Positions 1-64,000 of a stretch of DNA of 64,000 nt are shown in pieces. Position 1 is the stretch's first letter, and each line of letters opens with the position of its first letter. Where the stretch lies: the NCBI GenBank assembly GCA_951813565.1, contig OX638351.1, positions 3,776,001 to 3,840,000 on the forward strand, in the 5' to 3' direction. The notes beneath the pieces are model-generated. The model was not told the DNA's origin. It saw nothing but the letters and a program-made list of their open reading frames with translations, and did not search any database. A program made the translations under genes and the position numbers. This stretch comes from an uncultured Poribacteria bacterium. Lineage in GTDB: Bacteria > Poribacteria > WGA-4E > WGA-3G.

Positions 1-956
1 TCAATAGAATTTGCTGCAATCTCCAATCCGTTTTCAAGGTTATCCGCTATGCCGCCTGCAACAATCGCAGCAGCAGCATTCAACAGCACAATATCGCGTT
101 TAGGTCCCTTTTCACCTTTGAGGATATTCGTAGTTATCTCAGCGTTTTTCTCAGGTGTGCCACCAAGTAACGATTCTGGTTCAGTTTTCGGAATCCCAAG
201 TGTAGTCGGATCAAGTGTATAGGTTTTCACAGCACCATTCACAAGTTCAGAGACGCGCGTTGTGGTTGTCGTAGTGATTTCGTCTAAGCCATCGTTCCCA
301 TGCACGACGAACGCATGCTGTGTCCCAAGATTGTTGAGGACATTCGCGTGTAACTTTGTCAATTCCGATGCATAGACCCCAAGCACCTGTGCCCGCGCAC
401 CTGCTGGATTAGTTAGCGGAGCAATTGTATTAAAAATAGTACGAATCCCAATTTCTCGGCGAGGTCCAATCGCATGTTTCATAGCACCATGCAGCATTGG
501 CGCGAATAGAAAACCGATACCAACCTCATCAATACACTGCCCAATATGTTCTGGTGAAATCTCAATATTCACACCTAACGCCATCAACACATTTGCACTT
601 CCACTTTGCCGAGTTACGCCTCTGTTACCGTGTTTAGCCACAGGAACGCCCGCCCCTGCAACAACAAATGCTGAGGTTGTTGAAATGTTGAAGGAATGCA
701 ATCCAGTTCCACCCGTACTGCAGGTATCAACGACCAACGGCTGCTTTGTTGGCACCCGCGTTGATTTCGCACGCATCACGCGAACGCCACCGATAATCTC
801 ATCTATCGTTTCTCCTTTAAACCGCAATGCTGTCAGGAAACAAGCAATTTGTGCATCCGTCGTTTCGCCTTCCATAATCTCGGTCATGGTTTCAACCATC
901 TCTGTTTCTGTTAAGGAGTTCCCGTCAATAACTTTCTGAATAGCCTCACGAATCAC
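1..956 (-). CDS. trpD: Anthranilate phosphoribosyltransferase (runs off the window start)
   Basis: Manual translation from GTG at 956 after a GGAGG RBS gives MIREAIQKVIDG...DTCSTGGTG..SFNISTTSAFVVAGAGVPVAKHGNR...FLFAPMLHGAMKH. Confidence 0.95.
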   Translation of the reverse strand, partial: MIREAIQKVIDGNSLTETEMVETMTEIMEGETTDAQIACFLTALRFKGETIDEIIGGVRVMRAKSTRVPTKQPLVVDTCSTGGTGLHSFNISTTSAFVVAGAGVPVAKHGNRGVTRQSGSANVLMALGVNIEISPEHIGQCIDEVGIGFLFAPMLHGAMKHAIGPRREIGIRTIFNTIAPLTNPAGARAQVLGVYASELTKLHANVLNNLGTQHAFVVHGNDGLDEITTTTTTRVSELVNGAVKTYTLDPTTLGIPKTEPESLLGGTPEKNAEITTNILKGEKGPKRDIVLLNAAAAIVAGGIADNLENGLEIAANSI

Positions 957-1004
957 GCTATGTTCCTCCCAATTATACTTTACAATTGATGTTTCCCTAC
1001 AATT

Positions 1005-2419
1005 TTGACATACTCCCAAGCCTAAAGGCATGGGATTCTTAGCTCTTATATTGGCAGCAATTGTTGTTGCCAAACGGCTTTTCTTGCTTCCGTCTCTCCT
1101 GCCTCCGATTGAGGTCTTACTTGGACTCCACAAGCGTTTTCTGTCTCGGTATGTCCTACCGCGACATTTCTTAGATTTATTGCAGCATTGACATCTCTAT
1201 CTATAGAAACATCACATTGACCGCAATGATATGTTCTTTCTGATAGCACCAAGTTGTCTTTTGTGTGTCCGCAACTGGAACAGGTTTTTGACGATGCGTA
1301 GAATTGCGATGCTTCTGTGACAGGTATTCCACGTGCTGCTTTCGTCTTAAGTTTCTGAAGAAAACCACCTAATGCACTATCAGACAATGCCTTTGCGAGT
1401 TTCCTATTCTTCAGCATATTCTTTATCTTCAGCGTCTCAATGCCGATAGCAGAGGTTTTATTGACAATATCCGTTGCAGCTTTGTGGTGTGCGTCATTTC
1501 TGATGCAAGCAATCCGATAGTGGATACGTGCTACTTTCCATTTCTGCTTTATCCAATTTTTAGACCCATTTGTCCGCTTGCTGAGCCTACGTGCTTCTTT
1601 TGCTACTTTCCTTTCATACCGTTTTAGCGGGCTCGGATTATCATATTTAGTGCCATCACTCAAGGTAGAAAGAGAGTTTATACCAACATCAATACCAATC
1701 ACAGGGTGAGTTGCTAAATTAGCAACTGCTTCGGTGTCCTCTGTGTCAACAGTGATAGATACAAACCAACGGTGTGCTGTTCTGCTGATAGTCACTTTCA
1801 TGATTTTACCTGACCAACGTAACGCTTGAAACATCTTGACCCATCCTATTTTAGGTAACTTGATACGTTTGCCAACAACTTGAACAAATTGATTATTTGT
1901 TGTGAAAGAATCCCTTTTACCACGCTTCTTATACTTCGGAAACTTCGCACGCTTGGATACCCAATGCGCAATCGCAGCTGACAAATTCACAAATATGCTT
2001 TTGTTCGCAACAACTTGATCTTGTTCCTTCGTCCATCCATGTTCCTTCTTAGCAACGTTAAATCTTTCATTCAACTTTGATGTAGAGAGAAACTCATCAT
2101 TATCTAATCCTGCTTTGAAATCTGATAAAGCGTGATTATACGCAAAACGGGCATAGCCACACTGCTGCGCAAACCACACACGCTGTTTATTATTTGGATT
2201 CAATGCAATCTTATGTGTTTTTAATGGCATATCACTACTTCCTTGAAAAGATACTACTTCCCATTGGTGTGGTAGTTGCACCAACAACTACCACTGAAGT
2301 AGTCCTATTAGGATGCCATGTTTCACGGTAAAAGTCAAGTGTTTTTGATTGATTAATGCCAGTGCCGTTCTGTATCCCCGAGCTAAAGCAACGGGGTTTT
2401 AGAACGGAATATTCCGATT
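1005..2419 (-). mobile_element. IS200/IS605-type non-autonomous element carrying tnpB only
   Basis: Subterminal hairpins CTCCCAAGCCTAAAGGCATGGGA (~1013-1035) and CCCCGAGCTAAAGCAACGGGG (~2376-2396). The minus-strand right end finishes in TCAA at 1005. Exact ends are inferred. Confidence 0.7.
1046..2230 (-). CDS. tnpB: RNA-guided endonuclease TnpB
   Basis: RuvC motifs IGIDVG, IGIETL and DRDVNAA, a CSSC/CGQC zinc finger, and an N-terminal HKIALNPNNKQ segment. Confidence 0.93.
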   Translation of the reverse strand: MPLKTHKIALNPNNKQRVWFAQQCGYARFAYNHALSDFKAGLDNDEFLSTSKLNERFNVAKKEHGWTKEQDQVVANKSIFVNLSAAIAHWVSKRAKFPKYKKRGKRDSFTTNNQFVQVVGKRIKLPKIGWVKMFQALRWSGKIMKVTISRTAHRWFVSITVDTEDTEAVANLATHPVIGIDVGINSLSTLSDGTKYDNPSPLKRYERKVAKEARRLSKRTNGSKNWIKQKWKVARIHYRIACIRNDAHHKAATDIVNKTSAIGIETLKIKNMLKNRKLAKALSDSALGGFLQKLKTKAARGIPVTEASQFYASSKTCSSCGHTKDNLVLSERTYHCGQCDVSIDRDVNAAINLRNVAVGHTETENACGVQVRPQSEAGETEARKAVWQQQLLPI

Positions 2420-2461
2420 TTCAAGAATAGATATGAAGTATATAATACCATTTCTAATTTG

Positions 2462-2520
2462 TGCTAAATTTTTAGCATTTTTACTTGACATTTGCTTTTT
2501 TAAGTGCTAAAATATTAGCA
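2462..2520 (+). promoter_or_regulatory. Sigma70 promoter with two TGCTAA-N4-TTAGCA operator palindromes
   Basis: TTGACA (2485-2490), a 17-bp spacer, then TAAAAT (2508-2513). Palindromes lie at 2462-2477 and 2505-2520. Confidence 0.85.
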
Positions 2521-2542
2521 TATCTTGAAAAGAGGTGACAAC

Positions 2543-2932
2543 ATGGAAGATTACCGCATTCCAAAACTGAGTCGTCGAGAACGGCAGCTTATGGACATCG
2601 TTTATCAACGCGGTCACGTTTCTGTGGCAGATGCACTTGAAGACCTTCCTGATGAACCGAGTTATTCTACAGTACGCGCATTGATGCGGATTTTAGAAGA
2701 GAAAGGGTATCTCTCCCACAAAAAAGATGGTAAGCGTTACATTTATCGTCCTACACAACCGCGCCATCAAGCAGGACGTTCCGCGCTCAAACAGATTTTT
2801 CACACGTTTTTTGATAAATCCATCGAAAAAACGGTCATGACATTGATCTCCGACGCGGACCTCTCGGATGAGGAACTTGACCGTTTGAGCCAACTCATTG
2901 AGAATGCTAAAAAAGGAGACACCTCATCATGA
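2543..2932 (+). CDS. BlaI/MecI/CopY family repressor
   Basis: LSRRERQLMDIVY...YSTVRALMRILEEKGYL...YIY winged-helix pattern; GAGGTG RBS. Confidence 0.92.
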   Translation: MEDYRIPKLSRRERQLMDIVYQRGHVSVADALEDLPDEPSYSTVRALMRILEEKGYLSHKKDGKRYIYRPTQPRHQAGRSALKQIFHTFFDKSIEKTVMTLISDADLSDEELDRLSQLIENAKKGDTSS

Positions 2933-5271
2933 TGCAATTTATTGATACGTTCTATGCAAATCCACTACTAAAATTTCTCGTTGATACCACGATCAAAAGT
3001 ATTGTAATTTTTACTGTTGCGGGTTTATTTTCTTTTTGTTTACGTCGTAAATCGGCGGCTGTGCGCGGGTTTGTTTGGAACATGGCAATCGTAGGATGCC
3101 TCATCGTTCCGCTGTTTTCTCTCACGCTTCCGAAGTGGCAGGTTAACGTCTTGCCGCAAACACCAATCAGATTTGAGACTTCTCAATTAACAGAAAACGT
3201 TCAATCTCCCGCATCATCCGTTCTAGTTGCACCAAGTGGGTCCGTGTCAGAAACTATGTCATCAACACAAGCGATACCAACGCTATCCGAACAACCACAA
3301 CCTGTAACTAACAAGAGAAGCTTGCTACCGACAATTCATTGGACATATTGGGTAGGGATAGTTTGGGCATGTGTTAGTGTGTTCTTTCTTGCCCGTTTGA
3401 TTGCTGGAATCAGTGGTATCTGGCACATCTCAATTCGAAGCAAAGATTTCAGCAGTACGATTGAAAAGTTACATCTTAATTGGAATCGGCAGTTTAGAGT
3501 CCGTCTCAGCGACAGAATCACAGTGCCGATGATGTGGGGTATTTTTCGCCCTGTGATTTTGCTACCGACTGATGCAGCGAAATGGCAAACGGATCGTCTC
3601 CGCGCTGTTCTACTGCACGAAACAGCACATATCAAACGTTGGGATTGGTTGATACAAACAATTGCACAGGTTACGTGTGCGATGTACTGGTTTAATCCAT
3701 TTCTATGGTTTGCAGCGCGTCGAATACGGATAGAAGCTGAGCAAGCGTGCGATGACCAAGTTCTCAACATGGGCTATCAATCAACCGATTACGCCCGACA
3801 TTTACTTGATATAACACGCAATGTAAAAACGGCTAAAGCTATTTCGCATGCTGCTGTAGCGATGGCGCGTTCCTCAAAAATTGAAGGAAGACTCCGAACA
3901 GTTCTTACTGAAAACCTAAATCGTCATCCGGTGACAAAGGTTGTTGTAGGGATAGGGATAATCATCCTCACCTGCCTTGCTGTACCGATCAGCGCAATGC
4001 GTTTGGCACAAGCAGTTGACTCAGAGGAGGCGTCCAAGTCCCAGCTGACACCAGGTAATCCTGTGAAGGTACAGCAGAACGTTGAGATATGCGAGCAACA
4101 CCTGCACGAAATTGGTAAGGCGATTCAGGCATACCAGAAGGAACACGGTGATTTTCCGGAATGGCTCTCAGACCTTTATCCTAAATACTTGCCAGACGCA
4201 GACTCCCTGCTTTGTCCTGCAGATGAAGACGGTGGTAAGACTTATTTTCTTGTCAATGCTGACCCGAAAATGTCTATGAGTTACGACTACCAGTTTCATC
4301 CTAAGTACCGAGAGGATAAAACTGAGGAACGCCTCATGTATGGGGACGTTTTGCCACTTGTCCGTTGTCGACATCATGAGAATCAACCGTTTGAATGTCT
4401 AAACTTGAGTTTTGCCTTTAAGGTATATTGGTCATCTGGTGTATACACACCGGATGAGATGTATGAAACCGTTGAGGGAGCCATTGAAGTTTTGGAAAAA
4501 GGACTTCAGCGACAAGCAGATAATGAAAGTTTTTTTTATTTCTATAATACGCTTGCCCGTCTCTACATTGAAGTCGGGCGCGAAAAAGATGTTGAGGGTC
4601 TTGTTAACCGTTTCAAATCGGTCATGAAACCTAACAGTCTATCGGATAATTTCCGCCTCGGTTCAATACTTGAGATCGCAAATCAGCATGAAGAAGTCCT
4701 TAAGGTTTTTGAGAAACTTGAGGAGCGGTATCCTGACAACTACCACGTTCTGAAAGAACTCGCGCGAATTCATGAGAAACTCGGTAATTCCGAACTCGCG
4801 GAAAAATATCGGGACAAGGCTGATCCGATGTCGGAACTGGTAGGAAAAGTTGTTCCCGACTTCTCTGCAACGGACATTGATGGCAAACCGATATCGCTGC
4901 AACAATATCGTGGGAAAGTTGTTTTACTCGATTTCTGGGCGGTTTGGTGTCCTCCCTGTATCGTTGAGATGCCGAATGTGAAGAAGGTTTACGATACCTA
5001 TAAGGACCAAGGGTTTGATATCATCGGTGTTAGTCTTGACACTGACGAAACAAGGTTGCGCAATTACCTCAAAACAAATGATATTCCTTGGCGGCAAATT
5101 TTCAGTGGGCAAAAATGGAACAGTCCGCTTGCAAAGCAGTATCATATTCGCAGTATTCCCGCACCGTGGCTTATTGCCAGAGATGGCACGCTGATTTCAG
5201 GCGAAGCCAGAGGGATTGAGTTAGAACGTCTTGTAGTGGAAGCACTCAAGGACAAAACCGAAAAAGAATAG
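2929..5271 (+). CDS. BlaR1-like M56 metallopeptidase fused to a Cys-rich/TPR region and a TlpA-type thioredoxin
   Basis: TM helices, HETAH zinc motif, WFNP and EQACD; C-terminal GKVVLLDFWAVWCPPC. Confidence 0.9.
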   Translation: MMQFIDTFYANPLLKFLVDTTIKSIVIFTVAGLFSFCLRRKSAAVRGFVWNMAIVGCLIVPLFSLTLPKWQVNVLPQTPIRFETSQLTENVQSPASSVLVAPSGSVSETMSSTQAIPTLSEQPQPVTNKRSLLPTIHWTYWVGIVWACVSVFFLARLIAGISGIWHISIRSKDFSSTIEKLHLNWNRQFRVRLSDRITVPMMWGIFRPVILLPTDAAKWQTDRLRAVLLHETAHIKRWDWLIQTIAQVTCAMYWFNPFLWFAARRIRIEAEQACDDQVLNMGYQSTDYARHLLDITRNVKTAKAISHAAVAMARSSKIEGRLRTVLTENLNRHPVTKVVVGIGIIILTCLAVPISAMRLAQAVDSEEASKSQLTPGNPVKVQQNVEICEQHLHEIGKAIQAYQKEHGDFPEWLSDLYPKYLPDADSLLCPADEDGGKTYFLVNADPKMSMSYDYQFHPKYREDKTEERLMYGDVLPLVRCRHHENQPFECLNLSFAFKVYWSSGVYTPDEMYETVEGAIEVLEKGLQRQADNESFFYFYNTLARLYIEVGREKDVEGLVNRFKSVMKPNSLSDNFRLGSILEIANQHEEVLKVFEKLEERYPDNYHVLKELARIHEKLGNSELAEKYRDKADPMSELVGKVVPDFSATDIDGKPISLQQYRGKVVLLDFWAVWCPPCIVEMPNVKKVYDTYKDQGFDIIGVSLDTDETRLRNYLKTNDIPWRQIFSGQKWNSPLAKQYHIRSIPAPWLIARDGTLISGEARGIELERLVVEALKDKTEKE

Positions 5272-5300
5272 TGGAGTGTCTACCGAAATTTTGCGGGTAA

Positions 5301-5400
5301 GGTCGCGATTCGGAGATCGCTCCCGCTGGATGCCATACGCGCATTCAGCGTTGATTCACAGAACACACCTCTTTGTAGGAGGGAACTCTGATTCCCGACT
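5301..5400. repeat. REP-like palindrome pair with a 33-nt hairpin insert
   Basis: GGTCGCGATTCGGAGATCGCTCC and GTAGGAGGGAACTCTGATTCCCGAC, also seen at ~8108-8163, 13542-13745 and 39345-39400. Confidence 0.75.
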
Positions 5401-5486
5401 ACTGACTTAAACCGGAAGTAAGTTCCCATAGATAAGGGAAATGTTCAATATTATTTCGTAAGAAATTTGAAAAGGAGAATACTGAA

Positions 5487-6812
5487 ATGAAAGCAATTTT
5501 GACTATGACAATGATGCTGGGTTTACTGATAGCTTCTGCAAACGCAGATACACCTGCGGAAAAGCCGAGTGAAGATGTCACCGAGGCACAGCACCAGAAA
5601 AACATTGAAATCTGCAAGCAGCATTTTCTCGAAATTGGCAAGGCGATTCAGGCATACAAGAAAGAACACGGTGATTTTCCACAATGGCTCTCAGAGCTTC
5701 ACCCGAAATATTTGCCAGATGCAAACCTCTTGCTTTGTCCTGCGGATAAAGAGGGCGGCAAGCCAGTCTCTTATTGGAACGCAGACCCGAAAATGCCTGT
5801 GAGTTATGGGTATGAGTTTCTTCCTAAAAACCGAGAGAAGAAAACTGAACAACGCAAAGTGTATGGCGATAACATACCGCTTGTCCGATGTCTACATCAC
5901 ATCAACTGGGATAAAGTCTCTAAAGAAGGTCTAAACTTGAGTTTTTCCTTCAAAATTTACAAGTCAGGTTTTAATTGGATCTCCACGCCGGCAGATATGT
6001 ATGGTAGCCCCGAAGCCGCTATTGCTGCCTTTGAAAACTCGCTTGCGAAATATCCGGATGATCGGCGGTTCTTTGATCTCTACCCACTACTCGTCGTACT
6101 CTACACCAAGGTCGGAAACGAACAATCAGCAGATGCCCTTATTGAACGTCTCAAGTCAGCAGGCATGATACCAGACAATAAGGGGTACCGCTCAGTGTTC
6201 GGGAAACTTAGGAACGCGGGGCTCTATGAGGAGCTGCTTGAGATTTTTAAGGCAGCTGAGCAGCGGCAGCCCGACGAGGGGGTTATCCTCGTGAGAATTG
6301 CCTACATTTATGAGAAATTGGGCAATACTGAACTCGCCGAAGTCTACTATCGGAAGGCTGATCCCAAATATGAATTGTGGGGAAAACCTGTGACAAACTT
6401 TTCCGCAACAGACCTTGATGGTAAGCCTATTTCGCTAAAGGACTATCGCGGCAAAGTGGTCTTGCTCGATTTTTGGGGTGTGTGGTGTGGTTTCTGCATT
6501 GACGAAATGCCGAATTTGAAGAAAATATACGCTACCTATAAGGATCAGGGGTTTGACATTATCGGTGTCAGTCTTGACGATGAGGAAGCAACACTGCGGG
6601 ACTACATTAAAGAGAATAACATCCAGTGGCGGCAGATTTACAGTGGCAAAAAGTGGGAGGAGGATCCACTTGCACAGCAGTTTAAAATTACGAGTGTTCC
6701 ATCACAGTGGCTTATTGATGGAGAGGGCAAATTAATCACGCATAAAGCCAGAGGGGAGAAGTTAGAAGGTCTCGTCGTGGAGGCACTCAAGGACAAAACC
6801 GAAAATAAATAA
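5487..6812 (+). CDS. Secreted TlpA/thioredoxin-family protein with TPR; paralog of the upstream sensor's C-terminus
   Basis: Signal peptide (ANA), shared EIGKAIQAY.KEHGDFP..LLCPAD segment, and WCGFC active site. Confidence 0.88.
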   Translation: MKAILTMTMMLGLLIASANADTPAEKPSEDVTEAQHQKNIEICKQHFLEIGKAIQAYKKEHGDFPQWLSELHPKYLPDANLLLCPADKEGGKPVSYWNADPKMPVSYGYEFLPKNREKKTEQRKVYGDNIPLVRCLHHINWDKVSKEGLNLSFSFKIYKSGFNWISTPADMYGSPEAAIAAFENSLAKYPDDRRFFDLYPLLVVLYTKVGNEQSADALIERLKSAGMIPDNKGYRSVFGKLRNAGLYEELLEIFKAAEQRQPDEGVILVRIAYIYEKLGNTELAEVYYRKADPKYELWGKPVTNFSATDLDGKPISLKDYRGKVVLLDFWGVWCGFCIDEMPNLKKIYATYKDQGFDIIGVSLDDEEATLRDYIKENNIQWRQIYSGKKWEEDPLAQQFKITSVPSQWLIDGEGKLITHKARGEKLEGLVVEALKDKTENK

Positions 6813-6952
6813 CCAAATCTGTCAAAGAAAACGCGAAATGTGTATGCGGGATCTATGTCCCGTATACACATGGCAAATTTTGCTATCTTATGAGATATAA
6901 GTCTCTCAATAATTGCAAGCATAACTATAAAAGAACACTCATGGAGAATAAA

Positions 6953-7465
6953 ATGAAACGACTTTTGATACTTTTTCTTGTAGTCGGTGTAATTCTAAGT
7001 TGCGTAGCAATCTCATTAGAAGGTATACCTATCAAAGAATCTTCTGAACACCCACAAAAAATTAAAATATTACTTGATATCGCAGGTGAAAATGACCTTT
7101 TACCGTTAGTTACGAAACATCTGCTTGAAGCATTTAGTAATACTGAAAATGTAGATGTCGTCTTGGAAATTGGAGAAGGCGTATCCTATGTCTTATCCGT
7201 TGTTCTTGTGGAAGCACGCGCTGGGGAGAAGATGCAAAAAACTGATAATGTTGCTGCTTGTGTCCAATTTCTTGATTATTTTGACAATAGTATTCTCAAA
7301 CCAGATGTTGCTATTTCAAATTGGGAACGCGTTGACAATCTTACCGAAAACCTGATTGAGCATTCTCAAGTAGGTTTGTACCTATTTTCTAAAAACGAAT
7401 TGGGAAAAATGACAAACGGTGTTGTTTCTAAATTTCAGGAACTATTTTTGGAAAAGAATAAATAA
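6953..7465 (+). CDS. Hypothetical exported or membrane-anchored protein
   Basis: GGAG RBS and a hydrophobic N-terminus. Confidence 0.6.
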   Translation: MKRLLILFLVVGVILSCVAISLEGIPIKESSEHPQKIKILLDIAGENDLLPLVTKHLLEAFSNTENVDVVLEIGEGVSYVLSVVLVEARAGEKMQKTDNVAACVQFLDYFDNSILKPDVAISNWERVDNLTENLIEHSQVGLYLFSKNELGKMTNGVVSKFQELFLEKNK

Positions 7466-7552
7466 AAGAAAATGATAGTCCATCGTATTTCTATTACCGT
7501 TTGGTAAGTGCATCGTTAACAGTGTTCAAGTAATTATATGTTTTCTATAAAC

Positions 7553-7992
7553 AATACCTTCGCCAAAAATGATTGAATAAATAAGGCTGTTGTCCTAAAG
7601 TTACCTAAGTTGCCACCTATGTAGCACAAACTTTATGAAGATTAATTTTTTAATTCGGTGATTTCTTGTTAGGTATATTCTGAATATGTCAAACGCTCTT
7701 CAGTCCCGACAAATGCCACACGCGCATTTGGCGTTGAAGCGAACCTCTCAATGTTTATGGTGAATGTGAGTGCTAAACTCATAGATACGCTCCGTTGTAA
7801 AAATACTGCGTCCAGTGTTTTAGACCTTAGGGCACACTACCGAGGTTTGAAGTATTTACACGAAACATTAAAAATACTTCCGCAAAAACCTGAACCTATT
7901 GTTATTCAACAAATCGCACAACATCTGGGAGCAATCGGTGCTATTCATCACACGCAACCTGAACTAAACCCCGGATAATTGGCGAAGGTATT
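7553..7992 (+). mobile_element. Internally deleted IS remnant with a transposase C-terminal fragment (7751-7978)
   Basis: Perfect 14-bp inverted repeats AATACCTTCGCCAA (7553-7566) and TTGGCGAAGGTATT (7979-7992). The fragment ANLSMFMVN..SVLDLRAHYRG resembles DDE transposase C-termini. Confidence 0.7.
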
Positions 7993-8007
7993 CGTTTTAA
8001 GTATATT

Positions 8008-8253
8008 ACGCGTTGTGCTAGTTAACATTTGGTATGTTTATATTTCACATGTTCGCCTCGTTTGGGTTTGGATTCCGAAACTTTTCCGATACCTGACAAC
8101 CTTAAGGTAGGAGGGAACTCCGATTCCCGACGACAAACGGGTCGCGATTCGGAAATCGCTCCCGCCAAATGCCAAAAGCGTATTTGGCGTTGATTCCAGA
8201 ATATGAACAGTTGTGAAAAATAACAAAACTGATACGTAACTGGCACAAGTCGT
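8008..8253 (+). mobile_element. 246-bp MITE, family A copy 1
   Basis: TIR ACGCGTTGTGCTAGTTA...TAACTGGCACAAGTCGT with a TATATT target duplication; an inverted copy lies at 39254-39499. Confidence 0.85.
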
Positions 8254-8314
8254 TATATTATAAAATAGTGTTGATGTCAAGCGATACAATGTAATAAAAA
8301 AACACCGCAAAACC

Positions 8315-8343
8315 TTTACATTGTTTTTGAAAGATGCTATAAT
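8315..8343 (+). promoter_or_regulatory. Sigma70 promoter for the aroK-aroB operon
   Basis: TTTACA, 17-bp spacer, TATAAT, with an extended -10 TG. Confidence 0.6.
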
Positions 8344-8414
8344 TGGAAAACTTTATGCAATGCTCGTAAGTAGATACCCTTCGCTTGCGGAATTATAAGA
8401 AAGGCGCAAAACAG

Positions 8415-8999
8415 GTGAATCGACCACATAAAGAAAACCGTAATATCGTTCTTGTCGGTTTTATGGGAACAGGTAAAACCTCAATCGGTAAAAGGCTTTC
8501 CTCGCAACTTAGGATGCGTTATATTGATACAGACAGTGTTATTGAGAAGGATAGTCGGCGGCGTATTAGCGATATTTTTGCGCAAGATGGTGAAGATGTT
8601 TTTCGTCAACTTGAAAGCGAAGCGGTTAACAAAGTTTCCAAACTATACAATCATGTTATTTCTACTGGTGGCGGCGTTGTTTTAAAAGAGATAAACGTCA
8701 CTAAACTTAAAGAGAACGGTATCGTTTTCTGCTTAAGGGCAACACCAGAGGAAATCTATCGCCGTGTTGGTCATCAAACGCACCGTCCCCTGCTCCAAAC
8801 CCCCGATGCAATGGAAACAATTCGAACAATGTTAGCAGCACGCGCGCCTTATTATGCACAAGCGGATCACACAGTCGAAACAACCGATAGATCGTTTGAA
8901 GAAGTCATAGCAGACATAAGAAGGATCTATTTTAAGACAAGTAAAACATCAAGGACAAAATATACGACAAAGCAAAATGATAAAAACTTTACACGTTGA
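8415..8999 (+). CDS. aroK: Shikimate kinase
   Basis: NIVLVGFMGTGKTSIG, GEDVFRQLE, ISTGGG and RPLL motifs. Confidence 0.95.
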   Translation: MNRPHKENRNIVLVGFMGTGKTSIGKRLSSQLRMRYIDTDSVIEKDSRRRISDIFAQDGEDVFRQLESEAVNKVSKLYNHVISTGGGVVLKEINVTKLKENGIVFCLRATPEEIYRRVGHQTHRPLLQTPDAMETIRTMLAARAPYYAQADHTVETTDRSFEEVIADIRRIYFKTSKTSRTKYTTKQNDKNFTR

Positions 9000-10065
9000 A
9001 CTTAATGAAAACAGTTATCCGCTTTTCGTCGGGGCAGGGATTCTCAACCAAATTGGTGAATTTCTTAAATCTCAGGCAAAATCTACGAAGGTGTTTGTTG
9101 TAACAGACACTTTCGTAAAACATCAGTATGCTCCGTTGGTGTTGGAAAGTTTAAAGGATGTTGGGTTTGATGTTGCTATCATTGATGTTCCTGTCGGGGA
9201 AGAAAGTAAATCGTTAGAACAGTTATCTCGAGTACTGGATAGTTTAATTGATAACCAACTTGATAGAGGTGCAACGCTTATCGCTCTTGGTGGCGGTGTT
9301 ATTGGCGATTTAGGAGGGTTTGCTGCTGCTGTCTACATGCGAGGTATCGCGTATGTGCAAATCCCAACAACTTTGCAGGCACAGGTAGATGCAAGCGTTG
9401 GTGGTAAAACAGCAATTAATCATCCAAAAGGTAAGAACCTCATCGGTGCTTTTCATCAGCCGAAATTGGTGCTGATTGACGTGGATACGCTCAAAACCTT
9501 ACCGCAACGGGATATCCAATCAGGACTGATTGAGGTAATTAAGATAGGGGTTATCCGCGATGAACCTTTGTTTGAAATGGTAGAAGAAAACCTGTCCGCT
9601 ATATTAAATTTAGAGACAGAGACGTTAATTGAGATGATCGCCTGCGCCTGTGCTAACAAAGCAGAGATTGTCGCAAAAGATGAAAAAGAGAGCGGATTGC
9701 GGATGGTGCTAAACTATGGACATACTTTCGGTCATGCACTTGAGGCATTGACACACTATAAGAAATACCGACACGGAGAGGCTGTTTCTATCGGAATGAA
9801 TTGCGCTGCAAAATTGGCGGTTAATTTAGGGATGTTCTCTGAAACAGATTTTGAACGTCAACGCGCGCTTTTAAATCGCGCGAAATTGCCACTCACTTTT
9901 CCTTATGATATTTCTCCCGAAGCACTATGCGGTGCGATGTCCCTTGATAAAAAAACGCTAAGTGGTAGACTCCGCCTCATATTGCCGACACGGATCGGCG
10001 AAGTTGTTATCCGAGACGATGTGACAGACACAAAGATTATAGAAGCAATTTCACAATGTTATTAG
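8977..10065 (+). CDS. aroB: 3-dehydroquinate synthase
   Basis: GGGVIGDLGGF, PTTLQAQVDASVGGKT, LNYGHTFGHA and HGEAV motifs. Confidence 0.96.
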   Translation: MIKTLHVELNENSYPLFVGAGILNQIGEFLKSQAKSTKVFVVTDTFVKHQYAPLVLESLKDVGFDVAIIDVPVGEESKSLEQLSRVLDSLIDNQLDRGATLIALGGGVIGDLGGFAAAVYMRGIAYVQIPTTLQAQVDASVGGKTAINHPKGKNLIGAFHQPKLVLIDVDTLKTLPQRDIQSGLIEVIKIGVIRDEPLFEMVEENLSAILNLETETLIEMIACACANKAEIVAKDEKESGLRMVLNYGHTFGHALEALTHYKKYRHGEAVSIGMNCAAKLAVNLGMFSETDFERQRALLNRAKLPLTFPYDISPEALCGAMSLDKKTLSGRLRLILPTRIGEVVIRDDVTDTKIIEAISQCY

Positions 10066-10095
10066 TTTTTAACGCTAACTCTTTTAGAGGAATTT

Positions 10096-11253
10096 ATGAC
10101 ACAAAACAAAACAATTTTATGGATTGTTGCTTGTTCGGTTTTATTCCTATGCGGCACCTTTGCGTTTAGCCAGGAACCTACGGTTACACCTCCCTCAAAC
10201 GCCACTGCAGTCGATACCCCAAACGACGATGGCTCAAGCATCACTATTACATGGGACGCAGCACCCGAAGATAGCGGTATTATAGGATATGTGATTCTAC
10301 GAAACAGTGATGCGGGAGAGTTTGAGGTAATAGCTGCTGAGTTGAAAGCAGACGCAACACTATATAAAGATAGCAAGGTAATAAAAGGTAAGACACATGC
10401 ATATATTGTGCGTGCTGTTTATGAAAACGAAACCCTTGTGGATTCCGTGCAAACTGCTGCTGTGAAAGCCAAGGGACAGTGGTTTCATACAGGCAAAATC
10501 GCTCTCTTTCTTGCCATGCTTCTTTTTTCAGCAGCGATTTTATGGAATATCTATCATGCGCGGAGTGGGAAAGAGGTATTTATTAGACGTATTCCGGGTT
10601 TGGAGGCAGTTGAAGAAGCCATCGGCAGAGCAACCGAAATGGGGCGTTCGATTCTTTACATATTAGGGTTAGGCGATGTAGACAATGTTGCTACTATTGC
10701 CAGTATGACGATTTTGGGACAAGTTGCACGTCGGACTGCTGATTACGAAACGCCTTTACGTGTTCCTTGTCGGGACCCAGTTGTACTAAACGTAGTACGT
10801 GAGATGGTGAAAACCTCTTATCTTGACGAAGGTCGCCCTGATGCTTACAACGAGGATGATATTTTCTTTCTTACTAACGAACAATTTGCTTATGCCGCTG
10901 GTGTCAACGGTATAATGATTCGCGAAAAACCTGCAGCCATATTCTTACAAGGGCAGTTTTTCGCGGAATCGCTTCTTATGGCAGAAACCGGTAATTCTAT
11001 CGGCGCAATACAGATTGCTGGAACAGATTCTGAGCATCAGCTTCCTTTCTTCATCGCAGCGTGTGACTATACCTTAATTGGTGAAGAACTGTATGCTGCA
11101 ACAGCTTATCTATCTAAAGATCCGATGTTTCTTGGAAGCCTCAGAGGACAAGATTGGGGTAAACTGGTCATCTTTGCAGGGATCATCATTGGCGTGTCAC
11201 TTGAGTTTTTCGGTATCAACTGGATCACAACACTCTTGCAACGGGTGAGTTAG
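10096..11253 (+). CDS. Fibronectin type III plus membrane domain protein (DUF6754-like, from recall)
   Basis: Signal peptide, FN3-like SITITWDA...YIVRAV, a TM helix, then RRIPGLEAVEEAIGRATEMGR and LIGEELYAA. Confidence 0.7.
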   Translation: MTQNKTILWIVACSVLFLCGTFAFSQEPTVTPPSNATAVDTPNDDGSSITITWDAAPEDSGIIGYVILRNSDAGEFEVIAAELKADATLYKDSKVIKGKTHAYIVRAVYENETLVDSVQTAAVKAKGQWFHTGKIALFLAMLLFSAAILWNIYHARSGKEVFIRRIPGLEAVEEAIGRATEMGRSILYILGLGDVDNVATIASMTILGQVARRTADYETPLRVPCRDPVVLNVVREMVKTSYLDEGRPDAYNEDDIFFLTNEQFAYAAGVNGIMIREKPAAIFLQGQFFAESLLMAETGNSIGAIQIAGTDSEHQLPFFIAACDYTLIGEELYAATAYLSKDPMFLGSLRGQDWGKLVIFAGIIIGVSLEFFGINWITTLLQRVS

Positions 11254-11261
11254 GAGGTTTA

Positions 11262-11945
11262 ATGAAGCGACAAGTACCCTTAGCACTCTGCTTCCTTTTT
11301 GGTGTAGCAATGATCATTACGCAGTTCAGTCCACATTCATATTCTCAAGCAGTTTATAGAGAGGTTATTGTCTGGGGACTCATAATATCGCCTTTCGCGT
11401 TAGTATTGGCAGTGGCAACTCTTGTCCAAACTCACGTGTCGCGAGTTCGTTTTCGTTCAGAACATTGGCAGTACAGTTTGGTTGTATTCGCAGGTATGAT
11501 AGTTATGGTTTTTGCAGGAGTGCCGTTTGGACCGCAAAACTCAATATTTGTATGGTTATATGACAATGTTCAAGTGCCAATGGATGCAACGATGTTTTCT
11601 TTGCTTGCCTTCTTTATTGCTTCGGCAGCGTTTCGTGCTTTCCGCGCACGAGCGTTTGAAGCAACGCTACTTCTTATCGCAGCCATGATTGTTATGATGG
11701 GAAATGTGCCAGTAGGTGATCTAATTTGGAATAACCTAATTTCTTGGATTCCAGGGGCAGACAATCCGGAAAGCTGGGTAAACAGCTTTGCTGACGGTGC
11801 GTCAAGGATTCGCCAATGGATATTAGATATTCCAAATGGTGCAGCACGACGCGGGATTATCCTTGGCGTAAGTTTAGGAGTCATCTCACAATCAATCCGA
11901 ATTATATTGGGAATTGAACGTTCGTATCTTGGTGGAGGAGATTAG
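11262..11945 (+). CDS. Polytopic membrane protein of unknown function
   Basis: About 6 TM segments, FSLLAFFIASAAFRAFR motif, GGAGG RBS. Confidence 0.8.
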   Translation: MKRQVPLALCFLFGVAMIITQFSPHSYSQAVYREVIVWGLIISPFALVLAVATLVQTHVSRVRFRSEHWQYSLVVFAGMIVMVFAGVPFGPQNSIFVWLYDNVQVPMDATMFSLLAFFIASAAFRAFRARAFEATLLLIAAMIVMMGNVPVGDLIWNNLISWIPGADNPESWVNSFADGASRIRQWILDIPNGAARRGIILGVSLGVISQSIRIILGIERSYLGGGD

Positions 11946-11948
11946 TTA

Positions 11949-12764
11949 ATGATTGAAAAATTCATGAATATGGATAGGCGAATAATTTTTATATTAGTTG
12001 CTTTAGTGGTTATCATACCAACTCTGATCCCTGTCAGGTTGCCAATTACAGTCTCAGAACCGACACAAAAACTGTACGACTTTATTGAGGAACTTCCATC
12101 AGGATCAACTATTATGATGGCTTTTGATTATGGTCCATCCTCTCTCGCAGAACCGGAACCGATGGCAAAGGCTGTTATGCAGCACTGTTTCAGTAAAGGC
12201 GTGAGAGTCATCGGTATGACACTTCTTCCCAATACACCAACCTTAGCTGATAAACTCATGCGGAAAATAGCAGCAGAAAACAATGCTGTGTATGGTCAAG
12301 ATTATGTATTTTTGGGTTATCGCCCTGGAATGCTACCGGTTATGCTCGGAATGGGGACGAACATCGCAAACGTTTTTGAGACCGATTACGAGAAAACACC
12401 TCTTACCGAAATTCCGATGATGGAGAATATTACAAACTATGATCAGATTGATCTGCTGCTTGATCTTGCTTCTGGCAGCACAACCGAATACTGGATCATT
12501 TATGCAAACACAAGATATAATTTGAAAATTGCTGCAGGCGTTACTGCTGTCATTATCGCTCAGATGTACCCTTATCTGCAATCAGGACAGTTGGTCGGCA
12601 TGATGCCCGGTTATTTGGGAGCTGCTCAGTATGAGAAACTTTTGAATGCCCCTGGAGATGGAACTATAGGGTTAAACACCGCATCCTTTGCACATCTTCT
12701 GATTATCGCATTGGTTATTTTGGGCAATGTCGCTTTTTTCATTCTTCAAGGAAGGGAGGAGTAA
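11949..12764 (+). CDS. Membrane protein with a soluble alpha/beta domain, unknown function
   Basis: N- and C-terminal TMs; YGQDYVFLGY and PYLQSGQLVG..GAAQYE segments. Confidence 0.8.
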   Translation: MIEKFMNMDRRIIFILVALVVIIPTLIPVRLPITVSEPTQKLYDFIEELPSGSTIMMAFDYGPSSLAEPEPMAKAVMQHCFSKGVRVIGMTLLPNTPTLADKLMRKIAAENNAVYGQDYVFLGYRPGMLPVMLGMGTNIANVFETDYEKTPLTEIPMMENITNYDQIDLLLDLASGSTTEYWIIYANTRYNLKIAAGVTAVIIAQMYPYLQSGQLVGMMPGYLGAAQYEKLLNAPGDGTIGLNTASFAHLLIIALVILGNVAFFILQGREE

Positions 12765-12767
12765 TTG

Positions 12768-13520
12768 ATGGAACTTTTTGGCATCTGGATTGCAGCGTTC
12801 TTAACGCTCTGCATCTACAGTTTTCTTTACCGAGATAATCCCTTCTATCGGTTTGCAGAACACCTTTTTGTCGGAATATCAGTCGGATACGGAATTGTAA
12901 TTGCGATTCACCAAGGAGTCATCCCATTAGCTTGGGTGCCTTTATCTGAAGCAGTGGCAGCACTCTGGACCGAGACAACAGCGATGGTTGGGTCCTGGTT
13001 CGGGACAGAAAGGGAAGTAGCACCAGAAACGACAAACGCACTTTGGGGACTATTTAAGATAATTCCTATTGCTATCGGTTTACTGTTTTTCGCGCGCTTG
13101 TCTCCTCGTTACAACTGGTTAGTTCGTTATCCTATTGCTATTCTTATTGGGTTTGGTGCAGGTATCGCAATCCCAAATATGTTGCAGGCGAACATTTTTG
13201 AGCAAACACGTGGTACAATTGAGCCATTTGCCTCTATTGGACCGTTTGTTGATGTTCCCCCAGACGCAAGATTATCTATTCTTGATATTTTCGGTGCGAT
13301 CTTGATGGTTATTGGTGTAATGTGTACACTCACTTATTTTTTCTTTTCTGTGGAACACCGTGGTCCCATCAATTGGCTTTCAAAGGTCGGTATTGCTTTC
13401 CTTATGGTAGGATTTGGTGCGGCGTTCGGAAACACTGTTATGGGTCGTGTTGCGCTGATGATTCACCGTGTCGGCTTCCTCATAAACGAATGGCTTGGCT
13501 CAATTGGTGCGCTGTTCTGA
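12768..13520 (+). CDS. Polytopic membrane protein of unknown function
   Basis: YSFLYRDNPFYRFAEH and FLMVGFGAAFGNTVMGR motifs; closely spaced to the upstream gene. Confidence 0.8.
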   Translation: MELFGIWIAAFLTLCIYSFLYRDNPFYRFAEHLFVGISVGYGIVIAIHQGVIPLAWVPLSEAVAALWTETTAMVGSWFGTEREVAPETTNALWGLFKIIPIAIGLLFFARLSPRYNWLVRYPIAILIGFGAGIAIPNMLQANIFEQTRGTIEPFASIGPFVDVPPDARLSILDIFGAILMVIGVMCTLTYFFFSVEHRGPINWLSKVGIAFLMVGFGAAFGNTVMGRVALMIHRVGFLINEWLGSIGALF

Positions 13521-13541
13521 CAAGACACAACCGTCAAGTTT

Positions 13542-13745
13542 GTAGGAGGGAACTCCGGGGAATGCCTAAAGACGAATGCGCTTGGTATTCTACATGATTC
13601 GCCATGATTCATACCCGCCAAATGCCTAAATGGCATTTGTAGCGTTGATTTCTTGATTTGGATTCCCGACAACATAAGGTCACGATTCGGAGATCGCTCC
13701 TACAAAGAGTTTGGGTGGGTCGCGATTCGGAGATCGTTCCTACAA
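13542..13745. repeat. REP cluster with nested hairpin inserts
   Basis: GTAGGAGGGAACTCC...GATTCCCGAC is split by a ~100-nt insert, part of which recurs at ~27915-27990; two ATTCGGAGATCG(C/T)TCCTACAAAG copies follow. Confidence 0.7.
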
Positions 13746-13783
13746 AGACAAGGAACTTACCTCAACCTTAAGGAGAAAACCAC

Positions 13784-14626
13784 ATGAAAATCGGATATAG
13801 CACATGGGGAATGCCTACCGTTCCTGTAGATACTGCTATTTCCCATATTGCGAACCTCGGATTTGATGGGATTGAACTGACCATCATCCCACGTTTTACC
13901 ACTGAGCTTAGCACACTTGATGCAGCAGAACGGGAACGCATTGCTACTTTGCTGAAACAGCATAATTTAGCGTTACCAGCAATCGCAGCACATTCCAACC
14001 TGTTAGAGACCGATGCGGATGCACATGCAAAAAACATGTGGCGACTTAAAGGCGGCGTTGATTTGGCTGTTGAACTCACACAAGGGGATGAACTACCTGC
14101 CGTTAATACTACACCTGGTGGAAAACCGGATCAGTGGGAAACAAAAAAAGATTTTCTTGCAGAAAGAGTTGGTGAGTTGGTTGATTATGGCGCATCGCGC
14201 GGTGTAACCATTGCCATGGAACCTCACATTGGCGCAATCATTGATACCCCTGACAAAGTGCTTGAACTGCTTGAAATCGTCAATTCTCCATACCTTAAAG
14301 TTAACTTTGACATTAGCCACTTTGACATTGTTGGCATACCGACTGAGGAGACAGTATCTGCGTTAGCGGCTGTTTCGGCACATACACATGTCAAGGATCA
14401 ACGTGGGATTCACCCTGATTTTGAATTCCTCATCCCTGGAGAAGGCACGTTTGATTATGTTGATTATCTTAAAAGGATGCAAGCACACGGGTATAATGGG
14501 TTTATTACTGCAGAGGTGAGTTTTATGGTGCAGGCACGTGAAAACTACGATCCGCTTGCGGCTGCCACCTTATCATACCAAACGTTGTCTAAAGCGTTTG
14601 TTGATGCGGGAATTGAACGGAATTGA
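13784..14626 (+). CDS. Sugar phosphate isomerase/epimerase (xylose isomerase-like TIM barrel)
   Basis: GFDGIEL, AMEPH, NFDISH, HTHVKD and ITAEV motifs. Confidence 0.9.
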   Translation: MKIGYSTWGMPTVPVDTAISHIANLGFDGIELTIIPRFTTELSTLDAAERERIATLLKQHNLALPAIAAHSNLLETDADAHAKNMWRLKGGVDLAVELTQGDELPAVNTTPGGKPDQWETKKDFLAERVGELVDYGASRGVTIAMEPHIGAIIDTPDKVLELLEIVNSPYLKVNFDISHFDIVGIPTEETVSALAAVSAHTHVKDQRGIHPDFEFLIPGEGTFDYVDYLKRMQAHGYNGFITAEVSFMVQARENYDPLAAATLSYQTLSKAFVDAGIERN

Positions 14627-14652
14627 TACGAATTCAAACCTATAAGGAAAGC

Positions 14653-16032
14653 ATGAAACCTAATATTCTTCTTCTCATGACAGACCAACAACGGTGGGAT
14701 GCAATGGGTTGCAGTGGTGGCTGGGTGCAGACACCAAATTTAGATCGGATTGCAAGTGAAGGTATCCGATTTACCAACTGCGTTACCACATCTCCAGTTT
14801 GTATCCCTACTCGGCTTAGTTTGGCAACAGGGCTTTACCCACACAACACTGGTGTTTGGAATAATATGAATCACACGATGTCGGCAGAAACACCGACTTG
14901 GATGCAAGCGGTGCGTGACGCTGGCTATCGGACAAGTCTGTTTGGAAAGACACATCTTCATCCGCACAACGGTGATTTGCGCGAAAAAGAAGGGTTGATG
15001 AACGAATATGGATTAGATGATGTTGACGAAATAGGAGGTCCGCGAGCAAGTACCCGTGTGAAGTCGCACATGACAGCGATGTGGGAAGAGAAAGGTTTGT
15101 GGGATGGATACCGTGCTGATTATCGGGAGCGATTCAGCACGAAACCTTACATAGTTCGTCCTTCAACGCTTGGTCTTGAAAACTATGCGGATGTCTACGT
15201 CGGACAACAAGCGAAGCAGTATCTGAAAAATTATGATAGACCAGAACCTTGGTGCTGTTGGGTCAGTTTCGGTGGTCCTCATGAACCTTGGGATACACCT
15301 GAACCCTATGCCAGTATGTACAACCCGAATGACATGCCACCACCAATCCCTCGGCCCTCCACCGGAAATCGCCCTCGCGGTAATTTAGATAGTATGATGG
15401 ATCGGATGAATCCTAAATTTGAAGAGGGTGAAGTCGGAAGATTGCGTGCGGACTATGCCGGGAATGTCACACTCATTGATGCACAAATTGGCGAAATCCT
15501 TGATGCAATTCAGGTACGTGGTGAACTGGAAAATACCGTTATCGTTCACTGCTCCGACCATGGCGAAATGAATGGTGATTATGGGTTGATTTACAAAAGT
15601 AATTTTCTCAACGGTGCTGTCCGCATCCCGTTCCTTGTACGTACGCCAGAAACCTTGAAAGATGTTACATCTGATCGTATCTGTGAAAGTCCCGTTGAAT
15701 GGATCGATATTGGCCCTACGCTTGTTGAATTAGCAGGTGGAGAGATGAAGCATCGTCAATTTGGTAAATCCTTGTGTCCTACACTGAATAACACCGAAAC
15801 ACCCCACCGTGAATTTGCAATCTCCGAAATATCTGGTGAGATAATGCTACTAAATCAAAAGTGGAAAATCGCGTTAAATTCTGACGGGATACCCTATCTC
15901 TTATTTGATGTGCAAAACGACCCGGATGAAACAAATAATCTCGCTGGCTTACCTGAGATGAAAGAATTAGAGACAGAATTACGATTGCAAATTTTAGAAT
16001 ACCTGTGCCACACCCAAACAAAAAAGCAATAG
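14653..16032 (+). CDS. Sulfatase (formylglycine-dependent)
   Basis: KPNILLLMTDQQR, CIPTR, GKTH, PHEPW and SDHGE motifs. Confidence 0.93.
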   Translation: MKPNILLLMTDQQRWDAMGCSGGWVQTPNLDRIASEGIRFTNCVTTSPVCIPTRLSLATGLYPHNTGVWNNMNHTMSAETPTWMQAVRDAGYRTSLFGKTHLHPHNGDLREKEGLMNEYGLDDVDEIGGPRASTRVKSHMTAMWEEKGLWDGYRADYRERFSTKPYIVRPSTLGLENYADVYVGQQAKQYLKNYDRPEPWCCWVSFGGPHEPWDTPEPYASMYNPNDMPPPIPRPSTGNRPRGNLDSMMDRMNPKFEEGEVGRLRADYAGNVTLIDAQIGEILDAIQVRGELENTVIVHCSDHGEMNGDYGLIYKSNFLNGAVRIPFLVRTPETLKDVTSDRICESPVEWIDIGPTLVELAGGEMKHRQFGKSLCPTLNNTETPHREFAISEISGEIMLLNQKWKIALNSDGIPYLLFDVQNDPDETNNLAGLPEMKELETELRLQILEYLCHTQTKKQ

Positions 16033-16080
16033 GGTTATTGTTTTTTATTGACAGTAAGAATCTTAAAAGCGGGATTTCTC

Positions 16081-17645
16081 ATGTCATACAAATGTACCTC
16101 CAAGAAAACGGAAATCACAGAAGATTGTCCGATTCAGGAATCGGACAATATCAACCGCAGAGCGTTCATTAAAGAACTGGGCATCGCAGGGGTCGGCACG
16201 TTGTCACTCTTAGGTTCAAATGCTCAGGCACAAAATAAAAAGATTGGGAATCAACTTGAAAGAGAAGCGGAAAGACCTAACATTCTGCTTTTGATGACAG
16301 ACCAGCAGCGGTGGGATGCAATGGGCTGCAGCGGAAATTGGGTTCAAACGCCAAACTTAGATCGAATCGCGAGCGAAGGTGTCCAATTTACCAACTGTGT
16401 CACGACTTCTCCTGTCTGTGTTCCAGCGCGGCTTAGTTTAGCAACAGGTTTATATCCGCACAATACTGGTGTTTGGAACAACAAAAAACACAAGATGGCA
16501 GCAGAAACGCCGACTTGGATGCAGGCAGTGCGTGCAGCTGGATACCGCACCAGTCTTTTTGGAAAAACACATCTCCACACTAATAATGGTGATCTACGTA
16601 AGCGTGAACACTTGATGAACGCTTATGGATTGGACGACGTAAACGAAATTGGAGGACCGCGGGCAAGTATGAAATGCTTGTCCTATATGACAGAAATGTG
16701 GGAAGAAAAAGGTTTATGGAAGCTTACCGTGATGATTATCAGAAACGATTTCGGACTAAGCCTCACATCGTTCGACCAACGGCACTTGGACTTGAAAACG
16801 ATGCAGATGTTTACGTTGGACAACAGGCAAAGCGGTATCTCAAAAACTACAACCGCCAAGAGCCATGGTTTTGCTGGGTCAGTTTCGGTGGACCTCACGA
16901 ACCGTGGGATACACCTGAACCTTACGCCAGCATGTACGACCCGAATGAAATGTTACCTCCAATACCCCGCCAAGCTGTAGGAGATCGTCCTCGTGGCAGT
17001 TTAGACAATCTTATGAAAAACAAGAAGAAAAGCCCTAAATTTCAAGCCGGAGAGGTCTCAAAGATGCGTGCTGATTACGCCGGTAATGTTACGCTCATTG
17101 ATACACAGATCGGTGAAATCTTAGATACAATTGAGAAGCGCGGAGAACTCGATAATACTGTCATCGTTTTCTGTTCCGACCACGGCGAAATGAATGGTGA
17201 TTATGGCTTGATTTACAAAAGTAACCTCCTCAACGGTGCTGTCCGCATCCCGATGCTTGTGCGTACCCCTGAAACATTAAAAAACGCTGTCCCTGATCGT
17301 ATCTGTGAAAGTCCTATTGAATGGATTGATATCGGTCCCACACTTGTTGATTTGGCTGGTGGCGAGTTGAAACATCGCCAATTCGGGAAATCGCTGTGTC
17401 TTGTGCTTGATGACACAGAAGCAACCCATCGTGAATTTGCGATCTCTGAAATCTCACGTGAAATAATGTTACTCAATCGAGAGTGGAAAATTGCTATAAA
17501 TAAAGAACGACAACCTTATCTTTTATTTAATGTTCAAAATGATCCAAATGAAACAAACAATCTCGCAGGTTTACCCAAAATGGAAGAATTGGAAACACAG
17601 TTAAAATCACAAATTTTAGAGCATCTTTCTCACACTCAAACTTAA
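16081..17645 (+). pseudogene. Tat-exported sulfatase paralog split by a 1-nt frameshift at ~16719
   Basis: RRAFIK Tat motif and CVPAR. The frame switches at KGLW/EAYRDD relative to the upstream paralog. Confidence 0.85.
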
Positions 17646-17756
17646 AACAATAAAATAACTGTCCTTTTTTGTGCAGCAGAACATTATATTTGCCCCATTT
17701 GGTGCATAATTCTGATTGTCACTTAGGGAAACGCTTGTAATTAGTGCTCCTGAAAA

Positions 17757-17772
17757 TGGCACGCGGATTGCT
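17757..17772 (+). promoter_or_regulatory. Sigma54 -24/-12 promoter
   Basis: TGGCACGCGGATTGCT is an exact match to TGGCACG-N4-TTGCW. Confidence 0.75.
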
Positions 17773-18033
17773 TATACACTTCCATTACTGTGAACAAATG
17801 ATTTACCGACCTCCTACGAGAGTCTATCATGCCCATTGAATGCAGCTGCACGATCTGTTCCATAATCTAAACTTTTTTGCCCCTAAGACGTCCAAAGTAT
17901 AGTTAAACTCTTCCAAGACATGTTGAAGGCACCATTCCAAAAACCCGTGCCAGACGATTTTTCCCTCTAATAATTCGGTAGACCAATTCACTAACCAATA
18001 AACCCAAATTTAAAAATCTAAAAGGAGATTCCG

Positions 18034-20172
18034 ATGAAAAGATTGAATTTCCACGCAGCATTAATAATCCTGCTCTTTACAGGACTTGTCCAATTTGTGC
18101 AAGCGCAAGGTATTATTGTTACGGGCCAACGTCAAATCCCAAGATTTGAAGCCTTAAGAATTGAAAAACACCATGTGAACGTCACTATTGACAATCAACT
18201 TGCAACAACGAAAATCGATCAGATCTTCGCTAATCCGAATAACATTCAATTGGAAGGTACGTATCTCTTTCCGCTTCCTGATGATGTCGCCGTTTCAGAT
18301 TTTGTGCTATACATTGATGGAAAACCGGTCAAAGCAGAACTGCTCGCAAAAGCCAGAGCGCGAAGTATCTATGAAGGCATTGTGCGTTCCATGCAAGACC
18401 CTGCTCTTCTGGAGTATATCGGCACCCGTGCTTTTCAGGCAAGGGTGTTCCCAATTCCACCGAATGGTGAAAGACGAATCCAACTGGAATACTCACAAGT
18501 AATTAGTGTAGATTCAGGGCTTGCCAAATATACATACCCGCTACGAACCGACAAATATACCCATCAATCCGTAGGAAGCCTTGCTGTTTCAATTGACCTT
18601 AAAAGCAAACATGCGCTCAAAACAATCTATTCCCCCTCACATGAAGTTGCTGTCAATCGGAAGAATGATCATCGCGCTAAAATCAGTTATGAAGGCACCA
18701 ACGTCCATGTAAAACGTGATTTCACCTGTTACTATTCGCTTTCCGACAAAGATTTTGGCATTGACCTGATTACCCATAGAGATGATATAGACGAAGACGG
18801 CTTCTTTATGCTCCTTATTTCACCTAAATATGAGGTGAAGAAAACAGAGATTATTGAAAAGGATTTTATCTTTGTTCTCGACCGTTCTGGGAGTATGAAA
18901 GGGCCGAAAATTAAACAAGCGAAAAAGGCACTTCGTTTTTGTGTGAACAGTTTAAATGATGGAGACCGTTTTAACCTCATTCTATTTAATACTGATATTG
19001 AACCGTTCTCCGATAAATTAGTTTCAGTAAAACAGGAACGGGAAAACGCGCTTGCTTTCGTTGACGATATTGTTGGAAACGGAGGCACAAATATCAATGA
19101 TGCTTTACTCGCTGCATTGAACGATAAACCGGATCCGAAACGACCGCGCATCGTTGTGTTCTTAACTGACGGAGAAGCCACTGTTGGTGAGACGAATACA
19201 GTACGTATTCTCAAGAATGTTTCTGGCGAGAACAACGATAAATCACGTATCTTTGTGTTTGGTGTGGGTTATGATGTGAACGTCAATTTGCTTGATAAAA
19301 TGGCAGAACAAAACGGTGGCACCCGTCAATATGTGAAGCCACAAGAGAATTTAGAAGTTGCTGTATCCTCTTTTTTCACGAAGGTAAGCGAACCTATCCT
19401 CGTCAATTTGGCTTTGGAAATCCAGAACATTAAAACCAAAAATCTGTATCCACAAAAGTTACCGCATCTGTTTCGTGGTTCACAGTTGACAGTGCTTGGC
19501 AGGTATGCTGGGACTGGAAAAACAAAACTAATCTTGCGCGGAGACATCAATGGGAAAAAACAGGAATTTTCCAATACAGCAAAGTTCCCTAAACAGGAAT
19601 CGGATCATCAATTTTTGCCAGCGTTGTGGGCACAGCGTAAGGTCGCCTATCTCGTTGACGAAATCAGACTGAACGGTGAAAACAAAGAATTGATTGAAGA
19701 AATTACCCGTCTCAGTGAAAAGTATGGAATTATGACACCATATACGTCATTTCTTGTTACAGAAGATGAAGCACAGCGGAGGCCGTCAGGTCGATTCTCA
19801 AGGGCGAGAACAGATCAGTCTGCTCCACTCTCTGCAGTTCAAGTCCGTTCGCCAAAACTTGCCCGCAGTGTAGGGCAGCAAGTTGAAGAAAGCGTCCAAT
19901 TACAAGCACTTCAGACGCAAGCACAAGTAGCGGAAACGGCTATCACTGTTCAGCAGGTCAAAAACAAGACCTTCCATCAACGCGGCAATGTTTGGATTGA
20001 TAGTACACACAAACCTGAAACTAAGACAACGAAGATTGAATTCGGAAGTGATGCTTATTTTGATTTGCTTAAGAAAGAGTCTGAATTAACGAAATATCTT
20101 GCGATTGGCAAACATGTTATCGTTTGTTATAAGCGAACATGTTATGAAATTCATCCGCCTAAGCAGCCGTAA
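18034..20172 (+). CDS. Secreted VIT plus vWA domain protein
   Basis: Signal peptide, VIT-like LEGTYLFPLP, and MIDAS DRSGSM...GGT...FLTDG. Confidence 0.9.
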   Translation: MKRLNFHAALIILLFTGLVQFVQAQGIIVTGQRQIPRFEALRIEKHHVNVTIDNQLATTKIDQIFANPNNIQLEGTYLFPLPDDVAVSDFVLYIDGKPVKAELLAKARARSIYEGIVRSMQDPALLEYIGTRAFQARVFPIPPNGERRIQLEYSQVISVDSGLAKYTYPLRTDKYTHQSVGSLAVSIDLKSKHALKTIYSPSHEVAVNRKNDHRAKISYEGTNVHVKRDFTCYYSLSDKDFGIDLITHRDDIDEDGFFMLLISPKYEVKKTEIIEKDFIFVLDRSGSMKGPKIKQAKKALRFCVNSLNDGDRFNLILFNTDIEPFSDKLVSVKQERENALAFVDDIVGNGGTNINDALLAALNDKPDPKRPRIVVFLTDGEATVGETNTVRILKNVSGENNDKSRIFVFGVGYDVNVNLLDKMAEQNGGTRQYVKPQENLEVAVSSFFTKVSEPILVNLALEIQNIKTKNLYPQKLPHLFRGSQLTVLGRYAGTGKTKLILRGDINGKKQEFSNTAKFPKQESDHQFLPALWAQRKVAYLVDEIRLNGENKELIEEITRLSEKYGIMTPYTSFLVTEDEAQRRPSGRFSRARTDQSAPLSAVQVRSPKLARSVGQQVEESVQLQALQTQAQVAETAITVQQVKNKTFHQRGNVWIDSTHKPETKTTKIEFGSDAYFDLLKKESELTKYLAIGKHVIVCYKRTCYEIHPPKQP

Positions 20173-20193
20173 GTCAAATAGATGTCCCTTTCA

Positions 20194-20853
20194 TTAGACA
20201 CGTTTAATCGTGTAAATGTTAATTGATGTTGTCCTCTGAGTTAATGATATAGAGCAGGTGGATTTTTCAAAGTCAAATCCGTTTTCACGGATGCATCTGA
20301 AAAATCCATCTGCATTTTTTCGATTCGGTTCAGAAAAGAGAGCGATACCTTCATCAGCCAGCAAACTCTGAAGTAAACATAAGATTGGTTGCCAATTCTG
20401 TTCCTCATATATCACATCTGAACCGAGTATCACGTCAAATTTGCTATGAAAGCACGGCGCGTTCCAATCCATCTGGACAAAAATAGCGGAATTTATACCG
20501 TTTTGCTGCGCGTTATGTTTTGAAAATAGAAGCGCATCATACTCAAAGTCTGTAAAAATAACTTTAGCACCCGCTTGACATGCGACAATCCCTCCGAGTC
20601 CAAAACCACAACCAATTTCAAGAATATACTTATCGGAGAACGTTTTCCGTATCTTTGATACGTGGCGCGCTAAGCCGATAGCAGATTCCCAAAGATAAAT
20701 CCAATAAGGTAGAAAAAGCGTGCCTTTGCTATCCTCTCTGCTCAGTTTATCTAAGAAATGATCAGGGTCATCTACAATCGTGAGTAAGATTTCTCTGTCT
20801 CCCAACTGGATTGCAGTCTGCGTGATTGGGTAATTTTTTAGATAGTTTTCCAT
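20194..20853 (-). CDS. SAM-dependent methyltransferase (METTL21/lysine methyltransferase-like)
   Basis: PYWIYLWESA, ILEIGCGFG and ILGSDVIYE motifs. Confidence 0.85.
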   Translation of the reverse strand: MENYLKNYPITQTAIQLGDREILLTIVDDPDHFLDKLSREDSKGTLFLPYWIYLWESAIGLARHVSKIRKTFSDKYILEIGCGFGLGGIVACQAGAKVIFTDFEYDALLFSKHNAQQNGINSAIFVQMDWNAPCFHSKFDVILGSDVIYEEQNWQPILCLLQSLLADEGIALFSEPNRKNADGFFRCIRENGFDFEKSTCSISLTQRTTSINIYTIKRV

Positions 20854-21139
20854 CTATTCATAATACCTGAAATTTATAGCGTTCACTAAATCAGCATCTT
20901 CAACCAAAGTAGAAGCTGTTTTTGTAAGGATTATACCAATGTACACTACTTTATGCACACTTATCTGTAAACTCATCGGTTTTTTACTATTTTGGCATGG
21001 CCGCAACCGGGAAGTCGCTCCTATAGGAAGAGATATTTGACAGAAAGTAGGAACTATTGAAGAATTGAATGGCTCTGTGTAAACATTGAGCAGTGCTATA
21101 GCACCGCTCAATTCTATAACATTTGCATGACAATTGCAC

Positions 21140-21168
21140 TTGTCAAAATGGGGTAAATTTGCTACTAT
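21140..21168 (+). promoter_or_regulatory. Sigma70 promoter
   Basis: TTGTCA, 17-bp spacer, TACTAT, with an extended -10 TG. Confidence 0.55.
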
Positions 21169-21282
21169 AAACGATAATTATTACAGTATTTCCAACTGAC
21201 AAACCGTAGATCGTAATTGATTACCATACAATAAAATACACCATTTTTAGCCAATACAAAAGTGCTGCTTTTAGGAGGAATT

Positions 21283-22410
21283 ATGGCAAAATACGCAAAA
21301 GGCTCCGTTCATCCATCAGAACTACAGGAATTTGAGGATAACCAAACAGGCGCGCATATCTATCAACTCACAAACGATAACACTATCAACCATAACCTCT
21401 ATTTTCTTACCCCATCCTTTACACCTGACCAAAGCCTTATGATTTTTACCTCCTATCGTACAGGAAAGGCCAATTTTTTCAAACTTGAATTTCCAAATGG
21501 TGATATTGTGCAGCTTACCAACGGTGCGGAAGTTCATGGTTATTCTGGGGTAATCGCAAAAGATGGAACAGAACTCTTTTATACAGAAGGGGATTCCATT
21601 AAAGCAATCAATCTTGACACATTAGTGGAACGCGTGCTTGCGGAATTTGCGGGTGGTAGTCTTGGTGAATGCAGCGTCAGTGCTGATGAAAAGTTTATCG
21701 TGACAGCGATGAAACGTGATGGAAAATCACACATTACTGTTACTGCAACCGAAGGGAGCGGCGGTGAGATTATCTATACATCTCCTGAACAAACGATTAT
21801 CCACCCTCAGTTTCACCCAAAACACGCGGATATGATTGCTTATTCTGGCGACCCTGCACCACGTATGTGGACTATTAAACGTGATGGCACTGAAAATCGA
21901 AATCTCTATCAACATGACAATAATGAGTTTCTTGTCCATGAAACATTTCTTGGTTCGCAGGACGAATTGATTGTGACGCATTGGCCATACGCCTTGCGGC
22001 GCATATCGTTAGACACGCTTGAGATACAGACAATCTCAGATTTTAATGCATGGCACATTGCGAGTAATCGCGCGGGGACGAAGGTGCTGTGCGACACTGT
22101 GCATCCTGATATTGGGTTGCGGTTGGTTGATGTGGAAACGGGTGAACATGTGCCTATCTGTTATCCGCAGAGTTCGTCAAGTGGAAGTCAATGGAAAAAG
22201 GATCGGTATGCGGTGGCTGAAGATTGGGCTGCAGCACAACAGGCAGGGGATCGGGAGAAATCGTTGAGTTGGATGGAGATGAAGGTGGACACGGTGTATG
22301 GTCCGCAGTGGACACACCCGCATCCATCATTTAGTCCTGATGAAACAGCTGTGGTGTATACGTCGGATGTTTCGGGCCACTCACAGGTTTATGTAGCGGT
22401 GATTCCTTGA
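21283..22410 (+). CDS. Oligogalacturonate lyase-like beta-propeller protein
   Basis: NHNLYFLTPSFTPD, HETF, WH and THPHPSFSPD motifs. Confidence 0.85.
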   Translation: MAKYAKGSVHPSELQEFEDNQTGAHIYQLTNDNTINHNLYFLTPSFTPDQSLMIFTSYRTGKANFFKLEFPNGDIVQLTNGAEVHGYSGVIAKDGTELFYTEGDSIKAINLDTLVERVLAEFAGGSLGECSVSADEKFIVTAMKRDGKSHITVTATEGSGGEIIYTSPEQTIIHPQFHPKHADMIAYSGDPAPRMWTIKRDGTENRNLYQHDNNEFLVHETFLGSQDELIVTHWPYALRRISLDTLEIQTISDFNAWHIASNRAGTKVLCDTVHPDIGLRLVDVETGEHVPICYPQSSSSGSQWKKDRYAVAEDWAAAQQAGDREKSLSWMEMKVDTVYGPQWTHPHPSFSPDETAVVYTSDVSGHSQVYVAVIP

Positions 22411-22420
22411 GGGGAAAACT

Positions 22421-24457
22421 ATGCGGCAAGTTTATCGATATTGTTTATACGTTTTTATTGTGCTTTGTGTTTCGTGCATTACATTGGCACAAGAAGTTCA
22501 TTGGATGCCGGATATAAATTTACGCGTGGCGATTGAAGAAAAACTCGGATTGTCTGATGAAGTGCCGTTGACAAAAGAGAATATCAAACCGCTGATACAC
22601 CTTGAGGCACAGAACAAAGAGATTCGTTCAATACATGGTTTAGAATTTGCTCAAAACCTAACATATCTCAATTTAGGTAGCAATCAAGTACAAGATATAA
22701 ATCTGCTGCATAATTTAACGAAATTACGCGGATTAAGTCTGTATGCTAATCAAGTATCGGATTTGTCTTCTTTGGAGTCTTTGACATCCCTTGAATACCT
22801 GAACATGGCTCATAATCCAATAAGGGACCTCAGTCCTCTTTCAAATCACACCAATTTAGAAACGTTAGATCTGTTTGATTGTCAAATTTCTGATGTTAGC
22901 CCGCTTACAAGTCTAAAAAATTTGAAAAATTTAATACTTACACACAATCGTATCACAGATTTCAGTCCATTAGCGAATCTAATTAATTTACAAAGACTGG
23001 ATATCAGAGGAAATTTAGGGGATGATATAAGTTCATTGCAGAATTTGACCCTTGCCGAATTTAAATACGATGAAGTGTGTGAGATAGCACCTTTAGGAAC
23101 TTCTGTTATCTCTCGGATTCAGGCACGAAATTATCCTTTAGTGTTTCAAGCATGGGACAATCTTATCGGACCTATGGAAGATGAACAGACATGGAAAGAA
23201 ATCAGTCCTTGGAACAATGAAATGCTTTACACAGAACGTGTGACGAAGCATGATCTTCACTGGAGTCCTTTTTTCGGACTATGGTGGGAAACTTCTGAGG
23301 CGGAACCTACCTACGGGTTGTCAACCCAGTTAGGTGGTGATCTGGAAGCAGCAAAAGCGATACGCCAACAACGCCTTGATCGCAATCCTAATATGCTGTT
23401 TCTCGTTGAAATCCGAATCCACAACCACTTGCGGGCATCTGCATTTCCTTCAGACTCGGAGTTTTGGCTGAGAGATAGTAATAATCGGGTTCTACAGAAC
23501 AACGGTGGTGAGAGTATGATGGATATCTTGAACCCAAGTTTGCAGAATCTGCTTATTGATCGAATCGTTGCAATTGCTGGTTGTGGGCTTTTTGATGGTG
23601 TTATGATAGATGGATTCGCTTTAAACGCTATAGGCTTTGTGGGACGTCATCTCCACTCCGCGACAAATAAAGAAATCATTACAGCAACAAACCAAATTCT
23701 AAGCAACGTAAGGGCACGTGTCCGTAATGATTTTTTAATACTGGTGAATGTGAACCGCACGAAACCGACAGCCTACACCGAATATGTCAACGGAACTTTC
23801 ATGGAAACCGGGCACGATTCCAATGGCAGCTATACCCGCGAAGGACTACAGAAAATTGAGGACACGCTTCTGTGGGCGGAAACGCAGCTGCGAGAACCGC
23901 AGATCAACTGTTTAGAGGGCGAGGGTGTTGGGACATCTCCACCTAACAGTCCTGAGAATCAACGCTGGATGCGTGTGTTCACAACACTCAGTCTCACACA
24001 CTCTGATGGCTATGTGTTATATACCGATGGTACACGCTTTACTGATCCCAAAGCACCGGATCACAGACATCTCTGGTTTGACTTTTGGGACACCGATTTA
24101 GGACAACCAGTCGGCGAAAAAGCACAACTTTATGAAAACCGAGAAGGACTTTTCATCCGTGAGTTCACCAACGGTTGGGCAGTCTACAACCGCAGCGGAC
24201 AAGCACAACAAATTAGCCTCCCGATGCAGACGGCCGGCGTTGCAAGCGGTACTACCAGTTTCCAGCACACTGTCCCCGATTTAGACGGTGAAATGTATCT
24301 GAAAACTGAGGTGAATGCAGATGTCAACGGTGATGGCGTTGTGAATATACAAGACTTAGTTATAGTGGCGAATGCGTTTGGCGAAGCAGAACCCGAGCTC
24401 AATGGTGATGGCGTTGTAAATATCCAAGATTTGGTGATTGTAGCGAATGCGTTTTGA
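22421..24457 (+). CDS. Secreted internalin-like LRR protein with a putative glycoside-hydrolase-like domain and a C-terminal dockerin
   Basis: MPDINLR cap, 22-aa LRRs, FDGVMID, and two DVNGDGVVNIQDLV-type repeats. Confidence 0.85.
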   Translation: MRQVYRYCLYVFIVLCVSCITLAQEVHWMPDINLRVAIEEKLGLSDEVPLTKENIKPLIHLEAQNKEIRSIHGLEFAQNLTYLNLGSNQVQDINLLHNLTKLRGLSLYANQVSDLSSLESLTSLEYLNMAHNPIRDLSPLSNHTNLETLDLFDCQISDVSPLTSLKNLKNLILTHNRITDFSPLANLINLQRLDIRGNLGDDISSLQNLTLAEFKYDEVCEIAPLGTSVISRIQARNYPLVFQAWDNLIGPMEDEQTWKEISPWNNEMLYTERVTKHDLHWSPFFGLWWETSEAEPTYGLSTQLGGDLEAAKAIRQQRLDRNPNMLFLVEIRIHNHLRASAFPSDSEFWLRDSNNRVLQNNGGESMMDILNPSLQNLLIDRIVAIAGCGLFDGVMIDGFALNAIGFVGRHLHSATNKEIITATNQILSNVRARVRNDFLILVNVNRTKPTAYTEYVNGTFMETGHDSNGSYTREGLQKIEDTLLWAETQLREPQINCLEGEGVGTSPPNSPENQRWMRVFTTLSLTHSDGYVLYTDGTRFTDPKAPDHRHLWFDFWDTDLGQPVGEKAQLYENREGLFIREFTNGWAVYNRSGQAQQISLPMQTAGVASGTTSFQHTVPDLDGEMYLKTEVNADVNGDGVVNIQDLVIVANAFGEAEPELNGDGVVNIQDLVIVANAF

Positions 24458-24580
24458 GTTCGAGGTTGAAAACTCCTCCTACAAGAGAAGATAAGAGGCG
24501 TAATAAATTGCGCGACTACAAACCCAGCATGTCAAAATAAATGTTTAAGTGTTTTTAGATTTGACTATGGTCTTAAGAGT

Positions 24581-25267
24581 TCAAGGAAGGGCAGGCACAA
24601 TATGAATTAGCGCATCTTCTTGTTCTGCGAAATTTCTGAGTTCTGGGTCAAGGTCTATTGCTTGTCCGAGGGAATCTAAAGATTTTTTCGGTTCATTTGT
24701 TAGGGCGTAAGCACACGCGAGATTATAATGTAATAGTGGCGCTTCAGGAAAAGTCTGAAGTGCATGCAGGCATATCTCACGAGCATTTTTGGGTTCGTTT
24801 TTTTGGAGATAGACAGTTGCTAAATTGACATAACCTTCTGCCATATCCGGTGCCATCTGTATCGCTTTTTTGAATGTTTCAATGGCTTGTGAATACTGTT
24901 CAGCAAACAAATAGGCTTGTCCAAGGTTGTTGTAAGCGGACGGAGCATCTTTAAAGAAAAGGGTACGGCTTTTGTTTTTGATCGCTTTTTGAAACGCCTC
25001 AATCGCCTTTTCCGGTTCTCCATTACGCATGTGGAAGGATGCTTTTCTGTAGTTGTCATTGAACTGTGTTTGGTGATGCCAAACCCATAGAAACAGTACG
25101 GTTACAGCAAGGCAAAACGTCATACAACCGATTCTGAATACTTTATTAGTAGGTGCTTGTTCAGCATCAGAATCTTCTGCAGATTCATGATCTTGATTTT
25201 CATTGGAATCTGTGTCAGTTTCTTCTATAGATTCATGTTCTTGGTCTTGAGTTTCGTTAGCAGTCAT
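24581..25267 (-). CDS. Membrane-anchored TPR protein
   Basis: Acidic N-terminus, one TM, and AYNNLG / GYVNLA / HYNLACAY repeats. Confidence 0.85.
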   Translation of the reverse strand: MTANETQDQEHESIEETDTDSNENQDHESAEDSDAEQAPTNKVFRIGCMTFCLAVTVLFLWVWHHQTQFNDNYRKASFHMRNGEPEKAIEAFQKAIKNKSRTLFFKDAPSAYNNLGQAYLFAEQYSQAIETFKKAIQMAPDMAEGYVNLATVYLQKNEPKNAREICLHALQTFPEAPLLHYNLACAYALTNEPKKSLDSLGQAIDLDPELRNFAEQEDALIHIVPALP

Positions 25268-25333
25268 AATTTGTTTGTAATGTAGAAGTAAATATCAAAA
25301 TAGGTTTTTTAGCCCTAAAGAAGGAAAAATCAA

Positions 25334-26389
25334 ATGAAAACTTACGGTTTTGGTATTATAGGGTGCGGAATGATTTCTGATTTTCATTCCGCCGCAATTT
25401 CCGATTTAGAACACGGTCAATTAGTTGCTGTGAGTTCTCGCAATGCTGACAATGCGAAACGACTCACAAATAAATATAACGTCAAAGGTTATGCCGATTA
25501 CAATGAAATGCTTAAACGTGATGACCTTGACATCGTTTGTGTTTGCACACCGAGTGGTGCACACCTTGAACCTGCAGTTGCCGCAGCAGAAGCGGGTAAA
25601 CATGTTATCGTTGAAAAACCGTTGGAAATTACTCTGCAACGGTGCGATGAAATTATCCAAGCTTGTGATGAAGCGGGTATTCGGTTATGTGCCATTTTCA
25701 ATTCACGGTTTACTGAGGGTTCTCAACTCGTAAAATCAACAATTGAGCGCGGGCGGTTCGGTAAGTTAACTTTAGGTAGCGCCTATATTAAGTGGTATCG
25801 TTCCCAAGAATATTATGATAGCGGTGGTTGGCGCGGCACGTGGAACCTTGATGGCGGCGGTGCCTTAATGAATCAATCTATTCACGCCATTGACCTGCTG
25901 CAGTATTTTATGGGTCCTGTCCAGTCTGTACAAGCATTTACCGACACTTTAGCACACGAACGCATTGAAGTTGAAGACGTTGCTGTTGCTGCGCTGCGGT
26001 TTAAAAACGGTGCGTTAGGTGTCATTGAAGGCACAACTGCTGCCTATCCCGGTATGTTCAAGAAAACCGAAATCTGTGGCACAAAAGGCACCGCGATTTT
26101 AGAGGAAGAGGACATTGTCAAATGGGAATTTGACCCTGAACTTCCTGAAGATGCTGAAATTCGGAAAAAATTCGCTCAACAGACAGATACCGGCGGTGGT
26201 GCTTCCGATCCACGTGCCATCAATAATGCGAATCACCGACGGCAGATGGAGAACCTTATCACTGGTCTTGAAAATGAGGCTTCACATTTGGTGGACGGTC
26301 GCGAGGGGCGTAAAGCGGTTGAAATTATCCTCGCAATCTATCATTCAAGTCGTGAAGGGCGTCCTGTTGAATTACCTCTTCCTGTTTAA
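25334..26389 (+). CDS. Gfo/Idh/MocA oxidoreductase
   Basis: GIIGCGMI, EKP and GGGALMNQSIH motifs. Confidence 0.93.
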   Translation: MKTYGFGIIGCGMISDFHSAAISDLEHGQLVAVSSRNADNAKRLTNKYNVKGYADYNEMLKRDDLDIVCVCTPSGAHLEPAVAAAEAGKHVIVEKPLEITLQRCDEIIQACDEAGIRLCAIFNSRFTEGSQLVKSTIERGRFGKLTLGSAYIKWYRSQEYYDSGGWRGTWNLDGGGALMNQSIHAIDLLQYFMGPVQSVQAFTDTLAHERIEVEDVAVAALRFKNGALGVIEGTTAAYPGMFKKTEICGTKGTAILEEEDIVKWEFDPELPEDAEIRKKFAQQTDTGGGASDPRAINNANHRRQMENLITGLENEASHLVDGREGRKAVEIILAIYHSSREGRPVELPLPV

Positions 26390-26403
26390 AAGCACATCAC
26401 AAT

Positions 26404-26501
26404 GTAGGTCGGGGTCTCTGTGCCCCGACATGCTGCTTTATGCCGTAACTCCTGCTATATACCAATCAGAACACAGACGGGCACAGAGACCCGCCTCTAC
26501 G
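26404..26501. repeat. Inverted REP pair between convergent genes
   Basis: GTAGGTCGGGGTCTCTGTGCCCCGAC and GGGCACAGAGACCCGCCTCTAC; the same family occurs at 48655-48953. Confidence 0.75.
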
Positions 26502-26519
26502 GTTCAATGCAATTTAGCA

Positions 26520-27485
26520 TTACGGATAATCAAATACTATCTTGACTGCTTCATCTTTTTTGTGCAGTGCCATTTCAAAACCTTTTTGTGCTTCGGTGAA
26601 AGGCAGATGATGTGTAATAATTGGTGACACATCAATACGTCCTTGCGCAATCATATCCATCGCTAACGGAAAATCATTCGGCACGTCTGGTCCGACAGAC
26701 CCGATAAATCGGATATTTTTCCTGAAGAATTCAGAGAAATGGAAACCGTATACTTCATCATCTGGCACCCCGAAAGCGAGTAGTGTTGCGCCGCGTTTTA
26801 GAAGTTGTAGGCACGTGTTGATTGTTTCCGTTTGATGTCCCACGACTTCAATCACAAGATCAGCCATCCTACCATCAGTAATCTCTTTAACTGCAGCGAC
26901 AAGGTCTTCATTTGCACTGTTGATTGTATGTGTGGCACGCATCTGCTTTGATACTTCAAGTCGAAAGTCAACCAAATCGGTAGTTATTACTGTTCTTGCA
27001 CCGAGATTGCTTAACATATGTGTAAAGAGTTGTCCCATCGGTCCCTGTCCTATAATGACTGTATCTAAATTGAGCAAATTGCCTAACTTTCGACATGCCC
27101 AAACGACAGTGCCAAGAGGCTGCGACATTAGGATGCAATCTTTTCGGTGAAAATCCACCAACGGCACAGTGACACTCTCATGTGATAGAAAATATTCTGA
27201 ACATCCACCGATATGACGTGGAAGTGCAAGCACCTCGTCTCCAACTTTGAATTTATCCGACTTGCTGGCAGTTATAACACCAATTGCCTCGTGAATAGAA
27301 AGACCAGGCCCATACGGATAACGATCAGCAGGCTGTTCAAGGACAAAAGATGGCATATCACTACCACAGATGGCACTGTGGATAGTTTTTAGCATTACTG
27401 TGCCATCAGGATAATCTGTCAAATTCGGTTTATCTATATCAATAATTTCGATATGATGTGGTGCAACAATTTGCCCCGCTTTCAT
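26520..27485 (-). CDS. Zinc-binding (MDR) dehydrogenase
   Basis: ICGSD, IHEAIG and GQGPMG motifs. Confidence 0.9.
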   Translation of the reverse strand: MKAGQIVAPHHIEIIDIDKPNLTDYPDGTVMLKTIHSAICGSDMPSFVLEQPADRYPYGPGLSIHEAIGVITASKSDKFKVGDEVLALPRHIGGCSEYFLSHESVTVPLVDFHRKDCILMSQPLGTVVWACRKLGNLLNLDTVIIGQGPMGQLFTHMLSNLGARTVITTDLVDFRLEVSKQMRATHTINSANEDLVAAVKEITDGRMADLVIEVVGHQTETINTCLQLLKRGATLLAFGVPDDEVYGFHFSEFFRKNIRFIGSVGPDVPNDFPLAMDMIAQGRIDVSPIITHHLPFTEAQKGFEMALHKKDEAVKIVFDYP

Positions 27486-27545
27486 AAAAACTCCTTTTAA
27501 ACTTTTTACAATGGTTGTCCGAGATAAATCTTGTTGCCTTTTATA

Positions 27546-27814
27546 ACCTAAGTTGCCACCTATGTAGCACAAACTTTATGAAGTTTAAGAAAATAATTCG
27601 GTAATTTAGCGAGGTTAGGAAACCTCGCCAGCAGGTGGGTACACCTGCTTTGTGCGGACAGAAAATTACCGAATTAAAAAATTAATCTTCATTTAGTTTG
27701 TGCATATTAGGACGCAAACTAAAAGTTTGCGCTACGATATTTCACGAATAATGAACTGTTCTCTATTAAAAATGGCGTCTGTGTGTCTAAAATCTTATAG
27801 GTAGCAACTTGGGT
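27546..27814 (+). mobile_element. 269-bp MITE, family B
   Basis: TIR ACCTAAGTTGCCACCTAT...ATAGGTAGCAACTTGGGT with a TTTTATA duplication; a partial copy starts at 7603. Confidence 0.85.
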
Positions 27815-27817
27815 TTT

Positions 27818-28115
27818 TATAGTAAAATCCATAATTATTTTTACGTTTTGTTCTTATGTAAATTTCAAACACGCCATAAATGTCCGAGGCGACAAGTCAT
27901 GGCGAATACCACACGGGGAGTGCCTAAAGACGAATGCGCTTGGTAGAATACGCTTTTGGTATTCTACATGATTCGCCATGATTCATACCGTTGATTTCTT
28001 GATTTGGCGCATGCTGCGTTGATTTGGCTGAATCATGCGGAATACCAAAAGCGTATTCCGCCAAAAGGCATTCATAGCGTTGATTTATGGATTTCGCTTC
28101 GTACTACCCAACCTT
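27818..28115. repeat. Family C MITE end followed by stacked hairpin units and a REP
   Basis: TATAGTAAAATCCATAAT... matches the reverse complement of 39600-39680; several CGTTGATT units follow. Confidence 0.65.
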
Positions 28116-28146
28116 CACTTGAATCGTTATTTCAAACTCACGTTTT

Positions 28147-29106
28147 TTACATAGAAGATAGGATAGACAAAACCTGTTCATGTAACGTTCCGTTGGTTGC
28201 TACAACGCCACGATTTTCGGTCATGCGTCTACCACTAAGGAAGTTAAGCTTTTTTCCGTTTGCATCTGTTACTTTTCCGCCTGCTTCCTCAACTATAATA
28301 AGTCCCGCTGCATGATCCCAAATGCACTCACGATAATCAGGATAAGCGGGATTAGGCAGACGAATATAGAGAGATGCTTCACCTCGTGCGACAATTCCAT
28401 ATTTTGCCTGGCTGTCTATTTGTAGAGGCGGTTTGTTAAGTCCTAATTCGTTTGCAATTTTAGTATGTGTGTTGCTGTCCCCATGTGTAGATTCAAAACT
28501 TTCTGCTAACCGAGATGCGTTTTCCGAAACGCTTATTTCTCCTAATAGTGTACCTTTTGTTGTATATATAGTTGTGCCTTCACCGCGAACAGCGATAAAG
28601 AGACATCCGCGTTCAGAATTGGTGACATCTAAGCGATGCGGCAGATTCGGACATCCTAAAACGCCAAGTTGTACCTCACCCTCAACAATCCATGCTAATG
28701 CGATAGCGTACTGATCGCGGCGAAGAAACCCTTTGGTACCATCAATTGGGTCAAGTGTCCAAAAACTTTCCTCAATTTCACCGCTTCCTCTATCAATCCA
28801 TTCACAAACGTTTTGATTTTGCACTTCACCTTTCACAAAACGTTTAACATAATCTGTGACACGATCCAAAAGTGTGGTATTGTGTTTTAGGGACTGAGCG
28901 TCCTCTTCAGCAATAATCGTGTCTGCAGGAAAGGCATCACCAATCGCTTTGCATATCAGTGCTTGCGATCCGAAGTCGGCAACGGTTACGGGACTACGGT
29001 CGCTTTTTTGAATGGCATCTGTTGATACCATCTCATCCTGTACCTGTTGACAAAGTTCTCCCGCTTTAAGAACTGCCTCTATTGCAATTTGTTTTTTAGA
29101 ATTCAT
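28147..29106 (-). CDS. 3'(2'),5'-bisphosphate nucleotidase (HAL2/SAL1-like)
   Basis: KSDRSPVTVADFGSQA, WTLDPIDGTKGFLR, DSQAKY and IWDHAAG motifs. Confidence 0.92.
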   Translation of the reverse strand: MNSKKQIAIEAVLKAGELCQQVQDEMVSTDAIQKSDRSPVTVADFGSQALICKAIGDAFPADTIIAEEDAQSLKHNTTLLDRVTDYVKRFVKGEVQNQNVCEWIDRGSGEIEESFWTLDPIDGTKGFLRRDQYAIALAWIVEGEVQLGVLGCPNLPHRLDVTNSERGCLFIAVRGEGTTIYTTKGTLLGEISVSENASRLAESFESTHGDSNTHTKIANELGLNKPPLQIDSQAKYGIVARGEASLYIRLPNPAYPDYRECIWDHAAGLIIVEEAGGKVTDANGKKLNFLSGRRMTENRGVVATNGTLHEQVLSILSSM

Positions 29107-29179
29107 TATAGTTACGACACGTTATGTATGTCAATTACCACATCCTTTGATTACGGCACGCGGAGCGTGCCTACTACTA

Positions 29180-29821
29180 TTAAAAAAGCGTTGATCTCGG
29201 AATATTTTTAGCCTCGTCCAGTTTACGTTTTGCTTCACTAATATCGTCTATGATGGTTCGACGCGTCGTAGTAAAATTGTCACTTTCTTGTCGGAGAATG
29301 TATGCTGGATTAAACGTAGCCATTGCAAAAGGGGCATAACGAGTATCCGTAAACCAAACACCGCGCTCCTCTGTAATTCGGAAGCGCGGATGAATGAGCA
29401 TTTTTGCAGCCGGAGCACCTAAACATAAAACCACCGAAGGTTGGATTAAGGTTAATTCACTATCAAGCCATTTTGAACACGCCTTAATTTCTGCTGCTTT
29501 CGGTGGACGGTTTTTCAACGCGCTTTCTTTTGTTCCCACTGCACGACATTTAATAATGTTTGTTAGCCAGATGTCGCTGCGTGTTAATCCACTTGCAACA
29601 AGCACCTCATCTAACATGTTGCCAGCTGGACCTGAAAATGGAAATCCTGTATGATTATCGGCTGCAGATGGACCTTCGCCAACAAGAACTAATTTTGCGT
29701 TGACTTCTCCACGACCACAGACGACGTTCACTCGGGTTTTAGCCAAATCGCAATCCGTACAAACGCTTGTGCGCTCTTTGAGACGTTGCATTTGTGTGTG
29801 GCGAGTCGAAATATTTTCCAT
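29180..29821 (-). CDS. Uracil-DNA glycosylase, family 4
   Basis: CTDC, VGEGP, TNIIKCR and NPAYILR motifs. Confidence 0.9.
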   Translation of the reverse strand: MENISTRHTQMQRLKERTSVCTDCDLAKTRVNVVCGRGEVNAKLVLVGEGPSAADNHTGFPFSGPAGNMLDEVLVASGLTRSDIWLTNIIKCRAVGTKESALKNRPPKAAEIKACSKWLDSELTLIQPSVVLCLGAPAAKMLIHPRFRITEERGVWFTDTRYAPFAMATFNPAYILRQESDNFTTTRRTIIDDISEAKRKLDEAKNIPRSTLF

Positions 29822-29874
29822 AACTCAGCGCGCACAGTTAGAACACCTATCCAGAATATTGTGTATCAAGTTTT

Positions 29875-32457
29875 CTAGGAACCACCTGAAGTCTTCGTAA
29901 ATTGAATACTCGCGTGGATCAACGACTCGGTTGCACCAAAAGTTAATTGATAAATAGGTTTTTCCCACTTGTATTGATAATCACTTCCATAAGCAGATAC
30001 ACCCATCGGAATATAATCATCCGGCACATGAATAAAAAATGTTCCCTCTGCCTGCCGAGGCGGTTGACAGATGAGCAGATAACTTTGACTGTGGCTATCC
30101 CACCCTGCTGACAATATCTCAACACTGCCTTGGGTGTAATGCATGTCTGTAGAAAGCAGTTGGGGCACCTGTTGTTCTTCACGTAAGCATAGCAATTTGG
30201 CTGAACGTGGTGCGACATTCATCAAAGTGACATTCTTAGAAACAACGCCTAAGTATTGGCGCATCCAAAAATCATGAACGAGATAGTCCTTGTCTGGATT
30301 AAGTCCGATGGCTGCTAAATTCAGATGGATATCGTCCTGTTGATCTTTCCAATTAAATATGCCAACAAGATTCCAAGATTCGTGTGTTTTTTCAATAGAT
30401 AGACGTAAAATTCGTGGAAAAGCTTCATCATAAAGGTCAATCGGGGTGGCTGCCTCTCCAGAAAGCGGGAATAATTTTGCTATTAATTCAGCGCGTAGTG
30501 AAGAAAAAGTTGTTGGGGTATTCGCACATGAAACTGCGGCACCACTCAATGCGGCAGCAGTCATCTCAACAATTGACTCGTTTATCGGACGAGGCGCATC
30601 TACGTTTAAGTCGCCGTATGCGTGGTTCCAGAGTATGTTACGCGCGGTAAGATACCCAGCATAGCGGCTAAACCTATGTTTTATCCCATTTTGTTGATGC
30701 CATGAGTCACTGTTGTCTACATACTTCTGGCGCAAAAGTGGGTAATTAAGAGAAAAACTCCCGATACTAACACTTTCAATGATGTTATAACCTGCCAGTA
30801 TCACATCATTTTGAGTTGCTTCAACTGCTTCTGTAAGCAAACGAACGGCTAAGCGGTACAATTCAACTGAAGTAAGGGAGCTGTCATGCCAAGTCACATT
30901 CGGTGCTACTGACATCATGCCACTTGTATAACTTGACAAATCCGCTTTAATCAAGTCATATCCCCATTCATCTACTAACTGTTTTACTATTTTTCGGACG
31001 TGTACTTGCGTTTCAGGATGTGAAACATCCAATATTGCCAGAGCCGCCCCTCTGCCCGGAAGATGTAACTCAACGGGTTTACCCGAAACATCCTTTTTTC
31101 GGGATTTACCACCTTTTGATGGTGTTTGTTCTGTGTTTTTAGATCGTAGACACGCTTCAGGGTACTTTTGGACTAATTCTGAATTCCGTTCAATGCCAAA
31201 TGGGTCAATACAGATGCTGGCTTTAAACCCTTCCGCGTGAATCTCCTCAACTATAGGTGCCATACCTTCAGGGAAACGTTCTCTATCCAACGACAAATAC
31301 CCAGGATTTGCCTGCCATCCTGCTTCCAAATGAATGTAGTCTATTCCACCGGTGAGTGTAGGTTTAAATAAAGGATTTTGGGCAATTGAACGGGTTTGTT
31401 CAGTGATGCTATTCGCACACAGTTCCTGTTCAATGTTTTCCGATGATAAACTCCAACCAGAGAAAGTTTTCTGATCAATGTGGCTTGTGGATGTTACGTT
31501 ATCGGAACTATTTTCTGATAAATCTGGTGGTATTTGCACACCGTTTTCAGCAGCGAGGCGTTCGGTATAACGCGTATAAGATGAGGAAGCAGTATCCGAA
31601 AAATCAAGATAGCCAATCTCCGATGTGACTTCCTCCCCCGATTGACACGATTTATGTTCACAGTCATGGTAAAGTGCCCAAGTCGTTAAACCTTGCTGAG
31701 ATTTACGTTTAGAAGCTTGATAGCCGATCTGCATGCGGGGCCACCACTTGTTTGTCGTGATGAACCCGAATACAAGTGACTTTTTGCTATCGGTGTCGTG
31801 TAGGAGGGCATCTTGACACGGTTGTAAGATATTATCTTCATTCAAACTAAATCCATCATAGATTTTACGGTGGGTGCCTGGACTGGGGGATATCGGAGGC
31901 ATTTTTAGGTAGAGATGGTATTGAGATGGATGACCACCTAATTGGATTGCGCCTTGTTGTGTAGAAACATCAATTAGAGTGATATTTTTTAAGCAGATAG
32001 GGGTTAGGTTTAAGTTTTCAACACCAACTTTTAATATAATATAGGGTTGGTCGGCGTAGCAGGTAAGGTAGTTGTGTATGCGTACACCGGTTGCATCAGA
32101 TGAATCACCTTTTTTAGGTGGAGAATCAGATGACTGTTGTGAACTGTCCGAATCACTTTTTTCTCGATGCTCGTTGGTTGTTTTGGTTTCATAAGAAAAC
32201 CGTAGGGTTTGATACGTTCCAAACGCATCTGTTTCTACAGGTTCAGTATGAAACTCCCGTAATCCAGCATCTGAGGTTTTCAACGTAGTTCCATCTTTAA
32301 GTTCTATCCATGTGAATGCGTTCTTAATAACTCTTTTGCCTTTTTTATCGCTATAATTCCATGTTCCTTTAGACAAATTAAATTCAATTTGGTACTTTTG
32401 ATGGTTTATTACGACGAGTTTTCCACGCCGCGAGATGGCTAAGTCCTCAAGTTTCAT
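29875..32457 (-). CDS. Alpha-galactosidase-like (GH36/GH27 fold) protein
   Basis: ERFPEGM, LDVSHPE, WGYDLIKAD and a C-terminal VGIFNW...VHDFW domain. Confidence 0.75.
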   Translation of the reverse strand: MKLEDLAISRRGKLVVINHQKYQIEFNLSKGTWNYSDKKGKRVIKNAFTWIELKDGTTLKTSDAGLREFHTEPVETDAFGTYQTLRFSYETKTTNEHREKSDSDSSQQSSDSPPKKGDSSDATGVRIHNYLTCYADQPYIILKVGVENLNLTPICLKNITLIDVSTQQGAIQLGGHPSQYHLYLKMPPISPSPGTHRKIYDGFSLNEDNILQPCQDALLHDTDSKKSLVFGFITTNKWWPRMQIGYQASKRKSQQGLTTWALYHDCEHKSCQSGEEVTSEIGYLDFSDTASSSYTRYTERLAAENGVQIPPDLSENSSDNVTSTSHIDQKTFSGWSLSSENIEQELCANSITEQTRSIAQNPLFKPTLTGGIDYIHLEAGWQANPGYLSLDRERFPEGMAPIVEEIHAEGFKASICIDPFGIERNSELVQKYPEACLRSKNTEQTPSKGGKSRKKDVSGKPVELHLPGRGAALAILDVSHPETQVHVRKIVKQLVDEWGYDLIKADLSSYTSGMMSVAPNVTWHDSSLTSVELYRLAVRLLTEAVEATQNDVILAGYNIIESVSIGSFSLNYPLLRQKYVDNSDSWHQQNGIKHRFSRYAGYLTARNILWNHAYGDLNVDAPRPINESIVEMTAAALSGAAVSCANTPTTFSSLRAELIAKLFPLSGEAATPIDLYDEAFPRILRLSIEKTHESWNLVGIFNWKDQQDDIHLNLAAIGLNPDKDYLVHDFWMRQYLGVVSKNVTLMNVAPRSAKLLCLREEQQVPQLLSTDMHYTQGSVEILSAGWDSHSQSYLLICQPPRQAEGTFFIHVPDDYIPMGVSAYGSDYQYKWEKPIYQLTFGATESLIHASIQFTKTSGGS

Positions 32458-32584
32458 GCACGTTTTCCTTTTCCAAGCAAGTAAACACGACTTTAATGTA
32501 GGATATTTATGGTAGATTTTACAATTAATGATACACGGTTGCCCGGCGCGCTTATAAAACTCACCTATAATTAGGAATGCACAC

Positions 32585-33145
32585 CTACAGATAACGGTAG
32601 AAGCTTAAACATATATCCCCATACTGTTTTTGTCTATCGCATGTGAGTAATCCAAAATTCAATGGTAGTAAGGTATGTTTACTATGTTCTACGAGAAGTA
32701 TTCCTATAGATTCAAGTATGCATGTGTCTGATATATGTGAAAGGCATTTATTGTAAAGTTCCGCATCGTAAGGTGGATCAAAATAAACAAGTTCAAATGC
32801 CTCTGATCGCTTATGTAGCGTATTAATACCTTTTACAACATCCGCTTGAATCAACTGGACCTGTGGATTGCTGGCATCTAAACCACATGCTTGTAGATTC
32901 TGTTCAATCAATCGGAGACACTTCAGATTTCGTTCCAAGAAGGTTACCTGTTTTGCACCACGACTAAGTGCCTCAATACCGATATTACCAGTACCAGAAC
33001 ATAAGTCAAGAAATCTGGCATTAATCACTTTTTCTTGTAAAATACTAAAAACAGACTCTTTGACTCTATCTGTTGTCGGCCGAACAGTCAGGTTTTTAGG
33101 TGTAGTTAAGCGTCTACCCTTAAATTTGCCTGCGATAACTCGCAT
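32585..33145 (-). CDS. rsmD: 16S rRNA m2G966 methyltransferase
   Basis: MRVIAGKFKGR, RPTTDRVKES, EALSRGA and DPPY motifs. Confidence 0.95.
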   Translation of the reverse strand: MRVIAGKFKGRRLTTPKNLTVRPTTDRVKESVFSILQEKVINARFLDLCSGTGNIGIEALSRGAKQVTFLERNLKCLRLIEQNLQACGLDASNPQVQLIQADVVKGINTLHKRSEAFELVYFDPPYDAELYNKCLSHISDTCILESIGILLVEHSKHTLLPLNFGLLTCDRQKQYGDICLSFYRYL

Positions 33146-33228
33146 TTAGACACCTATGTCAGGTATCTGCCATATTGAATGCTCCGTAAATGAAAATTTA
33201 TCTGACAGACACCTGACGGATGCGATTT

Positions 33229-34536
33229 TTAAACAAACAATTCTTTAATTACTGTGCCTTCATTGACAACCCGTATCGGACGACCAGAACGAGAGTAATT
33301 TTCTTCTTCATAATTGATCCCTAAAGCAAAACAGAGTGAAGCAAACAGGTTCGGCACAGCTATCGGATCAGTGATCACTTTTGTCCCATCTTCATTGGTA
33401 CTTCCAATGACCTGTCCACCACGTGTCCCTCCACCTGCTATCACAGCGGACCAACCGTTTGGATGATGATCGCGTCCATCATTCATATTAATTTGCGGTG
33501 TTCGTCCGAATTCTCCAAGCCATAGAACGACGGTTTCGTCAAGCAAATCACGTTGGCTCAGGTCTTTGATCAGCATAGCGAACGCTGGGTCAACTACATC
33601 AAGGAGTTCTTTAGTTCTTTCAAAGTTATTTTCGTGTGTATCCCAACCATCAAGCGTGATCTCAACGAATTTAACGCCAGATTCAACAAGACGTCTTGCC
33701 ATCAAACAACCTTGCCCGAATTGATTCATGCCGTAAGCTTCGCGTATTTCCTTAGGTTCTTCCTTAAGTTCAAACGCTTTAATGTTGGGTGAGTTAATAA
33801 GTTCGTCGGCTTTCTTGTAGATAGCTTCGTGTGCTTCTGTCCCGTGCCCGGGGCGTTTGGAAATAAAATCTTCTTCAAGGTTCTTAAGCATTTTGAGACG
33901 TTCACGAAAACGGTACTTATCCATTTGTGCTGGATATTCAATATCTTCCACTTTTTCCAGCGGGTTACTCACAACAAACGGGTCGTGAGAAGCACCAAGG
34001 AAACCACCAGAGTATGTTGGCGAATTGATATTCACACAACTTGGCAGCTGAGATTCGTCGTCGTCAAGATAATAAGAGGTCAATGAACCCAAGGTGGGGT
34101 GTCGGACTGCACCGCCGGGTGCGTATCCGGTATGTAGTAAATAACGTGCGCGTTCATGGTTGCCTTCGCGAGATACCATTGATCGAATAACAGACAAGTG
34201 ATGTGCTTGTTCAGCAACAAGTGGGAGATGTTCTGAAAACTGAACACCTTTAACACTTGTCGGAATCGGCATGAAAGGACCGCTATTTTTTACTGACGGG
34301 TCTTTTGGGTCGAAGGTATCTAACTGACTTGGGCCACCGCTCATAAACATTACGATGCAATGTTTCGCACGTGGGATAACCTGTTCTAATTGTGCGTTCC
34401 CTGCAGAACCAAAGTGTTGCATTGCAACGAGCCCAAGAAAACTACTTACGCCATACTTGAAAAAACTGCGTCTGGAAATTTCATTATGCCATAATTCAGG
34501 GGTATCATATTCGGGGATCCACAATCCTGATCTCAT
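33229..34536 (-). CDS. DUF1501 family protein with a Tat-like leader
   Basis: SRRSFFK, GGPSQLDTFDPK, WDTH, GEFGRTP and GRDH motifs. Confidence 0.9.
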   Translation of the reverse strand: MRSGLWIPEYDTPELWHNEISRRSFFKYGVSSFLGLVAMQHFGSAGNAQLEQVIPRAKHCIVMFMSGGPSQLDTFDPKDPSVKNSGPFMPIPTSVKGVQFSEHLPLVAEQAHHLSVIRSMVSREGNHERARYLLHTGYAPGGAVRHPTLGSLTSYYLDDDESQLPSCVNINSPTYSGGFLGASHDPFVVSNPLEKVEDIEYPAQMDKYRFRERLKMLKNLEEDFISKRPGHGTEAHEAIYKKADELINSPNIKAFELKEEPKEIREAYGMNQFGQGCLMARRLVESGVKFVEITLDGWDTHENNFERTKELLDVVDPAFAMLIKDLSQRDLLDETVVLWLGEFGRTPQINMNDGRDHHPNGWSAVIAGGGTRGGQVIGSTNEDGTKVITDPIAVPNLFASLCFALGINYEEENYSRSGRPIRVVNEGTVIKELFV

Positions 34537-34942
34537 TTATTTTACAGCATTTTGAACGCAGGCATCTATGCCAGCAAATGCTTCTCCTAAATTTACCCGC
34601 TACAAAGGTCAAGTTACATTCACACCTGCGGGATAGGTGTCAATTTCTGACGTTGTTAGTCTAAAAAATATATCTGCTCCAATTGCTTTCTTTTTGCGAC
34701 TATATAACATTTTTTTGGTCAACACGCTTACGTCCTAACCCATCTTGACATAAGCTGCTTCCTCAACGACCTTATAGTGTTTGATGGTGGACATCAATAA
34801 TATAATAACATACTTACATTTCAAAAACAAGTTAAAAATCAGGATAAGGAAGAAACACGTTTAGTCGTAACTCATTACGACTTTTTCTTGTAGGATAGCT
34901 CTTTAAGTCCGATAAAGCGCGTAAGGTTTCGCAAATTCTACT

Positions 34943-35565
34943 CCATAGGTGTAAACTTAAGAAAAAAATGCTGGATTTTCTCTTGTGGGAGGGCTTTGTA
35001 AACCCGATCTCCCTCTTACATTGTGGGAGGGCTTTGTAAGCCCGATTATATATCAGTGTATCGGGGTTGAAAACCCGCAGCATGCCATACGCGCATGCTG
35101 CGTTGATTCGCTCCCACAAGAGGATATATCCTTAAGTTTACACCTATGGGTAGAGCTTGCGAAACCCATAGGCGTCAATTTAAGCACATAATTACCAGAT
35201 TGTCTCTTGTGGGAGGGCTTTGTAAGCCCGATATTGTGAGACTCAAACCGTTATATCGGGGTTGAAAACCCGCCAAATGCCATACGCGCATGCTGCGTTG
35301 ATTCACTCCCACAATAGGATATATCCTAAAATTGACGCCTATGAGTAGAGCGAAGCGAAACCTATAGGCTTCAATTTAGTGTCTGATTTTCTTGTAGGAG
35401 GGCTTTCTAAGCCCGATATTGTGAGACTCAAACCGTTATATCGGGGTTGAAAACCCGCCAAATGCCAAAAAGCGCATTTGGCGTTGATTTGGCAGCATGC
35501 CATACGCGCATGCTGCGTTGATTCGCTCCCACAAGAGGATATATCCTAAAATTGACGCCTATGGG
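34943..35565. repeat. Three tandem ~200-bp inverted-repeat units (family D), each holding a REP pair
   Basis: Ends CCATAGG(C/T)GT(C/A)AA...TT(G/T)AC(G/A)CCTATG; units are joined by GTAGAGC...GCGAAACC REP hairpins. Confidence 0.8.
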
Positions 35566-35787
35566 TAGAGCTTACGACACCCGACATGGTAGCAGGCAGG
35601 CGCCGCGTGCCGTAGCAAGTTTTGACACATTAAATCAACAATGTAAGAGGCACAATGAATTGCGCGACTACGAACGCCGATACGCTTAGAATTCGAGCGA
35701 ATCCGCGATTCAGACATCAAAAATCCATCTTGCGAATTATCCCCTGCTGTGCTAATATATCATAAAAGTTTCAAAGGAGATATAAAT

Positions 35788-36657
35788 ATGTTTAAAATCG
35801 GTGTTATCGGAGACGAGGTTTCACAAGACTTCGCCACCGTAGTCAATTTTGTCCAAGAATTCAACTTGGACTCCATAGAGATTCGTTCGGTATGGGACAA
35901 ACTTCCGCATCAACTCACTGATACCGATATAGACGAAATGAAACGTCTACTTGACGGCACAGACATAGAGATAATCGGTGTTGCATCCCCGTTCTTCAAA
36001 TGCGATATGGACAACACGGAGGAACGCAAAGAACATCTTGACATTCTGAAAGGATGTATCCGTACAGCAAAAGCATTTGACACAAACTTGATTCGCACCT
36101 TTGTTTTTTGGGATACCGGTAAAACAGCGGAACGTTGGGACGAAATCATCGCTTCTTACGATGAACCGCGCAAAATAATTGATGGTGAAGGCGTTGTGCT
36201 CGGTATGGAAAATGAATCTACCACCTCACTCAGTACCGCCAAACTCACCGCACAATTCATTGAAGAAATTGACTCTCCGAACATTCGCGGTATTTGGGAC
36301 CCCGCCAATGAAGCACACGCAAAGGGCGGCGTGACACCATATCCTGATGCATACAATCAGATGAAACCGACAATGGTCCATGCACATCTCAAGGATGCTG
36401 CACCAAATCCGGATACAGGTGAAATGGAATCTGTCCCTGTCGGTGACGGCGTTATTGACTGGCAAGGGCAGCTGCAAGCGTTCGTTGATGATGGTTATGA
36501 AGGACATCTCTGTCTTGAAACACACTGGCGGCCTTCTCTCAAAATTGACGATGACCTTCTCAACAAACCGGGTGGAAAAGCCTTTTCTGAAGCAGGAGAA
36601 GAAGCCTCACGTATCTGTATCGAAAAGTTGCAGGCAATGATCGAAAAATTAAAGTAA
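35788..36657 (+). CDS. Sugar phosphate isomerase/epimerase
   Basis: IEIR, GMENE, WDPAN, HLKD and LETH motifs; AAGGAG RBS. Confidence 0.9.
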   Translation: MFKIGVIGDEVSQDFATVVNFVQEFNLDSIEIRSVWDKLPHQLTDTDIDEMKRLLDGTDIEIIGVASPFFKCDMDNTEERKEHLDILKGCIRTAKAFDTNLIRTFVFWDTGKTAERWDEIIASYDEPRKIIDGEGVVLGMENESTTSLSTAKLTAQFIEEIDSPNIRGIWDPANEAHAKGGVTPYPDAYNQMKPTMVHAHLKDAAPNPDTGEMESVPVGDGVIDWQGQLQAFVDDGYEGHLCLETHWRPSLKIDDDLLNKPGGKAFSEAGEEASRICIEKLQAMIEKLK

Positions 36658-36669
36658 TAGGCAAATCCA

Positions 36670-37755
36670 ATGAAAATTAAAGCGGTTCGCACCTCGCTTT
36701 ACGACATTCCACCACAAGTCGAACGCACCGACGCTATTCAGGCATTCGTCTCAATGGAATTTCCGTTTATTGAGATTGAAGATGCAGACGGTGTGATAGG
36801 CACTGGCTTTTCTTATACAATCGGCAAAGGTGGTGAAGCGATTAAACAGATTATAGACGCCTACCTCACACCTATTCTTCTGGAAGAGGATGCTGCCAAC
36901 ATAGACCGAATTTGGAATCGGATGTGGATGGAAACGCATTGGGTAGGCAGAGGTGGTATAGTGGGGTTAGGAATGGCAGCAGTGGATATTGCCTTATGGG
37001 ACCTCATGGCGAAGCGAGCAGAATTACCCCTCTATCAACTACTTGGTGGGGCGAGAAGTGCTGTACCTGTTTACAACACAGATGGTGGTTGGTTACATCT
37101 CACAGAAGATGAACTTGTGAGACAATCCGTAGAATTTGTGGAGCAGGGATTCAAAGGTATAAAGATCAAAGTCGGGCGCGACAGTCTACACGAAGACGTA
37201 GCAAGGATATTCGCTGTCAGAAAAGCAATCGGGCAAGACCCCTACCTTATGATTGATGCCAACATGAAGTGGAATGCACGGGAGGCAATTCAACTTGCAT
37301 GCCGTGTGGAAGAAGCAGACCTTTTCTGGTTTGAAGAACCGATTGAGGCGGATGATGTTGATAGTCATGTCGTATTGCGAGAAAAAACAACTATCCCCAT
37401 TGCTATAGGTGAGACGATTTACAATAAATTTGTGTTTCAGGAATACATCACACAAGGCGCGGCAGACATTTTACAACCCGATGCGGTACGTGTCGGTGGT
37501 ATCACTGAATGGATGAAGGTTGCGCATACGGCTGAATGCTTCGGTCTTTCCGTCTCGCCCCACTTTCTGATGGATTTACACGTGCATCTTTCTGCTGCCG
37601 TTCCACATTCACTCTTTGTGGAATATATCCCTTCACTTGATCCTGTGTTGTGCGATACTTTAACTCTCAAAGATGGGAATTTTTCTCCGCCTGATCGTCC
37701 CGGGCACGGCATACTGTTTGATAAAGAAAAATTGAAACAATATCAAATATCGTAA
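36670..37755 (+). CDS. Mandelate racemase/muconate lactonizing enzyme family protein
   Basis: DIALWD, KIKVG, IDAN, FEEP, GE and QPD motifs. Confidence 0.92.
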   Translation: MKIKAVRTSLYDIPPQVERTDAIQAFVSMEFPFIEIEDADGVIGTGFSYTIGKGGEAIKQIIDAYLTPILLEEDAANIDRIWNRMWMETHWVGRGGIVGLGMAAVDIALWDLMAKRAELPLYQLLGGARSAVPVYNTDGGWLHLTEDELVRQSVEFVEQGFKGIKIKVGRDSLHEDVARIFAVRKAIGQDPYLMIDANMKWNAREAIQLACRVEEADLFWFEEPIEADDVDSHVVLREKTTIPIAIGETIYNKFVFQEYITQGAADILQPDAVRVGGITEWMKVAHTAECFGLSVSPHFLMDLHVHLSAAVPHSLFVEYIPSLDPVLCDTLTLKDGNFSPPDRPGHGILFDKEKLKQYQIS

Positions 37756-37899
37756 ACCTGATTGACAACATGTGGTGCTTTGTAAACCCGATTTGTCTTT
37801 CTTGAGGTGATTGTTAAAACCTAATTCAAACGCTAATCAACGCTGTGAATGTGCCTACGGCATTCGGCGACGTGTGCCTACTACCATGAGGAACAACCA

Positions 37900-38610
37900 T
37901 TGAAACTTGAAAATCGCATCGCAATAATTACAGGCGGCGGACGCGGTATCGGTCGTGCTACTGCTTTGGCATTAGCAAAAGAAGGGGCAGATATTGTTCT
38001 CGCTGCACGGACCGAAAATGAGATCGCTGCCGTTGCCGATGAGGTAAAGCAACTCGGCAGACGCGCGCTCGCCATCACAACCGATGTTCAACGTAAAACC
38101 GATGTTGACAGGATGGTATCCGAAACACTTGACATCTTCGGCAAGGTGGATATTCTCGTCAACAACGCAGGTGTGGCTATCCACAATCCGATACCCAAGA
38201 TACGTGAAGAAGATTGGGATGTGACAATGGCAGTAAATCTCAAAGGTGTTTTTCTCTGCACACAAGCTGTCTTTAGCCACATGTGTGGACAGAAATATGG
38301 GCATATTGTCAATGTTTCGTCGGTATCGGGCAAATATGGTCATGTCAACGGTGGTGCATATTGTGCCTCAAAGTTTGCTGTCATCGGTTTTACTGAAACG
38401 ACAAACAATGAAGGCAGACCGCACGGTGTAAAATCTTCAGTTGTCTGTCCCGGTCCGGTTGATACCAAAATGCGCCGCGATAATCACCCTGACGATGTAA
38501 TCGAGCATCTAACACAACCCGAAGATGTAGCGGATCTTATTCTATTTCTTGTATCGCAATCACCCCGCGCGCATACACTTGAGACTGTAATTCGTACCCC
38601 TTTAATGTAA
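37900..38610 (+). CDS. Short-chain dehydrogenase/reductase
   Basis: TGGGRGIG, NNAG and YCASK motifs. Confidence 0.93.
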   Translation: MKLENRIAIITGGGRGIGRATALALAKEGADIVLAARTENEIAAVADEVKQLGRRALAITTDVQRKTDVDRMVSETLDIFGKVDILVNNAGVAIHNPIPKIREEDWDVTMAVNLKGVFLCTQAVFSHMCGQKYGHIVNVSSVSGKYGHVNGGAYCASKFAVIGFTETTNNEGRPHGVKSSVVCPGPVDTKMRRDNHPDDVIEHLTQPEDVADLILFLVSQSPRAHTLETVIRTPLM

Positions 38611-38619
38611 GGAAAAGTA

Positions 38620-39219
38620 ATGAAATATACACTCTTCGCACTTCCAATTCTCTATCTATTGCTAAGCGGGTGTTCGGTGCCTTCAAATTCTACTAAATCG
38701 TCTGACGCTGTAAAAGGTTTTCGGATCGCGAGAAAGTTAGCATATTATGATTGGACAATTGATCCGGTTGAACGTTATTTCAGCGCGCAGGAATTAGAGT
38801 GGCTTGAAACCAATAAGGAAGCAATTGCAGATGAAATTGCTCTATTTATCGGTGATTATTCTACTCCAGCAATCCTTGTTGCAGGACACCTAAAATTAGA
38901 ATCCTGTTCTCCTATTCTACGTACAATATTGTTCAGTCTTCGGAGTCCTAATGGTGAATCTGGTGGTGATGGTGCTGATTACACACTGGAAGAAACCTTT
39001 CTCCGAGACACTATGTAACCACACCATGTGATGTACATTAAGGCAATTGAAAACATCACCGAACTTCCAATTCAAAAAGCCATAGTGCCAACTAACACAG
39101 AGATAAAACTGTCGCGTTCCTATGCTGAAAAAGCCTCAATAGATGGTGCAATCGGCGAAGCATGGTGCGCAAAGTGGTTGCTTCTAAAATTAAAACCATT
39201 ACCAAATAATGATAGATGA
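38620..39219 (+). pseudogene. Lipoprotein interrupted by an in-frame TAA at 39016-39018
   Basis: LSGC lipobox; the ORF at 39028-39219 continues in the same frame. Confidence 0.65.
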
Positions 39220-39253
39220 GATTCAACAAATATCGGAATATTTCATGATTATA

Positions 39254-39499
39254 ACGACTTGTGCCAGTTAAGTGAAAGTTTTGTTGTTTTTCACAATTGT
39301 TCATATTTTGGAATCAACGCCAAATACGCTTTTGGCATTTGGCCGGAGCGATCTCCGAATCGCGACACGTTGGCAGTCGGGAATCGGAGTTCCCTCCTAC
39401 CTTGAGGACAGCAGCTATCGGAAAAGTTGCGGAATGCAAACCCAAACAAGAGGAACATGTGAGATATAAATATACCAAATGTTAACTGGCACAACGCGT
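39254..39499 (-). mobile_element. 246-bp MITE, family A copy 2
   Basis: Inverted copy of 8008-8253 with a GATTATA target duplication. Confidence 0.85.
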
Positions 39500-39502
39500 G
39501 AT

Positions 39503-39679
39503 TATAGTAAAATCTAAAAATACCTGGACATTTTCTTAAGGTTAGCGGTGTTTGTAGTCGCGCAATTCATTGCCAAATCAACGCCAAGCGCACTTATGGC
39601 ACTTGTCGCCTCGGACATTTATGGTGTGTTGAAATCTGCATAAGAACAGAATGTCCAAATAATTATGGGTTTCACTATA
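39503..39679. mobile_element. Family C MITE (TATA-ended)
   Basis: Imperfect TIR TATAGTAAAATCTAAAA...TTATGGGTTTCACTATA; contains a REP with a hairpin insert. Confidence 0.7.
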
Positions 39680-39728
39680 AATGAAATCACCTGGAATAAT
39701 GGCTAAATCTGTCCACGCCTAAAAGAAA

Positions 39729-40493
39729 ATGTATATTGATTCGCACGCACATATTCAACTTTCCCAATTCAATAGTGATCGTGATGCAGTGCTAAAACGT
39801 GCACACGCAGCTGAAATCTCAACTATCCTTGTTATCGGGTTTGATTTAGAAACCAGTCTCGGTGCGGTTGAACTTGCAGAAAAACATAAAAACCTCTACG
39901 CTACCGTGGGGATGCACCCCCATGATGCAAAAGATTTGACCCCCGATGTGCTAAAAACTTTTCGTGACCTGTTAAGTCATCCGAAGGTGATTGCGCTCGG
40001 TGAAATAGGGTTGGATTACTATCGAAATCTATCTCCCCGTGCCGTGCAAAAAGAAGCGTTTGAAAAGCAATTAAACCTTGCCGAAGAGATGGGGATGCCA
40101 ATAATTGTGCATAACCGCGATGCGTATATGGACATTTTACCTATCTTGGAAACGCGACAGGGAAAAATCCAAGGTGTCCTACACTGCTTTACTGGCGATG
40201 TTGAACTCATGCACAGAAGTGCTGAAATTGGATTCCATATCGGCATCGGAGGGATTGTTACATATCCAAGTGCCAAAGACATGCAAGCTGTGGCGATGGA
40301 AATTCCATCAGAAAGGTTATTGATAGAAACCGATTGTCCATGGTTAGCACCGCAATTCCGACGTGGCAAACGAAACGAACCCGCGTACGTTCGCGCAGTT
40401 GCAGAAAAAATTGCCGAACTCCGTAATATCTCCGTAGAAGCAATTGGCAAAATGACAACACACAATTTCAATTCGCTGTTCATAACAGATTAA
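39729..40493 (+). CDS. tatD: TatD family nuclease
   Basis: IDSHAH, GMHPH, GEIGLDY, HCF and ETDCPWL motifs. Confidence 0.93.
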   Translation: MYIDSHAHIQLSQFNSDRDAVLKRAHAAEISTILVIGFDLETSLGAVELAEKHKNLYATVGMHPHDAKDLTPDVLKTFRDLLSHPKVIALGEIGLDYYRNLSPRAVQKEAFEKQLNLAEEMGMPIIVHNRDAYMDILPILETRQGKIQGVLHCFTGDVELMHRSAEIGFHIGIGGIVTYPSAKDMQAVAMEIPSERLLIETDCPWLAPQFRRGKRNEPAYVRAVAEKIAELRNISVEAIGKMTTHNFNSLFITD

Positions 40494-40516
40494 GCAGAAG
40501 GACAAAACTATCAAGT

Positions 40517-41626
40517 ATGAAGCATCTGAATCTTCGCATGTATGCTATGGTTATTGCCCTCATCTGTATTTGGGTGATCTTTACGTTGGCGACTGGCGGA
40601 ACCTTCTTCAAAGGTCGCAACCTATTTAACCTCTCTCGTCAAGCCGCAGTAACTGCTATTCTCGCCATCGGCATGGTGCTTGTCATTATCTCTGCCAACA
40701 TCGACCTGTCTGTCGGCTTCGGGGCAGGATTGCTCGGTGCAATTGCCGCGATTCTACACGTTTGGTGGAAACTACCGATTATCTCAACACTTTTCATAGT
40801 TATTTGTATCGGAATCTTGATAGGACTGATACATGGTTTTCTCGTGGCGTATCAGCGTATTCCAGCGTTTATTGTCACGCTCGGCGGATTTTTAGTATAT
40901 CGTGGTCTGATGTTAGCATTTACAAAAGGCGAGACAATCGCGCTCCCTGACAACTGGCTGAAAGCAATTGGTACTGCTCACTTGCCACCGACAGTTGGAT
41001 GGATTCTCATGCTTGTTGGTATCAGTATCAGTGGATATGTGTTTTTCCGACAACTTGCTTCCTTGCAGTTTAGCCGCAATTTTAAAACTTACATATCTCC
41101 GACTTTAAAATTGATTGGTACGTGCGGGTGCATTGTTGCATTTGTCATCGTAATGAATTCTTACAAAGGTATCCCGATTCAGGCGTGCATCCTACTCGGA
41201 TTGGCATTTGTATTTCACTTCATAGCGAACCATACCCGTTTCGGACGTTACGTGTATGCCGTTGGCGGTAATGCGGAGGCAGCCTATCTCTCTGGGATTA
41301 ACGTGCGGAGCGTAACGTTGCGGGTGTTTGCAATCATGGGAGCATTAATGGCGATCGCTGGTATTGTTATGACAGCACGCTTGGGTAGTGCTGGTCCTGA
41401 AGCCGGACGTCTGCTTGAGTTAGATGCTATTGCAGCTTGTGTTATCGGCGGTGCCAGCTTAATGGGTGGGCGCGGTAGCATTTTCGGTGCTATCTTAGGC
41501 GCACTCGTCATGGCAAGCCTGAGCAACGGAATGAGTATGGTAAATATGGGCACCGCATGGCAGGATGTTGTAAAAGGCGTTGTACTCGCTGCAGCTGTTG
41601 GCTTTGACATAGCATCGCGAAAGTGA
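40517..41626 (+). CDS. Sugar ABC transporter permease (XylH-like)
   Basis: IDLSVG, FIVTLGG, YAVGGN and ELDAIAACVIGG motifs. Confidence 0.92.
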   Translation: MKHLNLRMYAMVIALICIWVIFTLATGGTFFKGRNLFNLSRQAAVTAILAIGMVLVIISANIDLSVGFGAGLLGAIAAILHVWWKLPIISTLFIVICIGILIGLIHGFLVAYQRIPAFIVTLGGFLVYRGLMLAFTKGETIALPDNWLKAIGTAHLPPTVGWILMLVGISISGYVFFRQLASLQFSRNFKTYISPTLKLIGTCGCIVAFVIVMNSYKGIPIQACILLGLAFVFHFIANHTRFGRYVYAVGGNAEAAYLSGINVRSVTLRVFAIMGALMAIAGIVMTARLGSAGPEAGRLLELDAIAACVIGGASLMGGRGSIFGAILGALVMASLSNGMSMVNMGTAWQDVVKGVVLAAAVGFDIASRK

Positions 41627-41636
41627 TTTTATGCAT

Positions 41637-41940
41637 GTTGGGTTTCGCACGCTCTACCCATAGATGTCAATTTAAAAAAACATGACACACCTATTCCGAC
41701 TCGGTAGGAGCGTTTCTAACCACTCCGTATTATCTCAAAGGGTCTTGTGGGAGGCGTTTTCAACGCCGATATATCGCGCGGACAAAGCGCTCCACAAAGA
41801 GGTCTTGCCAAGAGTGACAACCAGATAAAGTAAGTCCGATTTATTACCCAAAGGTAGGCGCGTTTACAAAACGCGCCTACCAGGGTGGTGTGCCGCTAAA
41901 TTGACAGTTATGGGTTTCGCACGCTGCCACCCAACCTACG
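41637..41940. repeat. Family D unit flanked by REP halves, with internal REPs
   Basis: GGGTTTCGCACGCT occurs on both sides of CCCATAGATGTCAATTT...AAATTGACAGTTATGGG. Confidence 0.7.
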
Positions 41941-42110
41941 AGATAATGTAATATAATCACTTAGAAATGGTATAGGCTGTGGGTACTATGACTCAAACGT
42001 TTTTAAACTACTGCCCAAATTCCTCAATTAAAATCTTTTTCGCATTTTTTTAAACCGTTTTCCTAAATTCTCCCCTCTTTATAACCGAAATCTAATTGGG
42101 AATTCTGTTT

Positions 42111-45100
42111 ATGCACTACAATTTTATCACTCCAAACAACTTAACAGATGCAGAACTGGTTCGGCTTGTTCAAGCTCGCGATGAATCAGCATTCACGGAA
42201 TTGGTGTCTCGTTATAGCCCACGAATTTGGAATATCGTTGTCGAAAATTCGAGGCAAAGACGGGATGCGGAAGAAATTCTCATGGACATCTGGCTGGCTG
42301 TTTGGGAAAACATCATCGGTCTACGAAAAGCGGAAAGTTTTGGCGGCTGGTTACGCAGAATTGCTTACACCGCCTGCAACAGATACTACGCCTCCAACTT
42401 ACATCGGCAAAACGAAATTGTGCTTAGTTATGAAGATTTAGCTTTGCAGATTGATAGAGAAGCAGAACAGCGTTTTCATGATGCAAGCCTCAGAGCAGAT
42501 GCAAGAGAGGCTGTCCATCACCTTCCACAGAAGGTGCGGTCTGTTGGAATATTGTACTACCTCGAATTGTGGAGTATCAAAGAGATTGCAGATGAACTCA
42601 ACTTAGCAATCGGCACAGTCAAGACGAAGCTAAGCGAAGTCCGACAACTGCTCCGCAAGGAATTTGAGGTAGAGATAGAACCTATAAGGAGGGGAACTAT
42701 GACTCTTGAACAGAAAAAATCTGATAATTTGCAAACCAAGATAAAAGTTATAGGAGTCGGCGGAGCAGGTTGCAATGCTATAAAACGAATGATTGAAGAA
42801 GACTTCGTAGGCATTGAATTCTGTGCTGTTGATACCGATAAGGACACACTTAGCACATGCAACGGTGCAACACAAGTGCAAATAGGTGTTAACACTACTC
42901 AAGGCAGTAGCGCAGATGGAAATTTGGAAATCGGGAAAAGAGCGGCTGCGGAAAACATGGATGAACTCCGATCTATTGTTTCAGACGCAAAAATGGTTTT
43001 CATTACCGCAGGCATGGGCGGTGGAACCGGCACAGCCACTGCACCTCTAATAGCGTCGCTTGCACGAGAGCAAGGGGCATTAACAGCCTGCTTTGTAACA
43101 CGCCCGTTCGATTCTGAAGGCGAACACCGTGCTGAAAAAGCGGCGTATGGATTACGAGAATTGCAAAATAGTTCACGTGTCTGTGCGGATGCTGTTGTCG
43201 TTGTGCCGAACCAACGAGTTCTTGATATGATTGACCAAGAATTGCCGATACAGGAAGCGTTCCAAAAAAGCGATGAAATCCTGGTCCAAGGCGTTAGATG
43301 CATTGCAGATATGCTTGTAGAAACTGGCGAAATTTCTCTTGACTTTGATGATATTCAAAGTGTGCTGCGTGACCAAGGGTCTATTCTCATGGGTATTGGA
43401 AAAGCAAAAGGTGAAAATCGCGCGAAAATCGCTGCAGAAAACGCAATTTCCTCTCCTTTACTTGAAGAAAACAGTATTGCGGGAGACGGTGTGTGGATTG
43501 TTAACATTGCCTCGCCGCCAAATTTCACAATGCAGGAATTGGATCAAGCCATGAAAATCATTGTAGAAACATGTGAAAATGCCCAACCTATCTTCGGATT
43601 AGTCTACAAGGATGAATTAGAACTTAACGATGAAGTTCTTGTAACTGTCCTTGCTAATGGACTTGATTCACAAAAAGAACAGGTTTCTCCAATTTCTTCC
43701 AGCGAACGTAGTGCATCTACTGGCCAAGGCAATGTTATTTCGCCTTCAAGCGGTTCAGAATTTGTTCATCTACACAATCACAGTGAATATAGCTTGTTAG
43801 ACGGTGCGTGTCGAATCCCAGATATGGTGCAGTGGGCAATTGAGAACAGTTCGCCTGCTGTTGCACTTACAGACCACGGTAACATGTTCGGTGCGTGGGA
43901 ATTTTACAACACTGCTAAAGCAGCAGGTGTTAATCCCATTGTCGGATGTGAGGTATATGTTGAAACGGAAAAAGAAAAATCAGATAGCAATTCCCAATGT
44001 TCACCGTCCCATCTCACCTTACTTGCAGAAGACACTGTAGGATATCATAATCTTTTAGAATTGACATCACTGGGATATACAGAAGGTTTCCATAGAAAAC
44101 CGCGCATCAACCTGGAAATGCTGCGTGAACATCACGGTGGCATTATTGCACTGACAGGATGCATTAATGGAATAGTGCCGAAGCTAATTTGTTCTAATCA
44201 AAGAGACGAAGCAGTCCGAAACTTGTTAGAATTGAAAGACATCATGGGAGAGGATAACCTCTTTGTAGAAGTTCAAAACCACTATACTGATGAGGAGTTA
44301 ACGACATATCCAGTGATGGTTGAGTTCGCAAATGAATTCAATCTTCCTATCGTGGGGTCAAACGATTGCCACTACCTCCGAAAATCCGACCACCGCATGC
44401 ACGAGGTCCTTCTCTGTATCCAGACAAAGAAGACCGTCAACGACCCAGAACGGATGCGATTTAACAATCATTTTTACTTTAAAAATGTTGACGAAATGCG
44501 GGAAGCACTTAAGGATTATCCACCCGAAGCAATTATCAATACAGTTGAAATTGCTGATCGGTGTAATCTGAAACTGGATTACGACAAAAGTGTGATGCCA
44601 ATATTTGAGATTCCTGATGGACATACACATAACAGTTATCTGAAAGAACAGTGCTACAAAGGTTTGCAAGAAAAATATGGAGGACATATCTCTGAACCGA
44701 TTCATAGGCGGTTGGATTATGAACTGGATGTTATTCAACAAACTGGTTATGCAAATTATTTTCTGATTGTCGCAGATTACGTCGGCTACGCCAACGAACA
44801 AGGTTATTTACTCTCTGCTCGCGGTTCTGCTGCAAGTAGCCTCGTGCTTTATGCGCTCGGTGTAATCAATTTCAATCCGATGGATCATGGGTGTTTGTTT
44901 GAAAGGTTTTTAAATCTTAATAGAATAAATCCGCCGGACATTGATATAGATTTTGCTGCCCATGCCCGTGACGATGTGATTGATTACCTCGTGAGGAAAT
45001 ACGGTCATGATTCTGTCGGTAAAGTTGCTACCTTTGCTAAGTTGGGGGCAAAAACTGCTATCAAAGATGTCGGACGTGCACTTGAAATCCCTCTTGATAA

Positions 45101-46403
45101 CATAGATACCTTGACAAAACTAATTCCAAACCAGCCGGGGATTGCGCTTGATGATGCTTTGGAACAAGTGTCTGAATTTCAGACGCTTGCTGAACTCCCT
45201 GAAAATAGAGAGTTAATTGAAATTAGCAGAGCAGTAGAAGGTATGAAACGGCATGTCTCATGTCATTCATCTGCAATTGTGGTTTCAAACGGACCACTTA
45301 GCAATTACGCCCCACTTTTCAAGGATAGACATGGACAAATCGCAACGCAATTTGAGGGAAAAACGGTTGAAGATGTTGGCATTATTAAACTTGATACACT
45401 TGGTGTCCGAAGTCTTTCAGAGGTTGCTGATTGTCTCAATATGATTCTGGAAAACCGTGGTCGCAGGATTGCACTTGAAGATATTCCATTTGACGATAAA
45501 CCGACTTATTCACTCATTAGTGAAGGATTGATTGCTGGGTTGTTCCAACTCGAAACCTCTTTCGGTATGTATAATGTGGTTACCGAACTTAAGCCAGAAA
45601 ATTTTGAGGTATTTTCCGCAATTCCTGCGCTTTATCGTCCAGGTCCGTTAGAAAGCGGCATGATGCAGCAGTTTATCAACCGAAAAAATGGATTAGAATC
45701 GGTGAGTTATCTGCATGCGTCGTTTGAGGATGCCCTTAAAAACACTTACGGTGTCTGTATCTATCAGGAACAGGTGATGCAAATTGCGTGTGATATTGCC
45801 GGGTTCACGCTTGGTGAGGCAGATATCCTCCGTGATGCGATAGGAAAAAGGAAAGTAGACGTCCTTGAAGAACAACGTCCGAAATTCATCAATAGGGCAG
45901 TTCAAAAGGGTATTTCCACTAAAGAAGCAGAGGAGATATACGACCACCTTGAACAACTTGGCAAATATGCTTTCAACAAATCGCACTCCGTAGCTTATGC
46001 GCTATTAGCCTACCGAATGGCGTATCTAAAAACGCATTATCCACATGAATTTATGGCAGCAATGATGACGGGAGAGGCAGCAAACAAAGAAAAGATAAAG
46101 CGTTACCAAGCTGAATGTGCGAAACTCGCTGACTTTTTGGATGTAGAAATTAATCTGTTACCGCTTGATATCAACACCAGCGAAAAGAATTGCACTGTGG
46201 ATGGAAACGATATCCGTTTCGGGTTTGTTGCTCTCAAAGGCGTGAGTGATGAAGTGAAAGATTTACTTCTTGTGAAAAGAAATCAGGACGGTTTATTCAC
46301 ATCGATTCAAGATTTCCGTGATCGTTTTGATTCAACAGAGATGGACAAAGAAGTGATTGAAAGTCTCGTCGCCTCAGGTGCATTTAACGCTCTTCCCGCA
46401 TAA
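42111..46403 (+). CDS. ECF sigma factor / FtsZ / DNA polymerase III alpha (DnaE) fusion protein
   Basis: Sigma2 and sigma4 motifs (~42140-42665); FtsZ motifs IKVIGVGGAG and GMGGGTGT (~42738-43662); DnaE motifs FVHLHNHSEYSLLDG, PDIDIDF, KLDTLG and FNKSHS (43758-46403). Confidence 0.9.
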   Translation: MHYNFITPNNLTDAELVRLVQARDESAFTELVSRYSPRIWNIVVENSRQRRDAEEILMDIWLAVWENIIGLRKAESFGGWLRRIAYTACNRYYASNLHRQNEIVLSYEDLALQIDREAEQRFHDASLRADAREAVHHLPQKVRSVGILYYLELWSIKEIADELNLAIGTVKTKLSEVRQLLRKEFEVEIEPIRRGTMTLEQKKSDNLQTKIKVIGVGGAGCNAIKRMIEEDFVGIEFCAVDTDKDTLSTCNGATQVQIGVNTTQGSSADGNLEIGKRAAAENMDELRSIVSDAKMVFITAGMGGGTGTATAPLIASLAREQGALTACFVTRPFDSEGEHRAEKAAYGLRELQNSSRVCADAVVVVPNQRVLDMIDQELPIQEAFQKSDEILVQGVRCIADMLVETGEISLDFDDIQSVLRDQGSILMGIGKAKGENRAKIAAENAISSPLLEENSIAGDGVWIVNIASPPNFTMQELDQAMKIIVETCENAQPIFGLVYKDELELNDEVLVTVLANGLDSQKEQVSPISSSERSASTGQGNVISPSSGSEFVHLHNHSEYSLLDGACRIPDMVQWAIENSSPAVALTDHGNMFGAWEFYNTAKAAGVNPIVGCEVYVETEKEKSDSNSQCSPSHLTLLAEDTVGYHNLLELTSLGYTEGFHRKPRINLEMLREHHGGIIALTGCINGIVPKLICSNQRDEAVRNLLELKDIMGEDNLFVEVQNHYTDEELTTYPVMVEFANEFNLPIVGSNDCHYLRKSDHRMHEVLLCIQTKKTVNDPERMRFNNHFYFKNVDEMREALKDYPPEAIINTVEIADRCNLKLDYDKSVMPIFEIPDGHTHNSYLKEQCYKGLQEKYGGHISEPIHRRLDYELDVIQQTGYANYFLIVADYVGYANEQGYLLSARGSAASSLVLYALGVINFNPMDHGCLFERFLNLNRINPPDIDIDFAAHARDDVIDYLVRKYGHDSVGKVATFAKLGAKTAIKDVGRALEIPLDNIDTLTKLIPNQPGIALDDALEQVSEFQTLAELPENRELIEISRAVEGMKRHVSCHSSAIVVSNGPLSNYAPLFKDRHGQIATQFEGKTVEDVGIIKLDTLGVRSLSEVADCLNMILENRGRRIALEDIPFDDKPTYSLISEGLIAGLFQLETSFGMYNVVTELKPENFEVFSAIPALYRPGPLESGMMQQFINRKNGLESVSYLHASFEDALKNTYGVCIYQEQVMQIACDIAGFTLGEADILRDAIGKRKVDVLEEQRPKFINRAVQKGISTKEAEEIYDHLEQLGKYAFNKSHSVAYALLAYRMAYLKTHYPHEFMAAMMTGEAANKEKIKRYQAECAKLADFLDVEINLLPLDINTSEKNCTVDGNDIRFGFVALKGVSDEVKDLLLVKRNQDGLFTSIQDFRDRFDSTEMDKEVIESLVASGAFNALPA

Positions 46404-46483
46404 TACATCTTTCCTACCATCATGGGCAGGTCATTGTGTCTGCCCATCTTTATGTGCCGATTCCATCCCCTCTTACAAATGGA

Positions 46484-46512
46484 TTGACTTTCCATAAAAT
46501 ATCTGATATACT
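46484..46512 (+). promoter_or_regulatory. Sigma70 promoter
   Basis: TTGACT, 17-bp spacer, TATACT, with an extended -10 TG. Confidence 0.55.
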
Positions 46513-46588
46513 TACAGAAACAGGCGCAGTTGATTGTAGGGTTCAAATTTATCCTTCACATTACCTTTATACTTCAGGAGATGGCGCG

Positions 46589-47260
46589 ATGCAACCCAAA
46601 ATACACTCAGCCCCAGCAATCGTCTATCCCGAATCGGACGGTAAACCTATGGCAGAGACTGACTTACATCGAAATCTGATGTTTGATTATATTAAAATGC
46701 TAACACACCATTTTGAAAACAGGAATGACGTTTATGTATCGGGCAATTTGCTGATATACTATGAAGAAGGCAACCCCAAAAAGTCGGTTGCGCCTGATGT
46801 GTTTGTCGTCTTCGGCGTATCAGAAAAATCCCGTCGTACCTTTTTGACATGGGAAGAGGGGCAAACCCCAGACTTTGTGTTAGAGGTAGCAAGTGCCAGC
46901 ACACATCAAAACGACATCGGACATAAGAAAGATCTTTATGCGTCAGTACTTGAAGTTGAAGAGTATTATATCTACGATCCGTATGGCGAGATAAGTCCGA
47001 ACTTCATAGGTTACCGTTTAGTAGAAGGGGCATATCAAGAAATTGAGTTTGTTGATGAACGACTCCCTTCGCGTGTGCTTGGTTTAGAACTCGGTGAACG
47101 TGATGGTGTATTTGGTCTATACAACCCAGATACTGGAGAATGGTTGCAACCGCCTGAACAGCGTGCCGAACAAGAATCCGCTGCTCGGAAAGACGCTGAA
47201 GCTGAACTTGCAAAAGCCTTAGCTGAACTTGAACGTCTTCGTGCAACCATCAACGATTGA
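46589..47260 (+). CDS. Uma2 family (PD-(D/E)XK) endonuclease
   Basis: YPESDGKPMAET, APDVFV, LEVAS and EYYIYDP motifs. Confidence 0.92.
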   Translation: MQPKIHSAPAIVYPESDGKPMAETDLHRNLMFDYIKMLTHHFENRNDVYVSGNLLIYYEEGNPKKSVAPDVFVVFGVSEKSRRTFLTWEEGQTPDFVLEVASASTHQNDIGHKKDLYASVLEVEEYYIYDPYGEISPNFIGYRLVEGAYQEIEFVDERLPSRVLGLELGERDGVFGLYNPDTGEWLQPPEQRAEQESAARKDAEAELAKALAELERLRATIND

Positions 47261-47302
47261 TTTACATGTGAAATTTCAGACAGATATTCGTAAAGAGGTA
47301 AG

Positions 47303-48205
47303 ATGAATAGTACCGAACGTTTCCACAACTTTACCCAAGTCGAACTACCGCAAGGTTTTAAGGAAAGACTCAATAGAAAGCAGGTAGCCGAGATTACGTT
47401 TTCACCGAACGGTTCACGACTTGCAGCAGGCGGTGCCGAACGAATCTGGGTATACGATTTAGCCAGTGGTGAACAGTCTACTGTGCTTTCAGGGCATACA
47501 GATAAAATCCGTGCGATAGCATTCGCGCTAGACAATCGCACCCTCGCCAGTGCAAGTGAGGACAGTACCCTCCGATTATGGGACGCAGACACTGCTAACG
47601 AAATAGCAACGCTCGCAGGCGAATCTTCAAGTTTAGTCAGTGCGTTAGCATCATCTCCAGACGGTGTGCCACTGACCGCGTGGAATGAGGAGACCGCGCT
47701 TATGTTAAGCGGTTCAACTGCTGACCCCGCCAGAATTAGAGCGTTAGCCTTCTCATCAGATGGAAATACGCTTGTGAGCGGCGGTGTGGACGGTAAAATT
47801 CGAGTCTGGGAATTAGAAACTGGTCGTCAGTTGTCATCTATTGCAGCACATGATGGATTAGTATTGGCACTTGCATTTTCCCCTGACGGCAAACTGCTTG
47901 CCAGTGGTGGATCAGATGCTACAGTGCGGTTATGGGAATTAGACAGTAAACATCTTCTTTCAACCTTTACCGCACATTCGGATTCGGTAAATGCCTTAGC
48001 GTTTTCCCTTGATGGGAAAATACTTGCGAGTGGCGGGAGAGATCCAGAAATCCGGTTATGGAATGTAGGAGCGATGGGTCTGATGTCCACTATCCCTGCG
48101 CAAGCAGGTTTTGTGTGGGAATTGGCATTTTGGGGCAGCGATCAAGACGATAAACAACAACTTATCAGTGTAAGCAGAGATGGTGTGCTTTTTGTGAGAG
48201 AATAG
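47303..48205 (+). CDS. WD40 repeat protein
   Basis: Repeated GH/AH...LAFSPDG..LASG..D..(I/V)RLW units. Confidence 0.92.
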   Translation: MNSTERFHNFTQVELPQGFKERLNRKQVAEITFSPNGSRLAAGGAERIWVYDLASGEQSTVLSGHTDKIRAIAFALDNRTLASASEDSTLRLWDADTANEIATLAGESSSLVSALASSPDGVPLTAWNEETALMLSGSTADPARIRALAFSSDGNTLVSGGVDGKIRVWELETGRQLSSIAAHDGLVLALAFSPDGKLLASGGSDATVRLWELDSKHLLSTFTAHSDSVNALAFSLDGKILASGGRDPEIRLWNVGAMGLMSTIPAQAGFVWELAFWGSDQDDKQQLISVSRDGVLFVRE

Positions 48206-48331
48206 ATATGACATTTTAATATAATCGAGATGCAGATATTTTGTATATAAATGAGGGGTGTGCATAATTGAATTTAGTCAGGATATAGGTTATACTCTTA
48301 TCTTAAAGTATAAAAGAAAGGGGTATTAACC

Positions 48332-49700
48332 ATGTGTTATCCTGACCAAAAGTATTATATCATGTTTTTCTTTCAACGCTACAAAGATTTTGAGGTGTCT
48401 ATCAAATACAATCAAACTAAAGGTAAAGGGAGACCTAAAATACATTCTGATAGTTCACTTGTTGTCTTCTTCGCCTTTATGGAACTTAGAGGTATAAATC
48501 GGTTCAAAGCACAGCATCTATTTCTTCTCACACATGCAGACTGGTTGAAGCGGTTCAAGTTCAAAAGTGTCCCTGATCGAACGACCTTATCCCGTCGCTA
48601 TAAACAACTAATACCAAATTAACGAGAATTGCATTGTTTTCATTGCCGATGGTAAGGGCGGGCACAGAGACCCGCTCCTACGATTTAGGGTAATTTGGTA
48701 TTACTTCCTTCTTCCTGTAGGAGCGAGCTCCAGCTCGCGACATCTTATACCAAATTAACGAGAATTGTATTGTTTTCACTGCCGATGGTAAGGGCGGGCA
48801 CAGAGACCCGCCCCTACGATTTAGGGTAATTTGGTATTACTTCCCTCTTCTTGTAGGAGCGAGCTCCAGCTCGCGACATCTTATACCAAATTAACGAGAA
48901 TTGCATTGTTTTCACTGCCGATGGTAAGGGCGGGCACAGAGACCCGCCCCTACGATTTAGGGTAATTTGGTATAACACTGCGTATTGAGCAGTTTGTTGA
49001 GTATCTCGGTGATTTGGGTGTATCTTTAGACACTCAGACCCCCCGAGATATTGTCTATGAAGACAAAAGTCTCTATAAAGCACAAGGCAGTGTATGGCAT
49101 CAAAAGCACCGAAAAGCGAACCACATCCTTGAAGGATTACGCGCCCTGGATACAGATGCGAGTTGGTCAACAAGCAAGTATCGCGGATGGGTTTATGGGT
49201 ATGGACTTCATCTCACAACTACTGCCAACGGATTTCCACGGTTCGCCGATGTTTATACTGCTTCTGTGAGTGAAAAAACGGGACTTGACCAAAAGATTGA
49301 TGCGCTGCTTGATCGGAATATTAGGTATATCGTAGCAGATGCTGGCTATACTGACTTTGCGCGTATCCAGACACACGCAAAAAACGGATTATTCCTTTTG
49401 ACACCCATAACGGTTGCTAAAAACAACAAAAAGTTAGCTTATCTTGAGGCGATTGAAACATCACCACACCTACAAGCATATCAGCAAAAACGCAAAACAA
49501 CCATTGAACCGATCTTTAGTCTGCTATGCGAACTGACAGGAACAGATAATAATCAGAAACAACTTCCGGTGAGCCGTATTGAAAATGTCAAACCCTTTTT
49601 ATTATTGTCAATCGTCCTGCTACAAATAGCAATGTTAGTCAACCTAATTTGGAACTTACCAAGTAGAGAAGTTTCACGGATGATCGCTTTATTTCAATAA
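48332..49700 (+). pseudogene. DDE transposase split by a 364-bp insertion
   Basis: PDRTTLSRR, WVYGYGLHL, ADAGY and RKTTIEP motifs. Removing 48611-48974 restores a 334-aa frame. Confidence 0.88.
48611..48974. repeat. 136-bp-period tandem array (three TIR-bounded ~91-bp units and two REP linkers)
   Basis: Units ATACCAAATTA...TAATTTGGTAT start at 48611, 48747 and 48883; a TA duplication flanks the array. Confidence 0.9.
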
Positions 49701-49806
49701 TAAACTCCGTGTGAAAATATACTATTTTGTTATGAGTATTTATGCACACCCCCTCAATTATATAAGAGTGGAGGACGACTAAGGAAGTATATCAAGTTGG
49801 TGAAAA

Positions 49807-52800
49807 CTATTCATCAAGGGCGAAACGTAGCACACCCCGTCTGAATGTGCCAACATAGAGCGTATTCCCATCAACATCAAGACAAGAAACAGGATACGGA
49901 ATTTCTGGAGTGACTTGATGCCAAGTGTCTGAACCCTCCTGCAGTTGATATACTTTTCGCCTTGCAGTGCTGTAAACCGTTGTGCCATCCACAGCAAACC
50001 TAACCACGACAAGAGGAATTCCCTCTGCGTCAGTAAGCGTCTGCCAGTCAGTGCCATTTCTTGACCGAATAACACCTTTGTCGGTTGCCACATAAACAGA
50101 GTTTCCAACGAAAGTTATTGCATTGAAACGTCCAACAGAAAATGGTAGATTTTCGGTAACATCGTTCCAAGTGTCGCCTTCATCAAACGATTGCATGAGG
50201 CGTCCATCCCGTTTGCCGACGTAAACAGTTTTTCCTGAAACGGCAAACCATAAATTCTTGGCAATGACAAATTTGGAATTTAAGTCTATATGAATAGGTT
50301 TATCTATATCCGATATTCCTGTGTTGTACCAATTCAGGGATCCAATACGCCATCTGAAGAGTTCGTTTTGATATTCTAAGTAGTAAGCTGTGTCTGTAAC
50401 CGAGAAATTTCCAAGATGTGCCACAATTAGAAATTGGTTTTCGTTTTGACTAAGCTCAATCCACTCATGCGAAAATTGGCTCTTTGTCAAACCGAGTACA
50501 TTTTTCAAAACGGGTACTCTTGGAATATCTGTGAAGCTATTTCCTTCGGAAGACAATCGCAAAAAACGAGATGTACCTTTTCTACCTATACTGGCATAGA
50601 GTTCTCCATTGAATACTTCAATGTGTGTGAAGTCACTCGTATCGTTGGAAAAGGGTATCCATGATTCTCCATCATCAATAGAATACACAAGTCCAGTTTC
50701 TGTGTTCGCGTAAAGAGTCCCGTTAAGAACAATTAATTGTTGGACATTCGTATTCACAAGTCCGGTATTAAATTGATGCCACGACTTACCACTATCAGTT
50801 GAGCGATGAATCCCGTGAGTACCGCTTCTAAAGATAGTAGTTGCATTCAACATTACTGCCCCGGTAGCACTACTAATTTTGTCAGCCCCAACTTCAACTG
50901 TCGCCTTTTTTCCAGCATCAATTGAGTAGAATTCGCCTGCAGCTAAAGATGTCCACTCCTCACCAGCATCAATTGAGTAGAAGTGATCCTCACCGTCCAT
51001 CACCATCACTTTTACTCCGGATGCGGTAATCTTGGGAATTGAATTTTCCGCATTTGCCCATTGTATTTCTGATATTGCATAAGTGCTGTCTGGTAATTTA
51101 TTCACCTGTGGTTCTCTCTTTGGAGAACGACGGTTTTGAAGCTGTTTCTTGTCAGGAGAATCATACCTCGGAGTTATAGATTTCCACGAATTACCACGGT
51201 CGGTTGAGTGAAAAAGGGACCAAGCGATTCTTAGGGCTTCATTTCCCCTTAATTCTATCCAGCCTGGCAATTGTTTATCAGAAGGTGGAATAACAGTTGT
51301 GATGATACTTTCTGAACCGACTTTATATAATAGACCATCAGAAAATATCACTCCTTCCATTATTGCTGCAACATAGAGATGATTTTCTGTAACTACTAAC
51401 GCTACGATATCAAGTGTCTCATCTTGTGCATCCTCAGGATTGATAGATACTTGCTCCCACGTATCAGAATTAAGACGAAAGAGTCCTTTATCGGTACCCG
51501 CAAAGACAGTATTCTCAATCGCGGCGATTGCTTTAATTTTCTTGTCTTTTAGACCTTCGGGTAGTAGGGTCCACGATTTACCTGCATTATCCGTACGGAA
51601 TACTACGTTAGTATACGCAAGGTAGATAGTCATGTCGCTTAGTGCACCTGGAATTCCATCTGTTATTACCATATCAACAAGTGGTCCTTCTATAGACTCA
51701 CAGAGTGTCTCCCATGTTTCTCCTCTATCTGTAGAAGCCAGTATCTCATTCATGGTCGCGAGGTAGAGCGTATCCTGACGTTCTACTACGGGCCACCACA
51801 TTGGACTGGGTGTCAGTAAAGTGTGTGAAGGTCCCTTAGTGTTATTAATAAGTTTCCACGCAGTACCATCATCTGTGAGTCTGTATAAACCGTGTCGTGT
51901 GCCTGCGAACACGTCCCCACGGGTTGTTGTGAAGAGCCCAGACACTAAACCGCCTTCCGGTCCTTTCGTTTGTACCCACTGTTGTTTTGCGTTTGAAACC
52001 TCAGTTTCATCTGCGTTCGCTGCAGCGAATAGTGGATCATCAGGTTTCTGTCCTACCCCATTGCTCTTACCTGTTAAATCCACATGTCCAACTTGATTTC
52101 TCACTGCAGGTTTTGCTGGAGAATCAATGACAAGTTGTGCTTCTGATATTTCAATTGTTCGTTCTGATTGTGCGTTTAAGTTATACGGCTTTTGAAAATC
52201 ACTAAGACGTTGTGTGCCAATTCCCATCAGCAATAGCACTAAGACTGCAGAGGCAGCAGACATTGCTAACGGCACAAGTGGCTTACTGCCTGAAGGTGCG
52301 ACCGGATTAAGTCGTGAAATTTCTTTCATAATGTTTTCTGTCATTTGTGTTGGCAGTTGGAAACTACTAAGGTTTTCTTTAATCATTGTTTCCTCTTTCT
52401 TTAATCGGTTGCGGGCGCGGCTAAGACGGCTCCTAACAGTATTTGGGGATACACCGAGAAACTCGCTAATAGATTCACACTTCATTTCTCCAAGATAGTG
52501 AAGCGTCATCACTGTTCGTTCGCTTTCTGGCAATTTTTTGAGCAAATCTCTAACCAGTTCACGCCGAATTTCGTTAGCATCTGCCTCTCGCTGTTCTTCC
52601 ACGTATTGTGTATATGCCACTTGGTCCACCTCTTTGCTATCAACGGTTTCTAAGGATTGTATCGGCAGGCGTTTCTTTCGGAGCCATTCATTACACAGGT
52701 TAGTGGCAATAACATAGAGCCACCCACAAAATAGGTTGTGATTTTTCAAAGTTCCGAGTTTTTGATATGCCCTAAGAAAAACGTCCTGTGTAATTTCCTG

Positions 52801-52935
52801 TGCGATATGAAAATCACCAATTTTCTGCCATGCCAGCGCGTGTACGCCCTTTTGATATTTTTCTACTAAGGCGGTGAACGCTGATTGATCACCGTCTAAT
52901 GTACGCTGAATCAGTTCAGCATCCTTCTTTTTCAT
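49807..52935 (-). CDS. ECF sigma factor fused via a TM helix to a BNR/Asp-box beta-propeller
   Basis: AQEITQDVFLRAY and TVRSRLSRAR sigma motifs, a TM, and S.D.G..W repeats; GGAGG RBS. Confidence 0.9.
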   Translation of the reverse strand: MKKKDAELIQRTLDGDQSAFTALVEKYQKGVHALAWQKIGDFHIAQEITQDVFLRAYQKLGTLKNHNLFCGWLYVIATNLCNEWLRKKRLPIQSLETVDSKEVDQVAYTQYVEEQREADANEIRRELVRDLLKKLPESERTVMTLHYLGEMKCESISEFLGVSPNTVRSRLSRARNRLKKEETMIKENLSSFQLPTQMTENIMKEISRLNPVAPSGSKPLVPLAMSAASAVLVLLLMGIGTQRLSDFQKPYNLNAQSERTIEISEAQLVIDSPAKPAVRNQVGHVDLTGKSNGVGQKPDDPLFAAANADETEVSNAKQQWVQTKGPEGGLVSGLFTTTRGDVFAGTRHGLYRLTDDGTAWKLINNTKGPSHTLLTPSPMWWPVVERQDTLYLATMNEILASTDRGETWETLCESIEGPLVDMVITDGIPGALSDMTIYLAYTNVVFRTDNAGKSWTLLPEGLKDKKIKAIAAIENTVFAGTDKGLFRLNSDTWEQVSINPEDAQDETLDIVALVVTENHLYVAAIMEGVIFSDGLLYKVGSESIITTVIPPSDKQLPGWIELRGNEALRIAWSLFHSTDRGNSWKSITPRYDSPDKKQLQNRRSPKREPQVNKLPDSTYAISEIQWANAENSIPKITASGVKVMVMDGEDHFYSIDAGEEWTSLAAGEFYSIDAGKKATVEVGADKISSATGAVMLNATTIFRSGTHGIHRSTDSGKSWHQFNTGLVNTNVQQLIVLNGTLYANTETGLVYSIDDGESWIPFSNDTSDFTHIEVFNGELYASIGRKGTSRFLRLSSEGNSFTDIPRVPVLKNVLGLTKSQFSHEWIELSQNENQFLIVAHLGNFSVTDTAYYLEYQNELFRWRIGSLNWYNTGISDIDKPIHIDLNSKFVIAKNLWFAVSGKTVYVGKRDGRLMQSFDEGDTWNDVTENLPFSVGRFNAITFVGNSVYVATDKGVIRSRNGTDWQTLTDAEGIPLVVVRFAVDGTTVYSTARRKVYQLQEGSDTWHQVTPEIPYPVSCLDVDGNTLYVGTFRRGVLRFALDE

Positions 52936-53143
52936 GGGAATCCTCCGGAGTTTTAGCATCCCTTGATTAATTAGACGCATCTTAGATCGTAAAATGTTGC
53001 ATTTTTTTTATGGTGAGCAGAAAATTAAATAATTTTCAATTTGTTGGCAATTATGTTATACTTTCATGCTATACTTTAATAGAAGCACACTGTAATGAAA
53101 AGGATTTTATAACCTTATATATTCACTTGGGTGGAGGAAAGGA

Positions 53144-53944
53144 ATGGAACAACTGATAACAGATGAGCAGTGGGAACATTTTACGGAACACGGTTATGTT
53201 CGCATAGGGCAAGTTGCCACTGATGACGAATTAGCACAGTTGCAACAACGGATGGACGACATCATGCTCGGCAAGGCACCACTTGATTATAACCAAATCA
53301 TGATGCAACTTGACAGAGCACCGGGAACAAACGCACCCGGTCCGCAGTCGGCAGGACATAAGGGCGCAACGCTATTGTATCGGAAAATACAGAATCTCGA
53401 ATTTGATCCATACTTTTTAACGTATCTCCAGAATCCTATATTCAAGGAAGTTTGTGCGAAAATCTATGGGGATGGCGTCCCAATACTATGTTTTCGTGCG
53501 ATGTTTATGAACAAACCTGCACGCGAAGGCACTTATCTTGTTTGGCATCAGGACAGATGGACAGACCTTGACCGGGACCCGCAAATTACCATCTATACCG
53601 CCTTGGATCCAGCAACGATCGAAAACGGTTGTGTGCACATTATTCCCGGCTCACACAGCGCTCTTATTAATCCCGGCCACGGTTCCGGATTTCTGACACA
53701 AGAACAAATTGACGACATCGTTGAGAACGCCACACCTCTGCCATTAGAATTGAAGGCAGGTGAGGTGGTCTTACTACATAATTGGATGCTTCACAGTTCC
53801 GGCACAAATCAGACTGATATCCCTCGACGCGCTTTTAGTGTGTGCTACATGCATGGCGACACGCGTTCGCATCGCGGTGGATCTTTTAGACGTGTTTTTG
53901 GTGAAGGTGCGTTGAGTGTGGAAGATTTAGCGAAAACTGCTTAG
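53144..53944 (+). CDS. Phytanoyl-CoA dioxygenase (PhyH) family protein
   Basis: WHQD, ENGC..IIPGSH and LHSS...RR motifs. Confidence 0.92.
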   Translation: MEQLITDEQWEHFTEHGYVRIGQVATDDELAQLQQRMDDIMLGKAPLDYNQIMMQLDRAPGTNAPGPQSAGHKGATLLYRKIQNLEFDPYFLTYLQNPIFKEVCAKIYGDGVPILCFRAMFMNKPAREGTYLVWHQDRWTDLDRDPQITIYTALDPATIENGCVHIIPGSHSALINPGHGSGFLTQEQIDDIVENATPLPLELKAGEVVLLHNWMLHSSGTNQTDIPRRAFSVCYMHGDTRSHRGGSFRRVFGEGALSVEDLAKTA

Positions 53945-53999
53945 GGCAATTTCACATTTTACTTTTCGGACTAATACATTATAACAATTAGGAGTAATT

Positions 54000-55004
54000 A
54001 TGTCAAAAATTCGGCTCGCCATGATTGGATGTGGCGGCAACTCTTCAGGACACGCGCGGCGAATGAACGGAAATCTTGATGTGCAGATTGTCGGCACATG
54101 CGATGTCCATACTGACATTGCCGACGGTTATATTGATCGCAATTTGTCTGACCTTACCCCGCGTCCCGGTGCTTATGATGATATAGCGAAGATGCTTAAA
54201 GAAACAAAGCCGGATGCAGTGGTAATTTCTACGCCGCATACGTTACACTTTGAACAGGGCATGCAAGCACTTGAAGCGGGATGCCACGTTTTAATGGAAA
54301 AACCGATGGTCACCTCTTCCGAAGATGCGTATACACTTGCTGAAAAGGTTGAAGAGACAGGGCTTATATTGACAATTGGTTACAATACACCATGTTCGGC
54401 TAACTTTCATTATATTCGCGAGATTGTCCGCAACGGTGAATTTGGTAAACTGGAGTTGGTAATCGGTTATATTACACAAAATTGGAAAAGCGCGACAATA
54501 GGTGCATGGCGGCAGAAACTGGCACTTTCTGGTGGCGGACAGGCTTACGATAGTGGTGCACACCTCCTTAATAGTCTCTGCTGGACAGTGGAAGCGAAGG
54601 TTGAAGAAGTTTATGCTTATACCGACAATATGGATACGGAAGTAGACATTAATTCGTCGATTAACATCAAATTTGAAAACGGTGTGCTTGCGTCAATGGT
54701 GATAAGCGGGAATTGTCCGAGTCCTGGTGGCACACACATGGCACTCATTTTTGACAACGGCAGAATTGAAGTTGATGGCTGGGGTGGCGGCTGGATTCGT
54801 GTTTGGAAAGGTGGTGAGGCATTAGATCCGCCTCCGATTACACCTGAAATGTCTGCGGGGAATCCGGATGACAATTTTATTGATGCTATCTTGGGGAGGG
54901 TGGAACCGCGCACCAATCCAATGAACGGTATTATTCAATCTGAACTGATGGATCTGATTTACGAATCTGCGGAAACGAAGATACCTGCGCGTCCGAAACG
55001 GTAA
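54000..55004 (+). CDS. Gfo/Idh/MocA oxidoreductase
   Basis: IGCGG, EKPM and GGGQAYDSGAH motifs. Confidence 0.92.
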   Translation: MSKIRLAMIGCGGNSSGHARRMNGNLDVQIVGTCDVHTDIADGYIDRNLSDLTPRPGAYDDIAKMLKETKPDAVVISTPHTLHFEQGMQALEAGCHVLMEKPMVTSSEDAYTLAEKVEETGLILTIGYNTPCSANFHYIREIVRNGEFGKLELVIGYITQNWKSATIGAWRQKLALSGGGQAYDSGAHLLNSLCWTVEAKVEEVYAYTDNMDTEVDINSSINIKFENGVLASMVISGNCPSPGGTHMALIFDNGRIEVDGWGGGWIRVWKGGEALDPPPITPEMSAGNPDDNFIDAILGRVEPRTNPMNGIIQSELMDLIYESAETKIPARPKR

Positions 55005-55063
55005 AATGATTATCAGGAAACCAGGCAATTAGGATATTGCTGGATACATTTTGGGAGGGAGTA

Positions 55064-55306
55064 ATGGGTTTGTTCTACATTTTTCTAATGCCTTTTCCAG
55101 TAATAATTGGAATTTTCGTGTATATGTTCCTTTTTTCTGAATTAGATATATGGAGCTTAAGTTACACAGAAACCGATAGATTCGGACGTAGATACCGTAG
55201 GAAATTGTTTTATCCTGGACGATTCTGCATAGGGTGTGGGAGAAGGATAATAACAAATATTCCTAAGTGTCCTTCGTGTAATCGCTATTTTTCAAAAGAC
55301 AGTTAG
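55064..55306 (+). CDS. Small membrane protein with a C-terminal zinc ribbon
   Basis: GGAGG RBS, one TM, CIGC...CPSC. Confidence 0.6.
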   Translation: MGLFYIFLMPFPVIIGIFVYMFLFSELDIWSLSYTETDRFGRRYRRKLFYPGRFCIGCGRRIITNIPKCPSCNRYFSKDS

Positions 55307-55392
55307 GGGAAGAAGATTCATCAGAGAAATTATTTTAAAATCCCATTTTCACATTTTTGTTTCACACTAAATCATTCCCATTGGAAAACAAT

Positions 55393-56346
55393 ATGTCAAA
55401 AACCTCAAATCAAGGTTCAGAACAGGTATCTGAAGATCAAAACTTTAGGTCCGGATATGTAAGTATCATCGGTGCGCCGAACGTTGGTAAATCTACACTG
55501 CTTAACACCATCTTAGGTCAGAAGTTAGCGATAGTCACGCCAAAACCGCAAACAACCCGAAATCAGATTCGCGGGATTGTTACGGCCGACACACATCAGA
55601 TGGTTTTCGTTGATACTCCGGGACTGATGGATCCGAAGTATCGTTTGCAATCAGAAATGGTTCGGACTGCTTATGGGGCTTTACGGGATGCGGATATAGT
55701 TCTGTTCGTCATTGATGTCGCACACCCAAATGATGAGATTGAAGACACGATTATAGAACGTCTCCCTCGCGCCAAAGTTGCCAAAACTATTCTTGTTCTT
55801 AATAAGGTAGATATGGTCGATAAACTGACACTTCTACCTATTTTTGAGAATTTCAGTGAGAAGTTTGAATTTGATGATATGATACCGATCTCCGCTAAAA
55901 CCGGTGATGGGGTGCCGATCCTCCTTGAACAGGTTGGTTCATATTTGCCGCCGGGACCTCTTTTTTTTCCGGAAGATCAACTCAGCGACCTCCCCGAACG
56001 TTTTTTCATCTCCGAAACAGTCAGAGAGAAAATTATGCTTATCACGCAACGGGAGGTACCCTATGCGTCTGCGGTTGTCGTTGAGGAATTTGAAAAAAGA
56101 CAACGCCGCAACGCAGAAGAGATCATTTACATTAGAGCAATCGTTTATGCTGAAAAGCAAACACAAAAGCAAATAATTATTGGTAAAGGTGGAAAGTTGA
56201 TTAAACGAATTGGTGAATTAGCACGTCTTGATATAGAGAAGTTCTTGGATGCTTCAGTCTATTTGGAATTATATGTAACTGTTAAAGCGGATTGGCGTAG
56301 AGACGTACAAAAACTCAGAGAGTTAGGCGGTTTTTTAGAACTATAG
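55393..56346 (+). CDS. era: GTPase Era
   Basis: GAPNVGKS, PQTTR, DTPG, NKVD, EVPY and IIGKGG (KH) motifs. Confidence 0.96.
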   Translation: MSKTSNQGSEQVSEDQNFRSGYVSIIGAPNVGKSTLLNTILGQKLAIVTPKPQTTRNQIRGIVTADTHQMVFVDTPGLMDPKYRLQSEMVRTAYGALRDADIVLFVIDVAHPNDEIEDTIIERLPRAKVAKTILVLNKVDMVDKLTLLPIFENFSEKFEFDDMIPISAKTGDGVPILLEQVGSYLPPGPLFFPEDQLSDLPERFFISETVREKIMLITQREVPYASAVVVEEFEKRQRRNAEEIIYIRAIVYAEKQTQKQIIIGKGGKLIKRIGELARLDIEKFLDASVYLELYVTVKADWRRDVQKLRELGGFLEL

Positions 56347-56485
56347 TAAAAGAAAATTATATAATTTACTAAAGTAAGTTCCTACCATAAGTTAGGGATA
56401 GCAGTCGGTAATCGGAACCCGTCAGCAAAAGGTTTCCAATACCAATCCGAAGTCCGGCAGCTAAAAAGAAGAGGGAAATAATGCT

Positions 56486-59400
56486 ATGGCAGACGCGTCA
56501 ATTGACATCCACGGCGCACGAGAACATAACCTTAAAAATATTGATATTCAACTCCCAAAAGATAAACTGATAGTTTTCACTGGCGTTAGCGGTTCAGGTA
56601 AATCCTCACTTGCAATTGATACGCTATATGCCGAAGGACAAAGACGATATATAGAATCACTTTCTGCTTATGCACGGCAATTTTTAGGACAACTCGGTAA
56701 AGCAGAAGTTGACAAGATTATCGGTTTGTCACCCTCTATCGCTATCAATCAAGGTTCCACTGGACATAATCCCCGTTCAACGGTTGCGACTGTAACCGAA
56801 ATTTACGATTATCTTCGTGTTCTTTTTGCCCGCGCAGGAGAATTTCACTGTCTTGAATGTGGACAACAGGTCGGTTCACAAACAATTGCAGATATCGTTT
56901 CGCGGATCCTGAGTTTCCCACCACGCACGCGTCTCATGATTTTAGCACCTATCGTCAGAGGTAGACGCGGCGAATATCGAAAAGAGTTGTCAGACGCACG
57001 TAAGATGGGCTTCGTTCGCGCCCGAATTGATGGGGAAGTACACGAAATTAGTTCCAACATTGCTCTCAATCCGAATCAAACCCATAACATTGATATTGTC
57101 GTTGATAGGATTATCATTAAAGAAAATATCCATAGTCGCGTTGCTGATGCAGTTGAAACAGCGCTTTCCCTCGGAGATGATAGTTTAATTGTGAATGTTG
57201 TGTCTTCAGAAAGCAACACCTCTCGCAAGGCATCAGAAGGTGAAGATTTGCTGTTTAGTAGACAGTATGCCTGTGCAAACTGTCAAATTAGTTACGATGT
57301 ACCTGAGCCTCGCCATTTTTCTTACAACAGTCCTTACGGGATGTGTGAACAGTGCCGAGGATTGGGTGTGCAAATGGCAATTTCACCTAAACTAATTATA
57401 GCAGATGAAACACTTCCTATTTTGGAAGGGGCGATAATCTTATGGAAAAAACCCGGTCATGAAGAAAGGATGGTAGCTCAGTCCCTTGCATCACATTTAA
57501 AGTTTAAACTAAAAACGCCTTGGAAGGATCTGAAACCGGAGCAGCAGCATGCTGTCCTTTATGGGACAGGTGATAACGTGCTTACTTTTCGTCAACCTGC
57601 AAAGGATAGTAGGCGGCGTGGAAGACGTTTTCGCGGTAGATTTCAAGGACTGATCCCAGCGCATGAACAACGATTTCTCTCGTTAGACGTAGACGAAGAA
57701 GGGGATTCTCACCTTCCTGATTACTTTGTTAAGATGGAGTGCAGAGAGTGTAGTGGAACTCGCTTGCAGCAAGGGGTTAAAGCCATCACCATAGCAAACA
57801 TCAACATCACGGATGTACTGAATATGTCAATTCAAGACGCCACGTCCTTCTTTAATACCCTTGAACTCCCAGATCGCGAGGCTTTCATCGCTTCAGAACT
57901 GTTAAAAGAAATTCGCTCACGTTTAGGATTTCTGATGGACGTAGGTTTAGGATATCTAACACTGTCTCGTTCTGCCCCGACATTATCCGGTGGTGAGGCA
58001 CAACGGATCCGACTTGCCAGTCAAGTTGGAGCGGGTTTACGCGATGTGACTTATGTCCTTGATGAACCCAGTATTGGATTACACCCTCGTGACCATGCTG
58101 GTTTGCTGAAAACCCTGATGAATCTCCGTAATCAGGGTAATACCGTTATTGTCGTTGAACATGATGAAGCGACTATGTTGGTGGCAGATTGGATAGTCGA
58201 CTTCGGTCCTGGTGCTGGTATTAGAGGCGGTGAAATAACTGGTATGGGAACGCCGCAACAATTGATAGAAGGGAACGACTCACTTACAGCACAATATTTG
58301 CGCGGTGAAAAAGAGATTGTGCATCCCGAAGTGAGGCGTGCAACAGGTGAAAAGTGGGTGCAAATCTGCAATGCACGCCAAAACAACCTTAAAGAGATTA
58401 GCCCCAAAATCCCTGTGGGCACCCTCTGCTGTGTAACAGGTGTAAGCGGTTCCGGTAAAAGTTCGCTCATCCACGATATTCTCTACAGTGCACTTGCACG
58501 CGACCTCATGAAAGCAAAGACCGTGCCGGGTGACTACGACAACATTCAGGGTATTATTGAAGACGAAACTGTACCGGTATCTGATGTTATTGATAAAATT
58601 ATTAATATTGACATGGCGCCTATTGGACGGACGCCGCGTTCTAATCCAGCTACCTATACAAAGGTATTTGATGCAATCCGGGCCTTCTATACGAATTTAC
58701 CTGATGCTAAACTACGTGGATATAAAGCTGGGCGATTTAGTTTCAACGTTCCTGGGGGAAGATGTGAGGCATGCAGCGGCAATGGAGCAAAAAAAGTTGA
58801 CATGGGATTGCTGGCTGATGTTTGGGTGGAGTGTGACGTATGTAACGGCAAACGTTATAATAATGAAACACTCACTATTAAATATAAAGAGAAAAATATC
58901 TCTGATGTCCTTGAAATGGATGTTGAGGCTGCACTCACCCATTTTGCAGACCTGCCCAAAATAGCAAGAGGATTACAATTACTTCACGATGTTGGTTTGG
59001 ACTACCTCAAACTTGGACAACCTGCGCCTACGCTTTCAGGTGGCGAAGCACAACGGATTAAACTCTCAAAAGAACTTTCCAAACGCAGCACTGGCAAAAC
59101 ACTCTACATTCTTGATGAACCCACTACTGGCTTGCATTTCGACGATGTGAACAAACTGTTGACTATTCTCCATAGGTTAGTTGACGAAGGGAACACTGTG
59201 GTGGTGGTAGAACACAACCTTGAAGTCATCAATTCAGCAGATTATCTAATTGATTTAGGTCCGGAAGGAGGTGTCGGTGGCGGCACGGTCGTTGCAGTAG
59301 GCACCCCCGAAGAAGTTGCTGATATGCCGGAATCTTATACAGGGAAAGCGCTTTGCGGGGAATACGAACTCTGGAAAACTAAGGACACAGAACAGAAAAT

Positions 59401-62239
59401 AGTTGAAAATGGTTCCATGTTTGCATACGATCTTGATAGTCCAGGTTCCGAATTTTCCAAATCTATTATGGTTCGCGGTGCAGAAGAGAATAATCTTAAA
59501 AGCATTGATATTGAAATTCCGCATCAGAGATTAACTGCCTTTACTGGTGTTAGCGGGTCTGGCAAAACATCGCTTGCGCTTGACACAATTTACGCTGAAG
59601 GGCAACGTCGTTATATTGAAACACTTAGCACTTACGCACGCCAATTTATAGGCACGATGGAGAAACCGAAAGTCTCAAAGATTGAGGGATTGTCTCCAGC
59701 AATCGCTATTTCGCACTCCAGTCCCAGTCAAAACCCGCGTTCTACAGTGGCAACAATTACCGAAATCCACGACGGTTTACGCACACTTTATGCAAGATGG
59801 GGACAGCCACATTGTCCCGAATGCAAAACAGAGGTCCGCCCACAGACCGCGCAGGAAATAGTGGAACATGTTTTCCAACTTGTATCGGAAAAAAGAGTGG
59901 ATATCTTGTCTCCACTTACAAACTTTCGTATTCGAAACATCCAGAAAATCGCTGATAACGTTTCTCGAATGACTGAATCTGAAGTGGTAATAGGAGCTGA
60001 ACGCACACCCGGCTTGAAAGGAAACGAGGACTACGCTGACGCGTTTCGTAGGTTGCAAAGAACAGGTTTCGCGCGCGTGCAAATTGATGGTGAGATTTAC
60101 CGACTCGATGAAGCACCGGAAATTCATAAACGTCGCCGCCATGAAGTTTTCCTCGTCATAGATCGTATTCAGCTTGCTGATGATGAAAAGAGTCGTTTTA
60201 CGGAAGCGGTTGAATTAGCACTCATAGAGAGCGAAGGCTTTGTTATTGTAGAGGAGAAGAAAGACCAAGAAGATACTCACAGATACTTCTTTAGTGAGCA
60301 TGCTATGTGTTCAAAATGTGGTCGGAATTTCCCGCAGCTAACGCCTCGGCACTTCTCCTTTAATAATAGATTGGGAGCATGCAGTTCATGTGAAGGGATC
60401 GGTAGGTCACTTTCGGGCACCCAGGAAATCTGTGAAACCTGTAATGGGACACGGTTAGACGAATTTCCTCGTAACGTCAAGTTCTCTGAAGCAACTATTG
60501 CTGAGTTGATGGCAATGCCGATTTCGGAGATTATCAAATTTTTTACTATACGGGTGGAAGCGATTGAGAAACACCTTTCAACAACTGCTGGTGCGCAAGC
60601 AGCAAAAGCAGCCAGAGATCAGGTGAAAGACGTATCAACCTCAAGGGCAACACACACGACGCTTCACACACATACTTCACCTGAGTTTGAGGCACAACTG
60701 CTCCGGCAAATTCAGATACGCCTCAAGTTTTTGGAGGACATCGGGCTCGGTTATCTTGGTTTGGACCGACCTGCACCAACACTTTCTGGTGGAGAAATCC
60801 GTAGAATCCGCCTTGCGAGTCAGCTTGGTACCGGTCTAACTGGCGTAACTTATATCCTTGATGAACCGAGTATTGGACTACACCCTCGCGACCAAGAACG
60901 GTTGATTTTAGCGATGAAGGATTTACGCGATATTGGCAATAGTGTCCTTGTTGTTGAGCATGATAGAGATACGATTTTATCTGCAGACCATATCATTGAT
61001 TTTGGTCCGAAAGCGGGTAAGCAAGGGGGCGAAATAGTCGCCACTGGTTCACCTATAGCCTTTACAGATTCGGAACCTATTACCCTCTCTTCTGCAACAC
61101 CAGCAAACACTAATGGTGATTCAGGTGGAGCAGCGTCTGCACTTCAGGGTAAAGGATTGACACAAGCGTATCTCTCCGATGAAATGCAAATTCGCGTTCC
61201 AGCTGTGCGGCGTAAAGGGTCAGGGAAATGGCTGAAGTTGATTGGTGCTAAGACAAACAATCTTAAAAATATTGACATAAAAATTCCGTATGGAACGTTT
61301 ACCTGTGTTACAGGTGTTTCAGGATGTGGTAAGAGTTCACTTATTGAAGGCACGTTACGTCCCGCTTTGGATGCCCGACGTTCTATCAGAAAGGGAAACG
61401 AACAAGCAGAAACTCCTTATGGAACCGCAGTGTACGATAGCATTCAAGGAACGAGTGCAATCGAACGGCTTATCCACATTGATCAGAAACCGATTGGTGA
61501 AACACCCCGATCCAACCCTGCGACTTATACCGATCTGTTCACCAAAATCCGCGAAATGTTTGCTGAGCTGCCGGATGCCAAACTCCGCGGATTTAACCGA
61601 GGGAGATTTAGTTTTAATCTCTCCTACGGACAGTGCGAAGTGTGTGATGGACAACGTTTTAATCGTGTAGAAATGCACTTCCTTCCTGACGTATGGATAC
61701 CGTGCGAAAACTGTAACAGCACAGGTTATAATGCTGAAACGCTTGAAGTGCGTTACAAGGGCAAAAACATTGCAGAGGTATTACAGATGACCGTGCAGGA
61801 AGCACTTGAGTTATTTAGTAACATCAATCGGATTAAACGACCACTCCAAACTTTAGCAGATGTTGGTTTAGATTATATCCAATTGGGACAAGCTGCGACC
61901 ACATTATCTGGAGGTGAAGCGCAGCGCGTTAAACTTGCGAAGGAGCTTGCCCGCCGCCAATCCGGTACAACCCTCTATATTATGGACGAGCCGACAACAG
62001 GCTTGCACTTTGATGATGTCCAAAAACTACTCAATGTGCTGAATAAACTCGTTGATGCAGGCAATACAATTGTCGCTATAGAACACAATATAGATGTTAT
62101 TAAATCTGCTGATTGGGTTATTGATTTAGGTCCTGAGGGCAGTGAAGGTGGCGGCAATCTTGTTGCGATGGGCACCCCCGAAGAAGTTGCTGAAGTAGAG
62201 GAATCGCATACTGCGCGTTTTCTACGTCAAGTGTTGTAA
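56486..62239 (+). CDS. uvrA: Double-length excinuclease ABC subunit A
   Basis: Two tandem UvrA modules with four Walker A and four LSGGE motifs. Confidence 0.95.
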   Translation: MADASIDIHGAREHNLKNIDIQLPKDKLIVFTGVSGSGKSSLAIDTLYAEGQRRYIESLSAYARQFLGQLGKAEVDKIIGLSPSIAINQGSTGHNPRSTVATVTEIYDYLRVLFARAGEFHCLECGQQVGSQTIADIVSRILSFPPRTRLMILAPIVRGRRGEYRKELSDARKMGFVRARIDGEVHEISSNIALNPNQTHNIDIVVDRIIIKENIHSRVADAVETALSLGDDSLIVNVVSSESNTSRKASEGEDLLFSRQYACANCQISYDVPEPRHFSYNSPYGMCEQCRGLGVQMAISPKLIIADETLPILEGAIILWKKPGHEERMVAQSLASHLKFKLKTPWKDLKPEQQHAVLYGTGDNVLTFRQPAKDSRRRGRRFRGRFQGLIPAHEQRFLSLDVDEEGDSHLPDYFVKMECRECSGTRLQQGVKAITIANINITDVLNMSIQDATSFFNTLELPDREAFIASELLKEIRSRLGFLMDVGLGYLTLSRSAPTLSGGEAQRIRLASQVGAGLRDVTYVLDEPSIGLHPRDHAGLLKTLMNLRNQGNTVIVVEHDEATMLVADWIVDFGPGAGIRGGEITGMGTPQQLIEGNDSLTAQYLRGEKEIVHPEVRRATGEKWVQICNARQNNLKEISPKIPVGTLCCVTGVSGSGKSSLIHDILYSALARDLMKAKTVPGDYDNIQGIIEDETVPVSDVIDKIINIDMAPIGRTPRSNPATYTKVFDAIRAFYTNLPDAKLRGYKAGRFSFNVPGGRCEACSGNGAKKVDMGLLADVWVECDVCNGKRYNNETLTIKYKEKNISDVLEMDVEAALTHFADLPKIARGLQLLHDVGLDYLKLGQPAPTLSGGEAQRIKLSKELSKRSTGKTLYILDEPTTGLHFDDVNKLLTILHRLVDEGNTVVVVEHNLEVINSADYLIDLGPEGGVGGGTVVAVGTPEEVADMPESYTGKALCGEYELWKTKDTEQKIVENGSMFAYDLDSPGSEFSKSIMVRGAEENNLKSIDIEIPHQRLTAFTGVSGSGKTSLALDTIYAEGQRRYIETLSTYARQFIGTMEKPKVSKIEGLSPAIAISHSSPSQNPRSTVATITEIHDGLRTLYARWGQPHCPECKTEVRPQTAQEIVEHVFQLVSEKRVDILSPLTNFRIRNIQKIADNVSRMTESEVVIGAERTPGLKGNEDYADAFRRLQRTGFARVQIDGEIYRLDEAPEIHKRRRHEVFLVIDRIQLADDEKSRFTEAVELALIESEGFVIVEEKKDQEDTHRYFFSEHAMCSKCGRNFPQLTPRHFSFNNRLGACSSCEGIGRSLSGTQEICETCNGTRLDEFPRNVKFSEATIAELMAMPISEIIKFFTIRVEAIEKHLSTTAGAQAAKAARDQVKDVSTSRATHTTLHTHTSPEFEAQLLRQIQIRLKFLEDIGLGYLGLDRPAPTLSGGEIRRIRLASQLGTGLTGVTYILDEPSIGLHPRDQERLILAMKDLRDIGNSVLVVEHDRDTILSADHIIDFGPKAGKQGGEIVATGSPIAFTDSEPITLSSATPANTNGDSGGAASALQGKGLTQAYLSDEMQIRVPAVRRKGSGKWLKLIGAKTNNLKNIDIKIPYGTFTCVTGVSGCGKSSLIEGTLRPALDARRSIRKGNEQAETPYGTAVYDSIQGTSAIERLIHIDQKPIGETPRSNPATYTDLFTKIREMFAELPDAKLRGFNRGRFSFNLSYGQCEVCDGQRFNRVEMHFLPDVWIPCENCNSTGYNAETLEVRYKGKNIAEVLQMTVQEALELFSNINRIKRPLQTLADVGLDYIQLGQAATTLSGGEAQRVKLAKELARRQSGTTLYIMDEPTTGLHFDDVQKLLNVLNKLVDAGNTIVAIEHNIDVIKSADWVIDLGPEGSEGGGNLVAMGTPEEVAEVEESHTARFLRQVL

Positions 62240-62463
62240 TGTAGTCTAAATCAATTGCCTCTCCGCATTTTTTTATAACCATTCAATTTGTTCCCAATTT
62301 CACTAAACATAGACGCGAATGTTCTCGCGCATTGACTTTGTCCGCTTTATTTTTCCTAAATTCATTAGAACCGAAAACTTCGCAGCCTTCCAAATTTCCA
62401 CTTGACAAATCCTACAATACATGGAATTATAATACTATATCTATCTGAGAACATAGTATCCAC

Positions 62464-63351
62464 ATGCAAATTCCAAACTATTATCAGATCTTAGAGATTG
62501 GTCGAAATGCGACTGCGTCCGAAATAAAACAAGCATTCCGCAAACTTGCCAAAAGATACCACCCCGATAAACTTCATATTAACTTTGGACCGGATGAGGT
62601 GGCACATGCCAAACAGATGTTCCGTGAAGTTTGTAACGCTTACGATGTGCTACAGGACCAAAAACGCAAATCTGACTATGACCGTATATTACAGAACATT
62701 GAACGCAAGCAGCTATCATATAGATCGTATTTTGACAGACTCAATAGACTCAATCACGACTCCGCAAAATTGGAATTGCTGTTTCAAGCACTGCTGCATC
62801 AAAATTACGAAACAGGTATTTCCATTTATGAACAACTGTGTCAAAGGTGTGAAAAGAAGGGAACAAAATGGTGTATTGACGATTTTTTCAACTATGAGGA
62901 CAGTCGGGATTGCGAATTTCTTATTGCCGAAGCGTATCAGAATCTCGGATTTTCCAACGGCGATGTTTCTGTTTCAGAGAGACACCGAAAAATAGAATTG
63001 GCAATGCAAATTTATGAGTCTCTATTATCCGCAGAAGGACAACGGCCCTGTTTCAAGCACTTTATTAAAGAGGTAAAAGAACGTCTCAAAAGAATCTATC
63101 TTTATCACTTTAGTGTTGAAGGATACGAGCAGATGACCCAGATTTCATTAACGAAAATCCAGGCATTAAAACTTCCGAAGCGGGAAACGGCATGGATGTA
63201 TAAAAAGATAGCAGAATTCTACGTTGAAATTAATCTATTTCCTGAAGCACGAAAGGTTTTACTTATGGCGTTTGAACTGCAACCAAATCTTGCTGGTGCT
63301 AAGAAGATATGTAGGACTTTAAATATGGGAAACGAGAAGATGATTTCTTAG
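62464..63351 (+). CDS. J-domain protein with a TPR-like C-terminus
   Basis: NYYQIL...YHPDK...AYDVLQD motif. Confidence 0.88.
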   Translation: MQIPNYYQILEIGRNATASEIKQAFRKLAKRYHPDKLHINFGPDEVAHAKQMFREVCNAYDVLQDQKRKSDYDRILQNIERKQLSYRSYFDRLNRLNHDSAKLELLFQALLHQNYETGISIYEQLCQRCEKKGTKWCIDDFFNYEDSRDCEFLIAEAYQNLGFSNGDVSVSERHRKIELAMQIYESLLSAEGQRPCFKHFIKEVKERLKRIYLYHFSVEGYEQMTQISLTKIQALKLPKRETAWMYKKIAEFYVEINLFPEARKVLLMAFELQPNLAGAKKICRTLNMGNEKMIS

Positions 63352-63379
63352 ATTGAAAGTTGCACTGACAGGGAAAACT

Positions 63380-63577
63380 ATGCCTAATCTTTTTATAGAA
63401 TACCTTCTGGTACCAACACTAATTTTTGCTCTGGGCATTGTTTCATCAATCGTAATTTGGATTTATGCCTACCGTATAGGCGTTAGATGGTCTTGTCCGA
63501 ATTGTGCGCAAAGACAAACGGGATGGTCAACGCAGTGTCCGAGGTGCGGTGTTGTTTTCAAGGAATGGGAAGAATAG
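63380..63577 (+). CDS. Small membrane protein with a zinc ribbon
   Basis: One TM followed by CPNC...CPRC. Confidence 0.55.
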   Translation: MPNLFIEYLLVPTLIFALGIVSSIVIWIYAYRIGVRWSCPNCAQRQTGWSTQCPRCGVVFKEWEE

Positions 63578-63616
63578 AATAGCAATCTGAATCGTCCACA
63601 TATTAAGGAAATCCTA

Positions 63617-64000
63617 ATGCGAAAAGAGGTACGTTGGGAACGGATGTTCCCTGATGAATTAGAAGCTGCTTTTGCGGCATGTCCCAGCGTTTATTTTACT
63701 TATGGGTTGTGCGAACCGCACGGCCCACAGAATACCGTTGGGTTAGATTCACTCAAAGCACATGCAATCGCCTGTCGTGCAGCACAAAAGCACGGCGGCA
63801 TTGTCGCGCCTCCCGATTATTGGCATATCCATGAACACGGGATGTATGCCAACTGGGCACAACAGAATGTCGGTGAAGTGCGGAGTTGGCTTACCGCTAT
63901 GCCCGCATGGCAGCATTTCAAAAATGTGTGCTATCACGTCCGTGCTGCTGATGCGCTCGGATTCCACGCTGCTATCTTCCTCACGGGTCATTACGGACCT
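63617..64000 (+). CDS. Creatininase family protein (runs off the window end)
   Basis: Manual translation gives MRKEVRWERMFPDELE...GLCEPHGPQNTVGLD...FLTGHYGP. Confidence 0.85.
   Translation, partial: MRKEVRWERMFPDELEAAFAACPSVYFTYGLCEPHGPQNTVGLDSLKAHAIACRAAQKHGGIVAPPDYWHIHEHGMYANWAQQNVGEVRSWLTAMPAWQHFKNVCYHVRAADALGFHAAIFLTGHYGP

Follow-up and report, generated by a model that had tools for sequence, protein, structure and literature searches.

ECF sigma factors that are regulated by fused C-terminal extensions have a published precedent (bioRxiv 10.1101/2019.12.11.873521; PMC8999054). As described in the main texts of these two sources, ECF41 with a SnoaL-like extension, ECF42 with a TPR extension and the CorE-type ECF238 all join an extension to the sigma2–sigma4 core, and the gene analyzed here has the same plan. 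It differs from ECF41, ECF42 and ECF238, as far as they are presented there, in that its extension of about 1240 aa (residues 200–1435) is made up of paralogs of two essential enzymes, FtsZ and the alpha subunit of DNA polymerase III (Pol III alpha, DnaE), rather than of a small ligand- or protein-binding domain. A term search of both main texts returned no FtsZ and no tubulin, Pol III is absent from the main text of the classification preprint (10.1101/2019.12.11.873521), and the triple fusion is unmentioned in the full-text literature searched.

The gene occupies positions 42111–46403 on the forward strand of the window, by which we mean the whole 64,000-nt stretch of DNA that was analyzed. 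It is a single stop-free gene of 1430 codons whose product joins an ECF-type sigma factor to a complete FtsZ core and the catalytic core of DnaE. The ORF listing gives one ORF, 42096..46403 (+), with 1435 aa if read from a TTG, and residues are numbered here from this TTG; the ATG at 42111 is the conserved start in 30/30 ortholog loci, and the TAA stop lies at 46401–46403. Domains were called with Pfam, every match being over the curated cut-off, and with further NCBIfam models. All on the forward strand, sigma region 2 (Sigma70_r2, PF04542, also over the cut-off of TIGR02937; residues 36–100, 42201–42395) and sigma region 4 (PF08281/PF04545; residues 136–188, with Sigma70_r4_2 at 136–185; 42501–42659) are followed by the FtsZ GTPase domain (Tubulin, PF00091; residues 215–379, 42738–43232) and the FtsZ C-terminal domain (FtsZ_C, PF12327; residues 428–524, 43377–43667), with the T7 loop (residues 413–419) just upstream of the latter. 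A Ser/Thr/Pro-rich linker (residues 525–555, 43668–43760) leads into the native DnaE N-terminus (SEFVHLH), and the DnaE part comprises the PHP domain (PF02811; residues 558–729, 43767–44282), the palm/thumb with the catalytic aspartates (DNA_pol3_alpha, PF07733; residues 847–1103, 44634–45404), the fingers (DNA_pol3_finger, PF17657; residues 1108–1272, 45417–45911) and a helix-hairpin-helix domain (HHH_6, PF14579; residues 1352–1433, 46149–46394), with which the protein ends before the clamp motif. The NCBIfam scores were 63.5 bits for sigma70-ECF (cut-off 42.9), 306.6 for the ftsZ equivalog TIGR00065 (cut-off 295.2) and 1031.3 for the dnaE equivalog NF004226 (cut-off 1002), the last profile being covered at 4–884 of 1146. 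An earlier note on this DNA had read sigma, FtsZ and DnaE in one frame, and this single ORF with its Pfam and NCBIfam domains is real; the positions which it gave for the motifs GMGGGTGTA (nt 43011), PDIDID (44934) and KLD (45387) are right as well. The FtsZ and DnaE domains that it named are present, but it had gone unnoticed that DnaE is represented by just its N-terminal ~880 aa and that FtsZ is without its C-terminal linker and peptide.

Such a gene might be an artefact of chimeric assembly, or else a decaying accident in which a neutral read-through fusion is heading for loss. The earlier note had proposed to check the contiguity of the junctions, the presence of the architecture and of separate canonical ftsZ and dnaE genes, and per-domain trees together with dN/dS. 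Both junctions are bridged by a metagenome contig from an independent study, which covers 42075–44388. The same open frame is found in 60/112 species genomes of one family of Candidatus Poribacteria, which are sponge symbionts (counted from the matches listed), including single-contig assemblies, and each of the 30 ortholog loci that were fetched has one open frame. A chimeric assembly is refuted by these open frames in relatives and by the independent junction-spanning contig. The full domain set is common to 118/120 listed database clusters, with identities of 58–100% and contigs of up to 6.7 Mb; the RNA evidence consists of one 247-nt contig from one poly-A library. Among 1.84 billion representative proteins sigma and FtsZ were matched together by three clusters plus fragments only, and sigma–FtsZ was absent from five genomes of four other families, in which all candidates were scored. 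Within the family 25/112 genomes have neither the triple fusion nor the full sigma–FtsZ form among the matches listed, and the gene is therefore not essential. We conclude that the gene is genuine, vertically inherited and belongs to one Candidatus Poribacteria family.

The host genome retains a housekeeping ftsZ (next to ftsA) and a housekeeping dnaE, to which the fused modules are 59.5% (FtsZ) and 69% (DnaE) identical. In the phylogenetic trees the 29 DnaE modules from fusions group as a single clade (SH-aLRT 100) that branches within the family's canonical DnaE; likewise, all 42 FtsZ domains fused to sigma constitute a single clade (SH-aLRT 95) within its canonical FtsZ. The trees indicate that the two modules each arose once, by in-family duplication of the housekeeping genes. 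The omega values are 0.09 for sigma (residues 6–195), 0.20 for FtsZ, 0.08 for PHP, 0.12 for the palm, 0.15 for the fingers and 0.24 for HhH; the Ser/Thr/Pro-rich linker, at 0.35, is the least constrained segment. Judged by these values (0.08–0.24) and by the retained catalytic residues, all modules are under purifying selection. Under neutral decay an omega near 1 and scattered stops were expected, and neither is seen. For the same pairs of genomes across genera, the fused modules have diverged more quickly than the housekeeping paralogs (71% versus 82% identity for DnaE, 55–58% versus 75% for FtsZ), and many lineages have an eroded DnaE module or none, as would suit a decaying accident. Against this stand, besides the conserved frame and the bridged junctions, the low omega in every module and the conserved end point, which all long orthologs share, and we regard an artefact or decaying accident as extremely improbable. 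All the checks suggested in the earlier note speak for a real fusion that is under selection.

The loss of DnaE can be followed at the locus itself. Sigma–FtsZ-only genes occupy the same syntenic locus as the triple fusion, and of nine such loci examined four retain a DnaE N-terminus or an internally deleted DnaE, a fifth being ambiguous. There are also short forms of ~1350 aa without the HhH domain. On the tree the shorter forms are interspersed with full-length ones, and the starred branches force at least three changes. The DnaE module was thus deleted repeatedly, leaving sigma–FtsZ as the constant core.

The sigma module consists of regions 2 and 4 only (TIGR02937, 63.5–68.3 bits versus the cut-off of 42.9) and is predicted by AF2 to form two helical bundles; by its profile matches we assign it to the ECF (group 4) type of sigma-70 factors. 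About 30 nt upstream of the ATG there is an ECF-like promoter, TTTAAACC-N17-CCTCTT (42049–42079, + strand), and both of its blocks are conserved with fixed spacing in 29/29 orthologs. In 41 family genomes there are 57 exact matches to this pattern, compared with 3 for a reversed-pattern control. Just upstream of sigma genes of the same subfamily lie 25 of the 31 sites examined, and of the four top PWM matches in the own genome three fall at the fusion gene and two sigma paralogs and the fourth elsewhere. The promoter is probably recognized by the fusion's own sigma and hence autoregulated; it could also be that the motif was simply duplicated together with the genes. Beyond sigma genes almost no promoter targets were found among the own-genome PWM matches and the 31 examined sites. 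The Pfam matches of the four flanking ORFs are to TatD, a permease, Uma2 and WD40; an anti-sigma family is not among them. In this respect, as well as in the ECF-like promoter upstream, the locus resembles the extension-bearing ECFs as the main texts cited above present them. The downstream genes vary between genomes; the locus is syntenic and lies beside metabolic genes, not in a defence island.

The family contains further relatives of the fusion. Clamp-paralog ORFs of 576–616 aa are present in 21/46 family genomes, and the one checked (genome G147, a single case) has an N-terminal sigma of the same subfamily and the same promoter. A sister paralog carries the FtsZ N-terminal domain only.

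Like housekeeping FtsZ (closest solved chain 3vo8, annotated as cell division protein FtsZ), the fused FtsZ module has complete GTPase and C-terminal domains and retains both the T4 signature and the aspartates of T7. The T4 motif GGGTGT is kept in 67–70/70 orthologs, its last Gly being Ala in the window and Gly in 54/70, and in T7 Asp416 is found in 67/70 and Asp419 in 68/70, with the preceding Asn replaced by Ser in the window. It differs from housekeeping FtsZ in the phosphate loops: the T3 loop has Asp274 in 66/70 where canonical FtsZ has Gly, and in T1 Gly223 is changed to Asp, Asn or Glu in 52/70, while residue 226, Gly in canonical FtsZ, is Cys in 25/70, Ser in one and Ala in one. These T1/T3 changes may abolish normal GTP binding or co-polymerization. 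In addition, the fused module is without the C-terminal linker and tether peptide, both of which are present in the own-genome ftsZ, it is flanked by large domains on both sides, and it sits outside the division gene cluster. AF2 gave a pLDDT of ~90 for the GTPase domain. In the model of the sigma–FtsZ part (pTM 0.59) the linker between the two modules has a pLDDT of 26–43, i.e., it is disordered, and the model does not indicate that FtsZ docks onto sigma in a fixed position.

The DnaE module corresponds to the N-terminal ~880 aa of DnaE. It aligns to residues 5–891 of the 1160 residues of the full-length Pol III alpha chain 5fku. The fusion stops ~30 residues short of where the own DnaE, which runs ~290 residues further, has its QMNLF motif, and the module has no clamp motif, OB fold or C-terminal domain, whereas the own-genome dnaE has all three. 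The catalytic aspartates are strictly conserved (Asp948 in 69/70, Asp950 in 67/70, Asp952 and Asp1100 each in 70/70 orthologs), and eight candidate metal-ligand positions in PHP are invariant (70/70). Pol III alpha cores lacking the C-terminal third are active polymerases, and a PHP domain can proofread when its ligand set is complete. The module covers the same extent as the crystallized cores without the C-terminal third (2hnh/2hqa, 910–917 residues; 5lew, 927), module residues 2–880 corresponding to chain residues 5–891, and has the PHP ligands and palm aspartates in common with them; here, however, the truncation is natural and the module is fused at its N-terminus. A purely regulatory role does not require the active sites of polymerase and PHP to be kept so strictly. 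Possibly the roles are reversed: a polymerase that works without the clamp and proofreads itself, mounted on an FtsZ-like scaffold, would be tethered by the sigma to RNA polymerase or to specific promoters, allowing local DNA synthesis or repair, or a coupling of the chromosome to the divisome akin to nucleoid occlusion. Active sites conserved in 67–70/70 orthologs, a module of the length of the crystallized 910–927-residue chains, the HhH DNA-binding domain kept in the long forms, and an omega which among the enzyme modules is lowest in PHP and palm would all agree with such an effector. The repeated deletion of DnaE from a persisting sigma–FtsZ does not, nor do the short forms without HhH; moreover, Pol I is present, which leaves no obvious need for gap filling, and an effector of this kind has no precedent. 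We consider it unlikely.

At the junction of sigma and FtsZ there is an internal Shine-Dalgarno sequence, AAGGAGGGG (42686–42694), followed by an in-frame ATG (42699–42701, Met202), the whole element (42686–42701, + strand) being conserved. Met202 is the former start of the ftsZ copy and is invariant in 70/70 orthologs. A match of at least 4 nt to the Shine-Dalgarno consensus precedes it in 29/29 orthologs but only 134 of 1005 other internal Met codons, and the database protein P0121 (1230 aa) begins exactly at Met202. We infer that Met202 may serve as a start, giving a sigma-less FtsZ–DnaE protein. Since the first ATG has a far weaker Shine-Dalgarno sequence than the internal one, the protein without sigma could be the predominant product. 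Abundant FtsZ–DnaE from this site, a promoter that looks autoregulatory and the loss of the tether peptide and of the clamp and C-terminal parts are what one would expect of a growth brake, in which a self-amplifying sigma drives poison subunits (tether-less FtsZ, a polymerase core unable to join the replisome, the sigma-less isoform) that stall division and replication and so restrain proliferation of the symbiont; the sister paralog with the FtsZ N-terminal domain only could presumably cap filaments. A poison, however, needs no conserved catalytic residues, and the altered T1/T3 loops may prevent co-assembly. This reading is in our view quite improbable.

Each module has lost the part by which it would connect to its native machine, namely the tether peptide of FtsZ and the clamp motif, OB fold and C-terminal domain of DnaE. 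This would also suit an integrated decoy or guard, in which the fused FtsZ and DnaE, and the clamp of the sister gene, mimic the targets of inhibitors from phages or competitors, and binding of an inhibitor frees or activates the sigma to mount a response. The modules copy essential proteins of the host itself, they lack the motifs by which they could disturb the real machines, their distribution is patchy with repeated loss, and the sliding clamp, likewise an essential protein, is apparently a third fusion partner of the same sigma subfamily (sigma N-terminus checked once). Yet the protein has no PADLOC match, the syntenic locus is located by metabolic genes, selection is purifying and not diversifying, and the promoter motif is not followed by defence genes at the top matches of the own genome or at the 31 examined sites. 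Retention of the catalytic aspartates and PHP ligands would be left unexplained. We therefore think a decoy unlikely.

We tentatively favor, at somewhat less than an even chance, a self-activating ECF-type sigma factor with an extension derived from spare copies of FtsZ and of the Pol III alpha core of the same cell, by which it is coupled to the cell-cycle machinery. The sigma would activate its own promoter, and the FtsZ module would set the availability of the sigma to RNA polymerase, either by nucleotide-dependent self-assembly or by co-assembly with housekeeping FtsZ, so that transcription would be coupled to the state of division or replication. The DnaE core would be an accessory, probably an active polymerase/exonuclease or a DNA-binding module tethered to the scaffold, and the same mRNA would probably also give the sigma-less FtsZ–DnaE from the internal ribosome-binding site and ATG. 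The idea of the earlier note that the extension regulates the sigma agrees with the ECF-type promoter, the lack of an anti-sigma Pfam match in the four flanking ORFs and the published precedent. Its picture has to be amended, however: the modules are stripped of their divisome and replisome motifs, DnaE is dispensable in many lineages with sigma–FtsZ as the constant core, and the internal start may add a sigma-less FtsZ–DnaE.

If our preferred reading is true, gene control may be linked to the cell cycle through the fusion. During sporulation of Bacillus the activation of sigma-F is coupled to asymmetric division through SpoIIE, which binds FtsZ, and sigma-28 is coupled to the export of FlgM. 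Without claiming membership in either system, we note that the fusion may similarly tie sigma activity to the assembly state of a large machine. SpoIIE/sigma-F and FlgM/sigma-28 use separate anti-sigma and phosphatase proteins for this purpose, whereas here the link would be hard-wired by the fusion itself.

The longest frame of the fusion gene covers 42096..46403 on the forward strand (1435 aa from a TTG codon); its start is the ATG at 42111, which is conserved across all 30 ortholog loci, and its stop codon is TAA (46401-46403). Pfam matches above the cut-off follow one another along the protein from Sigma70_r2 (residues 36-100) and Sigma70_r4_2 (136-185) over Tubulin (215-379) and FtsZ_C (428-524) to PHP (558-729), DNA_pol3_alpha (847-1103), DNA_pol3_finger (1108-1272) and HHH_6 (1352-1433). 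The NCBIfam cut-offs are exceeded as well, for sigma70-ECF (63.5 vs 42.9), for the ftsZ equivalog (306.6 vs 295.2) and for the dnaE equivalog NF004226 (1031.3 vs 1002, with profile positions 4-884 of 1146 covered). The translation without a stop and both sets of profiles confirm the claim of the earlier note that an ECF sigma factor, FtsZ and DnaE are joined in one stop-free frame, and its motif coordinates were correct on checking.

That the frame is an artefact or a gene in neutral decay is extremely improbable. The genome is a single contig of 5.43 Mb, and a word-index search over 5.8 billion proteins found the sigma, FtsZ and DnaE domains together in 118 of the 120 best clusters listed, with 58-100% identity and in some cases on contigs of 4-6.7 Mb; the sources name these homologues "DNA polymerase III subunit alpha" or "cell division protein FtsZ" of Candidatus Poribacteria. 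A survey of 176 Poribacteria species genomes from 11 families looked for the architecture in relatives, as had been proposed, and among the matches listed the full-length frame is present only in the family of the window (f1), there in 60 of 112 genomes. By genus, again among the matches listed, these are 18/40 in g1, 1/1 in g5 and 41/65 in g6, with 0/3 in g2, 0/1 in g3 and 0/2 in g4. Three of the 60 genes are interrupted by contig ends. All genome counts for the fusion and for sigma-FtsZ genes refer to the matches listed, with 332 and 1200 weaker matches besides, and related genomes are non-independent samples. The single frame is uninterrupted in 30 of 30 fetched loci. At least 74% of the sampled words are present in nine sequencing runs from four studies; a 2314-nt contig from one of these, a study other than that of the window, covers 42075-44388 with 13 differences and crosses both junctions whose contiguity had been in question. 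A contig from another run, which may be the source assembly, covers the whole stretch with zero differences. The open loci, the 60 genomes among the matches listed and the junction-crossing contig rule out an assembly chimera. Decay was addressed by dN/dS with the approximate Nei-Gojobori method on 14 ortholog pairs. Median omega is 0.08-0.24 over the modules (sigma 0.09, FtsZ 0.20, PHP 0.08, palm/thumb 0.12, fingers 0.15, HhH 0.24) and 0.35 in the FtsZ-DnaE linker, which rules out a pseudogene or neutral decay.

In a filter-free HMMER search with residues 6-545 against 1.84 billion representative proteins, sigma and FtsZ were matched together by three clusters plus fragments only. The clusters represent one full sigma-FtsZ-DnaE protein (type A), one sigma-FtsZ protein (type B) and one protein with sigma and only the N-terminal GTPase domain of FtsZ (type C). 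The sigma-FtsZ architecture therefore appears to be confined to family f1. Full-text literature searches found neither a sigma-FtsZ nor a sigma-DnaE fusion mentioned, and term searches of the ECF classification preprint (bioRxiv 10.1101/2019.12.11.873521) and of a review of non-canonical ECF factors (PMC8999054) gave no such fusion, with the reservation that the supplements of the preprint might list one. One ortholog, L055 (G137:C1:2600049-2605280), is 1743 aa long and carries about 300 unrelated residues past the usual end of the DnaE module, probably by read-through into the downstream gene.

Separate canonical copies of ftsZ and dnaE, whose presence was to be checked, are both found in the genome. 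The housekeeping DnaE (1176 aa) is 69.3% identical to residues 554-1433 of the fusion and extends beyond them with a clamp-type motif (QMNLF), followed by an OB-like region and a C-terminal domain. The housekeeping FtsZ (448 aa) shares 59.5% identity with residues 204-544; it ends in a DIPAFLR peptide after a long C-terminal linker, and its gene lies directly downstream of ftsA. There is in addition a type C gene of 412 aa whose sigma is of the same kind; its product shares 59.3% identity with residues 4-406. The Pol I gene polA is present, ruling out the fused DnaE as a substitute for a missing Pol I; a split DnaE with its remainder just downstream was likewise rejected, the next ORF being Uma2 and the genome holding only two DNA_pol3_alpha matches.

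Per-domain trees were computed by a quick maximum-likelihood search (LG+G4, SH-aLRT support only, no bootstraps). In the DnaE tree (29 fused modules, 12 canonical f1 DnaE and 5 DnaE from families f2-f5) the fused modules form one clade (support 100) that is nested in the clade of canonical f1 DnaE (support 100) and splits by genus, as vertical descent predicts. All 42 sigma-fused FtsZ domains (29 type A, 9 type B, 4 type C) likewise form one clade (support 95) inside canonical f1 FtsZ (support 99). Both modules thus group, each as one clade, within the f1 housekeeping copies. When every candidate was scored in five genomes of f2-f5, only canonical DnaE, with a DnaE2-like paralog in two of them, and one FtsZ were found. 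Compared over identical genome pairs, the fused modules have diverged further than the housekeeping paralogs, with cross-genus identities of 71% vs 82% for DnaE and 55-58% vs 75% for FtsZ.

The long orthologs all stop at one position (…SGAFNALPA in the window), which falls short of the clamp-type motif in canonical DnaE by about 30 residues. Aligned with solved Pol III alpha chains, the DnaE module matches their residues 5-891, the same extent as in the crystallised chains (910-927 residues) from which the C-terminal third is missing. From the FtsZ module some 30 residues rich in Ser, Thr and Pro lead straight into the native DnaE N-terminus, SEFVHLH (canonical MSSEFVHLH). The missing parts normally connect FtsZ with its membrane anchors and link Pol III alpha to the clamp and clamp loader. 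Because DnaE ends before the clamp-type motif and FtsZ runs directly into DnaE, both modules have, judged from the sequence, kept the catalytic body and lost the parts for attachment to membrane anchor or clamp and clamp loader. Such modules might be thought of as poison subunits that brake growth, a reading which we consider quite improbable.

Type B genes (about 550-700 aa) stand in place of the triple fusion in 25 further f1 genomes among the matches listed. Eight of the nine fetched type B genes occupy the triple-fusion locus, with the shared upstream run of a xylose-isomerase-like TIM barrel, an enolase-superfamily enzyme, a short-chain dehydrogenase, TatD and a BPD_transp_2 permease; the ninth is a second copy in G091 with other upstream genes. 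DnaE remnants persist in four of the nine: three (G105, G068 and G154) keep the first 15-45 DnaE residues followed by a stop, and in G173 an in-frame internal deletion has placed the end of the fingers directly after the PHP N-terminus. G151 is ambiguous as to a remnant, and the remaining four carry an unrelated tail. On the FtsZ tree type B is scattered among type A, and the well-supported branches force at least three changes; the HhH domain has also been lost in a clade of short type A proteins (about 1350 aa). Because of these remnants and this scattering we infer that the triple fusion is ancestral to most of f1 and that the polymerase part was shed several times. Sigma-FtsZ is by the same comparison evidently the core of the gene and DnaE the accessory.

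At the sigma/FtsZ junction a putative Shine-Dalgarno sequence precedes an in-frame ATG, AAGGAGGGGAACTATG (42686-42701, forward strand). The corresponding Met202 is unchanged in all 70 orthologs despite the variable linker around it, and a Shine-Dalgarno consensus match of at least 4 nt lies 4-17 nt upstream of it in 29 of 29 orthologs, compared with 134 of 1005 other internal Met codons (the orthologs being non-independent). One database protein of 1230 aa begins exactly at Met202, and the first ATG has a far weaker site, GGGA about 10 nt upstream. For these reasons a sigma-less FtsZ-DnaE is likely to be made as a second product. An AF2 model of residues 6-545 from 30 aligned sequences (mean pLDDT 76, pTM 0.59) has two helical sigma bundles (pLDDT 75-88), the FtsZ fold (about 90) and a linker at 26-43; in this monomer model the domains are independent, with no indication of a fixed docking of FtsZ on sigma.

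Upstream of the start a predicted ECF-like promoter, TTTAAACC-N17-CCTCTT (42049-42079, forward strand), is conserved. It is found about 30-50 nt 5′ of the ATG in all 29 orthologs with a recognisable start; L019 carries CCTCAT, so that CCTC is the invariant part of the second block. A weight matrix of the two blocks, scanned over the genome, gave as top sites the fusion (34.7 bits), C1:2184962 (34.7), the type C gene (28.4) and a third close sigma paralog (21.8), with the next site at 18.2 and the best site in 2 Mb of shuffled sequence at 13.7. The exact pattern has 57 matches over 41 family genomes vs 3 for the reversed control, and none in the four genomes searched from g2 and g4 (two each). 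Among 31 sites in the 30 fetched loci, 25 lie just 5′ of sigma genes of this subfamily; the other six do not, and none of these recurs convincingly. No wider regulon emerged from the genome scan and these 31 sites. The promoter looks like an autoregulated ECF promoter, and co-duplication with the gene would look alike. Our preferred reading, held tentatively, is an autoregulated ECF sigma factor whose availability the FtsZ module would couple to the cell-cycle machinery and in which the polymerase core would serve as an accessory, probably active module. A sigma-part RNA match was obtained with one 247-nt contig from a poly-A RNA library, too little to claim transcription.

Two further observations concern upstream DNA. 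About 80 nt downstream of a perfect promoter motif at C1:2184967-2184997 (forward strand) begins a MacB/FtsX-like permease, frameshifted into two overlapping frames and adjoined by an IS-type transposase gene. The spacer before the fusion (41627-42095) measures about 470 nt, while most orthologs have about 100 nt. The additional DNA resembles a small repeat or an insertion of MITE type: a 14-mer is present in it twice (41640, 41912), and it holds a GC-rich hairpin with a 12-mer core that the genome contains 32 times.

Residue conservation was counted over 70 aligned orthologs. Eight PHP positions, which we take to be metal ligands, are invariant, and the palm aspartates are kept almost throughout (Asp948 69/70, Asp950 67/70, Asp952 70/70, Asp1100 70/70). 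In FtsZ the T4 signature GGGTGT is retained in 67-70 of 70 and the T7 aspartates in 67 (Asp416) and 68 (Asp419). The T3 loop has Asp274 in 66 of 70 fusions, where canonical proteins and type C have Gly; in the T1 loop 52 of 70 have Asp, Asn or Glu instead of Gly223, and position 226, Gly in canonical FtsZ, is Cys in 25, Ser in one and Ala in one. Since the T1 and T3 changes are derived yet conserved, they argue for a modified function of the fused FtsZ and not for decay. What the regulatory reading chiefly leaves unexplained is the conservation of the active sites. Rival readings are an effector role, with the sigma factor a mere tether for the enzymes, and an integrated decoy guarding essential targets; we judge the former unlikely and give the latter an equally low standing. 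In L015 and L016 (from G088 and G072) the third Gly of the T1 loop is Glu, and a 14-residue insertion with the look of a local duplication follows just after helix H1. Between L009 and L011 (G089 and G087) dS is 0.10 for sigma, 1.1 for FtsZ and 0.22 for PHP, and because of this roughly ten-fold spread between modules recombination or gene conversion limited to the FtsZ part is suggested.

The fusion's sigma domain is matched by 39 sigma ORFs of the genome, only three of them close (62-100% identity). Twenty of the remaining ones have 847-1082 aa each; one of these, at 49807-52980 on the reverse strand, is an ECF sigma with regions 2 and 4 and a C-terminal extension of about 870 aa with Sortilin/BNR-like and DUF6242 matches. 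The third close paralog (C1:3454038-3454982, reverse strand; 315-aa frame, 62% identical sigma, same promoter type) continues after sigma with ...GGIMSSEFV..., the first DnaE residues, and then with an apparent part of a second sigma region 2, and may be a derivative without its former FtsZ part. Uma2 (46436-47260, putative endonuclease), WD40 propeller (47303-48205) and DDE transposase (49014-49700) genes, all on the forward strand, follow 3′ of the fusion and are not conserved beside its orthologs. Membership in a defence system was rejected: PADLOC had no match for the fusion, and the Uma2 and TatD neighbours are only weak candidate-family matches.

In 21 of 46 family genomes an ORF of 576-616 aa contains a diverged DnaN domain, frequently at a distance of a few kb from the type C gene. 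The single example checked, that of G147, starts with a sigma of the fusion's subfamily and has the same promoter upstream. In the window's genome there are two tandem, very similar, unfused dnaN copies (C1:2262523-2264932, reverse strand). Because the FtsZ/DnaE fusions are joined by this DnaN-containing ORF with a sigma of their subfamily and the same promoter, we infer that the subfamily repeatedly captured spare replication and division proteins. It is possible, if somewhat doubtful, that this represents a previously unknown regulatory system, in which one sigma subfamily is fused to spare copies from three central cell-cycle machines (the FtsZ ring and Pol III and, in sister genes, the clamp) and each fusion would report the assembly state or integrity of its machine directly to RNA polymerase, as a checkpoint or integrated decoy, with the internal start co-producing a free partner.

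The hosts of the gene are uncultured sponge symbionts, and every module is amenable to expression and assay in a laboratory host. The fusion is a natural experiment on the capabilities of FtsZ and of a Pol III core freed from the divisome and the replisome, for which the repeated loss of the DnaE part provides built-in comparisons. If sigma activity depends on the FtsZ or DnaE extension, a single polypeptide would directly link transcription to the division and replication machines; to our knowledge such links are otherwise known in bacteria only via separate partner proteins.

Follow-up and report, generated by a model that had tools for sequence, protein, structure and literature searches.

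A conserved Shine-Dalgarno sequence and in-frame start codon at the sigma/FtsZ junction of a poribacterial sigma-FtsZ-DnaE gene suggest a nested, sigma-less product

Results

The sigma-FtsZ-DnaE fusion gene

A single open reading frame of 1430 codons in the genome of a Poribacteria sponge symbiont joins an ECF sigma factor, a paralogue of FtsZ and a C-terminally truncated paralogue of DnaE (Table 1; all positions are those of the window, i.e., the whole stretch of 64,000 nucleotides that was analysed). The sigma module contains the ECF-type core of region 2 and region 4 (Pfam Sigma70_r2, PF04542, residues 31-95, 26.3 bits; Sigma70_r4_2, PF08281, residues 131-180, 35.4 bits) and reaches 63.5 bits with NCBIfam TIGR02937, the cut-off of which is 42.9. 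The FtsZ part matches TIGR00065 over residues 200-528 (306.6 bits, cut-off 295.2) with both of its domains (Pfam Tubulin, 210-374; FtsZ_C, 423-519). It is a second copy, 60% identical to the canonical FtsZ of the same genome, which scores 395.9 bits with the same model. In the DnaE part (domains PHP, DNA_pol3_alpha, finger and HHH_6), the match to TIGR00594 (993.6 bits) covers profile positions 1-881 of 1022 and the reading frame ends there; it is not a full-length DnaE, whereas the genome's own canonical DnaE (C1:815534-818179, 69% identical) covers positions 1-1022. An assembly or sequencing artefact was ruled out because the same continuous frame was recovered in contigs from three DNA runs of two studies (one of the runs may be the source sample): contig X3 spans 41764-46500 with 0 differences, contigs X2 and X6 bridge both junctions, and no indels occur within the reading frame.

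Table 1. Features of the sigma-FtsZ-DnaE locus (positions in the window)
Feature	Position	Strand	Residues	Basis or remark
Promoter-like motif TTTAAACC-N17-CCTCTTTA	42049..42081	+		Conserved upstream; candidate autoregulatory ECF-type promoter
Weak SD-like TGGGA before the 5' start	42097..42101	+		Invariant in 14 aligned upstream regions
Whole (putatively nested) gene	42111..46403	+	1-1430	Long product: 1430 aa, start at ATG 42111
ECF sigma factor module (region 2, region 4, linker)	42111..42698	+	1-196	
Internal Shine-Dalgarno AGGAGG	42687..42692	+		Encodes Arg-Arg; duplex dG -11.6; junction conservation
In-frame internal start codon ATG (Met197)	42699..42701	+	197	Conservation; alignment with canonical FtsZ start
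Predicted short product, 1234 aa		+		From ATG 42699; stop common to long product
FtsZ paralogue	42699..43694	+	197-528	TIGR00065, Pfam
DnaE paralogue without C-terminal part	43755..46400	+	549-1430	TIGR00594, Pfam

An internal Shine-Dalgarno sequence and start codon

At the junction between the sigma and FtsZ parts, the sequence reads AGGAGG, six further nucleotides (GGAACT) and an ATG. As the preliminary description had stated, this ATG is in frame (42699-42111 = 588 nt, i.e., 196 codons), so that it forms codon 197 inside the longer reading frame (..EIEPIRRGTMTLEQKK..), and the site lies just past sigma region 4, Met197 being placed 13 residues after the Pfam match to region 4 (135-183) and 13 residues before the Tubulin/FtsZ match. 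The anti-Shine-Dalgarno (anti-SD) sequence of the organism is canonical (16S 3' end ..GATCACCTCCTTTCT; also given as CACCTCCTTTCT). A GGAGG starting at -11 is the modal position in this genome and the same spacing is found ahead of ATG 42699; the motif is complementary to the organism's own anti-SD and stands at a working distance. Among the first ATGs of 2897 long reading frames, a core SD precedes 50% and a strong SD 26%, and among 17998 internal in-frame ATGs of the genome the corresponding values are 8.8% and 1.2%. Within the gene itself, a strong SD stands ahead of just one of the 33 in-frame ATGs, that of Met197 (dG -11.6; next best -4.9; Met1 -4.2), a finding that does not by itself exceed chance in a single sequence, because 32 internal ATGs were available at a rate of 1.2%; it is the conservation of both SD and ATG across homologues that makes the site significant.

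Conservation of the junction in Poribacteria

Pooled loci yielded 94 distinct homologous junctions of 75 nt from Candidatus Poribacteria, which were compared at the aligned codon position, an SD being counted when the duplex dG was -7 or lower. At the position of Met197, 91 of the 94 junctions have ATG and three have GTG, and an SD lies ahead of this codon in 93, although the shared descent of these junctions means that binomial figures overstate their independence. None of the 94 carries an in-frame stop between -15 and +10 codons. Besides this pooled census, 54 junctions were inspected by eye. The ATG of Met197 is invariant in the 12 triple fusions, and junctions with both elements span several genera of Poribacteria, down to 47% junction identity.

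The encoded residues vary, with 33 different four-residue strings across the SD. The preliminary description had proposed to look for SD conservation at synonymous positions, and this is what the codons over the SD display: arginine is encoded by AGG/AGA in 46 of 50 cases (22% genome-wide) and glycine by GGA/GGG in 49 of 50 (43% genome-wide). As a control, 22 conserved Met columns were compared in the 12 triple-fusion orthologues; an SD was present in 12/12 at Met197 only, and in 0-1 of the 12 orthologues at each of the other internal columns. Start codon and SD are therefore conserved at the nucleotide level beyond what protein coding demands.

The fused frame has persisted as well. A junction of sigma and extension is present in 105 of the 112 genomes of the family, the extension being conserved in the reading frame of the sigma factor. 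The suggestion that homologues might be split at this point was not borne out: no split homologue was found among the matches listed from the 112 genomes, where roughly 150 loci are free of stops at the junction, nor among the best 120 of 346 proteins (lengths 143-455 aa) from a set of 5.8 billion, sigma domains being found in all 120 and Tubulin also in 116. The single stop met among the roughly 150 matches listed sits inside the sigma part of one genome (G020) and not at the junction. In that genome, a frameshift falls within sigma region 4 and the FtsZ reading frame is intact behind its SD and ATG; this may reflect a naturally sigma-less locus or else a homopolymer error of long reads, and it was excluded from the evidence. 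Mean column identity is 81% for the sigma part (18 homologues) vs 63% for the FtsZ part.

Origin of the site and other partners of the same sigma subfamily

Met197 aligns within one residue with the start methionine of the canonical FtsZ of the genome (MIDFEQEEFEKLSAKIKVIG vs MTLEQKKSDNLQTKIKVIG). The junction thus carries the partner gene's own ribosome-binding site (RBS) and start codon, in agreement with the earlier proposal that it is the scar of a fused operon. The same sigma subfamily is also joined to WD40 propellers, to DnaE alone, to the FtsZ GTPase domain alone and to a 315-aa protein, and whichever of these partners follows, SD, ATG and Ser/Thr are always present at the join. Across the genome, 22 of the 29 fused ECF reading frames have an ATG or GTG with a dG of -7.5 or lower directly after region 4; the other seven have no strong-SD start at the join (a weak SD only in two, none in five), which makes the junction design common but not obligatory. 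As most of the fused ECF sigma genes of the genome share it, the design may be a means by which the lineage as a whole couples sigma factors to sensors. Fused ECF genes are present in the sister families, too.

The 5' start, transcription and expression

The 5' start at 42111 had been described as lacking an obvious SD. This holds in so far as only a weak GGGA (42098-42101) is found 9 nt ahead of the ATG, with the anti-SD duplex dG of -4.2 given above, and an SD of dG -7 or lower precedes Met1 in only one of 12 orthologues; on the other hand, TGGGA is invariant in the 14 aligned upstream regions and is therefore probably a weak but real RBS. Further upstream, TTTTTAAACC and CTC-TTA are invariant in the same 14 regions, that of a 412-aa paralogue included. 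The complete promoter-like motif occurs only three times in the 5.43-Mb genome, namely ahead of both sigma-FtsZ genes and of a gene for a MacB/FtsX-like permease, and is a candidate for an autoregulatory promoter of ECF type.

A scan of 41600-43000 with the sigma-70 consensus, aimed at an internal promoter, returned two sites vs 2.5 expected, with neither a usable plus-strand site upstream of 42699 nor a terminator-like site; it is uninformative either way about separate transcripts. The search of RNA data returned one RNA-library run (X1, 0.05 share) with a 247-nt contig (42242-42488) and a 40-nt partial match. This contig lies inside the sigma part at a depth of about 2, the library may contain DNA, and contigs are blind to transcript ends and isoforms, so that no conclusion on expression was drawn from the run.

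Predicted contact between the sigma and FtsZ domains

Complex prediction with the sigma and FtsZ domains returned a score of 0.56 (best of three controls, 0.00). This mark was attained by 116 of the 157 solved complexes and 2 of 215 mismatched pairs, but at 0.60 or lower by only 18 of the 157 and by both of these mismatches. The runs agreed in at least 87% of contacts, with a partner pLDDT of at least 80. The prediction weakly supports a contact between the two domains.

Discussion

A probable selected internal initiation site

We consider it likely that the junction is a selected internal initiation site, inherited from the RBS of the partner gene, from which a nested, sigma-less FtsZ-DnaE protein is made beside the full fusion. 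The preliminary description had offered such an isoform and an operon scar as alternatives; the scar accounts for where the site came from, and the predicted isoform is favoured by the retention of start and SD in 93-94 of the 94 junctions. Since SD and start are kept while the encoded residues change, and synonymous codons are biased towards the SD, the site appears to be more than a scar. Comparison of the homologues also indicates that both products are needed, because the sigma part is the better conserved of the two and can be made only as a fusion, no stop being present at the junction in the roughly 150 listed loci. The folding of the mRNA also speaks for this reading on average, the junction being less stable than the gene average in 18/18 sigma-FtsZ genes (mean z +0.96); in the gene studied here, however, the junction is not unusually unstructured (-9.1 kcal/mol, the mean for the gene being -9.9; 43% of the folding windows are as weakly folded or weaker).

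According to this scenario, AGGAGG-N6-ATG would have been the original RBS and start codon of a gene for an FtsZ paralogue, which became joined, without an intervening stop codon, behind an upstream ECF sigma gene, and selection would have preserved the site as a working internal start of translation. One mRNA, probably transcribed from the conserved ECF-type promoter candidate, would then give rise to two nested proteins. Translation from the weak RBS at ATG 42111 would yield the complete sigma-FtsZ-DnaE fusion, and translation from the strong RBS at ATG 42699 a sigma-less FtsZ-DnaE, which is predicted to exceed the fusion in amount. The free partner might act on the tethered one, either by co-assembly of the FtsZ parts or by binding the sigma domain in the manner of an anti-sigma factor, and would in this way set the amount of available sigma factor.

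Alternative explanations

That SD and ATG are idle leftovers of a once separate ftsZ-like gene, with the full-length fusion as the sole product, seems improbable. The alignment of Met197 with the canonical FtsZ start makes a scar origin real, and the expression data do not contradict an inert site; however, a neutral 6-nt motif and its start codon should decay in a linker of varying residues and length, whereas they persist across genera and at low junction identity, with a codon bias towards the SD and no SD at any other conserved Met column.

Decidedly improbable, too, is a role of the purine-rich element in acting on elongating ribosomes or on the mRNA, and not as a start, be it as an SD-like pause for sigma folding or RNA polymerase docking, or as a signal for mRNA stability or processing. 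The element sits exactly at the domain boundary, and the region is on average weakly structured. Such a signal would, however, have no need of an in-frame ATG or GTG 5-9 nt further on, which all 94 junctions have; SD-induced pausing has itself been disputed, and the spacing corresponds to the modal spacing for initiation in this genome.

A constraint at the protein level, i.e., a charged, flexible linker with a needed methionine (for instance, a protease site for release of the sigma factor) whose codons are purine-rich by chance, is very improbable. The linker is indeed rich in R, K, E and G, and proteolytic release of sigma from such fusions is plausible, the ECF52 fusion being a multi-domain sigma factor of that type according to PMC5826349. 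Against this stand the variety of residue strings in the four codons ahead of the start, the nearly constant use of SD-compatible Arg and Gly codons against genome usage, and the three junctions with GTG, which is read as Val in the fusion and implies that a start codon was kept and not a needed Met.

Two separate products without any fusion protein, arising by a programmed frameshift near the SD onto an out-of-frame stop and initiation by new ribosomes at 42699, are extremely unlikely: a -1-frame TGA lies 8 nt past the start codon in 52 of the 94 junctions (own gene included), but within the stretch examined 22 lack any -1-frame stop, 75 lack a +1-frame stop, no conserved slippery heptamer was found in the 94, and the complete lack of junction stops in the roughly 150 listed loci would be needless if the frame were abandoned.

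Comparison with known systems

Classic cases of internal starts are CheA-L/S, IF2 and ClpB. In bacteria, in-frame internal starts that give N-terminally shorter isoforms were recorded genome-wide by retapamulin Ribo-seq (bioRxiv 10.1101/520783). The probable sigma-less FtsZ-DnaE start resembles them in having its own SD in a longer reading frame, at a domain boundary, with two nested products that would share a C-terminus. It differs from the mapped starts in that the case for it is comparative, that the site descends from the start of a gene that formerly stood alone, that a whole sigma module would be removed, and that the arrangement recurs in a large paralogous set within one phylum. A further likeness is to CRISPR large-subunit genes of the Cas10d/Cas8 type, which, according to bioRxiv 10.1101/2020.04.18.045682, also yield the small subunit, Cas11, by translation from an in-frame site within the gene: there, too, one gene provides a large fusion-like protein together with its C-terminal part as a free copy, and the complex needs both. 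The proteins are unrelated, and function was shown experimentally for that system, whereas here sequences provide the evidence.

ECF sigma factors that carry regulatory extensions fused to their C-terminus (ECF41, ECF42, ECF52 and SnoaL-type) are described in PMC7826278, PMC3426412 and PMC5826349. Like them, the fusion has a sigma2-sigma4 core with a conserved extension behind it in one reading frame, and this extension may control the sigma factor; unlike them, its extensions are full paralogues of FtsZ and DnaE. FtsZ, tubulin and Poribacteria have 0 mentions in PMC7826278, and the consulted sections of these three sources do not report, for the extended ECF groups described, that an RBS with a start codon is kept at the join. 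Neither sigma-FtsZ(-DnaE) fusions nor internal starts within sigma-partner fusions turned up in our literature searches. In ordinary sigma/anti-sigma operons, the anti-sigma gene follows at position +1, often with translational coupling (PMC7826278). The fusion shares with them the order of sigma factor and partner, a partner with its own RBS and start, and probably co-transcription of both parts from an autoregulated promoter. It differs in that the defining stop between the genes is absent in 94/94 junctions, and each sigma molecule is thus made covalently tied to a partner.

Significance for Poribacteria

A more general reading, which we regard as rather unlikely, is that the sigma/anti-sigma operon has become in Poribacteria a stop-less nested gene that serves as a general socket, into which a partner gene of nearly any kind (in the present case, paralogues of FtsZ and DnaE) could be plugged behind the sigma factor with its own RBS. 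A few sigma-tagged copies would then co-assemble with many free ones, perhaps also with the real FtsZ and the replisome, and act as a sensor, sigma being released or activated only when assembly is disturbed, e.g., by a cell-cycle transition or a phage inhibitor. If this were true, the cell would possess a transcriptional sensor made of decoy copies of housekeeping machines.

To return to the single locus and the internal start that we favour, gene callers annotate a single protein although the locus probably yields two. Should ribosomes indeed initiate at 42699, the gene would be a two-product unit and more than an odd triple fusion. The ratio of tethered sigma to free FtsZ-DnaE would be set by two RBSs of very different strength, and this ratio would offer a testable handle on the regulation of the unexplained sigma fusions of Poribacteria.

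Structure of the fusion gene

The gene encodes 1430 residues in which an ECF-type sigma factor, a complete FtsZ and a DnaE part follow one another. It lies in a 5.43-Mb genome assembled as a single contig (G000; the window is G000:C1:3776001-3840000), where a canonical FtsZ (449-aa frame, 395.9 bits), a full-length DnaE and a 412-aa paralogue consisting of sigma and the FtsZ GTPase domain are encoded as well. An assembly error was ruled out as the origin of the fusion, because the frame is equally uninterrupted in contigs of three DNA runs from two studies (one run may be the genome's own source). The DnaE part extends no further than the helix-hairpin-helix domain, and the next ORF does not, by eye, represent the missing DnaE C-terminus.

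Features of the fusion gene and its surroundings (window coordinates; bits against profile cut-off)
Feature	Position	Strand	Remarks
Dispersed repeats	41627-41950		intergenic, upstream of the gene
TTTTTAAACC-N17-CTC-TTA	42049-42081		candidate promoter
TGGGA	42097-42101
Sigma-FtsZ-DnaE ORF	42111-46403	+	Met1 at 42111
ECF-type sigma factor	residues 31-95 (Pfam region 2), 131-183 (region 4)	+	TIGR02937, 63.5 vs 42.9
AGGAGG	42687-42692	+	internal SD
ATG, Met197	42699-42701	+	in frame
Complete FtsZ	residues 200-528	+	TIGR00065, 306.6 vs 295.2
DnaE part	43755-46403	+	profile positions 1-881 of 1022, then ORF ends
Next ORF	46436-47260		274 aa
Second fused ECF sigma gene	49807-52980	-	1057 aa

A probable internal start at the sigma-FtsZ junction

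The preliminary description had placed AGGAGG 6 nt before an in-frame ATG at the junction, and the sequence confirmed this spacing. The organism's anti-SD is canonical, and the modal genome-wide position of GGAGG (-11) is also that at Met197. Genome-wide, an SD precedes the first ATG in 50% (core) or 26% (strong) of 2897 long ORFs, versus 8.8% and 1.2% of internal in-frame ATGs (n = 17998). Among the 33 in-frame ATGs of the gene, Met197 alone has a strong SD (duplex energy with the anti-SD, dG, -11.6; next-best ATG -4.9; Met1 -4.2), although chance alone could give one such site in 32 internal ATGs.

The junction was aligned first in 28 congeneric loci, then in a further 26 that comprised loci of other genera in the family as well as paralogues joined to different partners. 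In all 54 the aligned position is a start codon with a GGAG/GGGG/GAGG-type run 5-10 nt upstream, while the residues encoded across the SD vary (RRG, RGK, KGE, EGE, KED, EED, GGN and others). Pooling all loci, including 69 named ones that are all Candidatus Poribacteria MAGs, yielded 121 records containing 94 distinct junctions of 75 nt, with ATG in 91 and GTG in 3, an SD of dG <= -7 in 93 and an in-frame stop in none. The SD proved conserved at synonymous positions, as the preliminary description had proposed to check: in the four codons covering it, AGG/AGA made up 46/50 Arg codons (genome 22%) and GGA/GGG 49/50 Gly codons (genome 43%), in a count where 4/54 windows were mis-anchored, which if anything weakened the signal, and where binomial P-values overstate independence, the loci being related by descent. 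This relatedness is preserved, and the overstatement thus addressed, in a control of 22 conserved Met columns from 12 triple-fusion orthologues: an SD was present in 12/12 solely at Met197, in 0 or 1 orthologue at every other internal column and in 1/12 at Met1.

The canonical FtsZ of the genome starts MIDFEQEEFEKLSAKIKVIG and the FtsZ part of the fusion MTLEQKKSDNLQTKIKVIG; because these starts match, Met197 is the codon at which the FtsZ paralogue itself began, and the SD is its native RBS. This agrees with the earlier suggestion of a scar left by a fused sigma/partner operon, yet the scar has been retained.

Distribution of fusion forms

The sigma-FtsZ junction was found in 105 of the 112 genomes of the family (82/88 high-quality ones), in forms of ~410 aa (sigma and FtsZ GTPase domain), ~560-670 aa (sigma and FtsZ) and ~1350-1450 aa (triple). 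Two related genomes (G022 and G049) have sigma-DnaE without FtsZ; this fusion (L027, G022:C4:126227-130535, also G049:C154) has ~1105 aa and the same junction, ..EGENMSDKVDYSKELR.., and apparently arose from the triple fusion by a deletion.

Whether homologues are split at the junction had been left as a question, and none is, either among the ~150 matches listed or among the best 120 of 346 database proteins (143-455 aa). All of these 120 contain sigma domains and 116 also a Tubulin domain (the other four are short entries); the named ones are Poribacteria entries called "sigma-70 family RNA polymerase sigma factor" or "hypothetical protein". No stop occurs at the junction among the ~150 matches, the only one lying inside the sigma part of G020 (L026, G020:C1:4938795-4941527). 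There a frameshift interrupts sigma in region 4, following ..GTVKT, and an intact FtsZ ORF behind its own SD and ATG is followed by just ~45 residues of DnaE; this may reflect either an allele that naturally lacks sigma or a sequencing error in a homopolymer. As no stop follows the sigma part, sigma can be made only within the fusion; since it is also better conserved (mean column identity 81% vs 63% for the FtsZ part), the long product is under selection too.

Four related genomes (L034-L037, from G013, G017, G020 and G003, respectively) join the same sigma subfamily (57-67% junction identity) to WD40 beta-propeller proteins of 845-901 aa, with SD, ATG and Ser at the join.

Other fused ECF genes

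With the sigma part as query, 37 ECF-like matches were found in the genome, and 29 lie in open frames of at least 280 aa. Directly past region 4, 22 of the 29 have an ATG or GTG with dG <= -7.5, typically at ..LQKEETMIRE.. (encoded as AAGGAGGAAACGATG); two of the remaining seven have a weak SD only and five none. Another Poribacteria genome is rich in long fused ECF frames, which sister families have as well. The second such gene of the window combines sigma regions 2 and 4, a hydrophobic stretch and Sortilin/Vps10-like and DUF6242 propeller-type matches, its join being ..KKEETMIKE.. with AAAGAGGAAACA ahead of an in-frame ATG (dG -7.5). In the genome the sliding-clamp gene dnaN is duplicated in tandem (G000:C1:2262529-2264917 (-); 419-aa and 376-aa frames); both copies are full-length and above the TIGR00663 cut-off, and neither is sigma-fused.

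Upstream region and further tests

The TTTTTAAACC motif and TGGGA are invariant in 14 aligned upstream regions. The promoter-like form TTTAAACC-N17-CCTCTTTA has only three genomic copies, of which two (the one in the window and one other) precede both sigma-FtsZ genes and the third a MacB/FtsX-like ABC permease (the further copies lie at G000:C1:1599324 and G000:C1:2184967). The motif is a candidate ECF-type promoter under autoregulation, TGGGA a putative weak RBS of Met1, and the permease, which seems split into 253-aa and 206-aa frames, a possible regulon member. Since translation would start from a weak RBS at Met1 and a strong one at Met197, more of the short product than of the long one is expected. 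The dispersed repeats are short, carry GC-rich hairpins and gave 187 blastn matches genome-wide; within this stretch the short-read contigs of three runs are interrupted and the depth is several-fold higher.

The mRNA fold at the junction was weaker than the gene average in 18/18 sigma-FtsZ genes (mean z +0.96), that of the window gene being unremarkable (-9.1 vs -9.9 kcal/mol). A scan of 41600-43000 revealed no internal promoter of sigma-70 type beyond the number expected by chance, and frameshifting at the junction was rejected (no conserved slippery site, no consistent out-of-frame stop). A predicted complex of sigma and FtsZ domains was weakly supported (score 0.56; best of three controls 0.00), the runs sharing at least 87% of their contacts with a partner pLDDT of at least 80; it passed a mark reached by 116/157 solved complexes and 2/215 mismatches, scores of 0.60 or under comprising only 18/157 solved complexes and both passing mismatches. 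The sole RNA-library match, a contig of 247 nt within the sigma part, is uninformative on isoforms.

Two proposed nested products

CheA, IF2 and ClpB are examples of proteins made as two isoforms from in-frame internal starts. Such starts (10.1101/520783; 10.1101/2020.04.18.045682) and ECF sigma factors with fused regulatory extensions (PMC7826278; PMC3426412; PMC5826349) are both known; FtsZ, tubulin and Poribacteria go unmentioned in the text of PMC7826278 itself, the group descriptions of which stand in supplements. A literature search on Poribacteria sigma factors, sigma/FtsZ/DnaE fusions and anti-sigma factors with internal starts found nothing relevant.

From facts at the sequence level we infer initiation at Met197, the product ratio and the partner interaction. 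A single transcript would yield two nested proteins; the more plentiful one, the sigma-less FtsZ-DnaE, would act upon its tethered counterpart, either by co-assembling with it through the FtsZ part or by binding the sigma domain like a separately encoded anti-sigma factor. The putative sigma-less isoform of the preliminary description gained comparative support (start in 94/94, SD in 93/94 junctions). An ordinary sigma/anti-sigma operon has a stop codon between its genes, whereas the sigma-FtsZ junction has none. The comparative data support the first reading, an internal start or operon scar: the gene appears to join sigma and partner with no stop in between while the RBS and start of the partner are retained.
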